Source: Treponemataceae bacterium
Lineage (GTDB): Bacteria; Spirochaetota; Spirochaetia; Treponematales; Treponemataceae
Length of the DNA stretch: 64,000 bases
Direction of reading: 5' to 3'
Assembly: GCA_045599005.1 (NCBI GenBank)
Contig: JAZRVF010000002.1
Span: 19,317-83,316 of the forward strand
The notes beneath the pieces are model-generated. The model made no database searches, was not told the origin of the DNA, and worked only from the letters and a program-made list of their open reading frames with translations. A program made the translations under genes and the position numbers. This document shows, piece by piece, positions 1-64,000 of the stretch. The first letter of the stretch is position 1; every line of letters starts with the position of its first letter.

Positions 1-3000
1 AATCTGTGGTTCATCAGAAACAGAATCATCTGCAACAGGTTCTTCTGCTACCGGTTCCTCTTCAGGAATTTCTTCTGTCTCTTCCATTACAGGTGAGTCT
101 TCTTCAGCAACGGGTTCTTCGACTGTCTCCTCAAAAGTGCTGTCCATCTGGGGAATGTCAATTTCGTCAGGGAGTTCTGAGGGAACTTCTGCTTCAGGAT
201 CATCAAGTCCGAAATCATTTCCGTCAAAAGCAGGCTCTTCGATAATCGGCTCTTCAACTTCAGGCATTTCGATTGACATATCCTCTTCAATCTGAGCCAT
301 GGGTTCAATCTCTGCTTCTTCAGTTTCAGCATCCAGATCAGACTCTTCAGTTACTGATTCTGCAGGCTGGCCTTCGAATACCGGAGCTTCAGCGGTTTCT
401 TCGGTGAAGTCTGCACTGTTAAGAATGTTATTCAGTTCGTCACCGGAAAGAGCGATTGTATCGTCCTCTCCGTCGTCAGCAAAGAAACCACCACTTGTTC
501 CAGCAGATTCTTCTGCAACCGGTTCAATGACCGGATCCTCTTCAACAGGAATGTCTTCGGAAACTTCCTGAGGAATAAACTGTTCCGGTTCAACGGATTT
601 TTCTGCTTTGAGCGCGTCAATGTCTGTGCGCAGTGTATTTATTTCAGAACGAAGAGCGGAAAGCTCGTTCATAATCTTGTTTAATACATCGTTTGTAGAT
701 GTGTTGGAATCTGAAATGATGGGTTCTTCATTCATGCTGGTGAAATCCTCCGTGAAATCAACAGAATCAGTATACTCCGAAATACTTGAGTTATCAAGTT
801 TATTATCAAAATCACTGAGCAAACTGCTTACAGTGGGTATGTCGCTGTCAGTGATTGTGTCAGCTGCAAACTGGGCAATATCGTTTCGGTCACAGTTTTC
901 AGCCGTATCAACTGTGCTGACGAAAGCATCCATTTCATTCTGGTCAAAATCAGGCTGGCGGGACAGGAAACTTTCTTCCGCGTCAGAAACTTCCGGTTCC
1001 TGAACGGGCTCTTCCTGGGGAATCTCTTCCTCCTGTACGATAGGATACTCGGAGTCAGACTCGTACTGGAAAGAGCAGGGATCGCCGGAAGAAGTTGATT
1101 CTTCTGTTGCAACCTCAATTTGAGGAGAAAGGGCAGAGGATTCCTCCTGAACGGGTACTTCTTCGACCGGAGACTCTTCTGTATCAGGTTCCACAACCGT
1201 TTCCTCCGGAGTTTCCTCAGCCAAAGCTGAAAAATCAGTGGAATCAATCATGTTGAAAGCTTCTTTCAAATCAATGTCATCAGGTAAGTCCAAATCTTCG
1301 GGCAACGATAAATCCTGCATAATGTTCTCATCCTCTGTAATAGTATTCTGTTCTGTATCAGGAGAGATTTCCTCCGATTCAGTTATTTCTTCCTTAACCG
1401 GTTCATCTGGAACAATGTCTTCTGCAATTGTTTCTTCTGCAACAGTTTCTTCCGGCAGAGGCTGGCTTATGGCCGGATCAGTCTCCTGCTCAGCAAGTGG
1501 ATCTTTGGCCTGTTCAAAAGGGTCTGTTTCGTCAATAAACTGGATTGAATCATCAAAGTCTGCCATGTCAGAAAGTGAGAATGATGAACTGGCTCCCTCA
1601 ATCGGTGCAGAAATATTGAATCCTTCTGATTCATCTCTGTCAGTGTACAGTTCAACAACGGCCTCTTCTTCCTCTTCCTCCTGAACTGTTGCGCTCTGTG
1701 CAGCTGGTTTCTCTTCGTCTTCCATTGACACAAAAAGGTCGTAATCACGCTGTTTTGCAGGTCCTGAAACCGAAACGGCTCCTGTTTCCGCTTTTGCAAC
1801 CGGCGCATCGTCTGTGAAAGAATTGAGCAGGTCATCAAACTCGGAAACATCATCGAAGGAAATTTCTGATGAGGCAGGCTGTTCTTCAACCGGTGCTGCT
1901 GTTTCGCCGATGTCAGTGATGTTCTCGAAAATGTCATCAAAGTTGTCAAAGGAATCACCGGTAAACACGGCGTCCATAAAATCATTTTCACCTTCAATGT
2001 TGTCTTCCGGGTTTGCAACTGTTTCCATCACAAAGTTGTCGTCAAAGGAAAGTTCAATTTCCAATGGCGGATCATTTATGATATCATTCTTCTCTTTTTT
2101 CTTTGCAGGGATGAAATCCTCAAGAGAAACTGATTCTGTGGAACTGTCAGAAAAATCAATTCCGAATTCATCAAGGGACACAGATTCTGTTCCGTCGCCG
2201 GAATTACTGTCAAAATCCACACCGAATTCATCAAGACTGATTTCTTCTTCCCTGCCTGATTCAACAGCAGCTGTAACTGCGGCAATTGTTGAAGCGGCAA
2301 CGGGCATGTCAGGTTCATCAAAATCCATTCCGTCAAGAAAATCATCCAGGCTGACTTCCTCTGTGGCACTGAAATCAATCTCCTCCGGTTCTCCGGATTT
2401 TTTCTCCGGCTCTGTAGAAACCGGCTGGTCTTCGGTGACTGATTCTTCAACAATGGGGGAAGATTCTGCAGGTGCCTCAAGACCGGTTTCCTCAAAAATG
2501 GAATTGTCAAAAGGATCTTTGGGCAGACTGGCTTGTTCAAGGGTTTCTGTTTTTTCCGGCTGGAAATCTGTTTCAAAATCTTCAATTGAAGGAAGTTGTT
2601 CTGAAAGAATCGATTCTGCAGGAAGTGATTCTTCTGGGAAAATCGGTTCCTCAGGAGAAACAGGTTCCTCCTGAATCAATGAATCTGTAAATGAGTCTGT
2701 GAAAGAAAGTTCGTCCATAGATTCCGGGAAAGAGTCCTGAAAAACAGGATCCGGGATTTCTTCTTCTGAAGCTGTTTCTGCGGGTTCCGCAAAATCATAG
2801 GATGAAAGAGGCGTAAGTTCGTTGGTTTCTGAAAGGTTTTCAAATTCAATGTCACCAAAAACTTCCGGTTCAGTCTCGGTAAAATCATTTTCCAGAGAAT
2901 CCGTAAGGTCGTCTGCTGAAAAATCTTCATTAAAATCGGCAGTTCCTGCAGCACCCAGTGATTCGGTTGTCTCATTGAGTGCAGAATCTTCCATATCGTT

Positions 3001-3333
3001 GAATTCCAGGTTTTCAGGTTTTTCCGGTTCAGTTTCTTCAATTGTTTGGTTGATGTCATCCTGGGCATTCTCAGAAACCTCTGAAGAAGAATCATTCAGG
3101 AAATCAGAGAGAGAGATCTCTTCCTCTGCGGAATTGTCTGCGCTTACAGATTGGAAGACAGAATCTTCCTCTGTAAATAGGGTTGAAGCAGTTTCAACGG
3201 TAAAAGTATTGTCAAAAGGATTGATGGAAAGAGAATCCGGCACGGGACGTTTTACCCACACTCCATACTTTTCAAGTTCTTCCGACTGCATGTTTGTCAA
3301 ATCATTGTTTTTGTTTTCTTGTTCAAGAGACAT
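1..3333 (-). CDS. Very large (>1111 aa; C-terminus beyond left edge) acidic, Phe-punctuated low-complexity protein with a short central coiled coil; function unknown
   Basis: Hand-checked codon by codon: the minus frame ending at 3333 has no stop from 3333 down to base 1. It is absent from the ORF track because no stop lies in the window. ATG = plus-strand cat at 3331-3333, with a GGGGAG SD-like element just upstream and an in-frame upstream stop at 3376-3378. Product starts MSLEQENKNNDLTNMQSEELEKYGVWVKRPVPD, then is E/D/S/F/P-rich. LNKIMNELSALRSEINTLRTDIDALKAEK is encoded around 600-690. Confidence 0.75.
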   Translation of the reverse strand, partial: MSLEQENKNNDLTNMQSEELEKYGVWVKRPVPDSLSINPFDNTFTVETASTLFTEEDSVFQSVSADNSAEEEISLSDFLNDSSSEVSENAQDDINQTIEETEPEKPENLEFNDMEDSALNETTESLGAAGTADFNEDFSADDLTDSLENDFTETEPEVFGDIEFENLSETNELTPLSSYDFAEPAETASEEEIPDPVFQDSFPESMDELSFTDSFTDSLIQEEPVSPEEPIFPEESLPAESILSEQLPSIEDFETDFQPEKTETLEQASLPKDPFDNSIFEETGLEAPAESSPIVEESVTEDQPVSTEPEKKSGEPEEIDFSATEEVSLDDFLDGMDFDEPDMPVAASTIAAVTAAVESGREEEISLDEFGVDFDSNSGDGTESVSLDEFGIDFSDSSTESVSLEDFIPAKKKEKNDIINDPPLEIELSFDDNFVMETVANPEDNIEGENDFMDAVFTGDSFDNFDDIFENITDIGETAAPVEEQPASSEISFDDVSEFDDLLNSFTDDAPVAKAETGAVSVSGPAKQRDYDLFVSMEDEEKPAAQSATVQEEEEEEAVVELYTDRDESEGFNISAPIEGASSSFSLSDMADFDDSIQFIDETDPFEQAKDPLAEQETDPAISQPLPEETVAEETIAEDIVPDEPVKEEITESEEISPDTEQNTITEDENIMQDLSLPEDLDLPDDIDLKEAFNMIDSTDFSALAEETPEETVVEPDTEESPVEEVPVQEESSALSPQIEVATEESTSSGDPCSFQYESDSEYPIVQEEEIPQEEPVQEPEVSDAEESFLSRQPDFDQNEMDAFVSTVDTAENCDRNDIAQFAADTITDSDIPTVSSLLSDFDNKLDNSSISEYTDSVDFTEDFTSMNEEPIISDSNTSTNDVLNKIMNELSALRSEINTLRTDIDALKAEKSVEPEQFIPQEVSEDIPVEEDPVIEPVAEESAGTSGGFFADDGEDDTIALSGDELNNILNSADFTEETAEAPVFEGQPAESVTEESDLDAETEEAEIEPMAQIEEDMSIEMPEVEEPIIEEPAFDGNDFGLDDPEAEVPSELPDEIDIPQMDSTFEETVEEPVAEEDSPVMEETEEIPEEEPVAEEPVADDSVSDEPQI

Positions 3334-3518
3334 ATTCACTCCCCGAAGATGAACTCTGAAAATGCGCAGAAAATTTCAGAGATTTTCATAGGTTGTTTTA
3401 TCGGCATTTTCCCTGAATTTCTGAAGGATTTTTTTTACTGGGAAAAATTCATGAAAAGTTGGGCGTTTTTTGAATTTCATAAGTGTGGAAATTCGACTAT
3501 TGTGCCGAAAAATTTCCT

Positions 3519-3980
3519 ATGTCGCATATAAAGTTTTTGATCTCATTAATAATCGGTATTGCAGTTTACACAATCTTCAGCGTTGTTGCAGGACAGAATG
3601 GAATTCTTGCATACAATCAGCTTTATGAGCAGAAACTCGCACTTACCGAGCATGTCTCAGAACTGAATGCGATAAATGAAAGTCTTGTTACTGATTACCG
3701 CGCTCTGCAGAGTGACCGGGCAACCATTGAATCTTTTGCAAAAAAAATGGGATTTGTGGAAGAAGGTCAGATCCTGGTGAAAATCAACGGAATCTCCGAA
3801 CGGGAAATGCGTGTCTATGATACAGGAACTGTAATGAGGATTGAGCCGGTTGCATTCATTGATGAACGGATCTGCAAAATTGCCGGAATCGCAGGATTTC
3901 TTGTCTCAATCATGATTTTCTGCATTCAGTCACTTTCTGCTTATGCGCGCAATACCCGTTTTGCAAAAGAAACAATCTGA
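3519..3980 (+). CDS. FtsB/DivIC-like septum formation initiator family membrane protein
   Basis: ORF 3483..3980; the more likely start is ATG 3519 (MSHIKF). N-terminal TM helix (FLISLIIGIAVYTIFSVVAG), then a coiled coil and IESFAKKMGFVEEGQILV, as in DivIC/FtsB family proteins. There is an extra C-terminal hydrophobic helix. Confidence 0.55.
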   Translation: MSHIKFLISLIIGIAVYTIFSVVAGQNGILAYNQLYEQKLALTEHVSELNAINESLVTDYRALQSDRATIESFAKKMGFVEEGQILVKINGISEREMRVYDTGTVMRIEPVAFIDERICKIAGIAGFLVSIMIFCIQSLSAYARNTRFAKETI

Positions 3981-4570
3981 TGACCATTCTTAAAACTGAT
4001 TCTGATTCTGCACTGAAAACCGCCGATGCTCTCCGCTCCGGCAAAATCGTCATTATTCCTACCGACACAGTTTATGGGTTCAGCGGCCTTGTCTGCTCCC
4101 AGTTTGATTCCAAAGCTTTGATTTTTGCCGCGAAAGGGCGGGCTGAGAACAAACCGCTTATCCAGCTTGTAAGCAGCGTGGAAATGCTGTCCCGCTACAC
4201 AAAGGATGTGCTTCCTGAGGAACTTGCCGCTCTGTGGCCCGGTCCCCTGACAGTCATAATGAACAATCTTGAAGGCGGGACAACTGCCTTCCGCTGTCCC
4301 GGCGAAAAATGGCTTCGAGATGTGATTGAACTTTCAGGCGGCCCGCTTTACTCAACCAGTGTGAATAAAAGCGGCGAACCTGTGCTTTATGATGTACGCA
4401 GGATGGAAGAAGTTTTTGCACAGGATGTTGCCTTGATTGTTGACGGCGGAAATGCCGACCCGGACGCGAAACCTTCAACAATTGTTGCATTGTCCGACGG
4501 AGAAGTGAAAATTATCCGTCAGGGTGCGCTCAGTGTGCCCTCACACCTGCTTTCTGGTAAGCAACTCTAG
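3980..4570 (+). CDS. tsaC: L-threonylcarbamoyladenylate synthase (TsaC/YrdC/Sua5 family)
   Basis: IIPTDTVYGFSG, KGRAENKPLIQLV, WPGPLTVI and STSVNKSGEP motifs of the YrdC domain. Start overlaps the previous stop (TGATG). Confidence 0.85.
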   Translation: MTILKTDSDSALKTADALRSGKIVIIPTDTVYGFSGLVCSQFDSKALIFAAKGRAENKPLIQLVSSVEMLSRYTKDVLPEELAALWPGPLTVIMNNLEGGTTAFRCPGEKWLRDVIELSGGPLYSTSVNKSGEPVLYDVRRMEEVFAQDVALIVDGGNADPDAKPSTIVALSDGEVKIIRQGALSVPSHLLSGKQL

Positions 4571-5024
4571 GCGATCCGTCCTCAACGTAAATAATTCCGC
4601 AGTAAGTGAAACCGGCTTTCTCAAGAGTATGCTGCATGGGCTTGTTGTCTGCATGAGTGTCTACGCGGATATTGTCCGTTTTTTCAGAACAGAAGTCCAG
4701 GGCACGCTGGAAAAACCCGTGATGAATCCCGTCAGAGGCTATTCTGTGGATTGTTCCGTAAGGCTCATCATTAAGCCATCGGCCTTCGTAAATCTTTATG
4801 TAAGTTGCATCCTCCCCAAGAATGAATGCAAAAACACCTGTCAGTTCTGAATCAGTCTCTTCCACATAAAGATGCTGCTTTGAAATGTCATTCAGCAGCA
4901 GTTCCCTTGAAGGATAGCCGTTGATCCATTGGGAACTGTTCCCGTTCTGACGCATGAAGCTGCGCCCGATATTGAAAAGTTCAGTGATTCTTTCCAAATC
5001 ATCAATTGTTGCGTTTCTGATCAT
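4530..5024 (-). CDS. GNAT family N-acetyltransferase
   Basis: 164-aa ORF with GNAT-like layout (MIRNATIDDLERITELF..., HHGFFQRALDFC..., HADNKPMQHTLEKAGF). Its 3' end overlaps the tsaC 3' end by 41 nt (convergent). Confidence 0.75.
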   Translation of the reverse strand: MIRNATIDDLERITELFNIGRSFMRQNGNSSQWINGYPSRELLLNDISKQHLYVEETDSELTGVFAFILGEDATYIKIYEGRWLNDEPYGTIHRIASDGIHHGFFQRALDFCSEKTDNIRVDTHADNKPMQHTLEKAGFTYCGIIYVEDGSPRVAYQKAGVRAH

Positions 5025-5078
5025 GAAGTAATTTTATGGAAATTGACGTCATGTTGCAATAAATGGTATTGTTTTTCC

Positions 5079-5786
5079 ATGGCTCAGTCACAGTTTGATT
5101 TTTCCGTGGAATTGAAGCGCCAGTTGCAGCGCAAGATTCTGCTTTTAATAATTGTTTTTCTTTCAGTTTTTACAGTAATCAACCTTCTGTTTTCTTTTAT
5201 TGTTTTTCCTGTTTCTGTGGTATCAGAATCCATGGCTCCCGAATACAGAAGCGGAAGCCGTGTTTTTGTTGCGGCAACCAACGGTGAAAAACCCCTTTTC
5301 TGGCAGAAAAAGGATATTGTGCGCGGCTCAGTTGTGTACCTGAATCCTGATTTTTCTGAATACAGAGGCTGGCTGCCGGAATTGGGAAAAATGTTCGGAA
5401 ACTTTTTTCTTTTCCAGAATTACAACACCATTCTTGAAGGCGGAATTTCTGCCAATGCGGACACTCTGCGCCGTGTTGTGGGAATGCCAGGTGACACAAT
5501 CTACATGAAAAACTATGAGCTGTATGTGAAACCGGCAGGAGAAAGTCATTTTCTTACTGAATCGGAAATGGCCCAGATTACTTACGAAACTTCCATAGAA
5601 GGCAGCACTTCTCATGACGGAAGAATCGGTGTGCCTCAGGAAATGGATGAGATTGTTCTTGGCGACAATGAGTATTTCCTGCTGGCAGATAACCGGGTTT
5701 CCTCAATTGACTCACGTCTTTACGGACCTGTGAAAGCTTCGCAGATCAAAGGTGTCGCTGTCTGGCGGTTCTTCCCTTTCAGCTGA
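5079..5786 (+). CDS. lepB: Signal peptidase I (S26 family)
   Basis: ORF 4929..5786. The upstream part overlaps the GNAT gene, so ATG 5079 (MAQSQFDF) is the likely start. TM helix, catalytic Ser box SESMAPE, VVGMPGDTI, and ADNRVSSIDSRLYGPV (GDNRxxSxDSR-type box). Confidence 0.85.
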   Translation: MAQSQFDFSVELKRQLQRKILLLIIVFLSVFTVINLLFSFIVFPVSVVSESMAPEYRSGSRVFVAATNGEKPLFWQKKDIVRGSVVYLNPDFSEYRGWLPELGKMFGNFFLFQNYNTILEGGISANADTLRRVVGMPGDTIYMKNYELYVKPAGESHFLTESEMAQITYETSIEGSTSHDGRIGVPQEMDEIVLGDNEYFLLADNRVSSIDSRLYGPVKASQIKGVAVWRFFPFS

Positions 5787-5796
5787 TTCTTTCTTT

Positions 5797-6969
5797 ATGG
5801 CAGCCCTTTATATCCACATTCCTTTCTGTCTTTCAAAATGTGCTTACTGTGATTTTTTTTCATTGCCTGTGAAATCTGTGAGTGATGACTATGTGGATGC
5901 TCTCTGCGCGGAGATTCCTTTACGATGCGGACAGTTCGGTATCCGTTCTTTTGAGACTTTATATATTGGCGGGGGAACTCCCAGTCTTCTTTCTGGCGCT
6001 CAGCTTGAAAAAATCCTGAGAACCGTTTTTTCGCTTTCAGAAAAAAAGCCGGAAGAAATCACCATTGAAGCAAATCCAGCTGATCTGACAGTGGGTTTTC
6101 TTGATACAATCAGCTTTCTTGGGATAAACAGGCTTTCTGTGGGAATCCAGTCAACTGATCCGGAAGTCCTTCTCACATTGAACCGGAGAAGTGATTCACA
6201 ATGCGTTTTTTCTGCCCTGGAGCTTCTTAAAAACTTCTGGGTCGGCAGAAAAAACAACAGGCTTTCTCTGGATTTTATCTCAGGTTTGCCCGGACTTACT
6301 GACGAATGCTTTATGAAAGGTCTGGAGCTTGGTGCCGGTTGCGGTGCTGATCACATTTCTCTCTATGCCCTGACACTGGAAGAAGAAACTCCGTTGTACA
6401 GAATGGTGGAAAAAGAGGAAGTTCCCTATGACCAGGATACAAATGACAGACAATGGCTTATGGGCCGTGTTTTTCTTGAGCAGAAAGGATTTTTCCAGTA
6501 CGAAGTCTCCAATTTCTGCAGGCCGGAATGTGAGAGTCGTCATAATATGACTTACTGGCTTCAGAATGATTACATCGGAGTTGGGGCCGGGGCAACCGGA
6601 ACAGTCGGCCGGTTACGGTACACGGACACAGATGATGTTTGCGCTTACTGCAAAGCTCTGTCGTCGGGACAACTGCCGCCTGCAGAAACAGAAAACCTGG
6701 ATAATGACACGAAAGAGTTTGAATTTCTTATGATGGGTTTTCGCTTAAGACAGGGGATAAGCGAATCTGAATACTTTAAGAGATTCGGACAGAGTCTTGA
6801 AGAGCGACTCTGCGGCAAAAAACAGACCAGCGCAAAAGGAGTTTTTGCCCGCTGGCAGGAGAAAGGGCTTGCATACACTTACAGCGCTCCGGACGGAAAA
6901 GACACATTCTACGCTTTGACCGGGGAAGGTCTCCTGCTTCTGAACCGTTTTCTTACCGAGCTGCTGTAA
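5797..6969 (+). CDS. hemW: Radical SAM heme chaperone HemW / coproporphyrinogen-III-oxidase-like protein
   Basis: ORF 5752..6969; likely start ATG 5797 (MAALYIHIPFCLSKCAYCDFFS) with a CxxxCxxC radical-SAM cluster motif. About 390 aa, the HemN/HemW-like length. Confidence 0.85.
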   Translation: MAALYIHIPFCLSKCAYCDFFSLPVKSVSDDYVDALCAEIPLRCGQFGIRSFETLYIGGGTPSLLSGAQLEKILRTVFSLSEKKPEEITIEANPADLTVGFLDTISFLGINRLSVGIQSTDPEVLLTLNRRSDSQCVFSALELLKNFWVGRKNNRLSLDFISGLPGLTDECFMKGLELGAGCGADHISLYALTLEEETPLYRMVEKEEVPYDQDTNDRQWLMGRVFLEQKGFFQYEVSNFCRPECESRHNMTYWLQNDYIGVGAGATGTVGRLRYTDTDDVCAYCKALSSGQLPPAETENLDNDTKEFEFLMMGFRLRQGISESEYFKRFGQSLEERLCGKKQTSAKGVFARWQEKGLAYTYSAPDGKDTFYALTGEGLLLLNRFLTELL

Positions 6970-6987
6970 GTCTTCACTGATAATGAT

Positions 6988-7575
6988 TCAGTCTTCCACA
7001 GAAAATTCCACGTCTTCTGCGTCCGCTTCGGTAACAGTTCCGACAATGAAATTCTGTTTTTCCTTTGCTTTATAAGTCCAGACAGCAAGAACAACGGCCG
7101 CAATAACTACAAGCACTCCCAGGACACGTACAATGATTTCTCCCACTGTGGCAGGCATGATGAAAAGTACGATTGAAAGAATTGCAGAAATCAGAATCTC
7201 ACCGATAAAGGGTTTTGTCTCCAGACCATTGTTTTTAAGTATGTAAACGTCGTACAGCTGGACAAGACAGGAAACAGCAAGTTCTGTGGCCAGAATGTAC
7301 ATCATTATTGTCCATGCGGTTTTTGCGATTGCAAGAGGAAGAATAACGGCAAGAAGGCCGACAACTATTCCAAGAATGGAACGGCCGGTGACAGTCCACA
7401 GGAACACAGGTGAATCAACCAGGTGACGTGCCGTAAAAAAGGCGAATACACCGCTTGCAACAGAAGCAATACCAGCCAGAATCACAAGAACTTTAATGAA
7501 TGACGAAGGAGCTGAAACCATCATCAGTCCCAGAATCATCGCAAGAATTGCAAAAATGTAAAAATGCTTTTTCAT
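6988..7575 (-). CDS. Multi-pass membrane protein, HdeD/DUF308-like
   Basis: 195 aa with about 6 hydrophobic helices carrying repeated G-rich GIxxxxxG patterns, plus an acidic C-terminal tail. The family call is tentative. Confidence 0.5.
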   Translation of the reverse strand: MKKHFYIFAILAMILGLMMVSAPSSFIKVLVILAGIASVASGVFAFFTARHLVDSPVFLWTVTGRSILGIVVGLLAVILPLAIAKTAWTIMMYILATELAVSCLVQLYDVYILKNNGLETKPFIGEILISAILSIVLFIMPATVGEIIVRVLGVLVVIAAVVLAVWTYKAKEKQNFIVGTVTEADAEDVEFSVED

Positions 7576-7601
7576 ATAATTCTCCGTAATTAATTTTGCA
7601 C

Positions 7602-9329
7602 TTATTTATCCAGTTCGGCAAGTTTTTTGTGAAGTTCCATGACCTGAAGATGCAGATAATGGTCAACAACCGGTTTTTCGACAATGCCGAGAAGATTTCC
7701 CTTGTCATCCACAACCGGAAGAGCTTCTGTGTCCGTTGCCTCAAAAAGCTGGTAGACATCGGGAATAGACATGTCAGGCTTTACGGATGAAGAACAGGGT
7801 TCCTGAATGTCCATGGCCATGATTCCGTCAGACATCTCCATGATCAGAAGACATTCCTTAAGGTGATCCAGTGTGATCATTCCTGCAAATTTTCCGTCGG
7901 CTGACTTTACAGCATAGTTCAGGTTCTGATGAGTACTGAATGAGTCCAGAATCTCATGGAGTTTTGTAGTCTCTGTAACAATTGCCGGTGATTCAGGAGA
8001 ACAGATTGAGACGCCCTGCATCGTGACATCCTGGACGCGGCAGGTCTTCATTATGTCTTCCTCACAGATATCAAGGCCGCATTCTCCAGCACCGTTCACT
8101 GCGTGTTTAACACAGACAGGCCCCAGAATCTGCACCACAAACGTTGTCGCCGTAATAATCAGGATGATTGTAGGACCGAGCGTATCTGCGTAAGTCTGGC
8201 CTGCCGCAATACTCAGTCCGATTGCGACACCGGCCTGGCTCAGAAGACACCAGGGCAGATATTTCTGGACGGTTTTCGGTGCGTGAGTCAATTTGGAACC
8301 GACACGGGAACCGATTGATTTACCGACAGTGCGGCAGATGATGTACAGCAGTGCGATGATTCCCACATAAGGTGTCACGTTCCAGACGTTCAGTTTTGCA
8401 CCGACAAGTACAAAGAACAGAACGTAGATTGGCGGTGTGAATTTCTCAACAAGAGAAAAAGTTGGACGGGTTTTTGCCGGAGCGAAGTTCACCATGAAGA
8501 AACCGATGGACATTGCTGCAAGGATATTGTCCAGATCAAGGAAACTGCAGATTCCGGTTGAAAGGAAAAGAGAGCCGAGAGAGAAGGCAAGTATGCGGCC
8601 CTCGTCAGTCATCACATTTCTGATGAACTTGCTCAGCAGGAATCCGATCGCAGAACCAAGTGCGATTGAAACGAAAACATCGTAGGCAAGAGTGAGAAGC
8701 TGTTTGCCAAGGGTTCCGCCTGTATAGCCCAGAAGTGAACTTGCTATGCTTGAAGCAAAAGCATAAAGAATCAGCGCTACGGCATCATCCATTGCTACAA
8801 TACCCAGGACAGTGGTTGTAAGCGGTCCTCGGGTTCTGTTCTCGCGGAGGACATCTGTTGTGGCAGCGGGAGCAGTGGCGGAAGAGATGGCACCAAGTAT
8901 GAGACCCAGTGCAAGAGAAGTGCTGAAATCTTTGGTGATAAGGAAAGAAACTGAGGTGACTACGAAACTGACCACGAAAAAGGGAACAATCGCTTCAAAA
9001 AGAAGGATTCCGGTGAACTGTTTACCGTATTTTTTCAGCACGGAAAGCTTGAGCTCCCCACCGATAAGGAAACCTATGAGTGAAAGGGCAACGGAACTGA
9101 CAGGATCCAGTGAGACGATTACCAGTGAACTGAGCACCTGGAATCCGGACTGGCCGATTATAATACCGATTACGATGTAACCGACAACCTGAGGAATCCG
9201 GAGCTTCTGGAAAAGTCTTCCGCCCATTGCGCCGAGCAGAAGAATGATGCCCATGAGGAGAACAAGATTTGCACCGTTAAGGGCATTGAAATGCATAAAA
9301 TCAGGAAGAAACTGAGCAAAGATATTCAT
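7602..9329 (-). CDS. Cation:proton antiporter (CPA2/Kef-type Na+/H+ exchanger domain) with C-terminal CBS-domain pair
   Basis: ORF 7602..9410; probable start at 9329 (MNIFAQFLPDF...). LLLGAMGGRLFQKLRIPQVVGYIVIGIIIGQSG is the typical CPA2 N-terminus, followed by about 12 TM helices. The C-terminal ~150 aa has two CBS-like repeats (…VQDVTMQGVSICSPE…, …AMDIQEPCSSSVKPDMSIPDV…LPVVDDKGNLLGIVE). Confidence 0.8.
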   Translation of the reverse strand: MNIFAQFLPDFMHFNALNGANLVLLMGIILLLGAMGGRLFQKLRIPQVVGYIVIGIIIGQSGFQVLSSLVIVSLDPVSSVALSLIGFLIGGELKLSVLKKYGKQFTGILLFEAIVPFFVVSFVVTSVSFLITKDFSTSLALGLILGAISSATAPAATTDVLRENRTRGPLTTTVLGIVAMDDAVALILYAFASSIASSLLGYTGGTLGKQLLTLAYDVFVSIALGSAIGFLLSKFIRNVMTDEGRILAFSLGSLFLSTGICSFLDLDNILAAMSIGFFMVNFAPAKTRPTFSLVEKFTPPIYVLFFVLVGAKLNVWNVTPYVGIIALLYIICRTVGKSIGSRVGSKLTHAPKTVQKYLPWCLLSQAGVAIGLSIAAGQTYADTLGPTIILIITATTFVVQILGPVCVKHAVNGAGECGLDICEEDIMKTCRVQDVTMQGVSICSPESPAIVTETTKLHEILDSFSTHQNLNYAVKSADGKFAGMITLDHLKECLLIMEMSDGIMAMDIQEPCSSSVKPDMSIPDVYQLFEATDTEALPVVDDKGNLLGIVEKPVVDHYLHLQVMELHKKLAELDK

Positions 9330-9478
9330 GGGAACAATCTTAGCAAGTTGCGCTTTGATAGTCCATAAAAAATAATGCAAAAAAGCGTAATAAAAGGTAA
9401 CACTTTTCACTTGATTCCGGGTTAAGTATAATGATTCTGAAAAAAAACAGGAAATACAAAGACATAAAGAGGTAAATC

Positions 9479-9760
9479 ATGAAAGATTATGATTCAAACG
9501 AAAAGGCTGCGATTGCATCAGGAAAGAAGCTTTTCTGGACACTCACGACAATTGTTTATCTGTGGATCAGTTTCACAACTGGAAAATGGGCAATTTCCTG
9601 GCTCGTCTGGCTTATTGCAGTAGCTGTGGAACAGGCCGCCACAATGTTCTATTACATGTTCAAAGCCGGTTCTGATAAAGAAAGTAAAGTGACTTACGAA
9701 AGTGATGCAAAACGTCATTTTGATGACGACGCTTCAAGACGTGAGGTTTCAAAAGAATGA
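9479..9760 (+). CDS. Small two-TM membrane protein, unknown function
   Basis: 93-aa ORF with an AGAGG RBS upstream and two hydrophobic helices. Its stop overlaps the start of the next gene (ATGA). Confidence 0.5.
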   Translation: MKDYDSNEKAAIASGKKLFWTLTTIVYLWISFTTGKWAISWLVWLIAVAVEQAATMFYYMFKAGSDKESKVTYESDAKRHFDDDASRREVSKE

Positions 9761-10650
9761 AAAAGACTTTTTATCTTCTTATGGGAATTGTCTGGCTGGT
9801 GGTAGCTGTCGCACTGGGCGGTTTTCTTGTGTCAGGGCTCAACGGATCTCTTCCCTGGAGTTTCGGTAAAATCCATGTGACCAACGGCTGGAACTGGACT
9901 TCATCGGCAGATATGGTCTGCAGCAGAACTGACGTGATTGACTACGAATTTGACGCCTCCCGCATCCAGGTGATTGATGGAAGCATGGTTGCTGACAGTG
10001 TTCACATTGAGACCGGCGGCGGATCAAAAATCACTGTAAAATACAGAACCAACCTTAAGGAAGAATACAGGCTTCAGATCGGGATGAAAGGTGATTCTCT
10101 CTGCTTTGACCGGGATGAAAAATACTCAGACAATTTCAGGGGAAATGTTGTGTCTGAGGTAACTGTCAAGATTCCTGCAGGCAAGAAGTTCTCTTCCGTG
10201 TCCTTGACAACGGTGAGCGGTGGAATCAGTGCTGACGGACTCATCTCTGATTATATCAGTCTGAACAGTGTTTCCGGTTCTGTGTCCACAGGCAGTGTAA
10301 AGAGTGAAAACGTAAGATTCGACACTGTCTCAGGATCAGTAAATGTTGACGGTACCATTGGAAAGATTAACTGTAATACTGTTTCCGGTTCAATCAAAGT
10401 AGAAAACTCAGGTTCATTTACAGGTGACTGTGAGTTCGGTTCAGTTTCAGGATCGATCAAAGTTTCAATGGACAGGGATTCCAACTATAAACTGATTTAT
10501 TCGACGGTTTCCGGTTCTGTAAAAGATGAGATTCTTGATTCAAAGTTCTCAAAATCAGGATCTGTCACCCACAACGGAAAAAAAGGAATGGATGTTGTGA
10601 ATCTGAGAGTCGAGACTATCAGTGGAAGCATCAAAATTCTTGGAAACTGA
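9757..10650 (+). CDS. DUF4097-family beta-repeat protein (putative adhesin-like), membrane-anchored
   Basis: N-terminal TM helix, then at least 8 copies of (T/S)VSGS(I/V) repeats typical of DUF4097. Confidence 0.7.
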   Translation: MKKTFYLLMGIVWLVVAVALGGFLVSGLNGSLPWSFGKIHVTNGWNWTSSADMVCSRTDVIDYEFDASRIQVIDGSMVADSVHIETGGGSKITVKYRTNLKEEYRLQIGMKGDSLCFDRDEKYSDNFRGNVVSEVTVKIPAGKKFSSVSLTTVSGGISADGLISDYISLNSVSGSVSTGSVKSENVRFDTVSGSVNVDGTIGKINCNTVSGSIKVENSGSFTGDCEFGSVSGSIKVSMDRDSNYKLIYSTVSGSVKDEILDSKFSKSGSVTHNGKKGMDVVNLRVETISGSIKILGN

Positions 10651-10830
10651 TTAAGAAAGATAATTTTTTTGTTTTGCTACTAGATTTATGCAATGTTTAG
10701 CGTTATAGTTTAAGTTACATAAGGTTTGACGCAGTTTTGGTTAGTTTAACAAACGTCTGTGTCTGAGAGAACTTATGTCAACATTAAGATAAGGAATCTA
10801 CTTACTGACAATACAAAGGAGATAGAAATC

Positions 10831-11106
10831 ATGAACAAAGTAGAATTGGTAGACGCAATTGCAAAAGAAACAGGATTGACAAAAAAAGATGCTGAAAAAG
10901 CAGTAAAAGCTTTCACAAACGCTGTTTCAGAAGAACTTGCAAAAGGTGGAAACGTTCAGCTGATCGGTTTCGGAACATTTGATGTCGGCGAACGCTCTGC
11001 ACGTAAAGGACGCAACCCCAGAACAGGTGCTTCCATTGAGATCAAAGCAGCAAAAACACCCAAATTCAAAGCTGGAAAAGCTCTGAAAGACAAAGTAAAC
11101 AAATAA
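10831..11106 (+). CDS. hup: HU family DNA-binding protein
   Basis: The ORF track starts at GTG 10759. ATG 10831 with an AAAGGAG RBS gives a 91-aa product, [25 protein letters not shown]…GFGTF…RNPRTG…, the classical HU/IHF signature. Confidence 0.9.
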
Positions 11107-11143
11107 TCAATCCGCTGATTTATTTTTCAGTTGGTTAAAGAAA

Positions 11144-11177
11144 ACGGGCATTTCCCAAGTGAGATGCCCGTTTTTTT
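11144..11177. terminator. Rho-independent terminator between convergent hup and macro-domain genes
   Basis: ACGGGCAT (11144-11151) pairs with ATGCCCGT (11164-11171), followed by a T-run. The complement is also followed by T-rich sequence, so it may act in both directions. Confidence 0.7.
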
Positions 11178-11192
11178 ATGCTGTCAATGTTT

Positions 11193-11711
11193 TCAGCAGC
11201 AGATCAGCTCCGGAAAATCCTTCTGTGCAATGTCAAAGGCTTCCGCATCAAAAAGCACAAGCACTGCGTCCATGTCAGGAGCAAAACCCCTGATGCAGCA
11301 GACAGCCGTCTTAAGTGCCTCCCGTTTCGGGTAACCGTAGACTCCTGCGCTGATCAGAGGGAATGCGATGCTTCTGCAGCCTTTCTCCTGTGCCAGTCTG
11401 ATTGAGTTCCGGTAACAGGAAACCAGCAGTTCGGCGCATTCTTCTTTGCGGTGTTCTGAATAAATTGGGCCCACTGTGTGGATCACATATTTGGAAGGCA
11501 GTCTGTAACCACTCGTCATTTTTGCTTCCCCTGTGGAACAGCCTCCGAGAGTTCTGCATTCATCAAGCAGTTCTGGTCCTGCCGCCCTGTGGATTGCGCC
11601 GTCAACACCGCCTCCGCCCAGAAGGGAACTGTTTGCCGCGTTGACAATTGCGTCAACTCTGTATCTTGTGATGTCACCTTTTTCAATTCGGATGCCCATT
11701 TTTTCCTCCAT
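11193..11711 (-). CDS. Macro domain protein (O-acetyl-ADP-ribose deacetylase, YmdB-like)
   Basis: [32 protein letters not shown]… and …[13 protein letters not shown] are canonical macro-domain motifs. Confidence 0.85.
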
Positions 11712-11712
11712 T

Positions 11713-11757
11713 AAAAAAAAGCCCTGAGGTTGCGCATCTGTGCAGTTCCTCAGGGCT
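11713..11757 (-). terminator. Rho-independent terminator of the MCP gene
   Basis: GCCCTGAGG (11721-11729) pairs with CCTCAGGGC (11748-11756). On the minus strand the hairpin is followed by T8 (plus-strand A-run 11713-11720). Confidence 0.75.
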
Positions 11758-11789
11758 TAAGTGTGTTTATATCTGGTCGCTGAAGCGCC

Positions 11790-13838
11790 TTATACCTTGA
11801 ACTGACCGATCAGATGAGTGATTCCGTCAATAGCTTCTTTTGTGTTGAGTGCCAGGTCAGAGACATTCTGAGTCGCTTTGCTGATCTGCTGTGACCCTGC
11901 GGCCATCTCGTCCATACTTCCAAGAATTGTGTTAGATATCATTGCGACACTTTCCATATCATTGCCGACTTTGTCCAGGGCTGTCGCCACATTACTGCAG
12001 CTGTCACCGACAGAGTTTGCTTTTTCCTTCATGTTGGAAAGGGATTCAAGAATCTGGCTTGATCCGGAAGACTGCTCGTCCATTGCGTTGGAAATCTGAC
12101 GGACAAGAGGATCAACAATGCCAAGCTGACTATCGATTGATTCAAAACTGGCCTGTGAAAGGGCAGAAAGCTGTCCGCCCTGCTGGATGAGGGAAGTGAT
12201 TTCCTTGATGTTGAGGGCAATTGATGCGGCCTGATTGCTTGAGTTTTCTGCAAGTTTGCGGATCTCGTCAGCAACAACAGCAAAACCTTTACCAGCCTCA
12301 CCTGCATGGGCTGACTCAATCATTGCGTTCATTGCAAGCAGGTTTGTCTGGCTTGAAATCGATTTGATCGTATTGTTTGCCTCTGCCAGAACCTTTGATT
12401 TAACACTGATTTCCTTAATCACCTCGGAACAGGATTTTACGTTGCCAGAACCTTCGTTGATAACCTTTGTAAGATCCGCAAAAGATGTTGTCATCTTGTT
12501 GGCAGAAGATGTTACAGAAGCGATGTTTCCAAGCATTTCCTCGATCGCGGCGGAAGATTCGTTGATGTCTGATGTCTGGGCAAGAACATTCTGGTTCAGT
12601 TTCTTCATGTGTCCGTCAGATTCGTTGATGATTCCCTGTGTGTTGACAACAGCGCTTGACTGATGGTTTGCCTGTGTCTTGACTGAATCAATGTTTGCCA
12701 TGATCTCAGTTGTGGCACTTGCGGTTTCCTGTGCGGTGTGTCCAAGGTCATCAACAACATATGAAACCTGCTCTGTCTTGTCCTGGATTGTCTTCATCAT
12801 GTCCTGAAGAAGAACGATGAAACTGTTCACACCTTCTGCAAGCTTTCCGATCTCGTCATGGCTTTTCACAGGGATACGTTTTGTAAGGTCAGCATCACCG
12901 GTGGAAAGATTGTTTACAGCATTGATAGTTGTTTTAACAGGTTTGATCACCACGAAAAAGAGAAGGATAACGAACAGTGCGAGAATGACTGAGTTTGCAC
13001 CGATTTCCAGTGTCATGATCAGGGAGTTGATGTATCCGCAGGCAACGTTCATTGACTCTACGCTCTCACCAACAAAAAGTGAAAGACCGGGAACTTCGGG
13101 AATGGGCCAGTAATGACCGACGTAATCTTCTCCGTTGATGTCCACAACACCAACCCAGTTTGAACCGGATTTAAGTGTATTGTAAACTTCGTCACTGATT
13201 TTTGTGCCTTCCTGTCCGTCAATTGAAGTGTGAAGGCGAATGTTGTCTTTTACGATGGTGAAGTCACATCCGATGACTTCTGGAAAACCATTGATAATTT
13301 CAGGTGTTGAAAGGCTTTTTGTGACTTCAATGGCACCGATGGTACCTGAAATCTGCCCGGGCATTCTGACAGGCTGTATTGAATAGGCAACGAGATCGTT
13401 TCCTTCAAAACGCATTCCTTTAAGAACTTTTCCTTTCAGTGCATCTTTTATTTCTGCACTGTTCTGAGCCCCGGCTGCGTAAGAAGCGGGTGAAATCAGA
13501 TTGCCGGCGGCATCATATACTGATATTGAACGGGCTTCCAGGTCTTCTGTGGCCATTCTGCAGAGAAAGCCTACACCCTGTTCTCCCATTCCGCTGTTGA
13601 AAATTGTCTGATAAAGTTCTGTGACAGCTGAATTGATAAGGACAGCAGTTTCACGGATCTCGTTCAGTTCGTCAGTGACGATGTCCACATCGCATTCTAC
13701 AACGGATTCGGAATTCGCAAGCCATTCGCTACGTACGATACGGCTCGGTGCAATGCATAGAACGACTGCAACAGCTACAAGAAGAATGGCAACAGGTAAT
13801 ACTACCTTTGCGGCAATAGTCTGGTTGTTTACTCGCAT
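11790..13838 (-). CDS. Methyl-accepting chemotaxis protein with periplasmic Cache-like sensor, HAMP and MA signalling domains
   Basis: 682 aa: TM1, a ~260-aa extracytoplasmic domain, TM2, HAMP (…[32 protein letters not shown]…), and the conserved hairpin core …[36 protein letters not shown]…. Confidence 0.9.
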
Positions 13839-14114
13839 GAAATATCTCCAATAACTCTATGTTCTCGGGAAATCTTCTTATTGTCAATGGATTTTTGATG
13901 AATGTTGATTTTTCTTGATTATGTGAAAATAATCAGTAAAAAGTGGTTACAATGTAAGGCTAAAATCGGGTTAAACTGATAGTTTGTAAGGCTTTTCACG
14001 GCATCTTTCCACTCATATTTTTTATTCTTTTCTGCTGAATTCTGTGATAAACTGATGCATGAAATATCGGTAAATCAGATATCTGCACAGCAGTTCACTG
14101 CCTCAGGAGGATGT

Positions 14115-14747
14115 ATGGGCAAATTGATGGAAGCACTTTTCTGCATTTTTTATATCGTTTTCACTTTTATTATCGGAGGCAGGATAATTGCCGGGGCCAG
14201 AAATCGAAAGGAATATCTGCTTTTTGGAATCATGACACTGGTTCTTGTGGCCGGGGATTCCTTCCATCTGGTGCCCCGCATTCTTGTGGCTTTTAATCCA
14301 GACGGGGATTATCACCTTTCCCTGGGGATCGGCAAACTGATCACCTCAGTGACGATGACACTGTTTTATCTGATCATGTACTATGTGTACGGAATCCGTT
14401 ACAGCTTCAGGAAGAGAGGACTGGAAATCCTGATGATCCTGCTTTCTGCCGCAAGAATCGCTCTCTGCTTTTTTCCGCAGAATGACTGGACTGGTGCGGC
14501 TCCCGTGCAATGGGGCGTGTACCGCAATATTCCCTTTGTCATCATGGGGATCATCATGGTGGTGCTGTACTTCATCAGGCGTGGCGACAGAGCTTTCCGG
14601 TGGATGTGGCTTGCAGTCACTCTGAGTTTTGCTTTCTACATTCCTGTTGTGCTCTGGGCTGACATAAGCCCCATGATCGGAATGCTGATGCTGCCGAAAA
14701 CCTGTATGTACATCTGGATTGTGGTTATGGGCTTGAAGGCTGAGTAA
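14115..14747 (+). CDS. Multi-pass integral membrane protein, unknown function
   Basis: ORF 14055..14747. ATG 14115 follows AGGAGG (14105-14110). About 7 hydrophobic helices; no family recognised. Confidence 0.55.
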   Translation: MGKLMEALFCIFYIVFTFIIGGRIIAGARNRKEYLLFGIMTLVLVAGDSFHLVPRILVAFNPDGDYHLSLGIGKLITSVTMTLFYLIMYYVYGIRYSFRKRGLEILMILLSAARIALCFFPQNDWTGAAPVQWGVYRNIPFVIMGIIMVVLYFIRRGDRAFRWMWLAVTLSFAFYIPVVLWADISPMIGMLMLPKTCMYIWIVVMGLKAE

Positions 14748-14854
14748 CTGAAAATGTACGTGGACTTTATCTGGCGATTTGCTTTAGAATAAGGGAAGAA
14801 TGGGTGACAGAATGATTCTGCCGCTGAATGAAAGAAACATTTTTATAGAAGGAA

Positions 14855-15271
14855 ATGACAATGCTGAAGGATTTTCTTGGAAAATATTATTTTGACGGAA
14901 ACTACAACTGTGCGGAATCTTTGCTCCGTGCGGGAAATGAATTTTACAGTCTTGGGCTGCATGACAGAGACATGATTCTGGTGGGCGCTTACGGTGCCGG
15001 CATCCAGACGGGAAACACCTGTGGAGCACTTCTTGGCGCTGCGGCGATTCTTTCAATGAAATATGTTGAGTCAAAGGCTCATGAGTCAAAGGACATCAAG
15101 CCTGTTGTCACCTGTCTGATGGAAAAGTTCAAGGAGAAGTACGGATCAACTCTCTGCTGTGACGTAAAACCTCAGGCTTTCAAACCGGAAGTCCGCTGTC
15201 TCAGTGCCGTTGAGTCAGCCTGTGACATTCTGGAAAGTGTAATCGCTGATTACGAGAAATCCCGTAAATAA
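14855..15271 (+). CDS. C_GCAxxG_C_C family (putative redox-active) protein
   Basis: YNCAESLL… and …GNTCGALLGAA…CC… match the C-GCAxxG-C-C family signature; 138 aa. Confidence 0.7.
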   Translation: MTMLKDFLGKYYFDGNYNCAESLLRAGNEFYSLGLHDRDMILVGAYGAGIQTGNTCGALLGAAAILSMKYVESKAHESKDIKPVVTCLMEKFKEKYGSTLCCDVKPQAFKPEVRCLSAVESACDILESVIADYEKSRK

Positions 15272-15565
15272 TTTTCGGGTTCCATGGCGGGCAGTTCTTG
15301 AACTGGTTTCAGATGCCCGCTGACTCCTTTCAAAAATCACTTCACAAAAAATCTCAAAAAACTCAAAAAAAAGTTGATTATTGCCCCTGTTTTTTATACC
15401 TTTGTACTCATGGGATTTTTCTGTTCTGCTGAAATTTCCCTTTTTCTGCCGGTTTCGGTGTTATATCAGGAGGTAAGATAAAAGCCGCGCTTCTGTGGCG
15501 GTGTTTTTATCACTGCAAATCTGCGTTGCGGATATTGCTTTATTGACCGTTCCTCACTGGCTTTT

Positions 15566-16429
15566 ATGGGAGGCTGTATGGCTGTTATTACGTTGGATTC
15601 TGTAAAAAAAGTGTATCCGCTTGGAAAGCAGAAAGTTGAAGCTGTAAAAGGTATTTCATTCAATATTGAAAAAGGCGAGTTTGCCGCAATCTCAGGTCCC
15701 TCCGGATCAGGAAAATCCACACTGCTCAATATGGTGGGACTGATTGATCTTCCTTCCAGTGGAAGAATCATAATTGACGGGATTGATGTTTACGATGGCT
15801 TTGAACTTGAGAACACGGTTCTTGATGCTGACAGACTGAACAATTATGTGGAGAAGAAAGACAGAAACGCAAAAAAAATAAAGACGACAATTCCTAATAA
15901 ACTTGACCGCCGCATCACCGGTCTGCGCCGTTCCCACCTGGGATTCATCTTCCAGACTTTCAATCTTATTCCGGTTCTCAATGTCTATGAAAACATTGAA
16001 TTCCCGCTGCTTCTTGAATCAAAGGACAAGACTCTTGCCTGTCCCGTAGACAGCTTCTCAAGAAAAGAGAAAGAGGACTGGATCCGTTACCTTATGGAAA
16101 AAGTCGGGCTTGCTGACTGGGAAAAACATAAACCTTCCGAACTTTCAGGCGGTCAGCGTCAGCGTGTTGCAATTGCCCGCGCCCTTGTTACAAAGGCACC
16201 GGTGATCCTTGCTGACGAACCTACAGCAAACCTTGACTCAGTGAACAGCAGCCAGATTCTCAGACTTATGAAAGACCTGAACAAGGATCCTGAACTGCAG
16301 ACAACCTTCATTTTCTCAACTCATGACAGCCGCATTGTTGATATGTGTGACCATGTCGTACATATTTTTGACGGACTTGTAAAACAGGACGAGTACAAGG
16401 CCGGAAGTGACATTTACGGTGAAGCGTAA
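15566..16429 (+). CDS. ABC transporter ATP-binding protein, MacB/LolD-like, with two insertions
   Basis: Walker A GPSGSGKST, Q-loop region GFIFQ, signature LSGGQRQRV, Walker B ILADEPT, H-loop STHD. The start may be ATG 15578 (GGGAGG just upstream). Confidence 0.9.
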   Translation: MGGCMAVITLDSVKKVYPLGKQKVEAVKGISFNIEKGEFAAISGPSGSGKSTLLNMVGLIDLPSSGRIIIDGIDVYDGFELENTVLDADRLNNYVEKKDRNAKKIKTTIPNKLDRRITGLRRSHLGFIFQTFNLIPVLNVYENIEFPLLLESKDKTLACPVDSFSRKEKEDWIRYLMEKVGLADWEKHKPSELSGGQRQRVAIARALVTKAPVILADEPTANLDSVNSSQILRLMKDLNKDPELQTTFIFSTHDSRIVDMCDHVVHIFDGLVKQDEYKAGSDIYGEA

Positions 16430-16444
16430 GCAGGAGCGGTACGG

Positions 16445-18112
16445 ATGGGAGTAATATTCAGATTAGCCATAAGGAACCTTACGGAACATAAGACAAAGAC
16501 GATCATTATTTCGCTGTTCCTTATTTTCGGCATTGCAATCGTAATCATGGGAAACTCTTTTCTTGAGTCCATCAACCGCGGACTTGAGAAAGATTTCCGT
16601 GCCCACTACACGGGCGATATCGCTGTAGGAATCAATCCTGACCGTGGTGTCCTGATTGATCTTTTCGGTGTCACATCAATGAACTTTACCGGTGAGATTC
16701 CCCAGATTCCTGCGATTCCGGATCTTGAGCGTGTGTCAGAAATTCTTGCCGGTTATGACGAACTGTATTCTGATACAAAACTGATCAGTGCCAATGTCCT
16801 TGTTGCCTACGGTCTTGAGATGGATCTTTCCGGGATTCTTGACAGGGACGACCTTTCTTTTGATGACCTGCCAGTGTCCATTCTTTTCGGCGTTGAAGAC
16901 AGTTCCTACTGGGAAACTTTTCCGGGACTGCACTTTATTGACGGAAAGTATCCGGCCCCTGACACCAATGAAGTCATCATTGATACACGTGTGAAAAATG
17001 CTTTTGAAAGCCTTTACCGCCGTCCGCTGAATGTGGGTGACACTATCCTGATCGCAGGCGCAAATATGAAAGGCATTGTCCGTGAGGCTGTTGTCAGCGG
17101 TATTTTCAACCCGCCTGATGAAAACTCTGCGATGTTCCAGATCATCTACTGTAATCCCAGTCTTGCCCGCAGTTTTGCAGACCTGACATACGGCGCCGGT
17201 TTTGTAAGCGAGCTGCCTTCTGATATTGACCTTTCTCTCGGCAGTATGAGTGAGGAAGAGCTTTTTGGCGGTGCATCAGACTTTGAGGATTTTTCTTTTG
17301 ACGACATCAGCTTTGACAGTTTCAGCTTTGGTGATGACAGCGGTTTTGTTTTTGACGATGCCGGCTTTGACACTTTCGCTTTCGGCGATGACCTGTTCGC
17401 ATTTGACAACGGTTTTGATGAATTCGGCTTTGACGAAGAATCACTGCTTTCCGATGATATCGACTTTGACGCAATCCTCGGTGACACAACTCTCCGTGAC
17501 CAGCTGAACAGAACCGATGACGGAGCCTGGAACTTTATTCTTACAAAGGTGAAACATCCGGGACAGACTGAAAAACTGATCGCTGAACTGAACCGGCGTT
17601 TCAAGGAAGAAGGTCTCAATGTCCGTGCAATTGGCTGGAAAGACGCAGCCGCAAGCTACACTGATACAGTTGAGGGACTGGGCTTCATCTTCAATCTGCT
17701 GATCATCATTCTTGCAGTTGTTGTTTTCATCATCATCATGAATACAATGACAGTAAGCGTAATCGAGCGGACCGGTGAAATCGGAACAATGCGTGCCATC
17801 GGTGCTGAGAAGAAGTTTGTCCGCCGTCTGTTCTTTACTGAGACGCTCTGTCTCACTTCAGTTTCTTCCCTGATCGGCATTATCGTAGCCTTTATTGCAA
17901 TGGGAATTTTCAACAGCTGCAATATTGTGATCACCAATTCAATTGCAAAAATGATTCTCGGAGGCGGTCTTCTGCATTTCAGTCCCACCTTTACGATCAT
18001 TGCAGCAACTGTGTTTGTGGCTCTTGCAGGAAGTGTCCTGAGTAATCTGTACCCGGTCGGTTCAGCTCTCAAGATCACTCCATTGAAAGCACTCTCAAAA
18101 GCAGACAACTGA
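16445..18112 (+). CDS. ABC transporter permease, FtsX/MacB-LolE family, with Asp/Phe-rich periplasmic insertion
   Basis: LAIRNLTEHKTKT N-terminus, TM1, large periplasmic domain, and a C-terminal FtsX 3-TM bundle (…ERTGEIGTMRAIGAEK…). An ~80-aa D/F tract is encoded at about 17250-17485. Confidence 0.85.
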   Translation: MGVIFRLAIRNLTEHKTKTIIISLFLIFGIAIVIMGNSFLESINRGLEKDFRAHYTGDIAVGINPDRGVLIDLFGVTSMNFTGEIPQIPAIPDLERVSEILAGYDELYSDTKLISANVLVAYGLEMDLSGILDRDDLSFDDLPVSILFGVEDSSYWETFPGLHFIDGKYPAPDTNEVIIDTRVKNAFESLYRRPLNVGDTILIAGANMKGIVREAVVSGIFNPPDENSAMFQIIYCNPSLARSFADLTYGAGFVSELPSDIDLSLGSMSEEELFGGASDFEDFSFDDISFDSFSFGDDSGFVFDDAGFDTFAFGDDLFAFDNGFDEFGFDEESLLSDDIDFDAILGDTTLRDQLNRTDDGAWNFILTKVKHPGQTEKLIAELNRRFKEEGLNVRAIGWKDAAASYTDTVEGLGFIFNLLIIILAVVVFIIIMNTMTVSVIERTGEIGTMRAIGAEKKFVRRLFFTETLCLTSVSSLIGIIVAFIAMGIFNSCNIVITNSIAKMILGGGLLHFSPTFTIIAATVFVALAGSVLSNLYPVGSALKITPLKALSKADN

Positions 18113-18133
18113 TTACAGTACAGGAGAAACCTA

Positions 18134-19474
18134 ATGAATAAAACATTGCATCTTGCTTTAAGGAATCTGACCCGCCAGAAACGAAGAAATGCAATTCTTG
18201 CCATTGCCATTGCATTCGGTTTTTTTGTTGTGACTGCCATTGACGGACTTACAACCGGTATGGTGGGCAACCTTGAGGACATGATTACCCAGATGACCGG
18301 CGGTTCTGTCATGATTGCCGGTTATGAGAAAATCCCTTCCGAGGAGGAAGGCGGAAAAGACAAAGTTGTACATATCATCCGCGACAGAGACTACATCCAG
18401 AGACTGGTCGAGGACAACGACATTGATTATAAGTATTTCTCCAGGTTTACAAGAAGCTCCGGACAGCTTCTCTTCAATGGCAAAAAATCCATCGCAACGA
18501 TGTATGGACGTGATCTTTCGGAACCGGAACTCCTTGATACTTTCCAGGTGATTGAGGGTAGCCTTGACAATCTTTCTGATCCGCATGCCCTGGTGATCGG
18601 GAAATCAATAGCTGACAGCATGAACCTTGCGCCGGGAGATTCTGTGGTTTACACAACTTCCACAATCTACGGACAGAATGAAGTAGGGGACTTTACTGTT
18701 GTTGCAATAATTAAGGAAAACAATCTTCTGAGCAGCATGCAGACTTACACTCATATCAAGACTCTGAATGCTCTGGTCGGGCTGCCTGAGGACGGTTACT
18801 CATCATTCTCGATTTTCCTTAAGGACAGAAACAAACAGGATGCTGTTGCCACAAAACTTGAGAATCTGATCCGTCAGGACGGAATCCCGGTATCAAGCAG
18901 GCTTATTGCCTATCAGACAAATCCCAATGCGCCTGCTGCCGGAATTACCAAACAGTTCACAACCGATGAATACCAGTGGGAAGGAACAAAATACGGAGTT
19001 GAAACCCTTGCTGACGCGATTCCCCAGATCAAGACGATTCTTTCCATTGTCCACATTGTCACCACTGTGATTCTGCTGGTGATTCTTCTGATTGTAATGG
19101 TCGGTGTAAGCAACACATACCGCATGGTCCTTTATGAACGCATACGTGAAATCGGAACAATGCGCGCTGTGGGCATGACAGGTAAAACAACCGGAAAAGT
19201 TTTCACAACGGAAGCAGTCGTTCTCTGTGTTATCGGTGCTTTTATGGGACTGGTTCTGTCGGTTCTTGTGATGGGAATCATCCATCTTATTCCCATTCAC
19301 AATGAATCACTTTCATTCTTCCTCCACAACGGACACTTTACATTCAGTCTTTCTTTGGGAACTGTGATCGTCCAGTATCTGCTGCTTATCGGTCTGACAA
19401 CCCTTGCGGTCCGCGGTACAGCAAAAAAAGCGGCTGCACTGAGTCCGGCGGAAGCATTGCGGAGTATCAAATAA
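18134..19474 (+). CDS. ABC transporter permease, FtsX/MacB-LolC/E family (second paralog)
   Basis: LALRNLTRQKRRN, a periplasmic domain, …ERIREIGTMRAVGM… and a C-terminal FtsX domain; AGGAG RBS. Confidence 0.85.
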   Translation: MNKTLHLALRNLTRQKRRNAILAIAIAFGFFVVTAIDGLTTGMVGNLEDMITQMTGGSVMIAGYEKIPSEEEGGKDKVVHIIRDRDYIQRLVEDNDIDYKYFSRFTRSSGQLLFNGKKSIATMYGRDLSEPELLDTFQVIEGSLDNLSDPHALVIGKSIADSMNLAPGDSVVYTTSTIYGQNEVGDFTVVAIIKENNLLSSMQTYTHIKTLNALVGLPEDGYSSFSIFLKDRNKQDAVATKLENLIRQDGIPVSSRLIAYQTNPNAPAAGITKQFTTDEYQWEGTKYGVETLADAIPQIKTILSIVHIVTTVILLVILLIVMVGVSNTYRMVLYERIREIGTMRAVGMTGKTTGKVFTTEAVVLCVIGAFMGLVLSVLVMGIIHLIPIHNESLSFFLHNGHFTFSLSLGTVIVQYLLLIGLTTLAVRGTAKKAAALSPAEALRSIK

Positions 19475-19540
19475 AACGAACAGTGCCGTCATGATTCAAT
19501 GGCGGATCTGGTGCGAATCTTTTTTTATAAGGAACAGGAT

Positions 19541-20323
19541 ATGACAAAAGGAAAAACAATTACTGCATTTGCGTTTATTCTTCTGATGATTGCCGGTACA
19601 GCCGCTGCTCAGAGCAGTAAGGTTGATGCGGCAACCGCAGAGAAAGCGTTCCAGATTATGGAATCAACGGGTGAAGTTCTTGCCTATCACGGAGACTATT
19701 CCGCAACAATCTCACTGATCATCGAAAAGCCCGGAAAACCTGACGACAGCCTTCAGTACAAGATCTTTGAGCGTACTGATAAAGACCTTATGACCATTGT
19801 CCAGCTTTTTCCTGAAGCAGACAAAGGTAACGGTTATCTCCGCGATGGTGACAACATCTGGTCCTATGATCCGATCAGCCGCAAATTCACTCATACAAGC
19901 ATCAAGGAAGCATTGGGCGATTCTGATGTAAAACTTGATGACGTGAATCAGTCCAAGACAAGATGGCGGGACAACTACAATGTTGAGAAAGTTGCGGCCG
20001 GTAAACTTGGCAGCTATTCTGTGTACATGATCACTCTTGTGGCAAAGACAACTGAGCCCAGTTATGCAAAATCCGTTTATTACGTAAGACAGGATATTCC
20101 TCTTATTGTCAAGGAAGAGGATTATTCCGGCTCTGACCGTCTGATGCGTACGACTCTTATTCCCAAGTATGCAAAGGTTCCGGCAGGTTATGTTCCCACT
20201 CAGCTGATCATGCGTGACGAGCTTAATCCCGGTGAGCAGACTCAGCAGATTGTCTCAGATCTGTCTTTTGCCGCGCTTCCGGACCGTATCTTTACAAAGG
20301 CTTATCTTGAGGGCTTGAACTGA
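19541..20323 (+). CDS. Outer-membrane lipoprotein-sorting (LolA-like, PF17131-type) periplasmic protein
   Basis: ORF 19499..20323; likely start ATG 19541 (MTKGKTITAFAFILLMIAGTAAAQ, a signal peptide). …FPEADKGNGYLRDGDNIWSYDPISRKF… and the C-terminal …IFTKAYLE resemble the LolA_like family commonly encoded next to FtsX-type ABC systems. Confidence 0.6.
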   Translation: MTKGKTITAFAFILLMIAGTAAAQSSKVDAATAEKAFQIMESTGEVLAYHGDYSATISLIIEKPGKPDDSLQYKIFERTDKDLMTIVQLFPEADKGNGYLRDGDNIWSYDPISRKFTHTSIKEALGDSDVKLDDVNQSKTRWRDNYNVEKVAAGKLGSYSVYMITLVAKTTEPSYAKSVYYVRQDIPLIVKEEDYSGSDRLMRTTLIPKYAKVPAGYVPTQLIMRDELNPGEQTQQIVSDLSFAALPDRIFTKAYLEGLN

Positions 20324-20386
20324 CAAACTTAGATTCTCGCCATCCGTGGCTCGCCGCTTGCCGCGGGGGCTTTAAAAGGAGTATTC

Positions 20387-21970
20387 ATGAAACGTTTATC
20401 CGTAATCTGCATGGCACTGGTAATGCTCTGCAGCACAGTTTTCGTTCTGACAGCCCAGTCTTCGGACGATGCTTTCTTCTGGGATGATTCTGCTTTCTTT
20501 ACAGACAGCGGTTTTGATGATTTTGGCTTTGACACCGGTGATGATTCTTTTTTCTGGGATGATTCTGTTTTCTTTGGTGACGGCAGTTTTGATGACTCTG
20601 GTTTTGCTGACATCACTTTCGGAGAGGACGATGTGCTTTTCTCTGCCGGTGATGACGACTGGTTCGGTGATGACAGCGGAATAGAAGTGTTTGATGAAAA
20701 GACTGTGACCAGTGCAGAGACTGCTGCAGCTGCTGCCGCAGTGTTCAATGCAGGTTCAATCAAAATCGGCGGAAGTTTCAGTTCTTCTGTGTCTTCATCT
20801 GTTGTGCTTTATGCAGACAATGATGACAGTTTCGGAAAGCGGCTTGAGAATGCCACGATTGCGCCTGCTCTGTCAGGAACTGTGTCTCTTGATGCACGGC
20901 CCACAGACAGTCTCCGCATGTACATGAAAGTGGCTCTGGCCTATCCTTTCAACACAACCGGAATGATTCCCTTCGGAACTTCAATTACTCTGTCACCTTC
21001 TGCCGTCCCTATGAAACCTCAGACTCTGCTTTCACCGGTTCCTGTGACAATCAGTAATTTCTTCAATGTAAAGGAAATGTTCACGGACTTCTCTGTAAAT
21101 GACAGAGCATTCTTCCGTTTCGGACTGCACACTGTTTCCTGGGGAACCGGCTACTTTTTCAGCCCTGTGTCAGACATAATCAACACAAGTTCCATTGATC
21201 CCCAGAATACATCGGAGCAGGTCAACGGCAGTCTGAACCTTCGTACACAGGTTATTTTCCCCGGCAGCCAGAACTGTCTGTGGCTTTATGCAATTCCTGC
21301 CGTAGGAAAACTGCAGGACAGTGCCATCGCCGGAAAAGCAGACATTGTGATCGGTGCCTGTGAACTTAGTACTGGAATGTTCTGGAAATACAGGAATGCT
21401 CCGAAAGCCATGCTTACCGTAAGCTCAAGCATTTTCAAGAATGTAAGCGTCTTCGGAGAGGCTGTTTATGAATACGGTGCCGCTTCTGAATGGAAAGCCG
21501 ATGATTCTTTTAAGGACAAAACTTCAATTTTCAAGGCAACTGCCGGATTCAGTTATTACTGGAAAGAGCCTAAAATCATGATGGCCGGTCAGTATTATTA
21601 TGACGGCAACAACAAAGATGATCTGCTGAATGTACAGGGAATCCGCATTCCAAGCCTTACTTACGGACACAACGCGGCTTTTATGGTTTCATTCGGAAAA
21701 ATTCCTTTCCTTGACAAAGTGACAACCTCTATATTCGCAATGGCCAATTTCGGAAGAGAGGATATTCCTGCCGGTTCTCTTGAAGTGCTTGGTTCTCTTG
21801 GAATCCCGGACAGTTTCCTCAGTTCCGGTACGGTTACCGTAAACCTGTCTTACAGTCCTGCGGAAAACATTAATCTTGGTGCGGGCACAGTCCTCACCTG
21901 GAAAGATTTTGATTCCAGACCGGAACTTTCTGTAAAACTTTCCGCAACTCTTGGCGGTGGAAAATTCTAA
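20387..21970 (+). CDS. Putative outer-membrane beta-barrel protein with N-terminal Asp/Phe-rich tract
   Basis: Signal peptide MKRLSVICMALVMLCSTVFVLTAQS, a D/F-rich ~80 aa, then alternating-hydrophobicity segments rich in aromatic residues, ending …LSATLGGGKF (C-terminal Phe, as in many OMPs). Confidence 0.45.
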   Translation: MKRLSVICMALVMLCSTVFVLTAQSSDDAFFWDDSAFFTDSGFDDFGFDTGDDSFFWDDSVFFGDGSFDDSGFADITFGEDDVLFSAGDDDWFGDDSGIEVFDEKTVTSAETAAAAAAVFNAGSIKIGGSFSSSVSSSVVLYADNDDSFGKRLENATIAPALSGTVSLDARPTDSLRMYMKVALAYPFNTTGMIPFGTSITLSPSAVPMKPQTLLSPVPVTISNFFNVKEMFTDFSVNDRAFFRFGLHTVSWGTGYFFSPVSDIINTSSIDPQNTSEQVNGSLNLRTQVIFPGSQNCLWLYAIPAVGKLQDSAIAGKADIVIGACELSTGMFWKYRNAPKAMLTVSSSIFKNVSVFGEAVYEYGAASEWKADDSFKDKTSIFKATAGFSYYWKEPKIMMAGQYYYDGNNKDDLLNVQGIRIPSLTYGHNAAFMVSFGKIPFLDKVTTSIFAMANFGREDIPAGSLEVLGSLGIPDSFLSSGTVTVNLSYSPAENINLGAGTVLTWKDFDSRPELSVKLSATLGGGKF

Positions 21971-21985
21971 TAGAAAGAGGTTTTT

Positions 21986-22888
21986 ATGCCACTGAATTTT
22001 GATGTTCCTGATTATAAGAAAATCCGTGTGATTATTGATACCGATGCAGCCTGTGAGGCAGACGATCCTTTTGCCATTGCCCATGGACTTATGAGTCCTA
22101 AACTGATTGTTAAAGGAATCCTTGCGGAACATTTTAACTGCGAGGGCAGTGTTGAGCGGAGTTACCGGGAGATTCAGACTGTGCTGGAATGCATGGGTAA
22201 AGATGTTCCTTATTTTATGGGACAGAAAGCCGGCATCTCAGAAGACAGAGATGTTTCTCCTGCGGTGGATTTTCTGATTCAGGAAGCCCTGGCGGAAGAT
22301 GACAAACCGCTTTTCGTTCTCTGTCAGGGAGCTATTACAAATCTTGCGGTGGCTCTCGAAAAATGTCCCCGGATCAAGGACAGGATGACGGTCATTTGGA
22401 TCGGAACTCACGGGGCGGCTCCATACAAAGCTCCATGGCGTGAATTCAATGCCGGAAATGATGTTGCCGCGGCGAATCTTGTTCTTGGGTCAGGGGTGAG
22501 ACTCTGGCTTGTTCCTTCAACTGTCTACGGAACAATAACAATCGGAATCGCGGAGATTCAGCGGCGGATTGGTCCATGTGGCCGGATTGGAAAACATCTT
22601 TTTGAACAGCTGGTGGCCTATAACAGTTCAGAAGGAGCCGGCTGGACACAGGGGGAAAGCTGGTCCCTTGGTGATTCACCTGCAATCGCTCTTGCAGTCA
22701 ATCCCAACTGCGGCCAGTACATTGAAGTGCCGGCCCCCGTCATTGCAGAAGATGACACTTCATCCATGATCGGTTCCCTGATGGGAAAGACCATGCCGGT
22801 GGTAAGAATTTACACATCTGTTGATTCCCGTTACATACTGGAAGATCTGATTTCCAAACTTGAACTGAATTATCCGCCTGAAAAATAA
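21986..22888 (+). CDS. Nucleoside hydrolase (inosine/uridine-preferring family)
   Basis: N-terminal VIIDTDAACEADDPFAIAH is a DxDxxxDD-type Ca-binding motif; 300 aa. Confidence 0.75.
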   Translation: MPLNFDVPDYKKIRVIIDTDAACEADDPFAIAHGLMSPKLIVKGILAEHFNCEGSVERSYREIQTVLECMGKDVPYFMGQKAGISEDRDVSPAVDFLIQEALAEDDKPLFVLCQGAITNLAVALEKCPRIKDRMTVIWIGTHGAAPYKAPWREFNAGNDVAAANLVLGSGVRLWLVPSTVYGTITIGIAEIQRRIGPCGRIGKHLFEQLVAYNSSEGAGWTQGESWSLGDSPAIALAVNPNCGQYIEVPAPVIAEDDTSSMIGSLMGKTMPVVRIYTSVDSRYILEDLISKLELNYPPEK

Positions 22889-22896
22889 AGTTTCTG

Positions 22897-22925
22897 TTGA
22901 CTTTTATACCCCCTGGGGGTATATT
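22897..22925 (+). promoter_or_regulatory. csoR-copA promoter with CsoR-type operator in the spacer
   Basis: -35 TTGACT (22897-22902), a 17-nt spacer, -10 TATATT (22920-22925). The 19-nt perfect palindrome TATACCCCCTGGGGGTATA (22905-22923) resembles known CsoR operators (ATACC-N-GGGGTAT type). Confidence 0.65.
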
Positions 22926-22931
22926 CAGGAC

Positions 22932-23261
22932 ATGGAACGGAATAATTGCTGCTGTATGAGTGAACCTACAGCTACAGGGGACGGAACTAAAAAAACTGTC
23001 CGTCATGATGAAGATAAAAAAAGACTTGTTACAAGACTTAGTAAAATTGAAGGGCAAATCCGTGGCATCAAAAACATGGTTGATTCCGATGCCTACTGTA
23101 CAGACATTCTGACTCAGGTGAGTGCAGCCCGCTCTGCCCTGGAGTCTCTTTCAATGGAAATCCTGAAGAATCACATTAACGGCTGTGTAAAACGGGACCT
23201 GAAAGAGGGCAAAGACGAAGTAATTGATGAACTTATCTGGACTCTCCAGAAACTGAAGTGA
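22932..23261 (+). CDS. csoR: CsoR-family copper-sensing transcriptional repressor
   Basis: …RLSKIEGQIRGIKNMV…AYCTDILTQVSAARSAL…NHINGC… carries the Cys-His-Cys ligand pattern. ATG 22932 lies about 7 nt after the -10 (possibly leaderless); alternative ATG at 22956. Confidence 0.85.
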   Translation: MERNNCCCMSEPTATGDGTKKTVRHDEDKKRLVTRLSKIEGQIRGIKNMVDSDAYCTDILTQVSAARSALESLSMEILKNHINGCVKRDLKEGKDEVIDELIWTLQKLK

Positions 23262-23273
23262 GGGAGGACAGAT

Positions 23274-25778
23274 ATGCAAAATTATGAGATTACCGGTATG
23301 AGCTGCGCCGCCTGTGTGGCACGGGTTGAAAAAGCTGTTTCAAAAGTTCCGGGCGTTACAAGCTGTTCTGTGAATCTGCTTACAAACTCAATGGTTCTGG
23401 AAGGAACTGCATCAGAAAGCGAAATCATTTCTGCAGTAGAAGAAGCAGGCTACGGAGCAAAATCAAAAACTGGCGGAAAATCTGCCGAAAAAAAATCGGA
23501 ACAAGATGATTTTTTAAAAGATAAAGAAACACCTTTACTGAAAAAAAGACTTTTCACATCCATTGGATTTCTTGTAGTCCTTATGTATATTTCCATGGGC
23601 CACATGATGTGGAACTGGCCGCTTCCGACTTTTATGGAAGGAAACCATGTGATGATGGGATTAAGCCAGCTTCTTCTTGCGGCCATCATTATGGTTATAA
23701 ACCAGAAATTTTTTGTAAGCGGATTCAAATCACTTTTCCACAGAAGCCCGAACATGGACACTCTGGTTGCCCTGGGTTCTTCCGCTTCATTTATTTACAG
23801 CATAATCATTCTTTTTTTGATGACTCATTTCCAGATGATTGGGGACGCAGAAAAAGTCATGAGCCTGATGGACGAATTCTATTTTGAATCGGCAGCTACA
23901 ATTCTGACTCTTATCACTGTTGGAAAAATGCTTGAAGCAAAATCAAAAGGGAAAACAACAGATGCCCTGAAGTCTCTTATGAAACTTGCTCCTCAGACTG
24001 CAACTGTAATCCGCGACGGAAAAGAAGTGGAAGTTCCTGTTGAAGAAGTAAATGTCGGCGATATTTTTACAGTGCGTCCCGGCGAAAACATTGCAGTGGA
24101 CGGAATTGTTATTGAAGGAACAAGCAGCGTAAACGAAGCAAGCCTTACAGGCGAAAGTATTCCTGCAGAAAAATCTGAAGGAAGCAAAGTTTCAAGCGGA
24201 ACTTCAAACACATCAGGATTTTTGAAATGCCGCGCCACAGCCGTTGGAGGGGAAACATCTCTTTCAAAAATCATCCAGATGGTTTCTGAATCGGCAGCAA
24301 CAAAAGCACCGATTGCAAAAACCGCAGACAAAGTTTCGGGCTTTTTCGTTCCTGTGGTAATCTGCATTTCACTTGTCACAATCGCAGTCTGGCTTTTGCT
24401 TGGAAAAGAAATAGGGTTCGCCCTGGCACGAGGAATCAGCGTACTGGTAATCAGCTGCCCTTGTGCTCTTGGCCTTGCAACTCCTGTTGCAATCATGGTT
24501 GGAAACGGAATTGGAGCCAGAAACGGAATCCTTCTTAAAAACTCAGTAACTTTGGAACAGGCCGGAAAAATCAACGTCGTGGCTTTTGATAAAACAGGAA
24601 CCATTACAAAAGGAACTCCTGAAGTTACAGACATTTTTGAAAGCGGAGCGGCTCTCCTCAGCCTTGCCGCAAGTCTTGAAGCAAAAAGCGAACATCCTCT
24701 TGCAAAAGCAGTTCTTAAAAAAGCTGAAGCCGAAAATATTGAACTTATGGATGTTGCAGACTTCAACGCAGTTTTTGGAAAAGGGCTTGAAGGCGTTATT
24801 GACGGAAAAAAAGTTTTCGGTGGAAACAAAGCTTTCATCGGCGAAAAAACAAAGATTCCAGATGCAGCCTTGGAAAAAGCAGACAGTTTTTCTGAAAACG
24901 GAAAGACACCTTTGTTCTTTGCAACAGAAACAGAATTTCTTGGAATCATTGCAGTTTCAGATACAATCAAAGAAGAAAGCGCCGAAGCAATCAGTCAGCT
25001 AAAAAACATGGGAATCAAAACCATCATGCTTACAGGCGACAATGAAAAAACTGCCCGTGCAATTGCAAATCAGGCTGGCATAGATAAAGTTTATGCAGGA
25101 GTTCTTCCTTCTCAGAAAGCTGAAATAATCAGAGAACTAAAAGCCGAAGGCGTTACCTGCATGACAGGCGACGGAATAAACGACGCTGTGGCACTTACAG
25201 AAGCTGACGTAGGAATTGCCATTGGAACGGGAACAGAAGTTGCCGTTGATGCCGCACAGATTGTTTTGATGAAAGACAGTCTTCTTGATGTTCCTGCCGC
25301 CATCCGCCTCAGCCGCAAGACACTTGTTAACATTAAAGAAAATCTTTTCTGGGCGTTCATCTACAACACAATCGGAATTCCTCTGGCAGCCGGAGTCTTT
25401 ATCAACCTTTTCGGCTGGAAACTGAACCCTATGTTCGGTGCCCTTGCCATGAGTCTTTCAAGTTTCTGCGTTGTTTCAAATGCTCTCAGACTGAATCTTG
25501 CAAAAATCTATGATTCGGGCCGGGACAGAAAAATAAAACCAAAACCAATTGCAAAGGAGTCAGCAAAGATGGAAAAGACCGTAAAAATTGACGGAATGAT
25601 GTGCGGACATTGTGAGGCCCACGTGAAGAAAGCGCTGGAATCAGTTGAAGGCGTTACACAGGCCGTGGCAAGCCATGAAAAAGGAACCGCGGTTGTTACA
25701 CTTTCCAAGGATGTTGCAGACAGTGTTCTGGCAGACGCTGTGAAAGATGCCGGTTACGAAGTGATCAGCATCAGCTGA
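23274..25778 (+). CDS. copA: Copper-translocating P1B-type ATPase
   Basis: N-terminal HMA (GMSCAACVARVEK), the CPC motif (SCPCALGLATP), DKTGTIT, GDGINDA, and a second C-terminal HMA (GMMCGHCEAHVKKA). Confidence 0.95.
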   Translation: MQNYEITGMSCAACVARVEKAVSKVPGVTSCSVNLLTNSMVLEGTASESEIISAVEEAGYGAKSKTGGKSAEKKSEQDDFLKDKETPLLKKRLFTSIGFLVVLMYISMGHMMWNWPLPTFMEGNHVMMGLSQLLLAAIIMVINQKFFVSGFKSLFHRSPNMDTLVALGSSASFIYSIIILFLMTHFQMIGDAEKVMSLMDEFYFESAATILTLITVGKMLEAKSKGKTTDALKSLMKLAPQTATVIRDGKEVEVPVEEVNVGDIFTVRPGENIAVDGIVIEGTSSVNEASLTGESIPAEKSEGSKVSSGTSNTSGFLKCRATAVGGETSLSKIIQMVSESAATKAPIAKTADKVSGFFVPVVICISLVTIAVWLLLGKEIGFALARGISVLVISCPCALGLATPVAIMVGNGIGARNGILLKNSVTLEQAGKINVVAFDKTGTITKGTPEVTDIFESGAALLSLAASLEAKSEHPLAKAVLKKAEAENIELMDVADFNAVFGKGLEGVIDGKKVFGGNKAFIGEKTKIPDAALEKADSFSENGKTPLFFATETEFLGIIAVSDTIKEESAEAISQLKNMGIKTIMLTGDNEKTARAIANQAGIDKVYAGVLPSQKAEIIRELKAEGVTCMTGDGINDAVALTEADVGIAIGTGTEVAVDAAQIVLMKDSLLDVPAAIRLSRKTLVNIKENLFWAFIYNTIGIPLAAGVFINLFGWKLNPMFGALAMSLSSFCVVSNALRLNLAKIYDSGRDRKIKPKPIAKESAKMEKTVKIDGMMCGHCEAHVKKALESVEGVTQAVASHEKGTAVVTLSKDVADSVLADAVKDAGYEVISIS

Positions 25779-25851
25779 TCAGGGGGAAGAAAACTTCTTG
25801 ACCCGGAAGGTGCTGGTCATATTCCGGTGCCTTTCGGGAGGACTGCGAAAA

Positions 25852-26613
25852 ATGAAATACACATACACCAAAAATTACGATACTCCTTATTCAGATGTGG
25901 ACCGTTCCGGGAAACTGGGACTTTGGGAACTGATGAATCTGAATCAGGACATGATCACCGGTTTTTACGGTTCTGTCGGAAGCGACAATGTTATTCTCAA
26001 GGCAAAAAGTAATTCAGCCTGGATCTACACCCGCACAAAAATTAAAATAAATGAGCTTCCATTCTGGAACACAAAGACAAAAGCCGTTGCATACATAACT
26101 TCCATGTCTCCTATCCGGATGGAAATTGAGACAGATCTTTCGGATGAGGACAATAATCTTCTTTTTGTCGCAAAAACTGAAATGTGTGCCATCGATCTCT
26201 GTGAAAGAAAAATCAGAAAAATTGATACTCTGGAATTTCCAAAGGATGTGGAAGTTGAACAGTCCGGAATCATTGAGCCTTTTGCAAAAATGAGGACTGA
26301 ATTTGAGACTTCTGATCTTGCATACACTCAGAAAGTTTTTGCAAGCGATACCGATTTTTCAAAACATACAAACAATGCCAGTTATGTAAAATTCCTGATG
26401 AATACTTTTTCTTCAGAGTTCTACGAAGAAAAATCAGTTTCCGGTTTTGAGATCCAGTTCGCGAAAGAATCAAAGGAAGGTGATCTGCTGGAAGTCTTCA
26501 GAAAGCAGACAGAAAGCCATGAAATCAGTTTCCTTATTAAGAATGGCGACGATACGGTTGTCAAAGCCCTGCTGCATTACACCGATACCGCCAGAGTCCT
26601 GAAAATGGAATAA
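25852..26613 (+). CDS. Acyl-ACP thioesterase family protein (double hotdog)
   Basis: The ORF track starts at TTG 25798. ATG 25852 with a GGGAGG RBS gives MKYTYTKNY…. …SDTDFSKHTNNASYVKF… resembles the D-x-N-x-H-V-N-N-x-x-Y box of FatA/B-type thioesterases. Confidence 0.6.
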   Translation: MKYTYTKNYDTPYSDVDRSGKLGLWELMNLNQDMITGFYGSVGSDNVILKAKSNSAWIYTRTKIKINELPFWNTKTKAVAYITSMSPIRMEIETDLSDEDNNLLFVAKTEMCAIDLCERKIRKIDTLEFPKDVEVEQSGIIEPFAKMRTEFETSDLAYTQKVFASDTDFSKHTNNASYVKFLMNTFSSEFYEEKSVSGFEIQFAKESKEGDLLEVFRKQTESHEISFLIKNGDDTVVKALLHYTDTARVLKME

Positions 26614-26681
26614 GGATCCTGAAGTTTTTTCTTGCCTTTCAATCATTCCGTTACTAGATTGGTGTTGATTGGAGGTAAGGT

Positions 26682-27218
26682 ATGAGACACAGAACTTCAG
26701 AAATCCTGTTGATGTTTGTGTTGGTGGTGCTGGCAGGAAGCATAGTGTCCTGCAATTCCATGAAACTGGATCCTGTACAATCATTTGATGCACAGAAGTA
26801 TCTTGGAAAGTGGTACGAGATTGCCCGGTTTGATTTCAAGTACGAAAAAAATCTGAGCAGAGTTACGGCGGAATATAGTCTGATCGGAAACGGGAAAATA
26901 AAGGTTCTGAACACAGGCTATGATTTTATCAAAGGTGAATGGAAACAGACTGTGGGCAAAGCGAAATTTGCCGGGCCTTTGAACGAAGGCGCACTGAAGG
27001 TTTCATTTTTCGGACCGTTTTACAGCGCATATACGGTGATCGCCCTTGACGAAGATTACAGTTATGCCCTTGTTGCCGGAGCGAACAGGAAACTTCTGTG
27101 GATCCTAAGCCGGACCCCGACAATTCCTGACGAAATCCGGGCCCGGTACCTGGAGATTGCCCAGAAGGCCGGATTCGATACAAGTCTGCTGATCTGGACT
27201 GAGCAGGATCAGTATTAA
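26682..27218 (+). CDS. blc: Bacterial lipocalin (Blc-like outer-membrane lipoprotein)
   Basis: Lipobox …LAGSIVSC, then FDAQKYLGKWYEIARFDFKYEK…, the lipocalin signature. Confidence 0.85.
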   Translation: MRHRTSEILLMFVLVVLAGSIVSCNSMKLDPVQSFDAQKYLGKWYEIARFDFKYEKNLSRVTAEYSLIGNGKIKVLNTGYDFIKGEWKQTVGKAKFAGPLNEGALKVSFFGPFYSAYTVIALDEDYSYALVAGANRKLLWILSRTPTIPDEIRARYLEIAQKAGFDTSLLIWTEQDQY

Positions 27219-27225
27219 AACAGAA

Positions 27226-27278
27226 AAGCCGCAGGACCTGACCGGGCGTTCCAGCCAAGTTCCGCGGCTTTTTTTTGA
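27226..27278 (+). terminator. Rho-independent terminator after blc
   Basis: AAGCCGC (27226-27232) pairs with GCGGCTT (27264-27270), followed by T8. Confidence 0.55.
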
Positions 27279-27319
27279 TATGATCAGTTTTCTGCGGACG
27301 TAAAAGTCTGCAGTCAATA

Positions 27320-28300
27320 TTATCTGCTGCTTACAGTGGTCAATGTTCCGTTGGGAGTCATGACCATGACATCAGAAACTTCTTTTCCGTTCCATGTCTC
27401 GTAATACTTCAGTTTCTCTTCATGAGCCCAGAGCGCTTTCTTTGATTCAGCAGCTTTTGCAATCTGCTCGGCTTCGTAAAGTTCGGCATCGGCAGCAAGT
27501 TTCTTTGCCTCTGCATCAGCCTGGGCTTTTGCAAGGGCAGCAGCGGCTTCACCTTCAGCTTTTGCCAGTGCGGCGGCAGCGGCACCTTCCGCAGCAACTC
27601 TTGTAGCCTCCGCATCAAGACGCTGTGCCTCAAGAGCGGCTTCCGCGGCTTTGATCTGCTTCTGGTTTGACTGTTCTGTAAGGGCAACTTCCTGCTTCAT
27701 CTGCTCAACTTCCTGCTTGCGTGCCATTGTTTTCTTGATCATGTCATCGTATTCCTTTGACCAGTCAATGTTGCTGAGGCGGAAAGACTGGATGCGGATA
27801 GGCAGGCGCTGTACGTCTTTGTCATTCTCCAGTGAGGAGCGGATTCTTTCCTGAACTGTGCTCTGGTTTGTGACAATGTCATCAATGGACCATTTTCCGA
27901 TCTCGTCTTTTACGCAGGATTTGAGTGCTGAACTGAGTGGCTCATAAATGGAATCCTTTGTCTTGTACATTGTGGCAACTTCATAAAGACGGTCAGGATC
28001 GTAAGACCAGTACATCGCAAAGCCAAGTCCCAGTGACTGTTTGTCTGAAGTGACCGGAGCCTCGTTTGAGTCTGCGGAAATATCTTTCTGGTATTCAATG
28101 GGTGTAAGATCCCATGTGAGGACTGACTGCATGAAAGGTGTCTTGAAATGGAGTCCGGGTTCCAGAACTTCTGTGCTGGGTTTTCCCATTGTCACAATGA
28201 TTCCTCTTTCTGTAGGACCGACTGAGGCAAAAGAACTAAGTACCACGACAAGAATCACCACAACTGCAATTATCGGGACAATCAGTTTTTTAATATTCAT
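27320..28300 (-). CDS. SPFH/Band-7 (prohibitin/HflC-like) membrane protein with Ala-rich coiled-coil tail
   Basis: N-terminal TM, then …GPTERGIIVTMGKPSTEVLEPGLHFKTPF… (SPFH domain). The C-terminal region has repeats AAEGAAAAALAKAEGEAAAALAKAQADAEAKK. Confidence 0.8.
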   Translation of the reverse strand: MNIKKLIVPIIAVVVILVVVLSSFASVGPTERGIIVTMGKPSTEVLEPGLHFKTPFMQSVLTWDLTPIEYQKDISADSNEAPVTSDKQSLGLGFAMYWSYDPDRLYEVATMYKTKDSIYEPLSSALKSCVKDEIGKWSIDDIVTNQSTVQERIRSSLENDKDVQRLPIRIQSFRLSNIDWSKEYDDMIKKTMARKQEVEQMKQEVALTEQSNQKQIKAAEAALEAQRLDAEATRVAAEGAAAAALAKAEGEAAAALAKAQADAEAKKLAADAELYEAEQIAKAAESKKALWAHEEKLKYYETWNGKEVSDVMVMTPNGTLTTVSSR

Positions 28301-28346
28301 AAATGTGTCTCCTATGACTGTAATCTGCGCCCGGGATTTCCGGATC

Positions 28347-28388
28347 GCATTTTACTTTGTACAATATTTCCCATGATTGTACAATGAA
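28347..28388. promoter_or_regulatory. Three copies of the palindromic octamer TTGTACAA in a divergent intergenic region
   Basis: TTGTACAA at 28347-28354, 28367-28374 and 28381-28388. The last two sit in a 14-nt tandem TTGTACAATGAAAA. Located between the SPFH gene (minus) and the MGMT-family gene (plus). Confidence 0.4.
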
Positions 28389-28581
28389 AATTGTACAATG
28401 AAAAAAAAGGTTGTGGAATCAGTGAATTGATTTTTACAGTTTAATATTAGACCAAATGTCGAGTTTTCATATTTTTTTCCATTGCAAACAATATACACAA
28501 AACTCGAAATTAAACCTATTATTTTCATGGTGAACGATGATTGCTAAATGCTGGGAAAAGCGTGAAAAGGATAGAAAAACA

Positions 28582-28950
28582 ATGACAGAGCTTGAAATCA
28601 GAATCTACAGAACTGTGGCAGGGATTCCTTCGGGTCAGGTGATGAGTTACGGACAGGTTGCCGAGGCCTGCGGTAATAAGAATCTCTGCCGTGTGGTCGG
28701 AAACACAATGCATAAAAATCCGGTGCCTTTTGTGGAACTTGCAAGAGAGTGCGGCTATGAAGGTGATTTTGTGATCGATCCTGAGCGGGAGAAAGAATTC
28801 CGGGAACTTGGAATTGAGCGGGTTCCTTGTCACAGGGTTGTGGACTCAAAGGGAGCCATGGGAAAAAACTTTGGTCTTGGCGGTCCCGGTGTGCAGGAGA
28901 AAATGCTGCGCTCGGAAGGTTTTGCAGAACCCCATTCCGTGACTTTGTGA
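28582..28950 (+). CDS. Single-domain MGMT-family (methylated-DNA--protein-cysteine methyltransferase DNA-binding domain) protein with internal insertion
   Basis: ORF 28537..28950; probable start ATG 28582 (MTELEIRIY). …IPSGQVMSYGQVAE…RVVGNTMHKNP…VPCHRVV…MLRSEGF retains the PCHR active-site Cys. Confidence 0.7.
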   Translation: MTELEIRIYRTVAGIPSGQVMSYGQVAEACGNKNLCRVVGNTMHKNPVPFVELARECGYEGDFVIDPEREKEFRELGIERVPCHRVVDSKGAMGKNFGLGGPGVQEKMLRSEGFAEPHSVTL

Positions 28951-28972
28951 AAAGGATTTTTGAGGTGAAAAA

Positions 28973-30259
28973 ATGACTGGAATAACATTTAAAGAAGTTG
29001 ATAAATCCTTTCTTGCCCTTTATGACACTGTCCCCATGAATGTGCATGTCCGCAGTGAATTCAGGGTTAGACAGCTTGATGATGGATTCGGCTTTGTCTT
29101 TGATGAAGTGCCTGTTGCTCCTTATGTGAGGGATTTTGCTGCCTGTGAGAAAGCCTGTGAATATGAATCCCGCTTTGACATAAAGAACTGGCGTTTTTAC
29201 ATGGCTTTCCGCGGTGACAGGCCTGTAGGCGCAATGACTGTTGCGGGTTTCACTCCCGGAATGAACATGCTTGGCGGAAGAGAGAAGTCCTGTGTTCTCT
29301 GGGATTTACGTGTTGATGACGAGTGCAGACATCAGGGAATAGGGCAGGGACTTTTTGACATGGGTGTGGCCGGGGCAAGGCAGGACGGTTACGAAGTGAT
29401 GATAATCGAGTGTCAGAACATAAATGTGACTGCATGCAGATTTTACCGGAAACAGGGCGCCGTGCTCACAAAAGTTGATATGTTCGCCTATGTCACCGAG
29501 CCGGAGTGGAAAAACGACATCCAGTTTGTCATGAGCCTGGATCTGAGGAATAAAGCCACAGAGCCCGGCAGAAAAATCAGGGCAGTTGTTTTTGACATGT
29601 ACGAAACTCTGGTGACAATGACGAAAAGTCAGACTTACAAGGGAAAAAACATTGCAGAAGACATTGGCATTTCCGAAGCAAAGTTCAGGGAAGTGTGGGA
29701 TCCTTCGGAAAACCTGCGGACTCTTGGAAAAATGACTTTTGAAGCCACAATCGAGAAGGTTTTGAGAGCCAATGATCTTTTTTCCAGGGAACTTCTGGAG
29801 AAGGTTGTGTCAAAGAGGATTGATTCCCAGAAATGGCCTTTTGAGACAGTGGATTCCCGGATCATTCCGATGCTGAAGGGGCTTGAGTCAATGGGGATAA
29901 AGGTGGCCCTTGTCTCAAACTGTTATCCTGAGGAGCGGGATGTGATCAGACAGAGCGGATTGTGGAAGTATTTTGATGCAGCCTGTCTTTCCTGCGAACT
30001 GGGGATTAAAAAACCGGACCCGCGGATTTTCGAAAAGTGTCTTGAACTGCTGCAGCTTGATCCCGGCCAGTGTCTGTATGTCGGTGACGGTGGCAGTATG
30101 GAACTTGAGGCTGCCCGGGATGCAGGGATGCAGGTCTGTCAGGCCGCCTGGTACCTCCGCGAAGGAACTGACCAGCCCGTTGGCCGGAAGCCGGAGTTCA
30201 GACAGCTGGATGATCCCATGGACGTGTTTGATGAAGTGAGTGGCGTGACGGGATGGTAG
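28973..30259 (+). CDS. Fusion protein: N-terminal GNAT acetyltransferase + C-terminal HAD-IA hydrolase
   Basis: GNAT motif A HQGIGQGLF…RFYRKQGA (aa ~120-170). HAD motifs VVFDMYETLV (I), LVSNC (II), IKKPDPRIF (III), YVGDGGSMELEAARDAGM (IV). Confidence 0.75.
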   Translation: MTGITFKEVDKSFLALYDTVPMNVHVRSEFRVRQLDDGFGFVFDEVPVAPYVRDFAACEKACEYESRFDIKNWRFYMAFRGDRPVGAMTVAGFTPGMNMLGGREKSCVLWDLRVDDECRHQGIGQGLFDMGVAGARQDGYEVMIIECQNINVTACRFYRKQGAVLTKVDMFAYVTEPEWKNDIQFVMSLDLRNKATEPGRKIRAVVFDMYETLVTMTKSQTYKGKNIAEDIGISEAKFREVWDPSENLRTLGKMTFEATIEKVLRANDLFSRELLEKVVSKRIDSQKWPFETVDSRIIPMLKGLESMGIKVALVSNCYPEERDVIRQSGLWKYFDAACLSCELGIKKPDPRIFEKCLELLQLDPGQCLYVGDGGSMELEAARDAGMQVCQAAWYLREGTDQPVGRKPEFRQLDDPMDVFDEVSGVTGW

Positions 30260-30265
30260 GAGTGT

Positions 30266-30826
30266 CTACCCCCTGAAACGCAGGCCGGCAACTCTTGGCA
30301 GGTTGAATCTTTGGATGATCACAAAGGGAATGTGGCTCATGGCGCAAAGCAGTGAGAGCAGGATCAGGATGGGCCAGTGTCCGGAATATTTTCCCAGAAT
30401 CAGGGGGAGAAAACTCAGGAAAAACAGGAGCAGATGGACGTTTTCGGACTGGATCATCACTTTTATCAGTTTTTCTTTTGAATCACCATTGACCGAAAAC
30501 ATTTTTGAATCGTATGTGGGGAATCTGTCCTTCCACTGTTTAACCTTGATTTTCTTGTAGAGATTTTTTTCCCATTCATACTGGCTGAACCAGAAACTCA
30601 GTCTGTTCTTGTAGGCAATCACGCTGAGAAGAACAGCAAATGGAGGAGTCAGATGGAAAATAATCAGTTCTGCAGCAACAAACATAAAAAGCCAGTGCCT
30701 GAAAATGATTGCGCCGGCTATGCTTGATGCCATGATCAGCACCAGGAGGAGCGGCACCAGATTTTTCCGCCTCAGCCACCAGTCTGCTTCCGATTCCTTC
30801 ACGGCTGTCATCTGTTGATAAACCAA
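30266..30826 (-). CDS. Membrane protein, possibly glycosyl-4,4'-diaponeurosporenoate acyltransferase-like
   Basis: 186 aa with about 4 TM helices. …KQWKDRFPTYD…SENVHLLLF…IIQRFNLPRV loosely recalls the CrtO-type acyltransferase family. The functional call is weak. Confidence 0.4.
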   Translation of the reverse strand: MVYQQMTAVKESEADWWLRRKNLVPLLLVLIMASSIAGAIIFRHWLFMFVAAELIIFHLTPPFAVLLSVIAYKNRLSFWFSQYEWEKNLYKKIKVKQWKDRFPTYDSKMFSVNGDSKEKLIKVMIQSENVHLLLFFLSFLPLILGKYSGHWPILILLSLLCAMSHIPFVIIQRFNLPRVAGLRFRG

Positions 30827-31269
30827 AGTCCCACAAGACAGATTGCGACTCCAAGAACTTTGCTCCAGTTTATAACTTCGTGGTACATGAAAAAACCGAG
30901 GAACAGTAGACCGATCGCAAGAAAGGCGTTTGTCACTGTGGCCAGGGTGCTGACTTTCCAGCCGGCTTTGTAAGCGTAGATAAATCCCACTTCAAGTCCG
31001 GTGATGACAACTCCAAGGACAACAGTCGCCCAGTTAGAAAGCTTGAATTCCCGCAGAATGTTTCCGCCTCTGTTTGTGATAAAAAACATGAGCGCGGAAA
31101 ACAAAGTGGCGACTGCATAGGTCACAGTCATTGATGCATAGGTGTTCATCTGCTCGGGAATGCCTTTAGCGCAGATCTGATAGACAATGTTTGAGAGAAC
31201 GATGATTGCCAGGGGCCAGATATAATTGAACATGTAATGATTATATTTTATTGGGCCGATGATAGACAA
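30808..31269 (-). CDS. EamA/DMT-superfamily small transporter (single EamA domain)
   Basis: About 5 TM helices ending …GVAICLVGLWFINR. The start may be the internal Met (MFNYIWPL, about 31233). Overlaps the downstream gene by 19 nt. Confidence 0.6.
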   Translation of the reverse strand: MSIIGPIKYNHYMFNYIWPLAIIVLSNIVYQICAKGIPEQMNTYASMTVTYAVATLFSALMFFITNRGGNILREFKLSNWATVVLGVVITGLEVGFIYAYKAGWKVSTLATVTNAFLAIGLLFLGFFMYHEVINWSKVLGVAICLVGLWFINR

Positions 31270-31349
31270 CTGTTTCCTGAATTATTCCGTAGCCTGGTTC
31301 TTTCTTTGATTTGTTGATTTTAATATACAGTTCGGTATGTTTAATTTTG

Positions 31350-31378
31350 TTGACAATATTCTTCTGTTGAAATATACT
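31350..31378 (+). promoter_or_regulatory. Near-consensus sigma70-type promoter of the XRE gene
   Basis: TTGACA (31350-31355), a 17-nt spacer, TATACT (31373-31378), 20 nt upstream of ATG 31398. Confidence 0.5.
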
Positions 31379-31397
31379 ATACATAAGTGAGGTTAAA

Positions 31398-31847
31398 ATG
31401 AACAGAACTTTGAAGTATTTACGGGAAAAGAATCATTTTACGCAGACGGATCTGGCTGATTTTCTGGGAATTTCGCGTCAGATGTATATAAAGTATGAGA
31501 GCGGGGATGTTGATCCTCCTGTCTTTGTGATTAAGAAACTGAGTGAGAAGTACGGTGTTCCTTATGACGTGATCATGGATGACAAGCACGGACATAAAGA
31601 GGTTGAGTATAAGATAAAACCTGAGCCAGAACTGAAGGTTGCTTCACCAGGTCCGGCTTATATCGCTTCGAATAATTATTCTATGGCTTATGAATTTGCA
31701 AGTAAGCTTAAATATGATGAGCTTTTTAAACTGTTGAGTGCAATTGTAAGATTTATGGAAGAAAAAAAGGAAAAACCGCAGATAAAAAAAATGAGTAAGG
31801 ATGAAAGTCTTGCCATTTTAAATAAAATCAGTGGATGTATAAAATAG
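31398..31847 (+). CDS. XRE-family helix-turn-helix protein (antitoxin-like)
   Basis: LKYLREKNHFTQTDLADFLGISRQMYIKYESG is an HTH_3 motif; 149 aa with a charged C-terminal half. Confidence 0.8.
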   Translation: MNRTLKYLREKNHFTQTDLADFLGISRQMYIKYESGDVDPPVFVIKKLSEKYGVPYDVIMDDKHGHKEVEYKIKPEPELKVASPGPAYIASNNYSMAYEFASKLKYDELFKLLSAIVRFMEEKKEKPQIKKMSKDESLAILNKISGCIK

Positions 31848-32202
31848 GTTTCTGCGTGATCTGTTTGATGATGTAATCCATGGAAAATTAAAAGGTTTTG
31901 TATCCGGTCATTCTCTTACAGATTTTTTCTACATAACAAGGAAGGAGATATCAAAAGAAGACAGGAAGCAGTTTCTGCTTATGATTGCGAATAATTTCAC
32001 TATTCTTACTGAACCCAATGACGTGTTTCTGTCAGTTTTATCGGACTCAGTTTTTTTTGATCTGGAGGATGGACTCCAGATACAATGTGCAGAAGATGCT
32101 GTCCTTGATTATATTGTGACTGAGAATATTGATCATTTTAGGTTTTCCAAGATTAAGGCTCTTACAGCAGCGGAGTTTAATGCAGTTTATGAAAGCCTGT
32201 GA
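31843..32202 (+). pseudogene. N-terminally truncated PIN-domain (VapC-like) toxin remnant
   Basis: The frame is open from 31843 (stop at 31840-31842) and reads …FLRDLFDDVIHGKLKGFVSGHSLTDFFYITRK…FFDLEDGLQIQCAEDAVLDYIVTENIDHF…. This matches the middle and C-terminal part of small PIN proteins, but the first ~20 aa (with the first catalytic Asp, xxDTNVxxD) and a start codon are missing. The first ATG is at 31981. Confidence 0.5.
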
Positions 32203-32215
32203 TTCCTTTTGAAGA

Positions 32216-32872
32216 TCAGTCAAACCTCAGGATATAGGTTTGGGCTTTGAATGTTGCCGAGCCGTCAAACTTTGTGTATTCAGTGTCCTCAAGGAATGTC
32301 ATGCCAAGTTTTTCCATTACACGGCGGCTTCCGATATTGTCTACTGCGAAAGTTCCTGCAAGGGCCGGAATGTTCCTGGTTTTACGGGCATAGTCAATGA
32401 TCTTGGTGATTGCCTCTGTTGTGATTCCCTTGTTCCACATGTCACTGCGGATGTTGTAGCCGATGCTCCATACTTCAGTTTCGGGATGATGGGAGTGATA
32501 GACACCGCCGCTGCCGATAAGTTCACCGGTTTCTTTCCAGACAAAGCCGTATTCCAGATCCTCAGGGTTTGTGTAAAGGGAATTGATCCAGTCTACACCT
32601 TCGGCAGGACTTCTGTACTTTGTATAAAGCATGAAACGGGCAGTTTTTTCGTCCCCTGTCCATCTGTATACTGCGAGTACATCATCAAAAACTAAAGGAC
32701 GGAGGATAAGGCGCTCCGTTTCCAGAATAGGAGTTGCCTCAATGTAAGGATGATCTGTAAGAGCGTAGCAGATCCAGTCGGTGAGGCCCCGGGGCAGGCG
32801 TTCATCCATAGGGGTGCCGTCATCAAACAGAAGGTTGCAGTGCATAGGGTTTACAAGACAGTGCTGGCCCAT
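32216..32872 (-). CDS. GNAT family N-acetyltransferase (RimJ/RimL-like)
   Basis: …ETERLILRPLVFDDVLAVYRW… and …NKGITTEAITKIIDYA…DNIGSRRVMEKLGM… are typical Acetyltransf_3 features, with a ~50-aa N-terminal extension. Confidence 0.75.
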   Translation of the reverse strand: MGQHCLVNPMHCNLLFDDGTPMDERLPRGLTDWICYALTDHPYIEATPILETERLILRPLVFDDVLAVYRWTGDEKTARFMLYTKYRSPAEGVDWINSLYTNPEDLEYGFVWKETGELIGSGGVYHSHHPETEVWSIGYNIRSDMWNKGITTEAITKIIDYARKTRNIPALAGTFAVDNIGSRRVMEKLGMTFLEDTEYTKFDGSATFKAQTYILRFD

Positions 32873-32899
32873 TTCTGTTCCAAAGTTGATGGATGCGAT

Positions 32900-33649
32900 T
32901 CATCTGTCACCGTTGCAGACCCAGTCCGGAGTATATATGAAACAGTGCTTCATTCTGTTCAGGCGGGGCAGACGGGGAACAATCTTTCCCTCATAATCGT
33001 TGAATTCATCCCGTTTTCCCATTGCAAGGAAAAGGTGGACGTTGTTTTTGTCCCAGGTGTCAATCACTGAATCTTCCGGCAGATCATCTGACCCGACTGG
33101 AATAAGAACGTTGAAGAAATCAGGATACTTTTCGCCCATATAATAAGTCATATAGGCGCCGGCAGAATTTCCCCAGAGCAGTTTTTTGCTTACGCCACCG
33201 TTGGCTTCAGTGTGCTTTCTGATAAACTCACAGATCAGACTGTAGAGAGGCTCCTGGTATTCCGGTCCCCATGAGTCAACCACTTCGCCGTCAGCGTTGC
33301 GTTTCTCGTTGGCCAGTGGAACAAGAACATAAGCGCCGCCCAAAGCCTTCTGGTATTTCTCTGTGGCAAAGAATTCTGCTCCCGCGTAGTTTATGCAGAC
33401 ATCACCTTCCAACGCATTTGTGTACCCGTGGAGGAAAATCAGAACCGGGTAGGCCTTGCCCTTTTCAAACCCCTTTTCTGTGGGATCAAAAAAGTAATAC
33501 TTCATGTCTGCGTCCGCAGAAAAATCTTCCTTAAAAAGATTAAAATATTCGCCGACCTTGTAAGTCGGTCCGTAAGAGATAAATGCACCTTCAGGTATAT
33601 CCTTTGCCCATGGTGGAGTCGGTCTTGTTTCTTCCATAAGTTCTGCCAT
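32900..33649 (-). CDS. Alpha/beta hydrolase (esterase-like)
   Basis: …PVLIFLHGYTN… and the nucleophile elbow LWGNSAGAYM (GxSxG); 249 aa. Confidence 0.6.
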   Translation of the reverse strand: MAELMEETRPTPPWAKDIPEGAFISYGPTYKVGEYFNLFKEDFSADADMKYYFFDPTEKGFEKGKAYPVLIFLHGYTNALEGDVCINYAGAEFFATEKYQKALGGAYVLVPLANEKRNADGEVVDSWGPEYQEPLYSLICEFIRKHTEANGGVSKKLLWGNSAGAYMTYYMGEKYPDFFNVLIPVGSDDLPEDSVIDTWDKNNVHLFLAMGKRDEFNDYEGKIVPRLPRLNRMKHCFIYTPDWVCNGDR

Positions 33650-33678
33650 TGTCTGTCCTCAGATCAGTCTGTTTTCTT

Positions 33679-34002
33679 TCAATCTACACCAAAATCAGTT
33701 TTTAATCTCCATCTGTTGGACTGAAGACTGAGCATGTCTACCTGCTCTTTCTCTTCGGCATCCTCAGTAAGACAGACCAGATCCAGGTCCTTGGGCATTG
33801 ATATAATGTGTTTAAGAACCGCGCAGTCCTTATAGTTGTGGTGGTCACTTATTCTGTCCACAAAAGATTTGTCGATCTTGATTGTGTCCGGCGCACTTTC
33901 CGTAGGCGTCACGAAGCCTGAGACTTTTCCGCTGCTTTCTGACAGAGTGTTGTTTGGAGGTGATTTCTGATTTATAATGAGGAAAGCACTCATGCAGGGC
34001 AA
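33679..34002 (-). pseudogene. Possible remnant of an EAL-domain (c-di-GMP phosphodiesterase) gene
   Basis: The 107-aa ORF contains DTIKIDKSFVDRI (the EAL-domain DxxKIDxxFV box). …LVCLTEDAEEKEQVDML sits where (A)EGVET-x-x-Q is expected. There is no N-terminal EAL half. Confidence 0.3.
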
Positions 34003-34016
34003 AAAAGGAGTTTTAT

Positions 34017-34409
34017 ATGAACAGGATTGTAGAAGCTGTAAAAGAGAACGGGGTTTATTTCATCGCCACAACTGACGGCACAAAAGCACAGGTCCGTCCC
34101 TTCGGAACCATCGAGGAGATTGACGGTGTTATTTACATTCAGACAGGCAATCAGAAAGAATGCTTTAAACAGATGATGAGCCATCCACAGATCCAGATCT
34201 CATCAATGGGGAAAGACGGTTCATGGATCCGACTTGACGCCACCGCTGAACATGTGGACAGTCTTGAGATAAGGGAAAAATTCCTTGAGCTGGAACCGAA
34301 TCTTAAGGCAATGTACTCAGCGGATGACGGAAAATGTGCTGTAGTCGCACTGAGGAATCCAGTCTGCATGAAGTATTCATTCACCGGAGCACCGGTGGAA
34401 ATCAAATAA
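34017..34409 (+). CDS. Pyridoxamine 5'-phosphate oxidase-like FMN-binding family protein
   Basis: 130 aa; …NGVYFIATTDGTKAQVRPFG…IYIQTGNQKECFKQMMSHPQIQIS… is the typical split-barrel PNPOx-like pattern. Confidence 0.55.
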   Translation: MNRIVEAVKENGVYFIATTDGTKAQVRPFGTIEEIDGVIYIQTGNQKECFKQMMSHPQIQISSMGKDGSWIRLDATAEHVDSLEIREKFLELEPNLKAMYSADDGKCAVVALRNPVCMKYSFTGAPVEIK

Positions 34410-34473
34410 AAAACGAGATTATCCCCTTAGGGACAGAAAAGGGATATTTCCGATAAAAAATCCAGATTATGCA

Positions 34474-34505
34474 GGGAATCTCTGACTTCAATGCCGGAGA
34501 TTCCC
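34474..34505. terminator. Stem-loop between convergent genes (possible bidirectional terminator)
   Basis: A perfect 9-bp stem, GGGAATCTC (34474-34482) with GAGATTCCC (34497-34505), and T-rich sequence nearby on both strands. Confidence 0.4.
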
Positions 34506-34511
34506 GGTCCC

Positions 34512-34961
34512 TCAGTTTTCTGTTTTTTCCTTTTTCTGGGTATCAATGCTGTTCCCGAAGACAACGAAACGGTCATAAAGATATTCCAGTACAAAGTTGC
34601 AGATCATGTTGATGACGGTGACAAGAAAATCGTTGAGACCGACTGTCTCAGCAAGGTAGTTTCCGGCGATTGTTGACAGAGGTGTGAATACCAGATAGAA
34701 GCCTGCCACTTTCAGCATGGCAAGCGGCACATTGTTCGCGGATTTGAAGGTGAATCTTCGGTTAAGTGTGAAGTTCCAGACCACTGATGCGATAAGCGCG
34801 ATAAGGTAGCAGGGCCAGTAAGACCAGTCCGTGACCAGCTCCAGCAGTGCAAAAACCCCCATCTCGATGATTCCCGCAGAAACTGAGAAAAGTGTGAATT
34901 TGACTGCGCGGATCACTTCCTTCTGTTTTTCATTCAATGATAAAGATTTGTGTAATCCCAT
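34512..34961 (-). CDS. GtrA family membrane protein
   Basis: …VKFTLFSVSAGIIEMGVFALL… and …VVWNFTLNRRFTFKS… are the GtrA-like hallmarks; 4 TM helices. Confidence 0.8.
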   Translation of the reverse strand: MGLHKSLSLNEKQKEVIRAVKFTLFSVSAGIIEMGVFALLELVTDWSYWPCYLIALIASVVWNFTLNRRFTFKSANNVPLAMLKVAGFYLVFTPLSTIAGNYLAETVGLNDFLVTVINMICNFVLEYLYDRFVVFGNSIDTQKKEKTEN

Positions 34962-35000
34962 TTTTCTGTTTCCTTTCCGATTCTGTCCAGTTTGACTGCC

Positions 35001-35555
35001 TTACTCATACCTTGCCCGTTCGCCGCCGATCAGCTTCGGGCGGGTGTAGGCGGCAGTGACGTATGCATTTCCGATGTGGCAGTCTTTAAGCCTGAAAGGA
35101 ACAGCCACATCTTTCAGGTGCATTCCGATAAGAGTGCTCCCGATGTCCAGGCCGGCATGTGCTTTTATGTGCTCCACAACTGCGGGGCATTCAAAGCCGT
35201 GGTAAGCCGCTGTCGCAAAGGAACCGCCACCCTTGAGCCAGGGAACCACGGAAACAGCCTCATAATTGTATTTTTCCGCACATTCCCTTGAGATGACAAG
35301 AGCACGGTTCAGGTGTTCACAGCACTGTGCGGCAAGAAATATCCCGTTTCTGTCACAGGTCCGCTTTGCAGCTTTGAAAACCGCTTCCCCGATCTCGGCG
35401 CTTGAGGCGTGGCCGATCAGTCCGCCGCCTATTTCGCTTGAAGAACAGCCGATCACAAAAACAGAACCCTGTGCAAGAGGGTGGGCATCAATCACCTGCT
35501 GGACAGCATTCTCAACCTGGCATTCAATTGTGTGCAGATCAATGGTTTTTTCCAT
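35001..35555 (-). CDS. TIGR01440/UPF0340 family protein (YwlG-like)
   Basis: …GSVFVIGCSSSEIGGGLIGHASSAEIGEAV… and a length of 184 aa match the family as I recall it. Confidence 0.6.
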   Translation of the reverse strand: MEKTIDLHTIECQVENAVQQVIDAHPLAQGSVFVIGCSSSEIGGGLIGHASSAEIGEAVFKAAKRTCDRNGIFLAAQCCEHLNRALVISRECAEKYNYEAVSVVPWLKGGGSFATAAYHGFECPAVVEHIKAHAGLDIGSTLIGMHLKDVAVPFRLKDCHIGNAYVTAAYTRPKLIGGERARYE

Positions 35556-35829
35556 AAGTAATAAAATTTCTCCCGGATAACCTGAATTATATGATCACAG
35601 TTTACAGGACTTTTTGTCTTGTTGAAAGGGTGGAGAAGGGATGTCGGAAAAGTGCAAAGATCAGTACAGAAAAATACAAACCATACTGAAGATTTTTCCT
35701 CTTTTTGTCCAAAAAACTTTGATTTTAGGTGAAAATCCCTAAAAAAAACTTAAAATGTCGGAATTGTGCAATAAAAAAACGGCATTTTCTTTTTGACTTC
35801 GTATAATCTGACAATCGAGGTTACAACTT

Positions 35830-36780
35830 ATGGAGAAACAAACCAAACTTGCAAACAAGCATCTGTGGCGTGAGATCAAACGTCACGGCTCAATCTATGC
35901 AATTCTGCTGATTCCCGTTGTGTATTATGTTATTTTCAAATACTTTCCCATTTGGAACGGACAGATTGCATTCAAAGACTTCAAAGCACGCAATGGTGTA
36001 ATGGACAGTCCCTGGGCATCAACAAAAGGAGCCCTTGACCTGTTCAAATACTTCAAGACATTCGTGAATGCCTATTACTTCAAACAACTTATCCGCAACA
36101 CACTTATGTACAGTTTCGGAAAACTGCTTGTAAGTGTTCCTCTTTCAATCATTCTCGCTGTCGTCCTGTATGAGAGCCGCCGTAAATATCTGCGCCCCAT
36201 TGTACAGACACTGGCTTATCTGCCCCACTTCCTTTCATGGGTTATTGTTTACGGTGTTCTTCTTTCACTTTTTGCACCCGGTGACGGTGTTGTGAACGAC
36301 ATCATCAAAGCATTCGGTGGCGAACCGGTCAACTTCATGACTGATACAAAAGTGTTCCCCTGGATCGTAATTTTCTCTGACGCTTGGAAGGAGATGGGAT
36401 GGTCAGCGATCATCTTCATCGCAGCCCTTATGGCAATCGATCCGTCCCTTTACGAAGCCGCAATGGTTGAAGGTGCAACCGCATGGCAGCGCACACTCAA
36501 CATCACACTGCCTTCAATCCTTCCCGTTATCGCAACTGTTGTCCTGCTCCGTCTTGGTACGATTCTTGATGCCGGATTCAACCAGATGTACATGCTTTAT
36601 TCAATTCCGGTCTACGAGGTGGCGGACATCATTGATACCTGGGTTTACAGGCAGGGTCTGCTGGAGTTCAATTACTCCCTTGCGACGGCCGCCGGTATTT
36701 TCAAAGGTGTTATCGGTATGTGTCTGGTACTTTTCTCCAACAAACTGGTTTCCAGAATTTCTGATTCATCACTGCTGTAG
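35830..36780 (+). CDS. Carbohydrate ABC transporter permease (LplB-like)
   Basis: 316 aa with 6 TM helices and an EAA-like loop …AAMVEGATAWQRTLNITLP…. Confidence 0.85.
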   Translation: MEKQTKLANKHLWREIKRHGSIYAILLIPVVYYVIFKYFPIWNGQIAFKDFKARNGVMDSPWASTKGALDLFKYFKTFVNAYYFKQLIRNTLMYSFGKLLVSVPLSIILAVVLYESRRKYLRPIVQTLAYLPHFLSWVIVYGVLLSLFAPGDGVVNDIIKAFGGEPVNFMTDTKVFPWIVIFSDAWKEMGWSAIIFIAALMAIDPSLYEAAMVEGATAWQRTLNITLPSILPVIATVVLLRLGTILDAGFNQMYMLYSIPVYEVADIIDTWVYRQGLLEFNYSLATAAGIFKGVIGMCLVLFSNKLVSRISDSSLL

Positions 36781-36800
36781 GATTTGAGGAGATATTGATT

Positions 36801-37712
36801 ATGGCTAAAGAAAAACAGAACAAAGCACCTGTTTCAACTATCAAAGTTCCTGCTTCAGACAAAGCATTCTATGCAGTCCTTGACGTATTCCTTGTGATCG
36901 TTCTGATTGCTGTGATTATTCCCCTGTGGAGTACAATCACTCTTTCATTCCGGCCGTCAACATACATCGGAACCAATCTGGAAGGCATGTTCCTTCCTTT
37001 CTGGAACTGGTCAACGGCGGCATACAAGACACTGCTGGGCAACAACGGATTCATCCTGGCTTTTACAAACAGCTTCAAGATCCTGATTTTCGGTGTGGCT
37101 TCAGCTCTGATCCTTACAGTTCCCATGGCTTACGGTCTTTCAGTAAAAACCTTGCCCGGACGTAAGTTCCTCAACGTTTTTGTGCTGATTCCCTATCTGT
37201 TCAACGTCGGTATGATTCCTTCCTACCTTGTTGTAAGAAGCCTGGGTCTTACTGACCACCTGGCGGCAGTCTTCATTCCCGGTGCAATCAGTACATACAA
37301 CTGTATCATCATGCGCGGTTTCTTTGAGGGAATCCCCGGAGAACTCAAGGAATCAGCACGTATTGACGGAGCACCTGAGTGGATGGTTCTTATCCGCATC
37401 ATTCTGCCCCTTTCAAAACCGATTCTCATGACAATCGGTCTCTATTACGGTGTGTCCTTCTGGAACGACTTCTTCCACGCCATGCTGTATCTGAACAAAA
37501 GCACACTGCAGCCACTGCCAATCCTTCTGCGCAATATTCTGCTGGGTGCAAGCCTGAACGAAAACCTTGATGTGAACGCCTTCGGTGAGGCACCGATCTC
37601 CGCAATCAAGGCAGCAAGCGTATTCATGTCGGCAATCCCCATGATCATCGCTTATCCGTTCATCCAAAAGTACTTTACCAAGGGAACTCTCCTTGGAAGT
37701 GTTAAAGGCTGA
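36801..37712 (+). CDS. Carbohydrate ABC transporter permease (LplC-like)
   Basis: The ORF track starts at TTG 36795. ATG 36801 follows a GAGGAG RBS. The EAA loop is …ESARIDGAPEWMVLIRIILP…. Confidence 0.85.
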   Translation: MAKEKQNKAPVSTIKVPASDKAFYAVLDVFLVIVLIAVIIPLWSTITLSFRPSTYIGTNLEGMFLPFWNWSTAAYKTLLGNNGFILAFTNSFKILIFGVASALILTVPMAYGLSVKTLPGRKFLNVFVLIPYLFNVGMIPSYLVVRSLGLTDHLAAVFIPGAISTYNCIIMRGFFEGIPGELKESARIDGAPEWMVLIRIILPLSKPILMTIGLYYGVSFWNDFFHAMLYLNKSTLQPLPILLRNILLGASLNENLDVNAFGEAPISAIKAASVFMSAIPMIIAYPFIQKYFTKGTLLGSVKG

Positions 37713-37725
37713 TTTCATCAGTCCC

Positions 37726-37781
37726 GGACCGGTTCTCCGGTCCATATCACATTGTTTCAAGCAGCCGTCTGACTGCGGCTG
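37726..37781 (+). other. Two intercistronic stem-loops between permease and binding-protein genes
   Basis: GGACCGG-TTCT-CCGGTCC (37726-37743) and CAGCCG-N8-CGGCTG (37762-37781). Neither is followed by a T-run. Confidence 0.35.
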
Positions 37782-37803
37782 TTACGCCAAATAGGAGGAA
37801 TAT

Positions 37804-39402
37804 ATGAAACAATTCATGAAGAAACTGGCACTGATTCTGCTGGTTCTCGCACTGGTTCTCCCTGCTGCATTTGCAAGAGGAAAGACCGAAACAACAGCTG
37901 CAGCACCCCAAGGTCCTGTAGACATCGAAATCTGGTACGGTGCACTTGCATCTGAATCAGGACCGCCACCGGACGACTGGGTTGTTTATGACATCGTTAA
38001 AGAAAAACTGAACATCAATCTTACACTTACAGCTCTTCCTTCATCACAGGATGACCAGACTGTAAAAGTAAACGCAGCTGGTGCTGCAAACGCTCTGCCT
38101 GATCTTTTCATGGTAGACCGTTCTTCATGGCTCAAACTCATCGATCAGGGGCTGGTTGCTGATGTTGACGACATGTATGCAAAAATGCCCAAACGTACAG
38201 CAACTCACTACGATGCTGCTTCACGTGCTTACACAACAGTAGACGGAAAATCATACGGTCTTGCTGATCCCGGAACAATCGTTCGTAACGAAGGTGTTCT
38301 TATCCGCAAAGACTGGCTTGATAACCTGGGACTTTCTGTTCCTGTTACGACAGAAGATTTCCTTGCTGTAATGAAAGCTTTCACATTCAACGATCCTGAT
38401 GGAAACGGAAAAGACGACACATGGGGATTCGGTGCTTATATCGAATCAGCAGCTGATGCTCTGGGACTCGGACGCCGTTTTGATCCTTTCGCAGGTGCTT
38501 TTGATGTAGCCGGTGTATGGGATATGTCAACAGGTAAACTGAACCTTTACAAAGATTCTTACTTCGACATGCTTACATACGTTAAAGCAATGGTTGACGC
38601 AAAAGTTATCGACCCCAACTGGACTTCTTACAAGAAAGACGATTTCCGTGCTGCATGGAAACAGGGAAAATTCGGTATCATGCGTGAACAGATGGCTGCT
38701 TATGCAAACGAAGCAAACTACAAACCCTTTGACCAGAACTTCCCTGACGGAGAATGGATTGTAATCGATCCTCCTAAAGGTCCTAAAGGATTCATGGGTG
38801 CTGGTACATTTGACCCCGCAGGTGGATTCCGTATCTATGCTGTTTCTCAGGATGCAGCAGATGCAGGCAAAAAAGATGCAATCGCATCTCTCCTTGAATG
38901 GATGGCTGACGAATCTGATGAAGGTGGTTACTGGACACTGGCTTACGGTGTAGAAGGTGTTAACTATACAAAAGATGCAAACGGTCTTCCTTCAAAAGAA
39001 GGTCTTGCTGATCCTTCTCTGGCATATACAGAATCAAAAGGTGTTCCTTACTGCCAGCTCCGTAACCTGGTAAGCTACAATGGTGATATCGAGCTTGGTC
39101 TCCGCTATCCTACATACAAAGCTGAAAAATCAGGTAAAACAATGTCTTCACTTGTAACACTCCGTGAAATGCAGGCTAAAGCATGGTACGACGGTACAAG
39201 TCAGGCAACAATGCCTACTCCTAATGCAGACGTAAAACGCTTCTATGAAGAAGGTGTCATCAAATTTGTAACAGGAAATACAGAACTGACAAAAGCAAAC
39301 TGGGATGCATTCCTTAAAGAGTTTGAGAAAGTCGGTGGTAAAGCATGGGCTGATGAAGGTTACGAATATGCAACCTCTAACGGCATCCTGCACAGCCGCT
39401 GA
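37804..39402 (+). CDS. Extracellular solute-binding protein (LplA-like large sugar-binding protein)
   Basis: 532 aa with signal peptide MKQFMKKLALILLVLALVLPAAFA and an AGGAGG RBS. Size and position match LplABC-type oligosaccharide importers. Confidence 0.8.
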   Translation: MKQFMKKLALILLVLALVLPAAFARGKTETTAAAPQGPVDIEIWYGALASESGPPPDDWVVYDIVKEKLNINLTLTALPSSQDDQTVKVNAAGAANALPDLFMVDRSSWLKLIDQGLVADVDDMYAKMPKRTATHYDAASRAYTTVDGKSYGLADPGTIVRNEGVLIRKDWLDNLGLSVPVTTEDFLAVMKAFTFNDPDGNGKDDTWGFGAYIESAADALGLGRRFDPFAGAFDVAGVWDMSTGKLNLYKDSYFDMLTYVKAMVDAKVIDPNWTSYKKDDFRAAWKQGKFGIMREQMAAYANEANYKPFDQNFPDGEWIVIDPPKGPKGFMGAGTFDPAGGFRIYAVSQDAADAGKKDAIASLLEWMADESDEGGYWTLAYGVEGVNYTKDANGLPSKEGLADPSLAYTESKGVPYCQLRNLVSYNGDIELGLRYPTYKAEKSGKTMSSLVTLREMQAKAWYDGTSQATMPTPNADVKRFYEEGVIKFVTGNTELTKANWDAFLKEFEKVGGKAWADEGYEYATSNGILHSR

Positions 39403-39459
39403 GATCTGACTTCACAGTGATTTTGCCGGGCTCTGTTCATGATGAATAAGGTCCGGTAA

Positions 39460-39490
39460 AAGGCGGCTCTTTTCTGTTGCCGCCTTTTTT
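39460..39490 (+). terminator. Rho-independent terminator after the binding-protein gene
   Basis: GGCGGC (39462-39467) pairs with GCCGCC (39479-39484), followed by T6. Confidence 0.65.
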
Positions 39491-39594
39491 ATGGGGTTTC
39501 TTAAACCATAAGATCCATTCTTTAGGATCTGTTTGAGAAACGCCACGAAAATAACGATAGAAAAATCTTTTGTACATACTTTAGGAGTATTAAT

Positions 39595-40737
39595 ATGGCC
39601 GACAATATGCAGAAAGAACCTGTTTCCTTAAGAATGAGCCGTTCTGTAATAGGACGTTATCTGCCTTCTCAGGTGAAATGGCATTATGAGCACGGTCTGG
39701 TGCTGCAGAGTATTTACGCGGTGGGCAAGCACTATGGAATTGATGAGTTTGCTCCCTGGGTAAAAATCATGTATGACACCAAAATCAATCCTGACGGAAC
39801 AATCAACACCTATAAAGATGATGAATTCAATCTGGACCAGATCAATCCCGGAAAACACCTTTTTGACCTGTATAAAGACACCGGAAAACAGTGTTACCGT
39901 GACGCAATAGAGATTCTCCGTGACCAGCTCCGGAATCATCCCCGCACTCAGAGCGGCGGTTTCTGGCACAAAAAGATCTATCCCTTCCAGATGTGGCTTG
40001 ACGGACTTTACATGGAAGGACCTTTCTATACCCGCTATGCAGCTGAGTTCGGCACCTTCGAGGATTTTGAGGACATTGTCCACCAGTTTGAGCTGGTTTA
40101 TCAGCATACCCGTGATCCTAAGACCGGACTCCTGTACCATGCCTGGGACGAATCCTGCAAACAGCTCTGGGCAGATCCTGAGACCGGCTGTTCTCCCCAC
40201 TTCTGGGGACGTGCCATGGGCTGGTACTGCATGGCAATTCTTGACGTACTTGACTTTATTCCCGATGACAGGGAACATGAGGCTCAGCGGGCAAAACTTG
40301 CAAAAATTGCCAATGAACTGGTAAAACCTGTCATCACTTTCCAGTCTGAGGAAAGCGGCTTGTGGTATCAGGTTCTGGATGCTGGAAAGCGTGCAAAAAA
40401 TTATCTGGAAACTTCAGCTTCCTCAATGTTTGTCCGCTTCCTGTACAAGCTTATCCGTGTGGGGCTTTTTGACGAGGCAGCGGCCGGGTTAACAAAAGAG
40501 GCCGTTCTTGAAGCCGCTTCAAAAGGTTACCGAGGCCTTTGCACAAGACTCAGTGAGGACGCAGACGGACTTCTGCACCTGTCAGGAATCTGTTCTGTTG
40601 CCGGTCTTGGCGGAAACCCTTACCGAGACGGTTCTTTTGAATACTACGTTAAAGAGGCGATTGTCTCTGATGACTTCAAGGGAGTAGGCCCTTTTATCCA
40701 GGCTTCTCTTGAAGCAGAAATGGCTTCCGAAGAATAA
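39595..40737 (+). CDS. Glycoside hydrolase family 105 (unsaturated rhamnogalacturonyl hydrolase, YteR/YesR-like)
   Basis: …WHYEHGLVLQS…, …GGFWHKKIYPFQMWLDGLYMEGPFY…, …LLYHAWDES… and …WGRAMGWYCMA… are GH105/GH88-type motifs. No signal peptide. Confidence 0.8.
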   Translation: MADNMQKEPVSLRMSRSVIGRYLPSQVKWHYEHGLVLQSIYAVGKHYGIDEFAPWVKIMYDTKINPDGTINTYKDDEFNLDQINPGKHLFDLYKDTGKQCYRDAIEILRDQLRNHPRTQSGGFWHKKIYPFQMWLDGLYMEGPFYTRYAAEFGTFEDFEDIVHQFELVYQHTRDPKTGLLYHAWDESCKQLWADPETGCSPHFWGRAMGWYCMAILDVLDFIPDDREHEAQRAKLAKIANELVKPVITFQSEESGLWYQVLDAGKRAKNYLETSASSMFVRFLYKLIRVGLFDEAAAGLTKEAVLEAASKGYRGLCTRLSEDADGLLHLSGICSVAGLGGNPYRDGSFEYYVKEAIVSDDFKGVGPFIQASLEAEMASEE

Positions 40738-40739
40738 TA

Positions 40740-42110
40740 ATGGCAAAAAACGGACTGACCGGCAGCGACTCCAGAAGACGCGATTTTATCCTTAACGGCA
40801 GCATGTGGCGTGTTGTTCCTTATATCTGCATGCCTCTTGCGCTTTATCAGGGATTCACCGGACTTTTCAAGGTAATAGACAATCTGATGGCCTCGCACAT
40901 CGGGGCCGCCAGTGTTTCCGCCGTTGCCTATCTTAATCAGATCAACCAGATCATCATGGCAATAGGAAACGGACTTGCTGTCGGCGGCGGAATCCTTATA
41001 AGCCGTAATTACGGTGGCGGAGATTTTGACAAAGTCAAGAAGTTTGTAAGTTCCCTTTTTGCAATGTGCTGCATCCTTTCTGCCGCTGTTCTCATGCTTA
41101 TCCCGATCACACCGCTGGTTCTCAAGTTTTTCGGAACGCCCCAGGCTCTGATTGACGAAGGACGTGGATATTTTGCAATAGGAATCGTAAACCTGGTTAT
41201 AACCTTCTTCAACAGTGTCTACATGGCTGTTGAACGTTCTCGTGGAAACTCAAAGAAAATCCTGATTCTTAACATTATCTCAATCATTGTAAAGTTTGTC
41301 CTGACGGCGATTTTTGTTTATGTGCTTGAAAGCGGACTTGAGATGGTCGCATTTGCAGGCTGTCTTGCCAGTCTTTCAATTCTTCTTCCGGGACTTATCA
41401 CATTGATTTTTGAAAAAAGCGTTTTTTCTTTCAGTCCCCGATCGGTTTCATTCAACAGAGAAATTTCCGGCAGCCTGCTTAATCTGAGTTATCCTGTGGT
41501 AATTGATAAAATGTCTTTCGCGGCTGGAAAAATCGCGGTCAACAGAATGAGCGCCGACTTTGGTGATCTTACTGTAGGAGCACTGGGCATTTCCGACAAT
41601 ATCAACGGACTGGTCACCAATCTTCAGAATGGATTCCAGGACGGCTGTGCGAGCATTGTCAGCCAGAACATAGGAGCCGGGAACAGGAAACGGGCAATGG
41701 AAGCTGTTAAAGTTTCCTTTACATGGACATTGTGTATCAGCATAATAGGATTCACGCTCAGCTGGGTATTTCTTCCACAGATTGCGGCTCTTTTTTCCGG
41801 TGGCGACGATGATTTTGCCGCCATAATAATGTGGATCTACAGGTACGAAGCCATAGGAATCATTCCCATGTCCCTGAATACAGCTAGTATGTCCGTGCTT
41901 TACGGATTCGGTAAGACAAAACTGACTTTTGTGGTCAATTTTTGCCGTGTCCTTGTGTTCCGGGTTCCTGTTCTGTGGTTCATGAAAAACTTTACAGATC
42001 TGGGGCTGACGAGTGTTGGACTGGTTATCTGCTTCAGCAATATCTGCGTAAGTTTTCTGAGTTTCGCTATAGCTCTGGTAGTTTATAGAAAAGAAATAAG
42101 GGGAAAGTGA
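40740..42110 (+). CDS. MATE family efflux transporter
   Basis: 456 aa with about 12 TM helices and the typical MATE N-terminus (…ILNGSMWRVVPYICMPLALYQGF…). Confidence 0.8.
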   Translation: MAKNGLTGSDSRRRDFILNGSMWRVVPYICMPLALYQGFTGLFKVIDNLMASHIGAASVSAVAYLNQINQIIMAIGNGLAVGGGILISRNYGGGDFDKVKKFVSSLFAMCCILSAAVLMLIPITPLVLKFFGTPQALIDEGRGYFAIGIVNLVITFFNSVYMAVERSRGNSKKILILNIISIIVKFVLTAIFVYVLESGLEMVAFAGCLASLSILLPGLITLIFEKSVFSFSPRSVSFNREISGSLLNLSYPVVIDKMSFAAGKIAVNRMSADFGDLTVGALGISDNINGLVTNLQNGFQDGCASIVSQNIGAGNRKRAMEAVKVSFTWTLCISIIGFTLSWVFLPQIAALFSGGDDDFAAIIMWIYRYEAIGIIPMSLNTASMSVLYGFGKTKLTFVVNFCRVLVFRVPVLWFMKNFTDLGLTSVGLVICFSNICVSFLSFAIALVVYRKEIRGK

Positions 42111-43172
42111 TTGGGCAAAAAACTGATTTTAACAGTTGCTCCTTCCGGAAGCAAAAAAACATTGAAAGCTGATTTCTATAATCTTCAGGATGCTTTTGAT
42201 GCTGTAATGGATGATTTTTCCTGCACTTCTGCAGAGATTCTTCTTTCTCCGGGAGTTTACTCAGGACAGTTTTATTTTGACGGATGGAGAAAAGGATATC
42301 TTGACCCGGTTTCTCTTTCTGTCAAGGGAATACACCGTAGCGGCACTATTCTTTCTGGGTCTCTTTATGCAAACCAGCCTTACGAAGATGATGTTAAGCG
42401 TGGAACATTCAGGAGTTACACACTTTTTGTCAGCGGGCCTTCTGTTTCTCTGACAAACCTTACAATTGAAAACACAGCTGGACATCTGCCGCCCAAAGGA
42501 CTTGGCCGTTGTAGTGGGCAGGCTGTGGCTCTTTACGCTGACTCGGATGAGTTTTACGGAAAAAACCTGGTTCTGCTTGGTCATCAGGATACACTTTTCT
42601 GCGGTCCGCTTCCAGAGGCGGAACGTGAACCTGGCGGTTTCAACGGTCCTCGGCGGGATTTTCCCAGACGCAGTTCAACAATGCTTTTTGAGAAATGCCG
42701 CATAGAAGGCACAATTGACTTTATTTTTGGTGGGGCTTCGGCCTGGTTTGACCGCTGCCAGATTGTGCTCCGTCCCCTTTACCGGGTTACAAGGGACCCG
42801 GACCATGACAGTGGAAAGAATGCTTTCCGATACATAGCAGCTCCATGCGCAGATAAGGCCGGAACAAAGCCCCCTTTAATGCGCAAAAAGTTTCTGTCCG
42901 CTTCAAAAAAAGATTACTTGGGATTTCTTTTTAACAGATGCAGTCTGACTGAAAGTGATTTTTCTCTCCTGAAAAGAAAAGACGGTCTTTACATCCAGGA
43001 AGCGCCGGTTTATCTTGCCCGGCCCTGGAGACCCTTCGGTGGCGCTGCCTTTGTAAACTGCCGGATGCAGAAAGGCCTGATTGCCCCTGAAAGATTCAGA
43101 GGTTGGAAAGACCTTGAAGACAAGGCAGATGCGATGTTTGATGAAAGAGGGACAAAGCTGTTCCGTTCCTGA
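42111..43172 (+). CDS. Pectinesterase (carbohydrate esterase family 8), apparently cytoplasmic
   Basis: GQAVALY, GHQDTLF, GTIDFIFGG and LARPW boxes. The TTG start abuts the MATE stop. No signal peptide is visible. Confidence 0.8.
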   Translation: MGKKLILTVAPSGSKKTLKADFYNLQDAFDAVMDDFSCTSAEILLSPGVYSGQFYFDGWRKGYLDPVSLSVKGIHRSGTILSGSLYANQPYEDDVKRGTFRSYTLFVSGPSVSLTNLTIENTAGHLPPKGLGRCSGQAVALYADSDEFYGKNLVLLGHQDTLFCGPLPEAEREPGGFNGPRRDFPRRSSTMLFEKCRIEGTIDFIFGGASAWFDRCQIVLRPLYRVTRDPDHDSGKNAFRYIAAPCADKAGTKPPLMRKKFLSASKKDYLGFLFNRCSLTESDFSLLKRKDGLYIQEAPVYLARPWRPFGGAAFVNCRMQKGLIAPERFRGWKDLEDKADAMFDERGTKLFRS

Positions 43173-43213
43173 AGATTTTGCGAAGGTTTTTTTTAGAAAA
43201 CATTTGAATCCTA

Positions 43214-43242
43214 TTGACACAAATCCCTGTTTTCGGTACATT
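43214..43242 (+). promoter_or_regulatory. Putative promoter of tRNA-Leu
   Basis: TTGACA (43214-43219), a 17-nt spacer, TACATT (43237-43242), 11 nt upstream of the tRNA 5' end. Confidence 0.45.
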
Positions 43243-43253
43243 ATACTCAACTT

Positions 43254-43337
43254 GCCCAGATGGTGGAATTGGTAGACACGCTAGTTTCAGGTACTAGAGC
43301 CTTCACGGGCGTGCAAGTTCAAGTCTTGTTCTGGGCA
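43254..43337 (+). tRNA. tRNA-Leu (anticodon CAG), class II with long variable arm
   Basis: Acceptor stem GCCCAGA/TCTGGGC with discriminator A. D-arm GTGGAATTGGTAGACAC. Anticodon arm CTAGT-TTCAGGT-ACTAG. Long variable arm. T-arm GCAAG-TTCAAGT-CTTGT. No CCA is encoded. Confidence 0.9.
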
Positions 43338-43341
43338 ACTT

Positions 43342-43370
43342 AAGCAGCTTTTCGAAGCTGCTTTTTTTTT
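43342..43370 (+). terminator. Rho-independent terminator after tRNA-Leu
   Basis: AAGCAGCTT-TTCG-AAGCTGCTT followed by a T-run (to 43370). Confidence 0.8.
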
Positions 43371-43408
43371 GCTTTTTCCCTTTCTTTTATTCCAATACGC
43401 TATAAATG

Positions 43409-43435
43409 AAAAAAGCCCCCGAAAATCGGAGGCTT
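43409..43435 (-). terminator. Rho-independent terminator of gap
   Basis: The minus-strand RNA reads GCCUCCGA-UUU-UCGGGGGC (one G-U pair) followed by U6 (plus-strand A-run 43409-43414). Confidence 0.65.
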
Positions 43436-43461
43436 CTTACAAAAACTAACTGTTCACAAGA

Positions 43462-44490
43462 TTAGTTGAGTTCAGCAAAGTATTTGATTGTACGTACCAT
43501 CTGGCTTGTGTAGCTGTTTTCGTTGTCGTACCAAGAAGTAACCTGTACTTCGTATGTGTCGTCGTCAACTTTAGCAACCATTGTCTGTGTTGCATCAAAG
43601 AGTGAACCGTATTTCATACCGATGATGTCGGAAGAAACGATTTCGTCTTCGTTGTAACCGAAAGATTCAGTTGCAGCAGCTTTCATTGCAGCGTTGATTC
43701 CTTCTTTTGTTACATCTTTGCCTTTTACTACAGCAAAAAGCAGAGTTGTTGATCCAGTAGGAGTAGGAACGCGCTGAGCAGCACCGATCAGTTTTCCGTT
43801 CAGTTCGGGGATAACCAGACCGATTGCTTTTGCAGCACCTGTGCTGTTAGGAACGATGTTTGCAGCACCTGCGCGTGAACGGCGGAGATCGCCTTTTCTC
43901 TGGGGACCGTCAAGAATCATCTGGTCACCTGTGTAAGCGTGGATTGTGCACATAATACCGCTCTGGATAGGAGCATATTTGTTCAGTGCGTCTGCCATAG
44001 GAGCGAGACAGTTTGTTGTACAAGAAGCAGCAGAAATAACTGTGTCGTCTTTTGTCAGTGTTTTGTGGTTTACATTGTATACGATGGTGGGAAGGTCGTT
44101 ACCAGCGGGAGCTGAGATAACAACTTTTTTTGCACCAGCAGCAATGTGTGCAGAAGCTTTTTCTTTTGATGTGTAGAAACCTGTGCATTCAAGAACAACG
44201 TCTACATTGTATTTTGCCCAAGGGCAGTTTGCAGCGTCTTTTTCTGCAGAGATTTTGATTTCTTTTCCATCAACTACGATAGAATCTTCTGTAGCTTCTA
44301 CAGTGTGTTTTCCTTCTCCGATTTTTCCCATGAAACCGCCCTGAGCAGTATCATATTTGAGAAGGTGTGCAAGCATTTTGGGGCTTGTAAGATCGTTGAT
44401 AGCTACAACTTCGTAACCATCAGCTTCGAACATCTGGCGGAATGCCAAACGACCAATGCGGCCGAAACCGTTAATAGCAACTTTAACCAT
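43462..44490 (-). CDS. gap: Type I glyceraldehyde-3-phosphate dehydrogenase
   Basis: ORF 43462..44592. The true start is probably 44490 ([15 protein letters not shown], with AGGAG upstream). Active site SCTTNCLAP. Confidence 0.95.
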
Positions 44491-44634
44491 TGTTGGTGAC
44501 TCCTGTCTATAAAAGTTTATAGAATAATAATCTTTTTTGACATACTTGGTCAATATGTTCAAATGTTGGAGAAACTTTGCAACGCTTTTCATACACTTGC
44601 GTTATCCCGGGTTGTGCATTAGAATTCTTCCATT

Positions 44635-45210
44635 ATGACAGACGGAACAATTCGCGGACTCACTGTCCGCAACAGATCATTCAGAAAATTTGACCAGAAA
44701 AAGGCAATTAGCCGTGAGACACTGGAAGAACTTGTGGACATTTCCCGCTACACAGCATCGGGAGCAAATAAGCAGCCCACACGCTACATGCTTTTCTGCA
44801 GACCGGAAGAGAACAGCCGTGTCTTTGAGGCACTGCGCTGGGCCGCTTTCTATAAGGACTGGGAAGGTCCCGCGGAAGGCGAGCGTCCATCAGCCTATAT
44901 CGTCATGCTTGAACCGGAAGGAACAGCTGCGGGCTGGGACGAGGGGATAAAAGGCCAGACAATGCTTCTAGCCGCTTCGGAAAAAGGGATCGGGGGATGT
45001 TTCATCGCCAACATTGATAAGAAACTTCTTTCCGAGAACATTGCAATCCCTCAGGGATACGGAGTCACCCTTGTCCTTGCACTTGGATATCCTGGGGAAA
45101 AAGTCAATCTTACTGAAATATCTGCTGAAGAGGATTCAAAATACTACCGGGACGAAAATGGGACACAGACAGTCCCGAAAATCGTCCTTAAAGACCTTAT
45201 CTTGAACTGA
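44635..45210 (+). CDS. Nitroreductase family protein
   Basis: …RNRSFRKFDQ…ISRYTASGANKQPTRY… and …GIGGCFI… are typical of NfnB/NfsA-like nitroreductases. Confidence 0.8.
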   Translation: MTDGTIRGLTVRNRSFRKFDQKKAISRETLEELVDISRYTASGANKQPTRYMLFCRPEENSRVFEALRWAAFYKDWEGPAEGERPSAYIVMLEPEGTAAGWDEGIKGQTMLLAASEKGIGGCFIANIDKKLLSENIAIPQGYGVTLVLALGYPGEKVNLTEISAEEDSKYYRDENGTQTVPKIVLKDLILN

Positions 45211-45236
45211 CTGATTCAACAGGCTGGGGAAGGGGC

Positions 45237-45602
45237 TTACTCCTCTTTTCCGGAGCAGTTCTCGCAGAGAAAATAGACGTTCAGATCGTAGGCCAGGACA
45301 GAAGTCCCGGTCTTTTTTGACAGATCCGGAATCAGATCCCTGAAGTTGAAGTCTTTAATCTTTCCGCATTTTCTACAGATAAGATGGTCATGAGGAACTG
45401 CTTTGTCGTAGCGGTCATTCTGATTCTGAAATGAGAGTTTTCTGATATGTCCGTCTGCATAAAGTGAATTCAGACTGTTGTACACTGTGGCCAGAGACAT
45501 TTTCATTCCTGAGGCAGTCACTTTCTGGAAAATGCCTTCTGCTGTCATGTGATCATCTGAAGTATAAATAAGATTAAGTATTTCTTTGCAGTTTTTTGTC
45601 AT
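45237..45602 (-). CDS. Fur family transcriptional regulator (PerR/Zur-like)
   Basis: Winged-helix part …MSLATVYNSLNSLYADGHIRKL…, HDHLICRKCGKIKDF and the C-terminal CENC (a CxxC…CxxC structural Zn site). Confidence 0.8.
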   Translation of the reverse strand: MTKNCKEILNLIYTSDDHMTAEGIFQKVTASGMKMSLATVYNSLNSLYADGHIRKLSFQNQNDRYDKAVPHDHLICRKCGKIKDFNFRDLIPDLSKKTGTSVLAYDLNVYFLCENCSGKEE

Positions 45603-45637
45603 ATAACAATTAGAATAATTCTAAGATTGTGAATTTG

Positions 45638-45838
45638 TCAACTGTCCCTGTCAGTCTGCTCTTCCGGCAGGACAAGCATTTCCGCATCTTCGTGACCATG
45701 AAGCACATTCTTAGCGTTAAAAGATAGACCGGGCTCAGTGGAAGAGGATTCAGTTTTCTGCTTTTGGACAGAGACGGCCGGCTTTACAGGCGGACTGTAC
45801 TGCCGGCGCATCATTGCATAATATTCCTGGTCAAGCAT
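45638..45838 (-). CDS. Small hypothetical protein (66 aa), uncertain
   Basis: The ORF starts 4 nt after the upstream stop and fills the gap to the Fur-family gene. No recognisable motifs. Confidence 0.25.
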   Translation of the reverse strand: MLDQEYYAMMRRQYSPPVKPAVSVQKQKTESSSTEPGLSFNAKNVLHGHEDAEMLVLPEEQTDRDS

Positions 45839-45842
45839 TCTC

Positions 45843-46859
45843 TCAGAAACGGATTTTATCAGCGGTGATGTCCGTCAGTGTGGGGCAGTCTGTCATCAGC
45901 ATGATTTCTTTCAGCTGAGCCATGATTCTCTTTGTATAAAGGGCAACACCTTCCGCACCGCCGCCATGGGCAGCAATTGTGTAAGGACGGCCGATAAGAA
46001 CAGCGTCAGCACCCAGAGCGATACATTTGAAGACATCGGCGCCGGAACGGATACCGCCGTCAACAAAGATCTTGAAGTCTTTGCCCACAGCCGCCCGGAT
46101 TTCCTGCAGTTTGGAGGCCGGACAGGGAGTGTCCTCAAGAATGCGTCCGCCATGGGATGAGACCACAACACCGTAGGCTCCGGCTTTTCTGCAGAGCTCG
46201 GCACTTTTTGCAGTCATCACGCCCTTCACCACAAAAGGCATCTTTGTGCAGGAAGCAATCTCTGCAATCTCTTCGGCAGGTTTTGTCGTTACAGGTTTCC
46301 CCAGCAGCTTGAGATTGATGAGGGCCGCGGAATCAATGTCCATTGCAAAAGCCATTGCTCCGGCTTCCTCCACCATGCGGATCTGCTTCCTGATCTTGTC
46401 CAGTTCCCAAGGCTTCATGGTGGGAACTGCAAGACCATCCACTTCCTTGAAAGCAGGAATTGTGGAGGTGAAGTAATCATCCTTGGGGCCGTCACCGGTA
46501 AAACCGAAGGATCCGCATTCATGGGTGCCGGAGCAGATCTTCTTTGCGTAATCCGCCTCGGTAAGGTGGCCTGTGTAGTTCAGTGCCATTCCTCCGATGG
46601 GTGCCGGAAAAAAGGGCACAGAGAATTTATGGCCGAAAAGCGTGATTGAGGTATCAGCCTCAAAATGAGGGTGAACCGCGTCCATCTCAACTTTAATAGT
46701 CTTAAAAAAATCTCTGCATACAGTAAAAGCCCGTCCGCTTCCCACACCGCCGCAACCGGGAATCTCGCCTTTACAGGCAAGACCGTTGCATTCCGGGCAT
46801 ACACGGCATTTGGGAGCCAGGACTTTTCTTGCGTTTTCCAGCACTTCTTCGTAGGTCAT
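45843..46859 (-). CDS. FMN-dependent alpha-hydroxy-acid dehydrogenase/oxidase family protein with Cys-rich N-terminus
   Basis: …VVKGVMTAKSAE…VVVSSHGGR…FVDGGIRSGADVFKCIALGADAVLIGRP… is an FMN_dh TIM barrel. The N-terminus carries CRVCPECNGLACKGEIPGCGG. Confidence 0.7.
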   Translation of the reverse strand: MTYEEVLENARKVLAPKCRVCPECNGLACKGEIPGCGGVGSGRAFTVCRDFFKTIKVEMDAVHPHFEADTSITLFGHKFSVPFFPAPIGGMALNYTGHLTEADYAKKICSGTHECGSFGFTGDGPKDDYFTSTIPAFKEVDGLAVPTMKPWELDKIRKQIRMVEEAGAMAFAMDIDSAALINLKLLGKPVTTKPAEEIAEIASCTKMPFVVKGVMTAKSAELCRKAGAYGVVVSSHGGRILEDTPCPASKLQEIRAAVGKDFKIFVDGGIRSGADVFKCIALGADAVLIGRPYTIAAHGGGAEGVALYTKRIMAQLKEIMLMTDCPTLTDITADKIRF

Positions 46860-46862
46860 CTT

Positions 46863-48752
46863 TCAGTTTCCTTTTTTTCTGTTAAAGAATTTCCTGATTT
46901 TCTCACGGCGGAGGCGTCTTTTTTCTCTGATGGCAAGACGTTCGCCCAGATCACGGGATCCTACACCGTAAACCAGGTACAGCATCAGTCCGGAAACAAT
47001 CATGATAAAAACAGTGGAAGCGCATCTTCGTCCCGAAGCATTGACGTTATAGCCATAGAGTCCTTCCTCCAGACACATCGCCTGGATGACCATTGCATAA
47101 CTGGTGCCGTATGTACTTGCGAATGTAGCAGACATATCGTATTCAGTAAAGAGGGCATTGAAGTTGAGGGCAATGACAGCAAGGACGCTGGGAAGGATGA
47201 TGGGCAGCTTGACCTTGAGGAAAGTGAAGATTGCGGAGGCTCCAAGGTTTTTGGCCGCATCCTCCAGCTCCTCGTCAATGGCATAGAAAGCCGCTTTGAT
47301 CATTCGCAGGCTGAAGGGCAGCTTGACCACCGTGTATGCAATGATTATGAGCAGCCTTACATTGGGGCCGTAATAAAGGTTATTGTTGAAGACATACCAG
47401 ACTTCCTCGCTGTTGAAGTAGGTGCGGTATGAGTAACAGATCAGGATTGTGGGCAGGAGCCAGGGGAAAAGCAGTGAGTATTCAAGCACGGTTCCTGTCT
47501 TTTTGTGCTTGAAGATGTAGGCGCAGGCGATGACTACGATCACGGCGGCAAGGACTGAGGCAACCAGTGAGAGGATGAAACTCATGCTGATACCGCCCAG
47601 TGTGGCGCTGTTTGAGAAAACACCTGAGATTGAACCTTCACGCACTTTATAGGTTCCGCGGGAAGTAAGGTAGGAATAGTCCTGTTTGCCGAAGAAGTTG
47701 ATCAGAGTCCAGTTGCTGAAGTCAATTGTCTTCAGGCGGATGGCACTGTAAGTCTGGAAGGCAAAGATGATGATCATCACAACCGGGGTCATGTAGATGA
47801 CAAAGAGCACATAGGCATAGATGTGGGCAAGGACATTTGCCACAGGGTTTGTGATCTTCTGCTTCTGGAGCTTAGCTTTTGTCTTGGAGACTGAAAGGTA
47901 ATGTCCTTTGCGCTCATAAGAGGAAAGGATTGTGAGCAGGACAATGGTGAAGGTTGCCAGGATGATTGAGAGCAGCGCGGCTCTTGCCTGAGGGAATGAC
48001 TCATCAGCTGTGGAGCTTCCTGCAAGACGCACGATCTCCGGGTTGATTGAGTCAAAGCCCAGGAGCGTAGGTGCTGACATGGCGCAGAGTCCGGTGATGA
48101 AGGTCATTACAGTAAGAGAGAACAGTGTGGGAATCAGTGTGGGGAACACAACCTTGAAAAGAACCTTGAAAGGACTTGCTCCCATGTTGCGGGCTGCTTC
48201 TACAGTGTTGTAGTCAATGTTGCGGATTGCGTTCCGGAGGAAGAGCATGTGGTTGCTGGTACAGGCAAAGGTCATTGTGAAGAGGACGGCCTTGAAGCCG
48301 GAGAACCAGTTGTCGTTGATGCCCGGGAATGAGTTCTTGAGCAATGTGGTGATGATTCCGTCATTGTCGTAGAGGAACATGTAACCGGTGACCAGTGCCA
48401 CACCTGAATAGATCAGGGTTGTCATGTAGCCGACGCGGAGAATGCGGGCGCCCTTTATGTCAAAATATTCCGTGAGAAGAACGATTGAGCAGCCCACAAC
48501 GTTTACGGTCACCACAAGGAAGAGTGCCAGCTTGAGTGAGTTCCACACAAAGCTTCCCATGTTTCCGGCAAGAAAGAATTTGATTACAGCCCAGGGATTT
48601 GCGGAGCCGTCAGGATTCTTTACGCTGAAGATGCTTGTAAGTGTGTTGAGACAGGGCAGCAGCATGAATCCGAAAAACAGGTAGGCAAAGAAGAAGCCTC
48701 CCAGTATGTAAAGCACTGTCTTTGAGTCGAATCTGATTTTTTTCGCTGCCAT
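46863..48752 (-). CDS. ABC transporter permease, fused double-domain (FbpB/ThiP/PotBC-like)
   Basis: 629 aa with about 12 TM helices and two EAA-type loops (…EAARNMGASPFKVLFKVVFP… and …EDAAKNLGASAIFTFLKVKLP…). Confidence 0.85.
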   Translation of the reverse strand: MAAKKIRFDSKTVLYILGGFFFAYLFFGFMLLPCLNTLTSIFSVKNPDGSANPWAVIKFFLAGNMGSFVWNSLKLALFLVVTVNVVGCSIVLLTEYFDIKGARILRVGYMTTLIYSGVALVTGYMFLYDNDGIITTLLKNSFPGINDNWFSGFKAVLFTMTFACTSNHMLFLRNAIRNIDYNTVEAARNMGASPFKVLFKVVFPTLIPTLFSLTVMTFITGLCAMSAPTLLGFDSINPEIVRLAGSSTADESFPQARAALLSIILATFTIVLLTILSSYERKGHYLSVSKTKAKLQKQKITNPVANVLAHIYAYVLFVIYMTPVVMIIIFAFQTYSAIRLKTIDFSNWTLINFFGKQDYSYLTSRGTYKVREGSISGVFSNSATLGGISMSFILSLVASVLAAVIVVIACAYIFKHKKTGTVLEYSLLFPWLLPTILICYSYRTYFNSEEVWYVFNNNLYYGPNVRLLIIIAYTVVKLPFSLRMIKAAFYAIDEELEDAAKNLGASAIFTFLKVKLPIILPSVLAVIALNFNALFTEYDMSATFASTYGTSYAMVIQAMCLEEGLYGYNVNASGRRCASTVFIMIVSGLMLYLVYGVGSRDLGERLAIREKRRLRREKIRKFFNRKKGN

Positions 48753-49799
48753 TTATGCCTCCGCTGTAAAGGATCCGTTCTGGTCCTGGGGAGCGTAAGA
48801 CATGATGTCTTTGGGGTTGAAGAACACCTTCACTCTGTCACCGATATCAAAAGGAGTGCTTCTGTCATTCTTCTCAATCACTTTGATGGACTGGTCTTGA
48901 AGTTTTATCGTGTATTTGATGTAAAGCCCGTAGTATTCCATGCTTTCCACAGAGCCGTCAAAAGAAACGGCATCCGGATCGGTGCAGGAATTCACGTGGA
49001 TGCGTTCAAGTCTGATGTAATGGTGGCTTGCTTTGTCAAGCCTGGTTCCGCCTGCGTTGAGTTTCTCCACAAGACCATCTGAGAGGCGGTTTATGTCACC
49101 GATGAAGTTGCAGACAAACTCTGTGGCGGAATGATTGTAGATCTCGTTGGGTGTACCGATCTGCTCGATGTTTCCTTTGTTGAAGACTGCGATGCGGTCA
49201 GAGAGGGTGAGCGCCTCCTCCTGGTCATGGGTAACATAGATTGATGTGATGCCGAAATCTTTCTGCATCTTCTTAAGCTCGTTGCGGAGCTGGACACGGA
49301 GTTTTGCGTCCAGGTTTGAGAGAGGCTCGTCAAGACAGATGATGGCAGGATTTGTCACAAGGGCGCGGGCAATGGCGACACGCTGCTGCTGTCCGCCGGA
49401 AAGCTGGGAGACCGCTTTTTTCAGCTGCTCGTCAGAGAGATCCACTTTTTTTGCTATGTCGCGGACCATTCTGTCTCTTTCTGCCTTGGGGATTTTCTTG
49501 ATCTTAAGACCGAATTCAATGTTGTCGTAAACGGTCATTGTGGGAAACAGTGCGTAGCTCTGGAAAACGATACCGATATTGCGCTTCTCGATGGGGACAT
49601 GGGTAATGTCCTGGTCCTTCATGAGGACAGTGCCTTCTGCCGGTTCAATGAATCCTGTGATAGTGCGGAGTGTTGTTGTCTTTCCGCAGCCGGAAGGTCC
49701 GAGAAAAGTGAAGAATTCGCCTTCTTTAACGTGTACGTTGATTTTGTTGAGAGCTGTGAAACTGTCAAACTTTACAACAATGTCATTAAGTTTAATCAT
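48753..49799 (-). CDS. ABC transporter ATP-binding protein (PotA/FbpC-like with C-terminal regulatory domain)
   Basis: [37 protein letters not shown], and a TOBE-like C-terminal region. Confidence 0.9.
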
Positions 49800-49900
49800 A
49801 CTGCTTCCTTGAATGTTTATTCATGTCCTGTTCTGACATGTTGACAATGGTAAAAAAAAGGGGCTGCCCCTTGAGACAGTCCCTTCCTGAGTGTCAGAGA

Positions 49901-51121
49901 TTATTTTTTCTGAGTGAGTGTTGCCCAGTCCAGACTGTTCCAGTCAGGTTCTGCAACTGCTTTTGATGCGTCTGCCCAGTAGAATCCCAGGTTTGTCATG
50001 ATGTTTGTCCATTCTGAGGAATGAGCTGCAACGTATGATGCGTAGTTCATGTCTGTTCCGGGAACTGTCTTAAGAGCAAAGTTCTTGATTGTGTAGATTA
50101 CGGGAATGTCATCACCGTAAACTGCGTGTGATGCGTCAGCGTTACAGGGGTATGAGTCGAATTCCTCTGACCATGCTGCCTGTGTCTCACCGCTTCCGAA
50201 CCATTCAACAAATGCTTTTACAGCTTCTGTCTGCTCTGCGGTGCGTCCTGCTTTGTCAACGATACCGATGTACTCAGCGATGTAGTATGTTCCGTCCTCA
50301 ATGTCAACCAGTTTCCAGTTGCTTGATGTGATGGGGTTCTTTGAACCTTCTGCAGCTGCATCGATCTTTCCGTACAGTGAGCTTGAATAGAATGTTGAGA
50401 CCTGTACATCACCGCGGTTGAGAGGATCGAATCCGTAGGAATCACCTGTGAAGTTACCGTTTGCACAGTAGTTCCAGAGTTTCTTCCAGCCTTCCACTGT
50501 GATACCACCGGCAGGGGATGTGGGGTCTGTGTAGGGATAAAGCATTGAGTTGTTGATGTTTGCGTTTGTTGTTCCACCTACTTTACCCTGGCGGTACCAT
50601 TTGTAACCGGAGTCAGAGATGTCTGACCAGTGCTGGAAGTGGAGATCTTTTCCGTTTGTTCCAAGTGCGTCTGTTCTGTAGAGCATCAGGATGTTCTGGA
50701 TCACAAGACCGTAAGCTTTTCCGTCAAATTTGAAGTCTCCCAGTTTGTCAGCCCATGAAGGTGTGAATTCTGCGAGTCTGATGTTCTCGTATGTTCCGTT
50801 GATCAGCTGTCCCCAGCGTGTCTCGTTGAGTCCGAAGATAACGTCACCGTCTTTGTTCTCGTTTGCAGCCTGAACTGCAGCTGTGTCGCCGGAAATAACA
50901 GAGTTGTCGTCAATGGAGATCTTGAATCCTGCTTTTGCGGCAGCATTGATCAGCCATGTTGTGCGTTCTGTTGAGTTAGAGTTTGAGTAGATGCGGATTG
51001 TGTAGTTTGAGTAATCCTTTGCTTTTTCTGCTGCTACTGCAGGGGCTGCTTCTTTCTTACCGCCTGCGAAAGCGCTGAAGATACATGCAACTGCTGCGAG
51101 CACTGCAAGTGTTTTTTTCAT
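49901..51121 (-). CDS. ABC transporter substrate-binding protein (probable lipoprotein), substrate unknown
   Basis: MKKTLAVLAAVACIFSAFAGG is a signal peptide with a possible lipobox Cys. 406 aa; first gene of the operon, with a GGAGG RBS. Confidence 0.7.
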   Translation of the reverse strand: MKKTLAVLAAVACIFSAFAGGKKEAAPAVAAEKAKDYSNYTIRIYSNSNSTERTTWLINAAAKAGFKISIDDNSVISGDTAAVQAANENKDGDVIFGLNETRWGQLINGTYENIRLAEFTPSWADKLGDFKFDGKAYGLVIQNILMLYRTDALGTNGKDLHFQHWSDISDSGYKWYRQGKVGGTTNANINNSMLYPYTDPTSPAGGITVEGWKKLWNYCANGNFTGDSYGFDPLNRGDVQVSTFYSSSLYGKIDAAAEGSKNPITSSNWKLVDIEDGTYYIAEYIGIVDKAGRTAEQTEAVKAFVEWFGSGETQAAWSEEFDSYPCNADASHAVYGDDIPVIYTIKNFALKTVPGTDMNYASYVAAHSSEWTNIMTNLGFYWADASKAVAEPDWNSLDWATLTQKK

Positions 51122-51344
51122 GGGTATTTCCTCCTGTGAACCGATGATGGATTCAGTATAATGCCAGCAGCTTCAATCAATAAGGTGAAAAATCTGCTTT
51201 TTTGTCGACAATTCTGCACTGTGTAAGCCGCTTTCTCCCTTCCTTTTTTTTTACATGTTTGGTTTTTTTTCTCCGTTTTTTGATTTTTTCGGAAGTTTCT
51301 GCATATAAGAATTTATGTGAGTTTTTTTTTGAGGATGCTGTGGA

Positions 51345-52217
51345 ATGAAGAAAAAATATGACGAACTGACTTTTGTTGATGATTTTCTTTTCTCTCTGAT
51401 CATGCAGGACGAGGAGATCTGCAAGGGAGTGATTGAGGTGCTTCTCGGGATCCGGGCTGACCACATCGAGTATGTGAACACCCAGCAGGAGAAGAAGTTT
51501 GATGTGGAGGCCCATGGTGTGCGTTTTGACGTGTACATTAAGGACAGTGACAGGATCTTTGACATTGAGATCCAGACTGAGGTCAATGACGGGCTTCTTA
51601 AGCGGGGCAGGTATTATCAGACGATGATCGATATGGACTCTTTCTATGCCGGGCGTGATTATACGGAACTGAAGGAGTCCTACGTGATCTTCATCTGTCT
51701 TGATGATCCCTTTGACCTGGAGTATCCGGTATACACATTCAAACGGGGCATTGTGGAGGCACCGCCTGAAACAGTGTTTGAATATGATGACGAAACGAAC
51801 ATTGTGTTTTATAATGCGGGAGAGTGGGCCAAGTCTGAAAAGCCGGAACTCAGGAAGTTCCTGAGATATCTGAAGACCAGTTCTGTTGCAGAGGAAAGCC
51901 CGCTGGTCAGCAGGATAGAGACTGCTGTCCGGCATTCAAAGCGGAATGAGAAATGGAGGCGGAACTTTATGACACTGGCCATGAAACTTGACGAGGCGCG
52001 TGCGGAAGGACGCGAGAAAGGACGCAAGGAAGGACTGCTGGAAGGACGCGAGAAAGGTCTGCTGGAAGGGGCGGCTGCTCAGAATGCTGAGGTTGCCCGG
52101 CGGCTGGTTGCCGATGGTGTGTCAGATGATCTTGTCTGCAAGTATACAGGGCTATCTCTCCGGGAAGTGGAGGAACTTAGGAGCTCTGCTTCATGTCCGG
52201 CATTCAAAGCGGAATGA
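51345..52217 (+). CDS. Rpn-family recombination-promoting nuclease / putative transposase (PD-(D/E)XK, TIGR01784-like)
   Basis: …LTFVDDFLFSLIM…, …RFDVYIKDSDRIFDIEIQ… (a D…E-x-Q/K nuclease core), …GRYYQTMI…, and a C-terminal EGREKG-repeat tail with an HTH-like LVADGVSDDLVCKYTGLSLREVEEL. Confidence 0.7.
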   Translation: MKKKYDELTFVDDFLFSLIMQDEEICKGVIEVLLGIRADHIEYVNTQQEKKFDVEAHGVRFDVYIKDSDRIFDIEIQTEVNDGLLKRGRYYQTMIDMDSFYAGRDYTELKESYVIFICLDDPFDLEYPVYTFKRGIVEAPPETVFEYDDETNIVFYNAGEWAKSEKPELRKFLRYLKTSSVAEESPLVSRIETAVRHSKRNEKWRRNFMTLAMKLDEARAEGREKGRKEGLLEGREKGLLEGAAAQNAEVARRLVADGVSDDLVCKYTGLSLREVEELRSSASCPAFKAE

Positions 52218-52449
52218 GAAATGGAGGCGGAACTTTATGACACTGGCCATGAAACTTGACGAGGCGCGTGCGGAAGGACGCGAGAAAGGTCTGCTGGAAG
52301 GTCGCAAGGAAGGACTGCTGGAAGGGGCGGCTGCGGTTGCCCGGCGGCTGGTTGCCGATGGTGTGTCAGATGATCTTGTCTGCAAGTATACAGGGCTATC
52401 TCTCCAGGAAGTGGAGGAACTTAGGGACACCGCTATCACAGAGCAGTGA
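51927..52449 (+). repeat. Tandem direct duplication (~268 + ~255 bp) of the Rpn C-terminal module
   Basis: GTCCGGCATTCAAAGCGGAATGAGAAATGGAGGCGGAACTTTATGACACTGGCCATGAAACTTGACGAGGCGCGTGCGGAAGGACGCGAGAAAGG occurs at both 51927 and 52195. The copies differ by indels in the EGR(E/K)KGLLEG mini-repeat region and by a 12-nt segment. Confidence 0.9.
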
Positions 52450-52603
52450 CGCAGATGATGTCCTGTATGAAACACCGCAAAAAAAAATAGGCCGCACTCT
52501 GTCACCGTGGTGAATGAAGTGCAGCCTTCTGCCTATGCGGCTCTGGTTTGTTAAGTCCGTTTCATAACGGCTCTGGTGTCTGCTGGGAAATACTGTGTTT
52601 TGG

Positions 52604-52632
52604 TTGCAATCAAATCCGATAAGTAATACTAT
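52604..52632 (+). promoter_or_regulatory. Putative promoter of the ATPase/TOPRIM-like pair (short or absent leader)
   Basis: TTGCAA (52604-52609), a 17-nt spacer, TACTAT (52627-52632). ATG 52639 lies only 6 nt downstream and has no SD. Confidence 0.35.
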
Positions 52633-52638
52633 GTAAAT

Positions 52639-53895
52639 ATGATAAAGTCTTTTTCTGCTTCGAATTATAAAAACATAGAAGCCGATGATCTTGAATTCGG
52701 TAAGGTAAATATTCTTATTGGTCCAAACAATGTAGGTAAGACAAATTTCATTCAGGCTGTTTCTTTTCTGTCTCAGGTTCTCAGAAAAACTGCAGAGCCC
52801 AACGGAAATTCCTGTTTTCTCAGTCATCTTGGTGATCTGGGATGGTCGCGGATACTGAAAAAAGGTGCTGATTCAAGAGTTGTTTCTTTTAAGTGGGATA
52901 TAGAGATCGGCTCCCAACGGCTTTCTTATGTTTTTGATTTTAATGTGGGAATAAATTCTTTTGAGGATTTCAGGATCATCAAAGAAGAGCTGACAGAATC
53001 TTTTACGAGAGGCCAATACGCTGAACCCTATAATTATTTTAAATGTCATTCCCAGTCAATAGGACAGGGTGTTTTTTCCTCAGCAACAAAAAAAGGTCAG
53101 GCTAACCGGCGCATTCAGTTTGAACTGGACAGTCATGAAACAATTTTTAAACAGTTTAAGGATATTCTGATTGCGAATGAGGAAATTTATGATGATCCAC
53201 TGGTCAGAAAAAATGTCGGCGAACTGGTGAAAAAGATAGAAGATTATTTTGCCCGTTTCTGCTGCTGTTCCTGTGCCCAGCTGAATCTTCAGAAAATCAG
53301 GGAATCTGTTCCTCTTGTCAGTCATGACACTTTTCTTAAGTCGGACGGTTCGAACTTTACTTCAATCTATAATCTGTTCAAATCCCGTAATCTTAACTGG
53401 CACATAGATTATGTTGAAAGAATGAAACAGCTTATGCCGGATCTGAAACTGGCGGACGTTGTCAGCGAATTTGAAAAACTTTGTTTTAAGCTCTCCTTCG
53501 GGGACGGAACCTTTGATCTGTCGGAGCTTTCTGACGGAACAATAAAAGCCCTTGTCCTCAACCTGCTCATAAACATGCCCCACGAGGAATCAAAGTCCTT
53601 GCTTGCGATTGACGAGCCTGAATCAAATCTGCACCCTGCCTGGCAGAAGGTTGTTGGACAGTGGATCCTGAATTCCAATTCTTTCAGTCAATGTTTTATC
53701 AGTACCCATTCTCCTGATTTTCTCGATTCCTTTACAGAAGATTTCAAGACCGGCAAAGTGGATGTGTTTGTTTTTTCAGCAGAAGGAAAAATCAGGAACA
53801 TTTCCTACGACAGCATAAAGGAAGATCTGGGAAATTGGGAACTTGGTGACCTGTACAGAACAAACGATCCTGCACTTGGTGGCTGGCCGTGGTAG
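52639..53895 (+). CDS. ABC/SMC-like AAA_15/AAA_21-type ATPase (OLD/AriA/PtuA-like ATPase module)
   Basis: N-terminal …LEFGKVNILIGPNNVGKTNFIQAV (Walker A aa 28-35), a long inserted helical region, signature-like LSDGTIKAL, Walker B LLAIDEPESNLHP, and STHSPDFLD (H-loop). Confidence 0.75.
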   Translation: MIKSFSASNYKNIEADDLEFGKVNILIGPNNVGKTNFIQAVSFLSQVLRKTAEPNGNSCFLSHLGDLGWSRILKKGADSRVVSFKWDIEIGSQRLSYVFDFNVGINSFEDFRIIKEELTESFTRGQYAEPYNYFKCHSQSIGQGVFSSATKKGQANRRIQFELDSHETIFKQFKDILIANEEIYDDPLVRKNVGELVKKIEDYFARFCCCSCAQLNLQKIRESVPLVSHDTFLKSDGSNFTSIYNLFKSRNLNWHIDYVERMKQLMPDLKLADVVSEFEKLCFKLSFGDGTFDLSELSDGTIKALVLNLLINMPHEESKSLLAIDEPESNLHPAWQKVVGQWILNSNSFSQCFISTHSPDFLDSFTEDFKTGKVDVFVFSAEGKIRNISYDSIKEDLGNWELGDLYRTNDPALGGWPW

Positions 53896-54719
53896 ACAGA
53901 GAGTTTGTCCCCTGTTTTTTTACCGGCGGCTATACTGAAGCCGGAGAGATGCAGCAGTTTCTCAGAAAGATCAATGACAGATTTTCTTACAGACAGTGTT
54001 TCCCGAATAAAACAAAGAAAAGAAAGGGAATGCCGAAAGAAATCTCTTCCGAATTCAGTGGTCTTACCGGGGATTCTCTGATTGAAAAAGTTGTAAGCAT
54101 TCTGGAAAAACATAAGACGGATGAGGAATATTCATCATGCAGATTTCTGATAATTGAGGATGATCTTGATTTTCGCTTCAAGAATATGGATGAAGAACAG
54201 AAGAAAGAAGATCTGGAAGCGACTGTTCAGAAAATTCAGAAGGTTCTGCCTGGTGTGAAAGTTCTGTTCCTGTTTGCCTGCCCGGAAATAGAATCCTGGT
54301 TTATTGCCGATTGGAATAATGGTTTCGGTTGTGTAAGTGAAGATTCTCCTTTTCTGAGTAATCTGAAAAATAAAACGAAGAAAATGTTTCTCCATGAATT
54401 GAAGCTTGAGATTGATGAAACGCTGCTGAAAGGATGCAATGGTAATCCGGAAGAATTTCCAGAGGTGAATGAGGATTCGGTAAAATTGAGTGAAGCAATC
54501 CAGGGATTTGTAAAGACAGATGTTCCCAGCCGTATAAAGAGTAACAATTCTTCTGTTTTTTCAGAAATATCAGCAGCGGAAGACATCTGTTACTCAAAAA
54601 GAAGACACGGTTCCTTCATGCTGAGGTGCATAAAACCGGAGGAAGTGAAAAAACACTGCCGGCTGTACTTTGCGGGGTTCTATGAGGAGCTGAGAGGAAG
54701 GGAAAAGGGAAAAGGCTGA
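53889..54719 (+). CDS. TOPRIM-like / DUF4276-type protein (putative nuclease partner of the ATPase)
   Basis: The GTG start overlaps the ATPase stop (GTGGTAG). FFTGGYTEAGE (N-terminal Glu), FLIIEDDLD (acidic DxD-like) and ACPEIESWFIADW appear in the order seen in DUF4276/DUF4435/OLD-TOPRIM modules. Family call is by eye only. Confidence 0.5.
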   Translation: MVDREFVPCFFTGGYTEAGEMQQFLRKINDRFSYRQCFPNKTKKRKGMPKEISSEFSGLTGDSLIEKVVSILEKHKTDEEYSSCRFLIIEDDLDFRFKNMDEEQKKEDLEATVQKIQKVLPGVKVLFLFACPEIESWFIADWNNGFGCVSEDSPFLSNLKNKTKKMFLHELKLEIDETLLKGCNGNPEEFPEVNEDSVKLSEAIQGFVKTDVPSRIKSNNSSVFSEISAAEDICYSKRRHGSFMLRCIKPEEVKKHCRLYFAGFYEELRGREKGKG

Positions 54720-54792
54720 TTTTTCTGAAAGGGTGTGGAGGAGATTTAAATTAGCACTTTAAATCGCCACCATAGTCTGATATATTAAAACT

Positions 54793-55998
54793 ATGATCAA
54801 GCGTGAAATCTCAGAACAGATTGCAACTTATATGACCCAGTATTTTGCAGTCACAGTTTTTGGTCCCCGTCAATGCGGAAAGACTACACTGGCAAAAAAT
54901 CTGTTCAGTGAATTCTCCTATGCGAATCTTGAAGATATAAACACAAGAATTCTGGCAAAGGAAGATCCGGAAGAATTTTTCACACGTTTTCCAGAACCTG
55001 TGATTATTGATGAAATTCAACGAGTACCGGAACTTTTAAGCACAGTTCAGGTCAGGATCGACAGATTCAGAAAAAAAGGGCAGTACATCATTACAGGAAG
55101 TCAGCAGATTTCATTAAAAAGTTCCATTTCACAGTCTCTTGCCGGCCGTACTGCCATAGTTCAAATGCAGGCACTTTCAATGCACGAGCTCAAGACAGCT
55201 GGTATTGAAATGGAAAGGGATGTCCAGCTTGTATCTGGCTTTATGCCCTATCTTTTTACTCAAAGTGGTCTTTCGCCTTTTGATTACTATAAAAACTATG
55301 TAAATACTTATCTCGAACGTGATATCGCACAGATTGGTGCCGTTCAGGATTTAACAAGATTCAGGAAATTTATGAGACTGCTTGCAGGAAGAATTGGTCA
55401 GCTTGTAAACAATTCCGCAATTGCACAGGAAGTTGGTGTTTCCAGCGTTACAATCGGTTCCTGGATCTCGATACTGGAGTCTTCTCATATTATTTTTGTT
55501 CTGCAGCCATGGTATATAAACAGAACCAGCCAGATAGTAAAAACCCCTAAGATATATTTTTGCGATACAGGCCTTGCCGCATATCTTCTTGAAATCGAAA
55601 GTCCATCCCAGATGCAGCGGGATCCTCTTATGGGAAATCTTTTTGAAAATCTTGTTTTCCTGGAAGCATTAAAAACCAGACTGAACACAGGCTGCGAACC
55701 TGATTTATATTTTTTTAGGAACAGCAAGGGCTTGGAAGTGGATATTCTGCTTTCGGAACGTAACAGACTTGAACTTTTTGAAATAAAAAGCGGTAAAGCA
55801 ATCAATGCGGAATTTACGGCAAATATGAAAAAGTTTTCACAATTATACAGTGATCATATAACTGACTCGGAAACCAAAGGAACAGTAATTTACAGCGGTG
55901 AAAATTACCTGAATGTGAACGGATACGAGTATCTGAATTTTCATGAGATTCATAGGAAGTTTATGAGAAAAGAAGAAAAGTTTACATTGGAATTTTGA
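54793..55998 (+). CDS. AAA+ ATPase of the AAA_14 + DUF4143 (COG1373) family
   Basis: …FGPRQCGKTTLAKNLF… (Walker A), …VIIDEIQRVPELL… (Walker B), and a C-terminal …PKIYFCDTGLAAYLL… typical of DUF4143. Confidence 0.8.
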   Translation: MIKREISEQIATYMTQYFAVTVFGPRQCGKTTLAKNLFSEFSYANLEDINTRILAKEDPEEFFTRFPEPVIIDEIQRVPELLSTVQVRIDRFRKKGQYIITGSQQISLKSSISQSLAGRTAIVQMQALSMHELKTAGIEMERDVQLVSGFMPYLFTQSGLSPFDYYKNYVNTYLERDIAQIGAVQDLTRFRKFMRLLAGRIGQLVNNSAIAQEVGVSSVTIGSWISILESSHIIFVLQPWYINRTSQIVKTPKIYFCDTGLAAYLLEIESPSQMQRDPLMGNLFENLVFLEALKTRLNTGCEPDLYFFRNSKGLEVDILLSERNRLELFEIKSGKAINAEFTANMKKFSQLYSDHITDSETKGTVIYSGENYLNVNGYEYLNFHEIHRKFMRKEEKFTLEF

Positions 55999-56016
55999 GA
56001 TGGGGTTTTTGACATG

Positions 56017-56025
56017 TGGTATAAT
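56017..56025 (+). promoter_or_regulatory. Extended -10 promoter element upstream of the glycan cluster
   Basis: TGGTATAAT (TGn + TATAAT) at 56017-56025, about 120 nt upstream of the wHTH gene. Confidence 0.3.
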
Positions 56026-56146
56026 AAGGACGTTTTTTAAGCATTTCATTGTTTATAAAATTTTGTATTTGCATTAAAATGTTCATAGAAGTGAACGATA
56101 GTTCTGTTCATATAGCAATTTAGATATTTATAGAGTGGGTGTGTAA

Positions 56147-56674
56147 ATGGAGCAGGATTTAGCGACTTTACAAGTTATTTCGGAAACATTGAAAGAAGAT
56201 CCTCTGGCAAGTCAGAGAACGTTGGCAAAAAAGGCGAATATGTCTTTAGGTTTAATGAATGCTATTTTGCAGCGTTTTGTTGAACGTGGCTGGATTATGT
56301 TGACGAATGTAAATGGTCGTAAACTTGCTTATGCGATTACTGCTGAGGGAATATCGGAACTTACAAAAAGAGGTAAATCTTTTGCTTTACGAACATTTAA
56401 ATTGGCAAATGTTTACAGTGAAGCATTTTGTAAGAGATTAATCGAAGAAAAAGCTTCTGGTAAAACAAAAGTGATTCTATATGGTGATAGCTATATAAAA
56501 TTTATTATCAAATATGCCTGTAGTGAAGTAGGCCTAGGGTTTGAGCAAAAAGAAACAACGGCAAAAGTTTTGGCAGAGGAAGTTTGTCTTGCTGGTGAAT
56601 TGAATGATGATGATGTTCAGAAGAAATTGATTGAAAATGGTTGTTTTAATTTAGTTGAGATGGTTTCAAAATGA
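56147..56674 (+). CDS. Winged helix-turn-helix (MarR-like) regulator at head of polysaccharide cluster
   Basis: …DPLASQRTLAKKANMSLGLMNAILQRFVERGWI…GRKLAYAITAEG… is a wHTH. The C-terminal ~90 aa is of unknown function. Confidence 0.6.
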   Translation: MEQDLATLQVISETLKEDPLASQRTLAKKANMSLGLMNAILQRFVERGWIMLTNVNGRKLAYAITAEGISELTKRGKSFALRTFKLANVYSEAFCKRLIEEKASGKTKVILYGDSYIKFIIKYACSEVGLGFEQKETTAKVLAEEVCLAGELNDDDVQKKLIENGCFNLVEMVSK

Positions 56675-56729
56675 AGAAAACCAATAAGGGATTGAGCTTG
56701 AATAAATCGTGTAATTTGGGTGGAATATA

Positions 56730-58181
56730 ATGTTATCCATAAAGAGAAAAAAGGATTATTTTTCCCTCACAATTGCGTTTTTTTGCGTAAGTGTAATGTG
56801 TGGAGAAGTTTTGTATATAGCAAATAATAATATAATAAGTCTCACAACAGGTTTTATAATTGGGTATATTGCTATCTTTTTGCGTCAACTTTTAATTGGA
56901 AATTTATATTCCCTATATAGTTTTTACCTCATAACATCAGCTTTTTTTATGTATGATAAATTTATTGTTGGTCCTATACTTGGAAAAGGCGTAATGTCGA
57001 TAAATTTTGCTGGAAGATATGTTTTTCCAGATTGGGTTGGAGAAACTTTTGTATTCATAGCAGCAGTCTCTGTTTTAACCATAGATATATTATATACAAT
57101 CTATAATGTGAAGAGTAATTATTTAATTGGTACTTCAGGAGAAAAGTCAATCTATGATAGTGATAGTTTTATAAGAACTGATAATTTTTATTTCAAATTG
57201 GGTCTTATAATAATGGGTTGCTTTATAGTACCGCTTGTATACAAAATTATTTTGCAGGTACAGCATCAAAAGTCTTTTGCTAATTATGCAATTGCAAATT
57301 TCACTGGACAGGAAGATAACACTCAATACCCATGGTGGACAAAAGGTTCTGGAACATTTTTTTATATTGGATTTTTACTATTTGTTTATTCTTTTCCAAC
57401 AGTAAAAAAAGCTAAATATGGATATTTTCTTTTCTTTGTAATGATGTTAGTTACAGCATTAAAGGGAGGAAGAGCTTTTTTCTTTACTTATATACTTACC
57501 TTACCATTGTTATATAAAAAATTATACAATAAAAAGTTATCCAAAAGTGCTTTAGTATTATTAGCAGTATTATGTATTTGTGCTGCAATTCTTTTAGATA
57601 ATTTCAGATCAAATGTCAGTGGCAAATTGGAAAGTGATTTTTTGTTGGAGTTTTTAGATGGGCAAACCACTACGATGGGAGTTCCATATGTGTATATTGA
57701 AAATCATGGAGATCTGCCATATAAACATTTTCCATTTATTTTTAATTATCTGTTAAATCCAATAAGAAGTAAGTTTATTAGTTTTGGTAATAATGCATCA
57801 GATATATTAAAACAATCAAACAATTATGGTGGAATAGCACTTTACATGTTAAATCCTGATGCACAAGCAATGGGAGGAGGTCTAGGGTTAAATTTCTTAA
57901 CTGAGGCCTATGATTGTTTTGGTTATTTTGGAGTGTTCTTTTGGTCTGTAATCTTAGCGATAATAATAAAATCAATAGATTGCATGAAATATACTTCCAA
58001 AAATAGAAAATTACTTGTTTTTACAATATTGATATATCAGTATATTCTTTTTCTTCCTCGTCATTCTTTTTTTGGAATAACAGATCATATCAAATATGTA
58101 ATAATGTTTTATATATTGTATTTATTTCTTGAATGCAGAAAATACATTGGAAAAATTAGATTGAAAGGAGATTCTATATGA
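56730..58181 (+). CDS. O-antigen/EPS polymerase (Wzy-like) multi-pass membrane protein
   Basis: 483 aa with at least 10 TM helices, very AT-rich codons, and a large loop region; located in a glycosyltransferase cluster. Confidence 0.55.
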   Translation: MLSIKRKKDYFSLTIAFFCVSVMCGEVLYIANNNIISLTTGFIIGYIAIFLRQLLIGNLYSLYSFYLITSAFFMYDKFIVGPILGKGVMSINFAGRYVFPDWVGETFVFIAAVSVLTIDILYTIYNVKSNYLIGTSGEKSIYDSDSFIRTDNFYFKLGLIIMGCFIVPLVYKIILQVQHQKSFANYAIANFTGQEDNTQYPWWTKGSGTFFYIGFLLFVYSFPTVKKAKYGYFLFFVMMLVTALKGGRAFFFTYILTLPLLYKKLYNKKLSKSALVLLAVLCICAAILLDNFRSNVSGKLESDFLLEFLDGQTTTMGVPYVYIENHGDLPYKHFPFIFNYLLNPIRSKFISFGNNASDILKQSNNYGGIALYMLNPDAQAMGGGLGLNFLTEAYDCFGYFGVFFWSVILAIIIKSIDCMKYTSKNRKLLVFTILIYQYILFLPRHSFFGITDHIKYVIMFYILYLFLECRKYIGKIRLKGDSI

Positions 58182-59080
58182 AACTTCAAATCTCGGAACT
58201 TAAAATGAAATTAAAAATTTTAGTATGTTGTCATAAACAAAGTGAACTTCCAGATAATATTGATAATGTTTTTCTTCCAATTCATGTTGGAGCTGCTATT
58301 TCTGATTTAAATCTTGGAATTCAAAGGGATGATCAGGTAAATGGAGAGTCTTGTGAAAATATTAGTAATAAGAATAAAAATTATTGTGAGCTAACAGCTT
58401 TGTATTGGGCTTGGAAAAATATTCGTAATGTTTATCCAACTGTCGAATATATTGGATTAAATCATTATCGTCGTTTCTTTAATTTTGATACACCTTCTGC
58501 TCATGATTGGAATAGGAAACCAGTTTATGATGTAAAAAATTATAAGATTGATTATCGAAGATTGAGTAAAATATTAGAATGCGACATGGGGATAATGGCT
58601 AAGAAAAAAGTTTATCCTTATAGTCTTGCAGTAGATTATTCTGTAGCCCATGTGAGTGATGATCTTAGGATCTTAGGAGAAATTATAAAAGACAATTATA
58701 CAGATTATTACCCAGCGTTTGTGAAATATTTTTATTGTAATAATAAATTATCACATTTTAATATGTTTATTTGGAAATATGATGATTTTACCAAATATTG
58801 TGAATGGCTTTTTGGTATTCTTTTCGAGGCAGAGAAAAGAATTGATATTTCAAATTATAGTGCTGTTCAGTCACGTATTTGGGGATATATGGCTGAACGA
58901 TTATTAAATGTTTATATAGAAAAAAATGGTATGAAAATGAAGTTTTTTCCTGTAAATATATATAATGATACAACAGAAAGCAATTTTAAATATTGGGCAA
59001 ATAGAATACGATATAATATTTCTTTTTTACTTTCTAAACCTAGATTTAGAAATGTATGGATTGAAAAAAATGAAGAATGA
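58178..59080 (+). CDS. DUF4422-domain glycosyltransferase (Galf-transferase-like)
   Basis: KILVCCHKQSELP…FLPIHVGAAIS…NISNKNKNYCELTALYWAWKNI…YIGLNHYRRFF is a strong DUF4422 signature. Confidence 0.8.
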   Translation: MKLQISELKMKLKILVCCHKQSELPDNIDNVFLPIHVGAAISDLNLGIQRDDQVNGESCENISNKNKNYCELTALYWAWKNIRNVYPTVEYIGLNHYRRFFNFDTPSAHDWNRKPVYDVKNYKIDYRRLSKILECDMGIMAKKKVYPYSLAVDYSVAHVSDDLRILGEIIKDNYTDYYPAFVKYFYCNNKLSHFNMFIWKYDDFTKYCEWLFGILFEAEKRIDISNYSAVQSRIWGYMAERLLNVYIEKNGMKMKFFPVNIYNDTTESNFKYWANRIRYNISFLLSKPRFRNVWIEKNEE

Positions 59081-59095
59081 TATTGGAGTTTTTTT

Positions 59096-60046
59096 ATGGA
59101 TGAAAGGGGATTAACTTCAAGTGTGTTAATGGCTACATACAACGGTATGAAATTTCTCATCCCACAGCTGGATTCAATTAGACTTCAAACGGTACCAGCT
59201 GATGAGGTTGTTATTTGTGATGATGGTTCAACCGATGAAACTGTTGAAACAATAAAAGCGTATATTGAAAAATATAACCTTGTTTCTTGGCATGTTTCTA
59301 AAAATAGTGAAAATAAGGGTTGGATGTTGAATTTTATGGATATGGCGATAAATTGCCATACTGATTTAGTGTTCTTCTCTGATCAGGATGATATTTGGAG
59401 TCATAAAAAAATAGAACAAATGAAAAATACTATGTCTGAAAATCCAAACATTGATTTGTTATATTCGAACTATAAACTTATCGAAAATATTTCTGCTTCA
59501 GATGAACGAGGAGAGTGGAAAGTTAATGCAAAACCTAAAATTAGACATAATTCAGATATTTTTAAATATTCAATGGTCCGTATGGGATGTGCGTTCTGTT
59601 TAAGAAAAACTTTTATAGATGAAATTAAAGGATTGTACTGGGAGGGGTGTCCTCATGATTCTTTTTTCTATCGAGCAGCCTTAGTTAAAGGTTCCTTATA
59701 TAATCTTAACTCTATACTTATTTACCATAGAATACATGGCAATAATGCAAGTGCTATGACTTTGGCTGAGCAAAAGTCAGCTGATATGTTGACCTATAAA
59801 CTTGGTAGTGTTCATCATATGATAGAATATGCAAATTTGATAGGAAATACAAATGCGGTTGGTATTTTAAATAAAGCCCTAGAATGGAATGAAAAGAGAA
59901 TTGTCTTTTATGAGAAGCCAACTATAAAAAAATATTTAAGGCTTTTGAAATATTTTAAATACTATTTTAGATTTAGGACTTTTCTTAAAGAATTATTTAT
60001 TGCCTATGCAAATAAAGACGGGGGTATAAATGAAACAGCAAGTTGA
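59096..60046 (+). CDS. Glycosyltransferase family 2
   Basis: SVLMATYNGMKFLIPQLDSI…VVICDDGSTDETV…FSDQDDIW… (DxD motifs) is GT-A fold, WbbL/rhamnosyltransferase-like. Confidence 0.8.
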   Translation: MDERGLTSSVLMATYNGMKFLIPQLDSIRLQTVPADEVVICDDGSTDETVETIKAYIEKYNLVSWHVSKNSENKGWMLNFMDMAINCHTDLVFFSDQDDIWSHKKIEQMKNTMSENPNIDLLYSNYKLIENISASDERGEWKVNAKPKIRHNSDIFKYSMVRMGCAFCLRKTFIDEIKGLYWEGCPHDSFFYRAALVKGSLYNLNSILIYHRIHGNNASAMTLAEQKSADMLTYKLGSVHHMIEYANLIGNTNAVGILNKALEWNEKRIVFYEKPTIKKYLRLLKYFKYYFRFRTFLKELFIAYANKDGGINETAS

Positions 60047-60869
60047 TGAGGAATATTTAGCAAAATTAAGAAAAATACAATGTTTACAACTAAAAATTGC
60101 AAAAGAAATAAAGAGGGTTTGTGAAGAGAACAGAATATCGTATTTTTTAATTGGAGGAACTTTATTAGGGGCTGTTCGACATAAAGGTTTTATTCCATGG
60201 GATGATGATCTAGATATTGGAATGAGACGATGTGATTATGATCGGTTTATTGAGATATGCAAGACAGAATTGGGTAAAGAGTTTTTTTTGCAAACTATAG
60301 ATTCGGATCTTTCATATGGAAATTTTTTTGCTAAAATTCGACTTAATGGAACTCACTTTAGAGAGGAGGTTGCTTCTATTATTAATGGAAATGATGGAAT
60401 ATATGTGGATATATTTCCATTTGATAACACAACGGAAAATGAACAAAAACGCAAAAGATATATAAAACATATAAATACCCTTACTAATCTCTATCGATAT
60501 AAGAAAGGTTACAAGATGTGGAATAAGGATTTCCTGCATACTTGTTATTTTTATCTTTTAAAATTTCGTGCTATGTTTAAAACTTATGCCTCTTTGGAAA
60601 AACATGTGAATGAAATTGTTTTCAGTTCAGAAAACACAAGTTATGAATATATGATTAATTATTTCGACTGTACACAGAGAAAGGAGTATCTTAGCATAGA
60701 AGGGTTAAATAATTTAATTGATTATGCATTTGAAGATGATTATTTTAAGGGACCTTGTGATGCGAAAGAGTATCTTTTAAGGACTTATGGAGATTATATG
60801 CAATTACCTCCTGAGGATAAGCGGTACAATCGTCATAATATAATAAGTATTGATTTTGGAAATTATTAG
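60030..60869 (+). CDS. LicD-family phosphotransferase
   Basis: …ISYFLIGGTLLGAVRHKGFIPWDDDLDIGM… and …DIFPFD… are LicD hallmarks. Confidence 0.85.
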   Translation: MKQQVDEEYLAKLRKIQCLQLKIAKEIKRVCEENRISYFLIGGTLLGAVRHKGFIPWDDDLDIGMRRCDYDRFIEICKTELGKEFFLQTIDSDLSYGNFFAKIRLNGTHFREEVASIINGNDGIYVDIFPFDNTTENEQKRKRYIKHINTLTNLYRYKKGYKMWNKDFLHTCYFYLLKFRAMFKTYASLEKHVNEIVFSSENTSYEYMINYFDCTQRKEYLSIEGLNNLIDYAFEDDYFKGPCDAKEYLLRTYGDYMQLPPEDKRYNRHNIISIDFGNY

Positions 60870-60870
60870 A

Positions 60871-61938
60871 ATGATATTTGATGATTATGAAATAACAGAA
60901 TACAAAAAAATTGTTCAAGTAAGAACGGAATGGGAAATGTTGTTTTTATTACATAATACTTCGTATTGTCAATCATATAACTTTATGAGTTATATTGAGA
61001 GGTTTTGTCAGGAAAATGTATTTAAGAAACTTTTTTGGGGAAAGTTACGATATATACGAATAAAAAGAAATAATGAATGTTTGCTGATAGCCCCGTTTCT
61101 TTTGAGAGGTCAAAAAGCTTATTTGTTAGGAGAGAAAGCTCCTGTGGATTACTTTGGTTTTGTCTATGCAAATAATTCCATTGAAAGCTTGGAAATTCTT
61201 TTAAGGTATTTAAAATTTAAATATAGAATTAAGCATATAAATTTTGGACTTCTGCCAGTTTCACAAACAAGAATAATGGATTTATTCTATGCTCTTTCAA
61301 CTGAAAAATATCATATAGAAACATCGGTGGGGCAAAATGCAGCCTTAGAATATAGTTTTAAGAGTTTTGATGAGTATTTTAAATCTCTTTCAAAAAGTGT
61401 TCGACAAAATTATAGGACTGCAATTAACAGAAGTAAAACTGATGGTATTGAATTTTCTTTCGAATTTTATTCAGAAATTCCGAATTCTGTTATAAAAAGA
61501 TTTTTGATAGATCACAAAAATCGCTTAAATTCACGCTACTCAAATGGTCGTCCAAAAATAATAGAAACATTACTTTCTCCATATAGAAACATTATTTATG
61601 GAAAATGGAGAAGGGACCAACCGATATATTGGTCTATGAAAGAAAATAAAGATCATATTTTGTGTGTTGCATATTTAAATAAAAAACCTGCAGCTTATTT
61701 TTATGGTCTTATTTCAGAGTCACTAGGAAAGAGAAGAATTAATTTTTTAAGGGCTTGTGTGAATGTAGAAGAGTTTGGAAAATATTCTCCAGGAATAGTC
61801 TTAGGAATTGAATTAATAAAACATTTTGGAAATAACTTTGATATATATGATTTTACGATTGGTAATGAACAATATAAATATCAGTTAGGATGTAAGGACT
61901 TTGAAAACCTATGGACAACAGTTGATATATTAAACTAA
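60871..61938 (+). CDS. GNAT-fold acetyltransferase (BioF2-like/Acetyltransf_6, FemAB-like)
   Basis: The ORF track starts at TTG 60850; ATG 60871 follows the LicD stop. …FDEYFKSLSKSVRQNYRTAINRSKTDGIEF… is typical of PF13480-type proteins in EPS clusters. Confidence 0.45.
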   Translation: MIFDDYEITEYKKIVQVRTEWEMLFLLHNTSYCQSYNFMSYIERFCQENVFKKLFWGKLRYIRIKRNNECLLIAPFLLRGQKAYLLGEKAPVDYFGFVYANNSIESLEILLRYLKFKYRIKHINFGLLPVSQTRIMDLFYALSTEKYHIETSVGQNAALEYSFKSFDEYFKSLSKSVRQNYRTAINRSKTDGIEFSFEFYSEIPNSVIKRFLIDHKNRLNSRYSNGRPKIIETLLSPYRNIIYGKWRRDQPIYWSMKENKDHILCVAYLNKKPAAYFYGLISESLGKRRINFLRACVNVEEFGKYSPGIVLGIELIKHFGNNFDIYDFTIGNEQYKYQLGCKDFENLWTTVDILN

Positions 61939-61958
61939 TCAAAAGGAGTAAAAAGCGT

Positions 61959-63032
61959 ATGTTGAATTTTACTGTTGGACCTGTAATGTCAGATTCGAGT
62001 ATTTTGAAAGAAGGTGGAAAATCAGCTCCTTATTTTAGAACAACAGAATTTTCTGAAATAATGATTGAGAATGAAAAATTGATGCTTGAATTTTTAAATG
62101 CACCAAAAAACAGTAGATGTATATTTCTTACAGCATCAGGAACTGGAGCAATGGAATCTTGTGTAATGAATCTCCTGACAAGTAAAGATAAAGTTCTTGT
62201 AGTAAATGGGGGCAGTTTTGGGCAGAGATTTGTTGAAATGTGTCAACTTCATAAATTGAATTATACAGAGATTGTATGTGAATTTGGAAAGCAAATAAAG
62301 AAAGAAGAGTTAGACTTATTTGAAGGAAAGGGATATTCAGCTTTTCTCGTAAATATGGGTGAAACCTCATCTGGTATACTCTATGATATGAAATTAATAT
62401 CAGAATTTTGCAAAAAAAATAATATTTTTCTTATCATAGATGCAATTAGTACTTTTATTGCGGATGAAATAGATATGTCAGAATTGAATGCTGGTGCTAT
62501 TATAACTGGATCCCAAAAAGCATTAGCAGTTCATCCAGGTATTTCTATTATAGCTCTTTCTTCCTTTGCCGTGAATCGTGTAGAAAATAATCCTGAAGTT
62601 TGTATGTATTTAAGTATGAAACAAGCGTTAAAAAATGGAGAAAGGGGGCAAACTCCTTGGACTCCTGCAGTAACAATATTACTTGAAATTAATAAACGAC
62701 TAAAGTCCATAAAAGAAAATGGAGGAATAGTTGTTGCAAGAAATCAAATTAAAAACATCGCAAATGGTTTTAGAAAATTTATAAGAGATTATCCTTTTGA
62801 GTTTGTAGCTGAGTCAATGTCAAATACTGTTACATCTTTAAGACCTTGTAATACTAGCGCTAAATTGATTATTGAGACTATGAAAACTGATTATGGTATA
62901 TGGTTATGTCCTAATGGTGGTGAAAAGGCTGAAACAGTTTTTCGAGTTGGGCACATTGGTAATATTACGGAGTCGGATAATATGAAATTGATGGATGCAT
63001 TTATCGATATGAGTAATAGGGGCTTATTATAA
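61959..63032 (+). CDS. Class V (AGAT/PhnW/SerC-like) PLP-dependent aminotransferase
   Basis: …FTVGPVM…, …FLTASGTGAMES…, …IIDAISTF… and …ITGSQKAL (PLP Lys) are pattern matches to class V aminotransferases. Confidence 0.7.
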   Translation: MLNFTVGPVMSDSSILKEGGKSAPYFRTTEFSEIMIENEKLMLEFLNAPKNSRCIFLTASGTGAMESCVMNLLTSKDKVLVVNGGSFGQRFVEMCQLHKLNYTEIVCEFGKQIKKEELDLFEGKGYSAFLVNMGETSSGILYDMKLISEFCKKNNIFLIIDAISTFIADEIDMSELNAGAIITGSQKALAVHPGISIIALSSFAVNRVENNPEVCMYLSMKQALKNGERGQTPWTPAVTILLEINKRLKSIKENGGIVVARNQIKNIANGFRKFIRDYPFEFVAESMSNTVTSLRPCNTSAKLIIETMKTDYGIWLCPNGGEKAETVFRVGHIGNITESDNMKLMDAFIDMSNRGLL

Positions 63033-63496
63033 TGATAGGAAATAAAACAGTAGTATATACAAGTGGAACATTTGATATGCTTCATGCTAATCATATTAAA
63101 ATGATTGAATATGCACGTTCTCTTGGAGATCTTTTGATAGTTGGTGTTAATACAGACGAATTAGTTGCTTCTTATAAATCAGAACCAATTATACCATTTG
63201 ATGAACGTATTGCTCTTGTGAAAGCCTTAAAGTATCCAGATATCGTAATTCCTCAAAAATCATTGAATCATGCAGATAAAGTAAAAAAATTACATTTTGA
63301 TATTTTTGTCGTAGGTGATGATTGGGCAGGTAAATATGATTACCTCGAAGAACAAGGTGTTACGGTTGTTTATTTTCCATATGGACAAGGGATTAGTTCT
63401 ACGGAATTAAAGAATAGAATATATGATAGATATAAGAAACTTCATGATGAAGCTGATAATCATTTTCCATTAGATACAGATGTTACGAAGGGATAA
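63032..63496 (+). CDS. Cytidylyltransferase-family protein (TagD/glycerol-3-phosphate cytidylyltransferase-like)
   Basis: VVYTSGTFDMLHANHIKMIEYA (HxGH-type motif) and …LIVGVNTDELV…. Start overlaps the previous stop (TAATG). Confidence 0.75.
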   Translation: MIGNKTVVYTSGTFDMLHANHIKMIEYARSLGDLLIVGVNTDELVASYKSEPIIPFDERIALVKALKYPDIVIPQKSLNHADKVKKLHFDIFVVGDDWAGKYDYLEEQGVTVVYFPYGQGISSTELKNRIYDRYKKLHDEADNHFPLDTDVTKG

Positions 63497-63497
63497 T

Positions 63498-64000
63498 GTG
63501 AAAAAATATGATTATATTGTTGTAGGGGCAGGACTGTATGGTGCAACTTTTGCACGACTTGCTGCTGATAAGGGATTAAAATGCCTCGTTCTTGATCGAC
63601 GGACTCATATTGCTGGAAATGTTTATACCGAACCTGTTGAAGCAGTTCCAAAAGGGGGAGAAATAAATGTTCATAAGTATGGAGCACATATTTTTCATAC
63701 AAATAACGAAGAAGTTTGGAGATTTGTGAATAAATATGCTAAATTTAATCGCTTTACTAATTCTCCTGTAGCTAGATATAAGGATGAGCTTTATTCTTTG
63801 CCGTTTAGTATGTGGACTTTCACAACGATGTGGCCGAATGTAAGAACTCCCGAACAGGCTGCAAAAAAAATTGCTGAACAAAAATCTGATGTTGAAAGAT
63901 TATTAAGGGAAAAGGGACAGGTTGATACAGAGGGAAATGTATTTGCAAAAAACTTAGAAGAGCAAGCTTTGTTATTAGTGGGAAGAGATATATATGAAAA
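63498..64000 (+). CDS. glf: UDP-galactopyranose mutase (partial, runs off right edge)
   Basis: Hand-translated from GTG 63498: KKYDYIVVGAGLYGATFARLAADKGLKCLVLDRRTHIAGNVYTE…VHKYGAHIFHTNNEEVWRFVNKYAKFNRFTNSPVARYKDELYSLPFSMWTF…NLEEQALLLVGRDIYE. Not in the ORF track because no stop lies in the window. Confidence 0.85.
   Translation, partial: MKKYDYIVVGAGLYGATFARLAADKGLKCLVLDRRTHIAGNVYTEPVEAVPKGGEINVHKYGAHIFHTNNEEVWRFVNKYAKFNRFTNSPVARYKDELYSLPFSMWTFTTMWPNVRTPEQAAKKIAEQKSDVERLLREKGQVDTEGNVFAKNLEEQALLLVGRDIYE

Follow-up and report, generated by a model that had tools for sequence, protein, structure and literature searches.

Pairs that combine an ABC ATPase with a TOPRIM protein, such as OLD, Gabija and PARIS, rank with the most widespread immune modules of bacteria. 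We know of no trigger, substrate or stand-alone phenotype for the DUF4276 branch of these pairs, represented by HEC-01 and Mad3–Mad4. HEC-01 (Hma-embedded candidate 01), an ABC ATPase plus TOPRIM pair catalogued in PADLOC, was first found inside Hma systems and gave no protection when tested against an E. coli phage panel (Payne et al., bioRxiv 10.1101/2024.01.29.577857). Its second component, HEC-01B, has been given a TOPRIM fold, and a conserved metal site has been described for DUF4276/HEC-01B (bioRxiv 10.1101/2024.01.29.577857; PMC12065111); DUF4276 itself has been placed in the TOPRIM superfamily (PMC12065111). Mad3–Mad4, which the PARIS paper (PMC11464382) lists under the name 'MADS3-4', belongs to the methylation-associated defence system MADS, in which loss of mad3 or mad4 impairs defence (Maestri et al.). 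In the effector of OLD-family nucleases, the two-metal site is completed by acidic residues that directly follow the last TOPRIM strand and by a Lys of the helical domain (PMC6755086).

The window, that is, the whole 64,000-nucleotide stretch of DNA that was analysed, contains a two-gene pair, probably a defence cassette that works on its own through a nuclease under ATPase control. Taken as a whole, the reading that a mobile cassette of ABC ATPase plus TOPRIM-type nuclease acts in immunity is the one we favour, with moderate confidence. The pair has the following features:

52604–52632, + strand: promoter-like TTGCAA-17 nt-TACTAT, read from the sequence; 8/12 to consensus, below the scanner threshold
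52639–53895, + strand: gene 1, ATG start, 418 aa; ABC-type ATPase, AAA_21/AAA_15, HEC-01A-like
52720–52743, + strand: Walker A GPNNVGKT, aa 28–35 (K34); G28, N30, N31, G33 and K34 at least 90% conserved in 28 homologues
53527–53541, + strand: ABC signature-like LSDGT, aa 297–301; S298, G300 and T301 at least 90% and L297 at least 70% conserved in 28 homologues
53599–53622, + strand: Walker B/D-loop LLAIDEPE, aa 321–328; DEPE at least 90% conserved in 28 homologues
53701–53715, + strand: H-loop STHSP, aa 355–359; THSPD at least 90% conserved in 28 homologues
53878–53895, + strand: coupling junction; gene 1 C-terminal codons G-G-W-P-W-stop (GGTGGCTGGCCGTGGTAG) hold a Shine–Dalgarno-like GGTGG and the gene 2 GTG start
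53889–54719, + strand: gene 2, GTG start, 276 aa; DUF4276-like, HEC-01B-like, predicted metal-dependent nuclease effector
53889–54323, + strand: N-terminal alpha/beta domain of gene 2, aa 1–145; b1-a1-b2-a2-b3-a3-b4, TOPRIM-like order (AF2 secondary structure)
53937–53939, + strand: E17, candidate TOPRIM Glu at the b1-a1 turn; Glu in 125 of 135 sequences, gap in the other 10
54159–54170, + strand: D91-D92-L-D94, acidic motif of DxD type where b3 ends; invariant in 135/135 sequences
54282–54299, + strand: P132-E133-I-E135-S-W137, acidic pair just after b4, before helix 135–140; E133 invariant, E135 and W137 99% conserved
54324–54704, + strand: C-terminal all-helical domain of gene 2, aa 146–272; E188, K199, S201, Y235, K237 and G241 at 91–99% conserved

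The two genes had been read as translationally coupled, with the GTG start of gene 2 inside GTGGTAG, and this was borne out: both ORFs were recovered, they overlap by 7 nt, and the overlap (GGWPW-stop / (A/G/T)TGGTA) is repeated in ~27 loci. Across these loci the junction has the consensus GGAGGnTGGCC(A/G/T)TGGTA(G/A), with GGAGG 6 nt upstream of a gene 2 start that is ATG, GTG or TTG. As read from the sequence, the conserved GGWPW codons of the ATPase C terminus provide gene 2 with both its ribosome-binding site and its start codon, and translation of the two genes is coupled through the conserved overlap. Conservation of residues 1–20 and the recurring overlap speak for the upstream start of gene 2. 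The ATG of gene 1 follows the end of the -10 element by 6 nt and has no Shine–Dalgarno sequence ahead of it, and the gene 1 mRNA may therefore be leaderless. A promoter with almost no leader had been claimed here; this claim is weakly supported, the element being sub-threshold in the scan. The element is identical in the 99% relative (locus L041), and most other homologous loci instead carry a GGAGG Shine–Dalgarno sequence ahead of gene 1.

Judged by motifs and profile matches, gene 1 is clearly an ABC ATPase of the AAA_21/AAA_15 (OLD/PARIS/Gabija) type with a complete, conserved motif set. HMM searches confirmed the proposed family, with both Pfam scores above their gathering cut-offs (AAA_21, 1e-24, 88.6 bits against 27; AAA_15, 7e-17, 62.5 bits against 32.1, aa 1–361), and the Walker A, signature-like, Walker B and H-loop motifs all lie where they had been read, with key positions conserved in the 28 homologues. 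The top PADLOC match was HEC-01A (PDLC04178, 3.2e-32, aa 2–375), and seven of the nine HEC-01A models listed matched at 1e-16 or better; other PADLOC matches were to AriA (5.7e-28), AbiLi (5.6e-25), NsnB (1.2e-20) and mad3 (9.8e-15), and to the GajA, Old and PtuA models. Gene 1 also matched NCBIfam MAD3 (4.5e-24), with the equivalog NF047739 at 85.4 bits against a cut-off of 420. Matches to PDB sequences (GajA, 5e-9; OLD 6p74, 9e-7; PtuA; AriA 8ux9/8v45) covered only the C-terminal ABC motifs.

Synteny of the two genes is conserved: in 36 of 39 related loci, gene 2 is immediately preceded by the ATPase, and the two diverge together (Mantel r = 0.95, a value reached in 0 of 2,000 permutations). 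The only two gene 2 copies without an ATPase (L025 and L038) are both 5'-truncated. The cassette is sporadic (31 loci among 185,579 species genomes), and its ~300 representatives (50% identity) in 1.84 billion proteins come mostly from gut and oral anaerobes. On balance, we regard the pair as a self-contained, horizontally mobile two-gene cassette, found sporadically in variable genome regions. Pfam counts for ~200 flanking ORFs of 28 loci revealed very diverse neighbours, the commonest family reaching at most 5 of ~100 flanking ORFs per side. The defence-island context invoked in the original prediction proved thin, as neighbours vary between loci and are not mainly defence genes. The latter observation speaks against the reading we favour, as does the finding of no copy on plasmids and phages (tblastn) or in an IMG/VR scan, unlike PARIS or Old.

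In the window, the pair is flanked on the same strand by an upstream Rpn-family gene (TIGR01784, 4.5e-29) and a downstream AAA_14+DUF4143 gene, that is, COG1373 (PADLOC PDC-S01, 7e-94), in agreement with the nuclease and ATPase neighbours first described. It lies at the edge of a surface-glycan cluster of 28–32% GC. The pair had been called AT-rich relative to the core, which is true only mildly (40.8–40.9% against 45.2% GC, ~4 points lower). Among the flanking genes scanned in the window there was no methyltransferase or mad-like gene, and Rfam and tRNA scans of the locus returned nothing relevant. In several loci, glycan genes share the strand of the pair, which is embedded in their operons. 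A family-wide association with glycan clusters, suggested by the first five contexts, was ruled out by the diversity of neighbours, with glycan genes near the pair in only ~10 of 35 loci (seed-based scan).

The rival that survives best, which we nevertheless consider unlikely, is that the pair is a selfish, toxin–antitoxin-like addiction module in which the ATPase restrains a nuclease toxin and which persists by stabilizing variable islands, for example glycan or flagellin-glycosylation clusters, so that anti-phage defence is not its primary role. The 5' truncation of both orphan gene 2 copies is what would be expected of a harmful, unpartnered nuclease, and the tight translational coupling, the same-strand embedding in glycan operons at several loci and the Pfam description of AAA_21 as 'putative AbiEii toxin, Type IV TA system' point in the same direction. 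The lack of protection by the published HEC-01 representative fits this reading and also speaks against defence. However, most loci lie outside glycan clusters, and no pair was found by tblastn on plasmids, where addiction modules are common. Moreover, a pair that behaves like a toxin–antitoxin module can also defend by abortive infection; PARIS acts as both.

Distinctly improbable, in our view, is an accessory ATPase–nuclease sub-module that needs a neighbouring system, as Mad3–Mad4 does in MADS, with Rpn or PDC-S01 (AAA_14–DUF4143) as its partner. Since loss of mad3 or mad4 impairs MADS defence, such a pair can work within a larger system; HEC-01, discovered in Hma systems, was inactive when tested alone; and both candidate partners flank the pair on the same strand. 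Yet no neighbour family is conserved over the 28 loci, DUF4143/AAA_14 being present in only 2, no methyltransferase or mad-like gene was identified beside the pair in the window, and the MAD3 equivalog score (85) is well under the cut-off of 420.

Gene 2 had been proposed to be DUF4276-like, and this held up. It matched PF14103 at E = 1.8e-6 over aa 14–143 (profile positions 3–112 of 192, leaving the last 80 unmatched), although its 28.8 bits fall below the Pfam gathering score of 30.2; 16 of 26 gene 2 homologues match DUF4276 (E < 0.01), and precomputed Pfam tags in the database give PF14103 for homologues P0001, P0005 and P0028. The HEC-01B model PDLC04205 matched gene 2 weakly (E = 2.7e-4, 18.7 bits, aa 62–142 only), and the sole other PADLOC match was a noise-level one to Cas7b (E = 0.011). 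Among the 26 homologues, 17 match PDLC04205; the best E value for any HEC-01B model was 1.2e-5, and homologues match seven different HEC-01B models. As the HEC-01B match of gene 2 is weak, its clade is poorly covered by existing models. Neither gene 2 (E ≤ 0.1, Pfam and PADLOC) nor its homologues (E ≤ 0.01) matched DUF4435/AriB, neither gene 2 nor any of the 26 homologues matched mad4 models, and gene 2 matched neither RloB/AbiLii (Pfam and PADLOC) nor Toprim_OLD (PF20469; Pfam). The shortfall from the DUF4276 cut-off, the weak HEC-01B match, the lack of Mad4, AriB/DUF4435 and RloB matches, and the non-significant fold and profile searches and displaced TOPRIM Glu described below are observations that speak against the reading we favour.

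The segments originally quoted for gene 2, FFTGGYTEAGE (aa 10–20), FLIIEDDLD (aa 86–94), ACPEIESWFIADW (aa 130–142) and the tail containing CYSKRRHG, are all present. Gene 2 is probably TOPRIM-like, an assignment that rests on its E...DxD motif order and on the published DUF4276/HEC-01B work. Its AF2 model (pLDDT 88, pTM 0.87) fits the TOPRIM core in the order of secondary-structure elements, the level at which the two were compared. The position of the canonical TOPRIM Glu, directly after b1, is Gly/Cys in gene 2, and E17 follows four residues later in every family sequence having an N terminus. Across 135 family members, little or no variation is seen at E17, D91, D92, D94, E133, E135, W137, D141, E188, K199, S201 and K237. 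Motif order and secondary structure are compatible with the predicted TOPRIM fold apart from the shifted Glu, whereas fold and profile comparisons did not reach significance and did not confirm it. Foldseek gave no hit at E ≤ 0.001 for the full-length model against PDB and BFVD or for the N-domain against PDB; its top hits were generic alpha/beta folds (KaiC, RadA and SGNH), with the DnaG TOPRIM only at E = 0.26. Comparison of the gene 2 family profile with a 115-sequence OLD TOPRIM alignment by hhalign was collinear for E/DxD but non-significant (P = 0.057), and hhalign to the single P2 Old sequence was not significant either, with probabilities <1% in these comparisons; in such non-significant alignments, E17 pairs with the second Glu of P2 Old 'VEGKTE', and D91–D94 aligns with the D-C-D motif of Old, this agreement of motifs being their one suggestive feature. 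A PDB sequence/profile search with the gene 2 family returned three irrelevant hits only, all at E > 0.3, and only 5 fragments came up when homologues were sought for the TOPRIM region of Old by itself.

The best N-domain TM-scores in Foldseek were to SGNH hydrolases (TesA 4jgg, prob 0.98, TM 0.41; 1jrl), SGNH esterases were also among the BFVD hits, and glycan genes lie near the pair in the window and ~10 other loci, as might be expected if gene 2 were a hydrolase of another kind, built on a flavodoxin-like or SGNH-like scaffold, such as an esterase for the glycans of neighbouring clusters. We regard this as very improbable: no Foldseek hit was significant (E ≥ 0.005), the 135 sequences contain no His conserved at 75% or more and no Ser nucleophile of the GDS type, acidic residues and Lys make up the invariant set, the DUF4276 and HEC-01B matches point elsewhere, and gene 2 has an ABC ATPase of the OLD/PARIS type as its obligate partner. 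We rejected gene 2 as an SGNH hydrolase, a receiver domain or a RecA-like protein, with the Ser/His triad and Walker A missing from the conserved set. A housekeeping DNA repair or recombination pair, comprising a RecF/SbcC-like ATPase and a nuclease, is likewise highly unlikely: gene 1 does match SMC_N (Pfam, 5e-11) and RecF-family models, the latter through their N-terminal Walker A region, but the RecF score of 34.8 is far under the cut-off of 172 and the cassette is sporadic in both the species genomes and the protein collection, variable in context and atypical in GC.

What had been described as a ~100-aa C-terminal 'extension' of gene 2 is instead an integral domain conserved family-wide, with E188, K199, S201 and K237. 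Its helices (aa 161–272) are predicted with high confidence by AF2, and searches for the domain in Pfam and PDB found no match; its fold is probably helical and similar to the domain adjoining the TOPRIM of OLD nucleases. By analogy, the position of E133/E135 may parallel that of T506/E508 in B. pseudomallei OLD (PMC6755086). In the ATPase-controlled defence cassette that we favour, the gene 1 and gene 2 proteins would form a complex with the ATPase as sensor and regulator. Gene 2 would be a two-metal nuclease, with Glu and DxD ligands from the N-terminal TOPRIM-like domain, and, as in OLD nucleases, the helical domain would add E133/E135 as ligands of the second metal together with a catalytic Lys (K199 or K237). 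Once it sensed a phage or some other invader, the ATPase would license the nuclease or let it go, and the nuclease would cut nucleic acid (DNA, as for OLD and Gabija, or tRNA, as for PARIS) and so stop the infection or the cell.

A bolder reading, which we judge quite unlikely, is that these pairs constitute a distinct two-gene immune or addiction system of ~300 representatives, with a re-modelled TOPRIM whose catalytic Glu is shifted and a helical domain of its own (E188, K199/S201, K237). On this reading, the pairs of spirochaete-like genomes and of some clostridial ones would lie preferentially in flagellin/surface-glycan clusters, on the same strand and often operon-spaced. If so, embedding in glycan clusters could link variation of glycan phage receptors to an abortive-infection nuclease, or could mean stabilization of the glycan islands. 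The picture of defence systems is unchanged by this locus and its value is incremental: to the DUF4276 branch it contributes a divergent, well-defined clade found in anaerobes of the gut and mouth, and it brings a confident structural model, invariant candidate catalytic residues and a conserved translational-coupling junction. Together, these three offer concrete mutants and constructs with which a DUF4276 effector could be tested biochemically for the first time.

The original prediction overstated the novelty of pairing AAA_21 with a DUF4276-type protein, which is already published as HEC-01 and as the Mad3–Mad4 part of MADS. In OLD and GajA, ABC ATPase motifs are shared with gene 1, but ATPase and TOPRIM are fused rather than encoded by two separate ORFs; in OLD, a helical domain likewise follows the TOPRIM and the invariant residues of gene 2 form an analogous pattern, although gene 2 has no significant sequence, profile or fold match to OLD and the 'vEG' Glu position is not conserved in it. 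AbiL resembles the locus in its ATPase (AbiLi) and differs in its RloB-type AbiLii. Menshen has in NsnB a match to gene 1, and some NsnC carry a DUF4276 effector domain (PMC12065111), but it is a three-gene system and no NsnA or NsnC-type genes adjoin the pair here. PARIS, in which ABC ATPase and TOPRIM-type effector are also split, has the mechanism that is best understood and can serve as a model, an ATPase scaffold that senses a trigger and releases a nuclease, and gene 1 matches AriA models and structures; however, the effector AriB is a DUF4435 TOPRIM tRNase, and PARIS is typically found on phage satellites, whereas the gene 2 clade was not found in phage and plasmid collections. Mad3–Mad4 likewise couples a DUF4276 protein to an ABC ATPase of the AAA_15/21 kind, and gene 1 matches mad3 models, but the match is far below the MAD3 equivalog cut-off, mad4 is unmatched, and mad3–mad4 belongs to an eight-gene system with methyltransferase and mad genes, whereas the pair here appears stand-alone. 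HEC-01, itself without demonstrated activity, is closest: in each case two genes share a strand and the one for the ABC ATPase precedes that for a small protein of TOPRIM type, HEC-01A is the top PADLOC match of gene 1, and HEC-01B is the only one of gene 2 above noise. The pair here differs from HEC-01 in the weak match of gene 2, in the length of that protein (276 aa against ~213 positions in PDLC04205) and in its location outside an Hma system. Together, these comparisons lead us to favour, with reasonable though limited confidence, a divergent member of a catalogued class, with HEC-01 as the nearest type and Mad3–Mad4, PARIS AriA/AriB, AbiL and split OLD as more distant kin.

Gene 1 and gene 2 are a divergent representative of the already known pairing of an ABC ATPase with a TOPRIM-type protein, and on balance the two probably constitute an ATPase-controlled, metal-dependent nuclease cassette against invading genetic elements. 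Their structure was read from the ORF listing and the raw sequence:

52639-53895, forward strand: gene 1, ABC ATPase gene, ATG start, 418 amino acids
53889-54719, forward strand: gene 2, DUF4276-like gene, GTG start, 276 amino acids

The two overlapping ORFs agreed with the original prediction, the GTG of gene 2 lying within GTGGTAG (a 7-nt overlap), and every motif it quoted was found at the residues assigned to it. The junction was strikingly conserved in related loci, where the ATPase ends in Gly-Gly-Trp-Pro-Trp-stop (codons GGAGGnTGGCC(A/G/T)TGGTA(G/A)) and the gene 2 homologue, which opens with a conserved Met-Val, starts at an ATG, GTG or TTG located 6 nt 3' of GGAGG. The ATPase Gly-Gly codons therefore double as the Shine–Dalgarno sequence for gene 2; at the window junction, the GTG start is combined with a weaker GGTGG.

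Linkage of the two genes was assessed by tblastn with both proteins in 39 related loci, obtained from homologue-bearing metagenome contigs and by scanning 185,579 species genomes. In 36 of these, the ATPase homologue ended exactly where the gene 2 homologue began, and pairwise identities of the two proteins were tightly correlated (r = 0.95 across 24 loci; 0 of 2,000 Mantel permutations as high), bearing out the pair as syntenic and, judging from this co-divergence, as partners that are co-inherited without swapping. One of the three exceptions is a contig that ends immediately upstream of the gene 2 homologue (L022). The other two are 5'-truncated gene 2 remnants whose directly upstream ORFs are not ABC ATPases: the copy in L025 (9992-10738) is missing approximately its first 30 residues, including E17, and that in L038 (10001-10282) retains residues 128-268 alone. 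The truncation of both ATPase-less copies is consistent with selection against an intact effector that lacks its partner. An addiction module is a less likely reading of the pair than a nuclease directed at invading elements.

Gene 1 encodes an ABC-type ATPase that belongs to the AAA_21/AAA_15 group, with Pfam matches (1e-24 and 7e-17) that clear both cut-offs, and the residues of its Walker A, signature (LSxGT), Walker B (DEPE) and H-loop (THSPD) motifs were at least 90% conserved among 28 ATPase homologues from the related loci. Its best PADLOC match was HEC-01A (3e-32), the ATPase of a candidate system, followed by AriA, AbiLi, NsnB, PDC-M07A, Old, GajA, PtuA and mad3; the NCBIfam MAD3 equivalog scored 85 bits versus a cut-off of 420. 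Matches to solved structures (GajA, Thermus OLD, PtuA and AriA) were confined to the C-terminal ABC motifs. Of the promoter with almost no leader that had been proposed for this gene, what stood was a by-eye TTGCAA-17-TACTAT (8/12) that ends 6 nt before the ATG, with no Shine–Dalgarno sequence (region 52604-52641), but a promoter scanner gave no hit in front of gene 1. The upstream region is identical in a 99% relative (L041), a TATAAT is equally far from the ATG of the gene 1 homologue in a Spirochaetaceae locus (L024), and most gene 1 homologues have a canonical GGAGG. A leaderless gene 1 transcript is possible, and the upstream sequences suggest leaderless expression in some lineages.

The gene 2 protein matched DUF4276 (E = 1.8e-6) over profile positions 3-112 of 192, with 28.8 bits placing it just below the gathering score of 30.2 bits. 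Among 26 gene 2 homologues, DUF4276 was matched by 16 (E < 0.01) and the HEC-01B model PDLC04205 by 17, with seven different HEC-01B models matched overall; models of mad4, AriB and RloB matched none. Of the families originally listed for a check, gene 2 matched DUF4276 just below its gathering score and RloB not at all. The family is small, comprising 31 clusters in a word-indexed search of 5.8 billion proteins and 300 representatives at E <= 1e-3 in an exhaustive search of 1.84 billion. D91, D92, D94 and E133 were invariant in 135 family members, and E17, E135, W137, D141, E188, K199, S201 and K237 were conserved in at least 93% of them; from these alignments, the motifs of both genes are conserved and not accidental. 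An AlphaFold2 model built with 26 sequences was confident (pLDDT 88, pTM 0.87), with the following elements:

b1 5-10, a1 15-28, b2 32-36, a2 61-75, b3 86-92, a3 102-119, b4 124-130

From the end of b4 to residue 272, the protein was confidently predicted to be all-helical and packed into one body. This region, regarded by the original prediction as a C-terminal "extension", proved not to be an add-on, given its confident helical domain and the family-wide conservation of E188, K199, S201, Y235, K237 and G241.

The order of these elements gives the model a TOPRIM-like look, as do the positions of E17 (b1-a1 turn) and D92-x-D94 (end of b3). Foldseek searches with the full model (PDB and BFVD) and with the N-terminal domain only (PDB) returned nothing at E <= 0.001; the top matches were generic three-layer alpha/beta folds, including KaiC/RadA, SGNH hydrolases (for example, TesA) and a CpaE receiver-like domain, and a DnaG TOPRIM reached E = 0.26 at best. 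Alignment by hhalign of the 135-sequence family profile with a 115-sequence P2 Old TOPRIM alignment was not significant (P = 0.057), its collinear path setting T16-E17 opposite the 'KTE' of Old VEGKTE and D92/D94 opposite the Old D-C-D. The E...DxD motif order fits the predicted TOPRIM-like character, but the fold was not confirmed. Because the fold searches found no significant match, the assignment rests on motif order and on two published, structure-based assignments, one for HEC-01B (bioRxiv 10.1101/2024.01.29.577857) and one that places DUF4276 in the TOPRIM superfamily, from the Menshen study (PMC12065111).

At the canonical 'vEG' position, the gene 2 family has Gly or Cys in place of Glu, and E17 follows four residues later; in Burkholderia pseudomallei OLD, the corresponding pair, E400 and E404, both serve metal sites (PMC6755086). 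In OLD nucleases, a helical domain follows the TOPRIM; T506 and E508 from its first helix serve metal B, and the catalytic K562 sits on a later helix (PMC6755086). Gene 2 offers a parallel in its invariant E133/E135 just after b4, ahead of the first following helix, and in invariant Lys residues in later helices. By analogy, its two domains may together form an OLD-like two-metal nuclease site. The Foldseek list also raised an SGNH hydrolase, which was ruled out because the family has no His at 75% conservation or above and no Ser-nucleophile motif; gene 2 is less likely to be a non-nuclease hydrolase of any kind than a nuclease.

The pair (40.8-40.9% GC) is situated between a core region (around 45% GC) and a strongly AT-rich surface-glycan cluster (28-32% GC), and its immediate flanks were as claimed:

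51345-52217: Rpn-family gene directly upstream of the pair, 3' end tandemly duplicated
54793-55998: AAA_14 + DUF4143 (COG1373) gene directly downstream, very strong match to PADLOC defence candidate PDC-S01 (7e-94)
Window glycan cluster: Wzy, DUF4422, GT2, LicD, aminotransferase, cytidylyltransferase

In the Rpn duplication (51926-52434), 51926-52047 recurs at 52194-52315 (92% identical) and 52086-52190 at 52330-52434 (94%), yielding a second ORF (51988-52449); an internal 12/24-nt GGAAGGACGCGAGAAAGG-type repeat codes for an EGREKG motif. The AAA_14 + DUF4143 protein also had weak matches to CARF/PD-(D/E)xK-type models. Across the glycan cluster, at 56001-64000, GC content falls sharply to 28-32% versus about 45% elsewhere in the window; the cluster follows an HTH_24/MarR-like regulator (56147-56674) and is typical of horizontally exchanged O-antigen or capsule-type loci. 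The sole RNA gene detected in the window, tRNA-Leu(CAG) (43253-43339), lies around 9 kb upstream of the pair and is not obviously an integration site.

A glycan-edge or embedded setting recurred in roughly 10 of 35 related loci. The pair was inside nonulosonic-acid, flagellin-glycosylation or other glycan clusters, on the same strand, in five (L001, L004, L007, L008 and L042), with partial cases in L024, L027, L029 and L032; nearby genes included NeuB, CTP_transf_3, DegT, GT2, LicD, Wzy and radical SAM/SPASM, as well as FliT in L042, and 46-nt gaps separate the pair from flanking CMP-sugar synthetase and NeuB genes in L004. Glycan genes were absent within 10 kb in about two-thirds of loci, mostly Lachnospiraceae, so the pattern is lineage-specific. 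Neighbours were diverse, over 130 Pfam families being represented on either side with at most five occurrences of any one (about 200 flanking ORFs, 28 loci), and a general glycan association was rejected on both counts. A functional link between the pair and glycan or flagellin-glycosylation islands, combined with a TOPRIM active site that has been re-modelled, is improbable. DUF4143/AAA_14 genes neighboured the pair in 2 of 28 loci and are therefore not fixed partners; that the pair is a sub-module dependent on its neighbours is less likely than that it acts as a self-contained nuclease cassette.

Restriction-modification methylases lay near the pair in a few loci. In one locus (L044, 1-13409) the setting looks prophage-like or of polymorphic-toxin type: the pair is preceded by a Phage_connect_2 gene and by a reverse transcriptase (RVT_1) with DUF6273, and is followed by an LHH toxin and a SUKH immunity gene; relatives were not found in plasmid, phage and IMG/VR collections. 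The overall picture is of a rare, autonomous cassette landing in variable chromosomal regions, and housekeeping repair is again a less likely role than defence.

The pairing had been thought to have no assigned function, but it is already catalogued as HEC-01 and also occurs in MADS. Payne et al. described HEC-01 as an ABC ATPase + TOPRIM system and made its PADLOC models; the one representative tried in Escherichia coli gave no protection (bioRxiv 10.1101/2024.01.29.577857). 'MADS3-4' is listed among ABC ATPase + TOPRIM systems in the PARIS paper (PMC11464382), and deletion of mad3 or mad4 impairs MADS defence. Tests for membership of PARIS, AbiL, MADS and fused OLD excluded the window pair from each, and HEC-01 was its best fit, though weak on the gene 2 side. 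We infer complex formation, nuclease chemistry, a trigger and a substrate for the pair from such relatives: following the PARIS/OLD paradigm, the ATPase would act as the sensor that licenses the nuclease, and gene 2 would cut DNA or tRNA.
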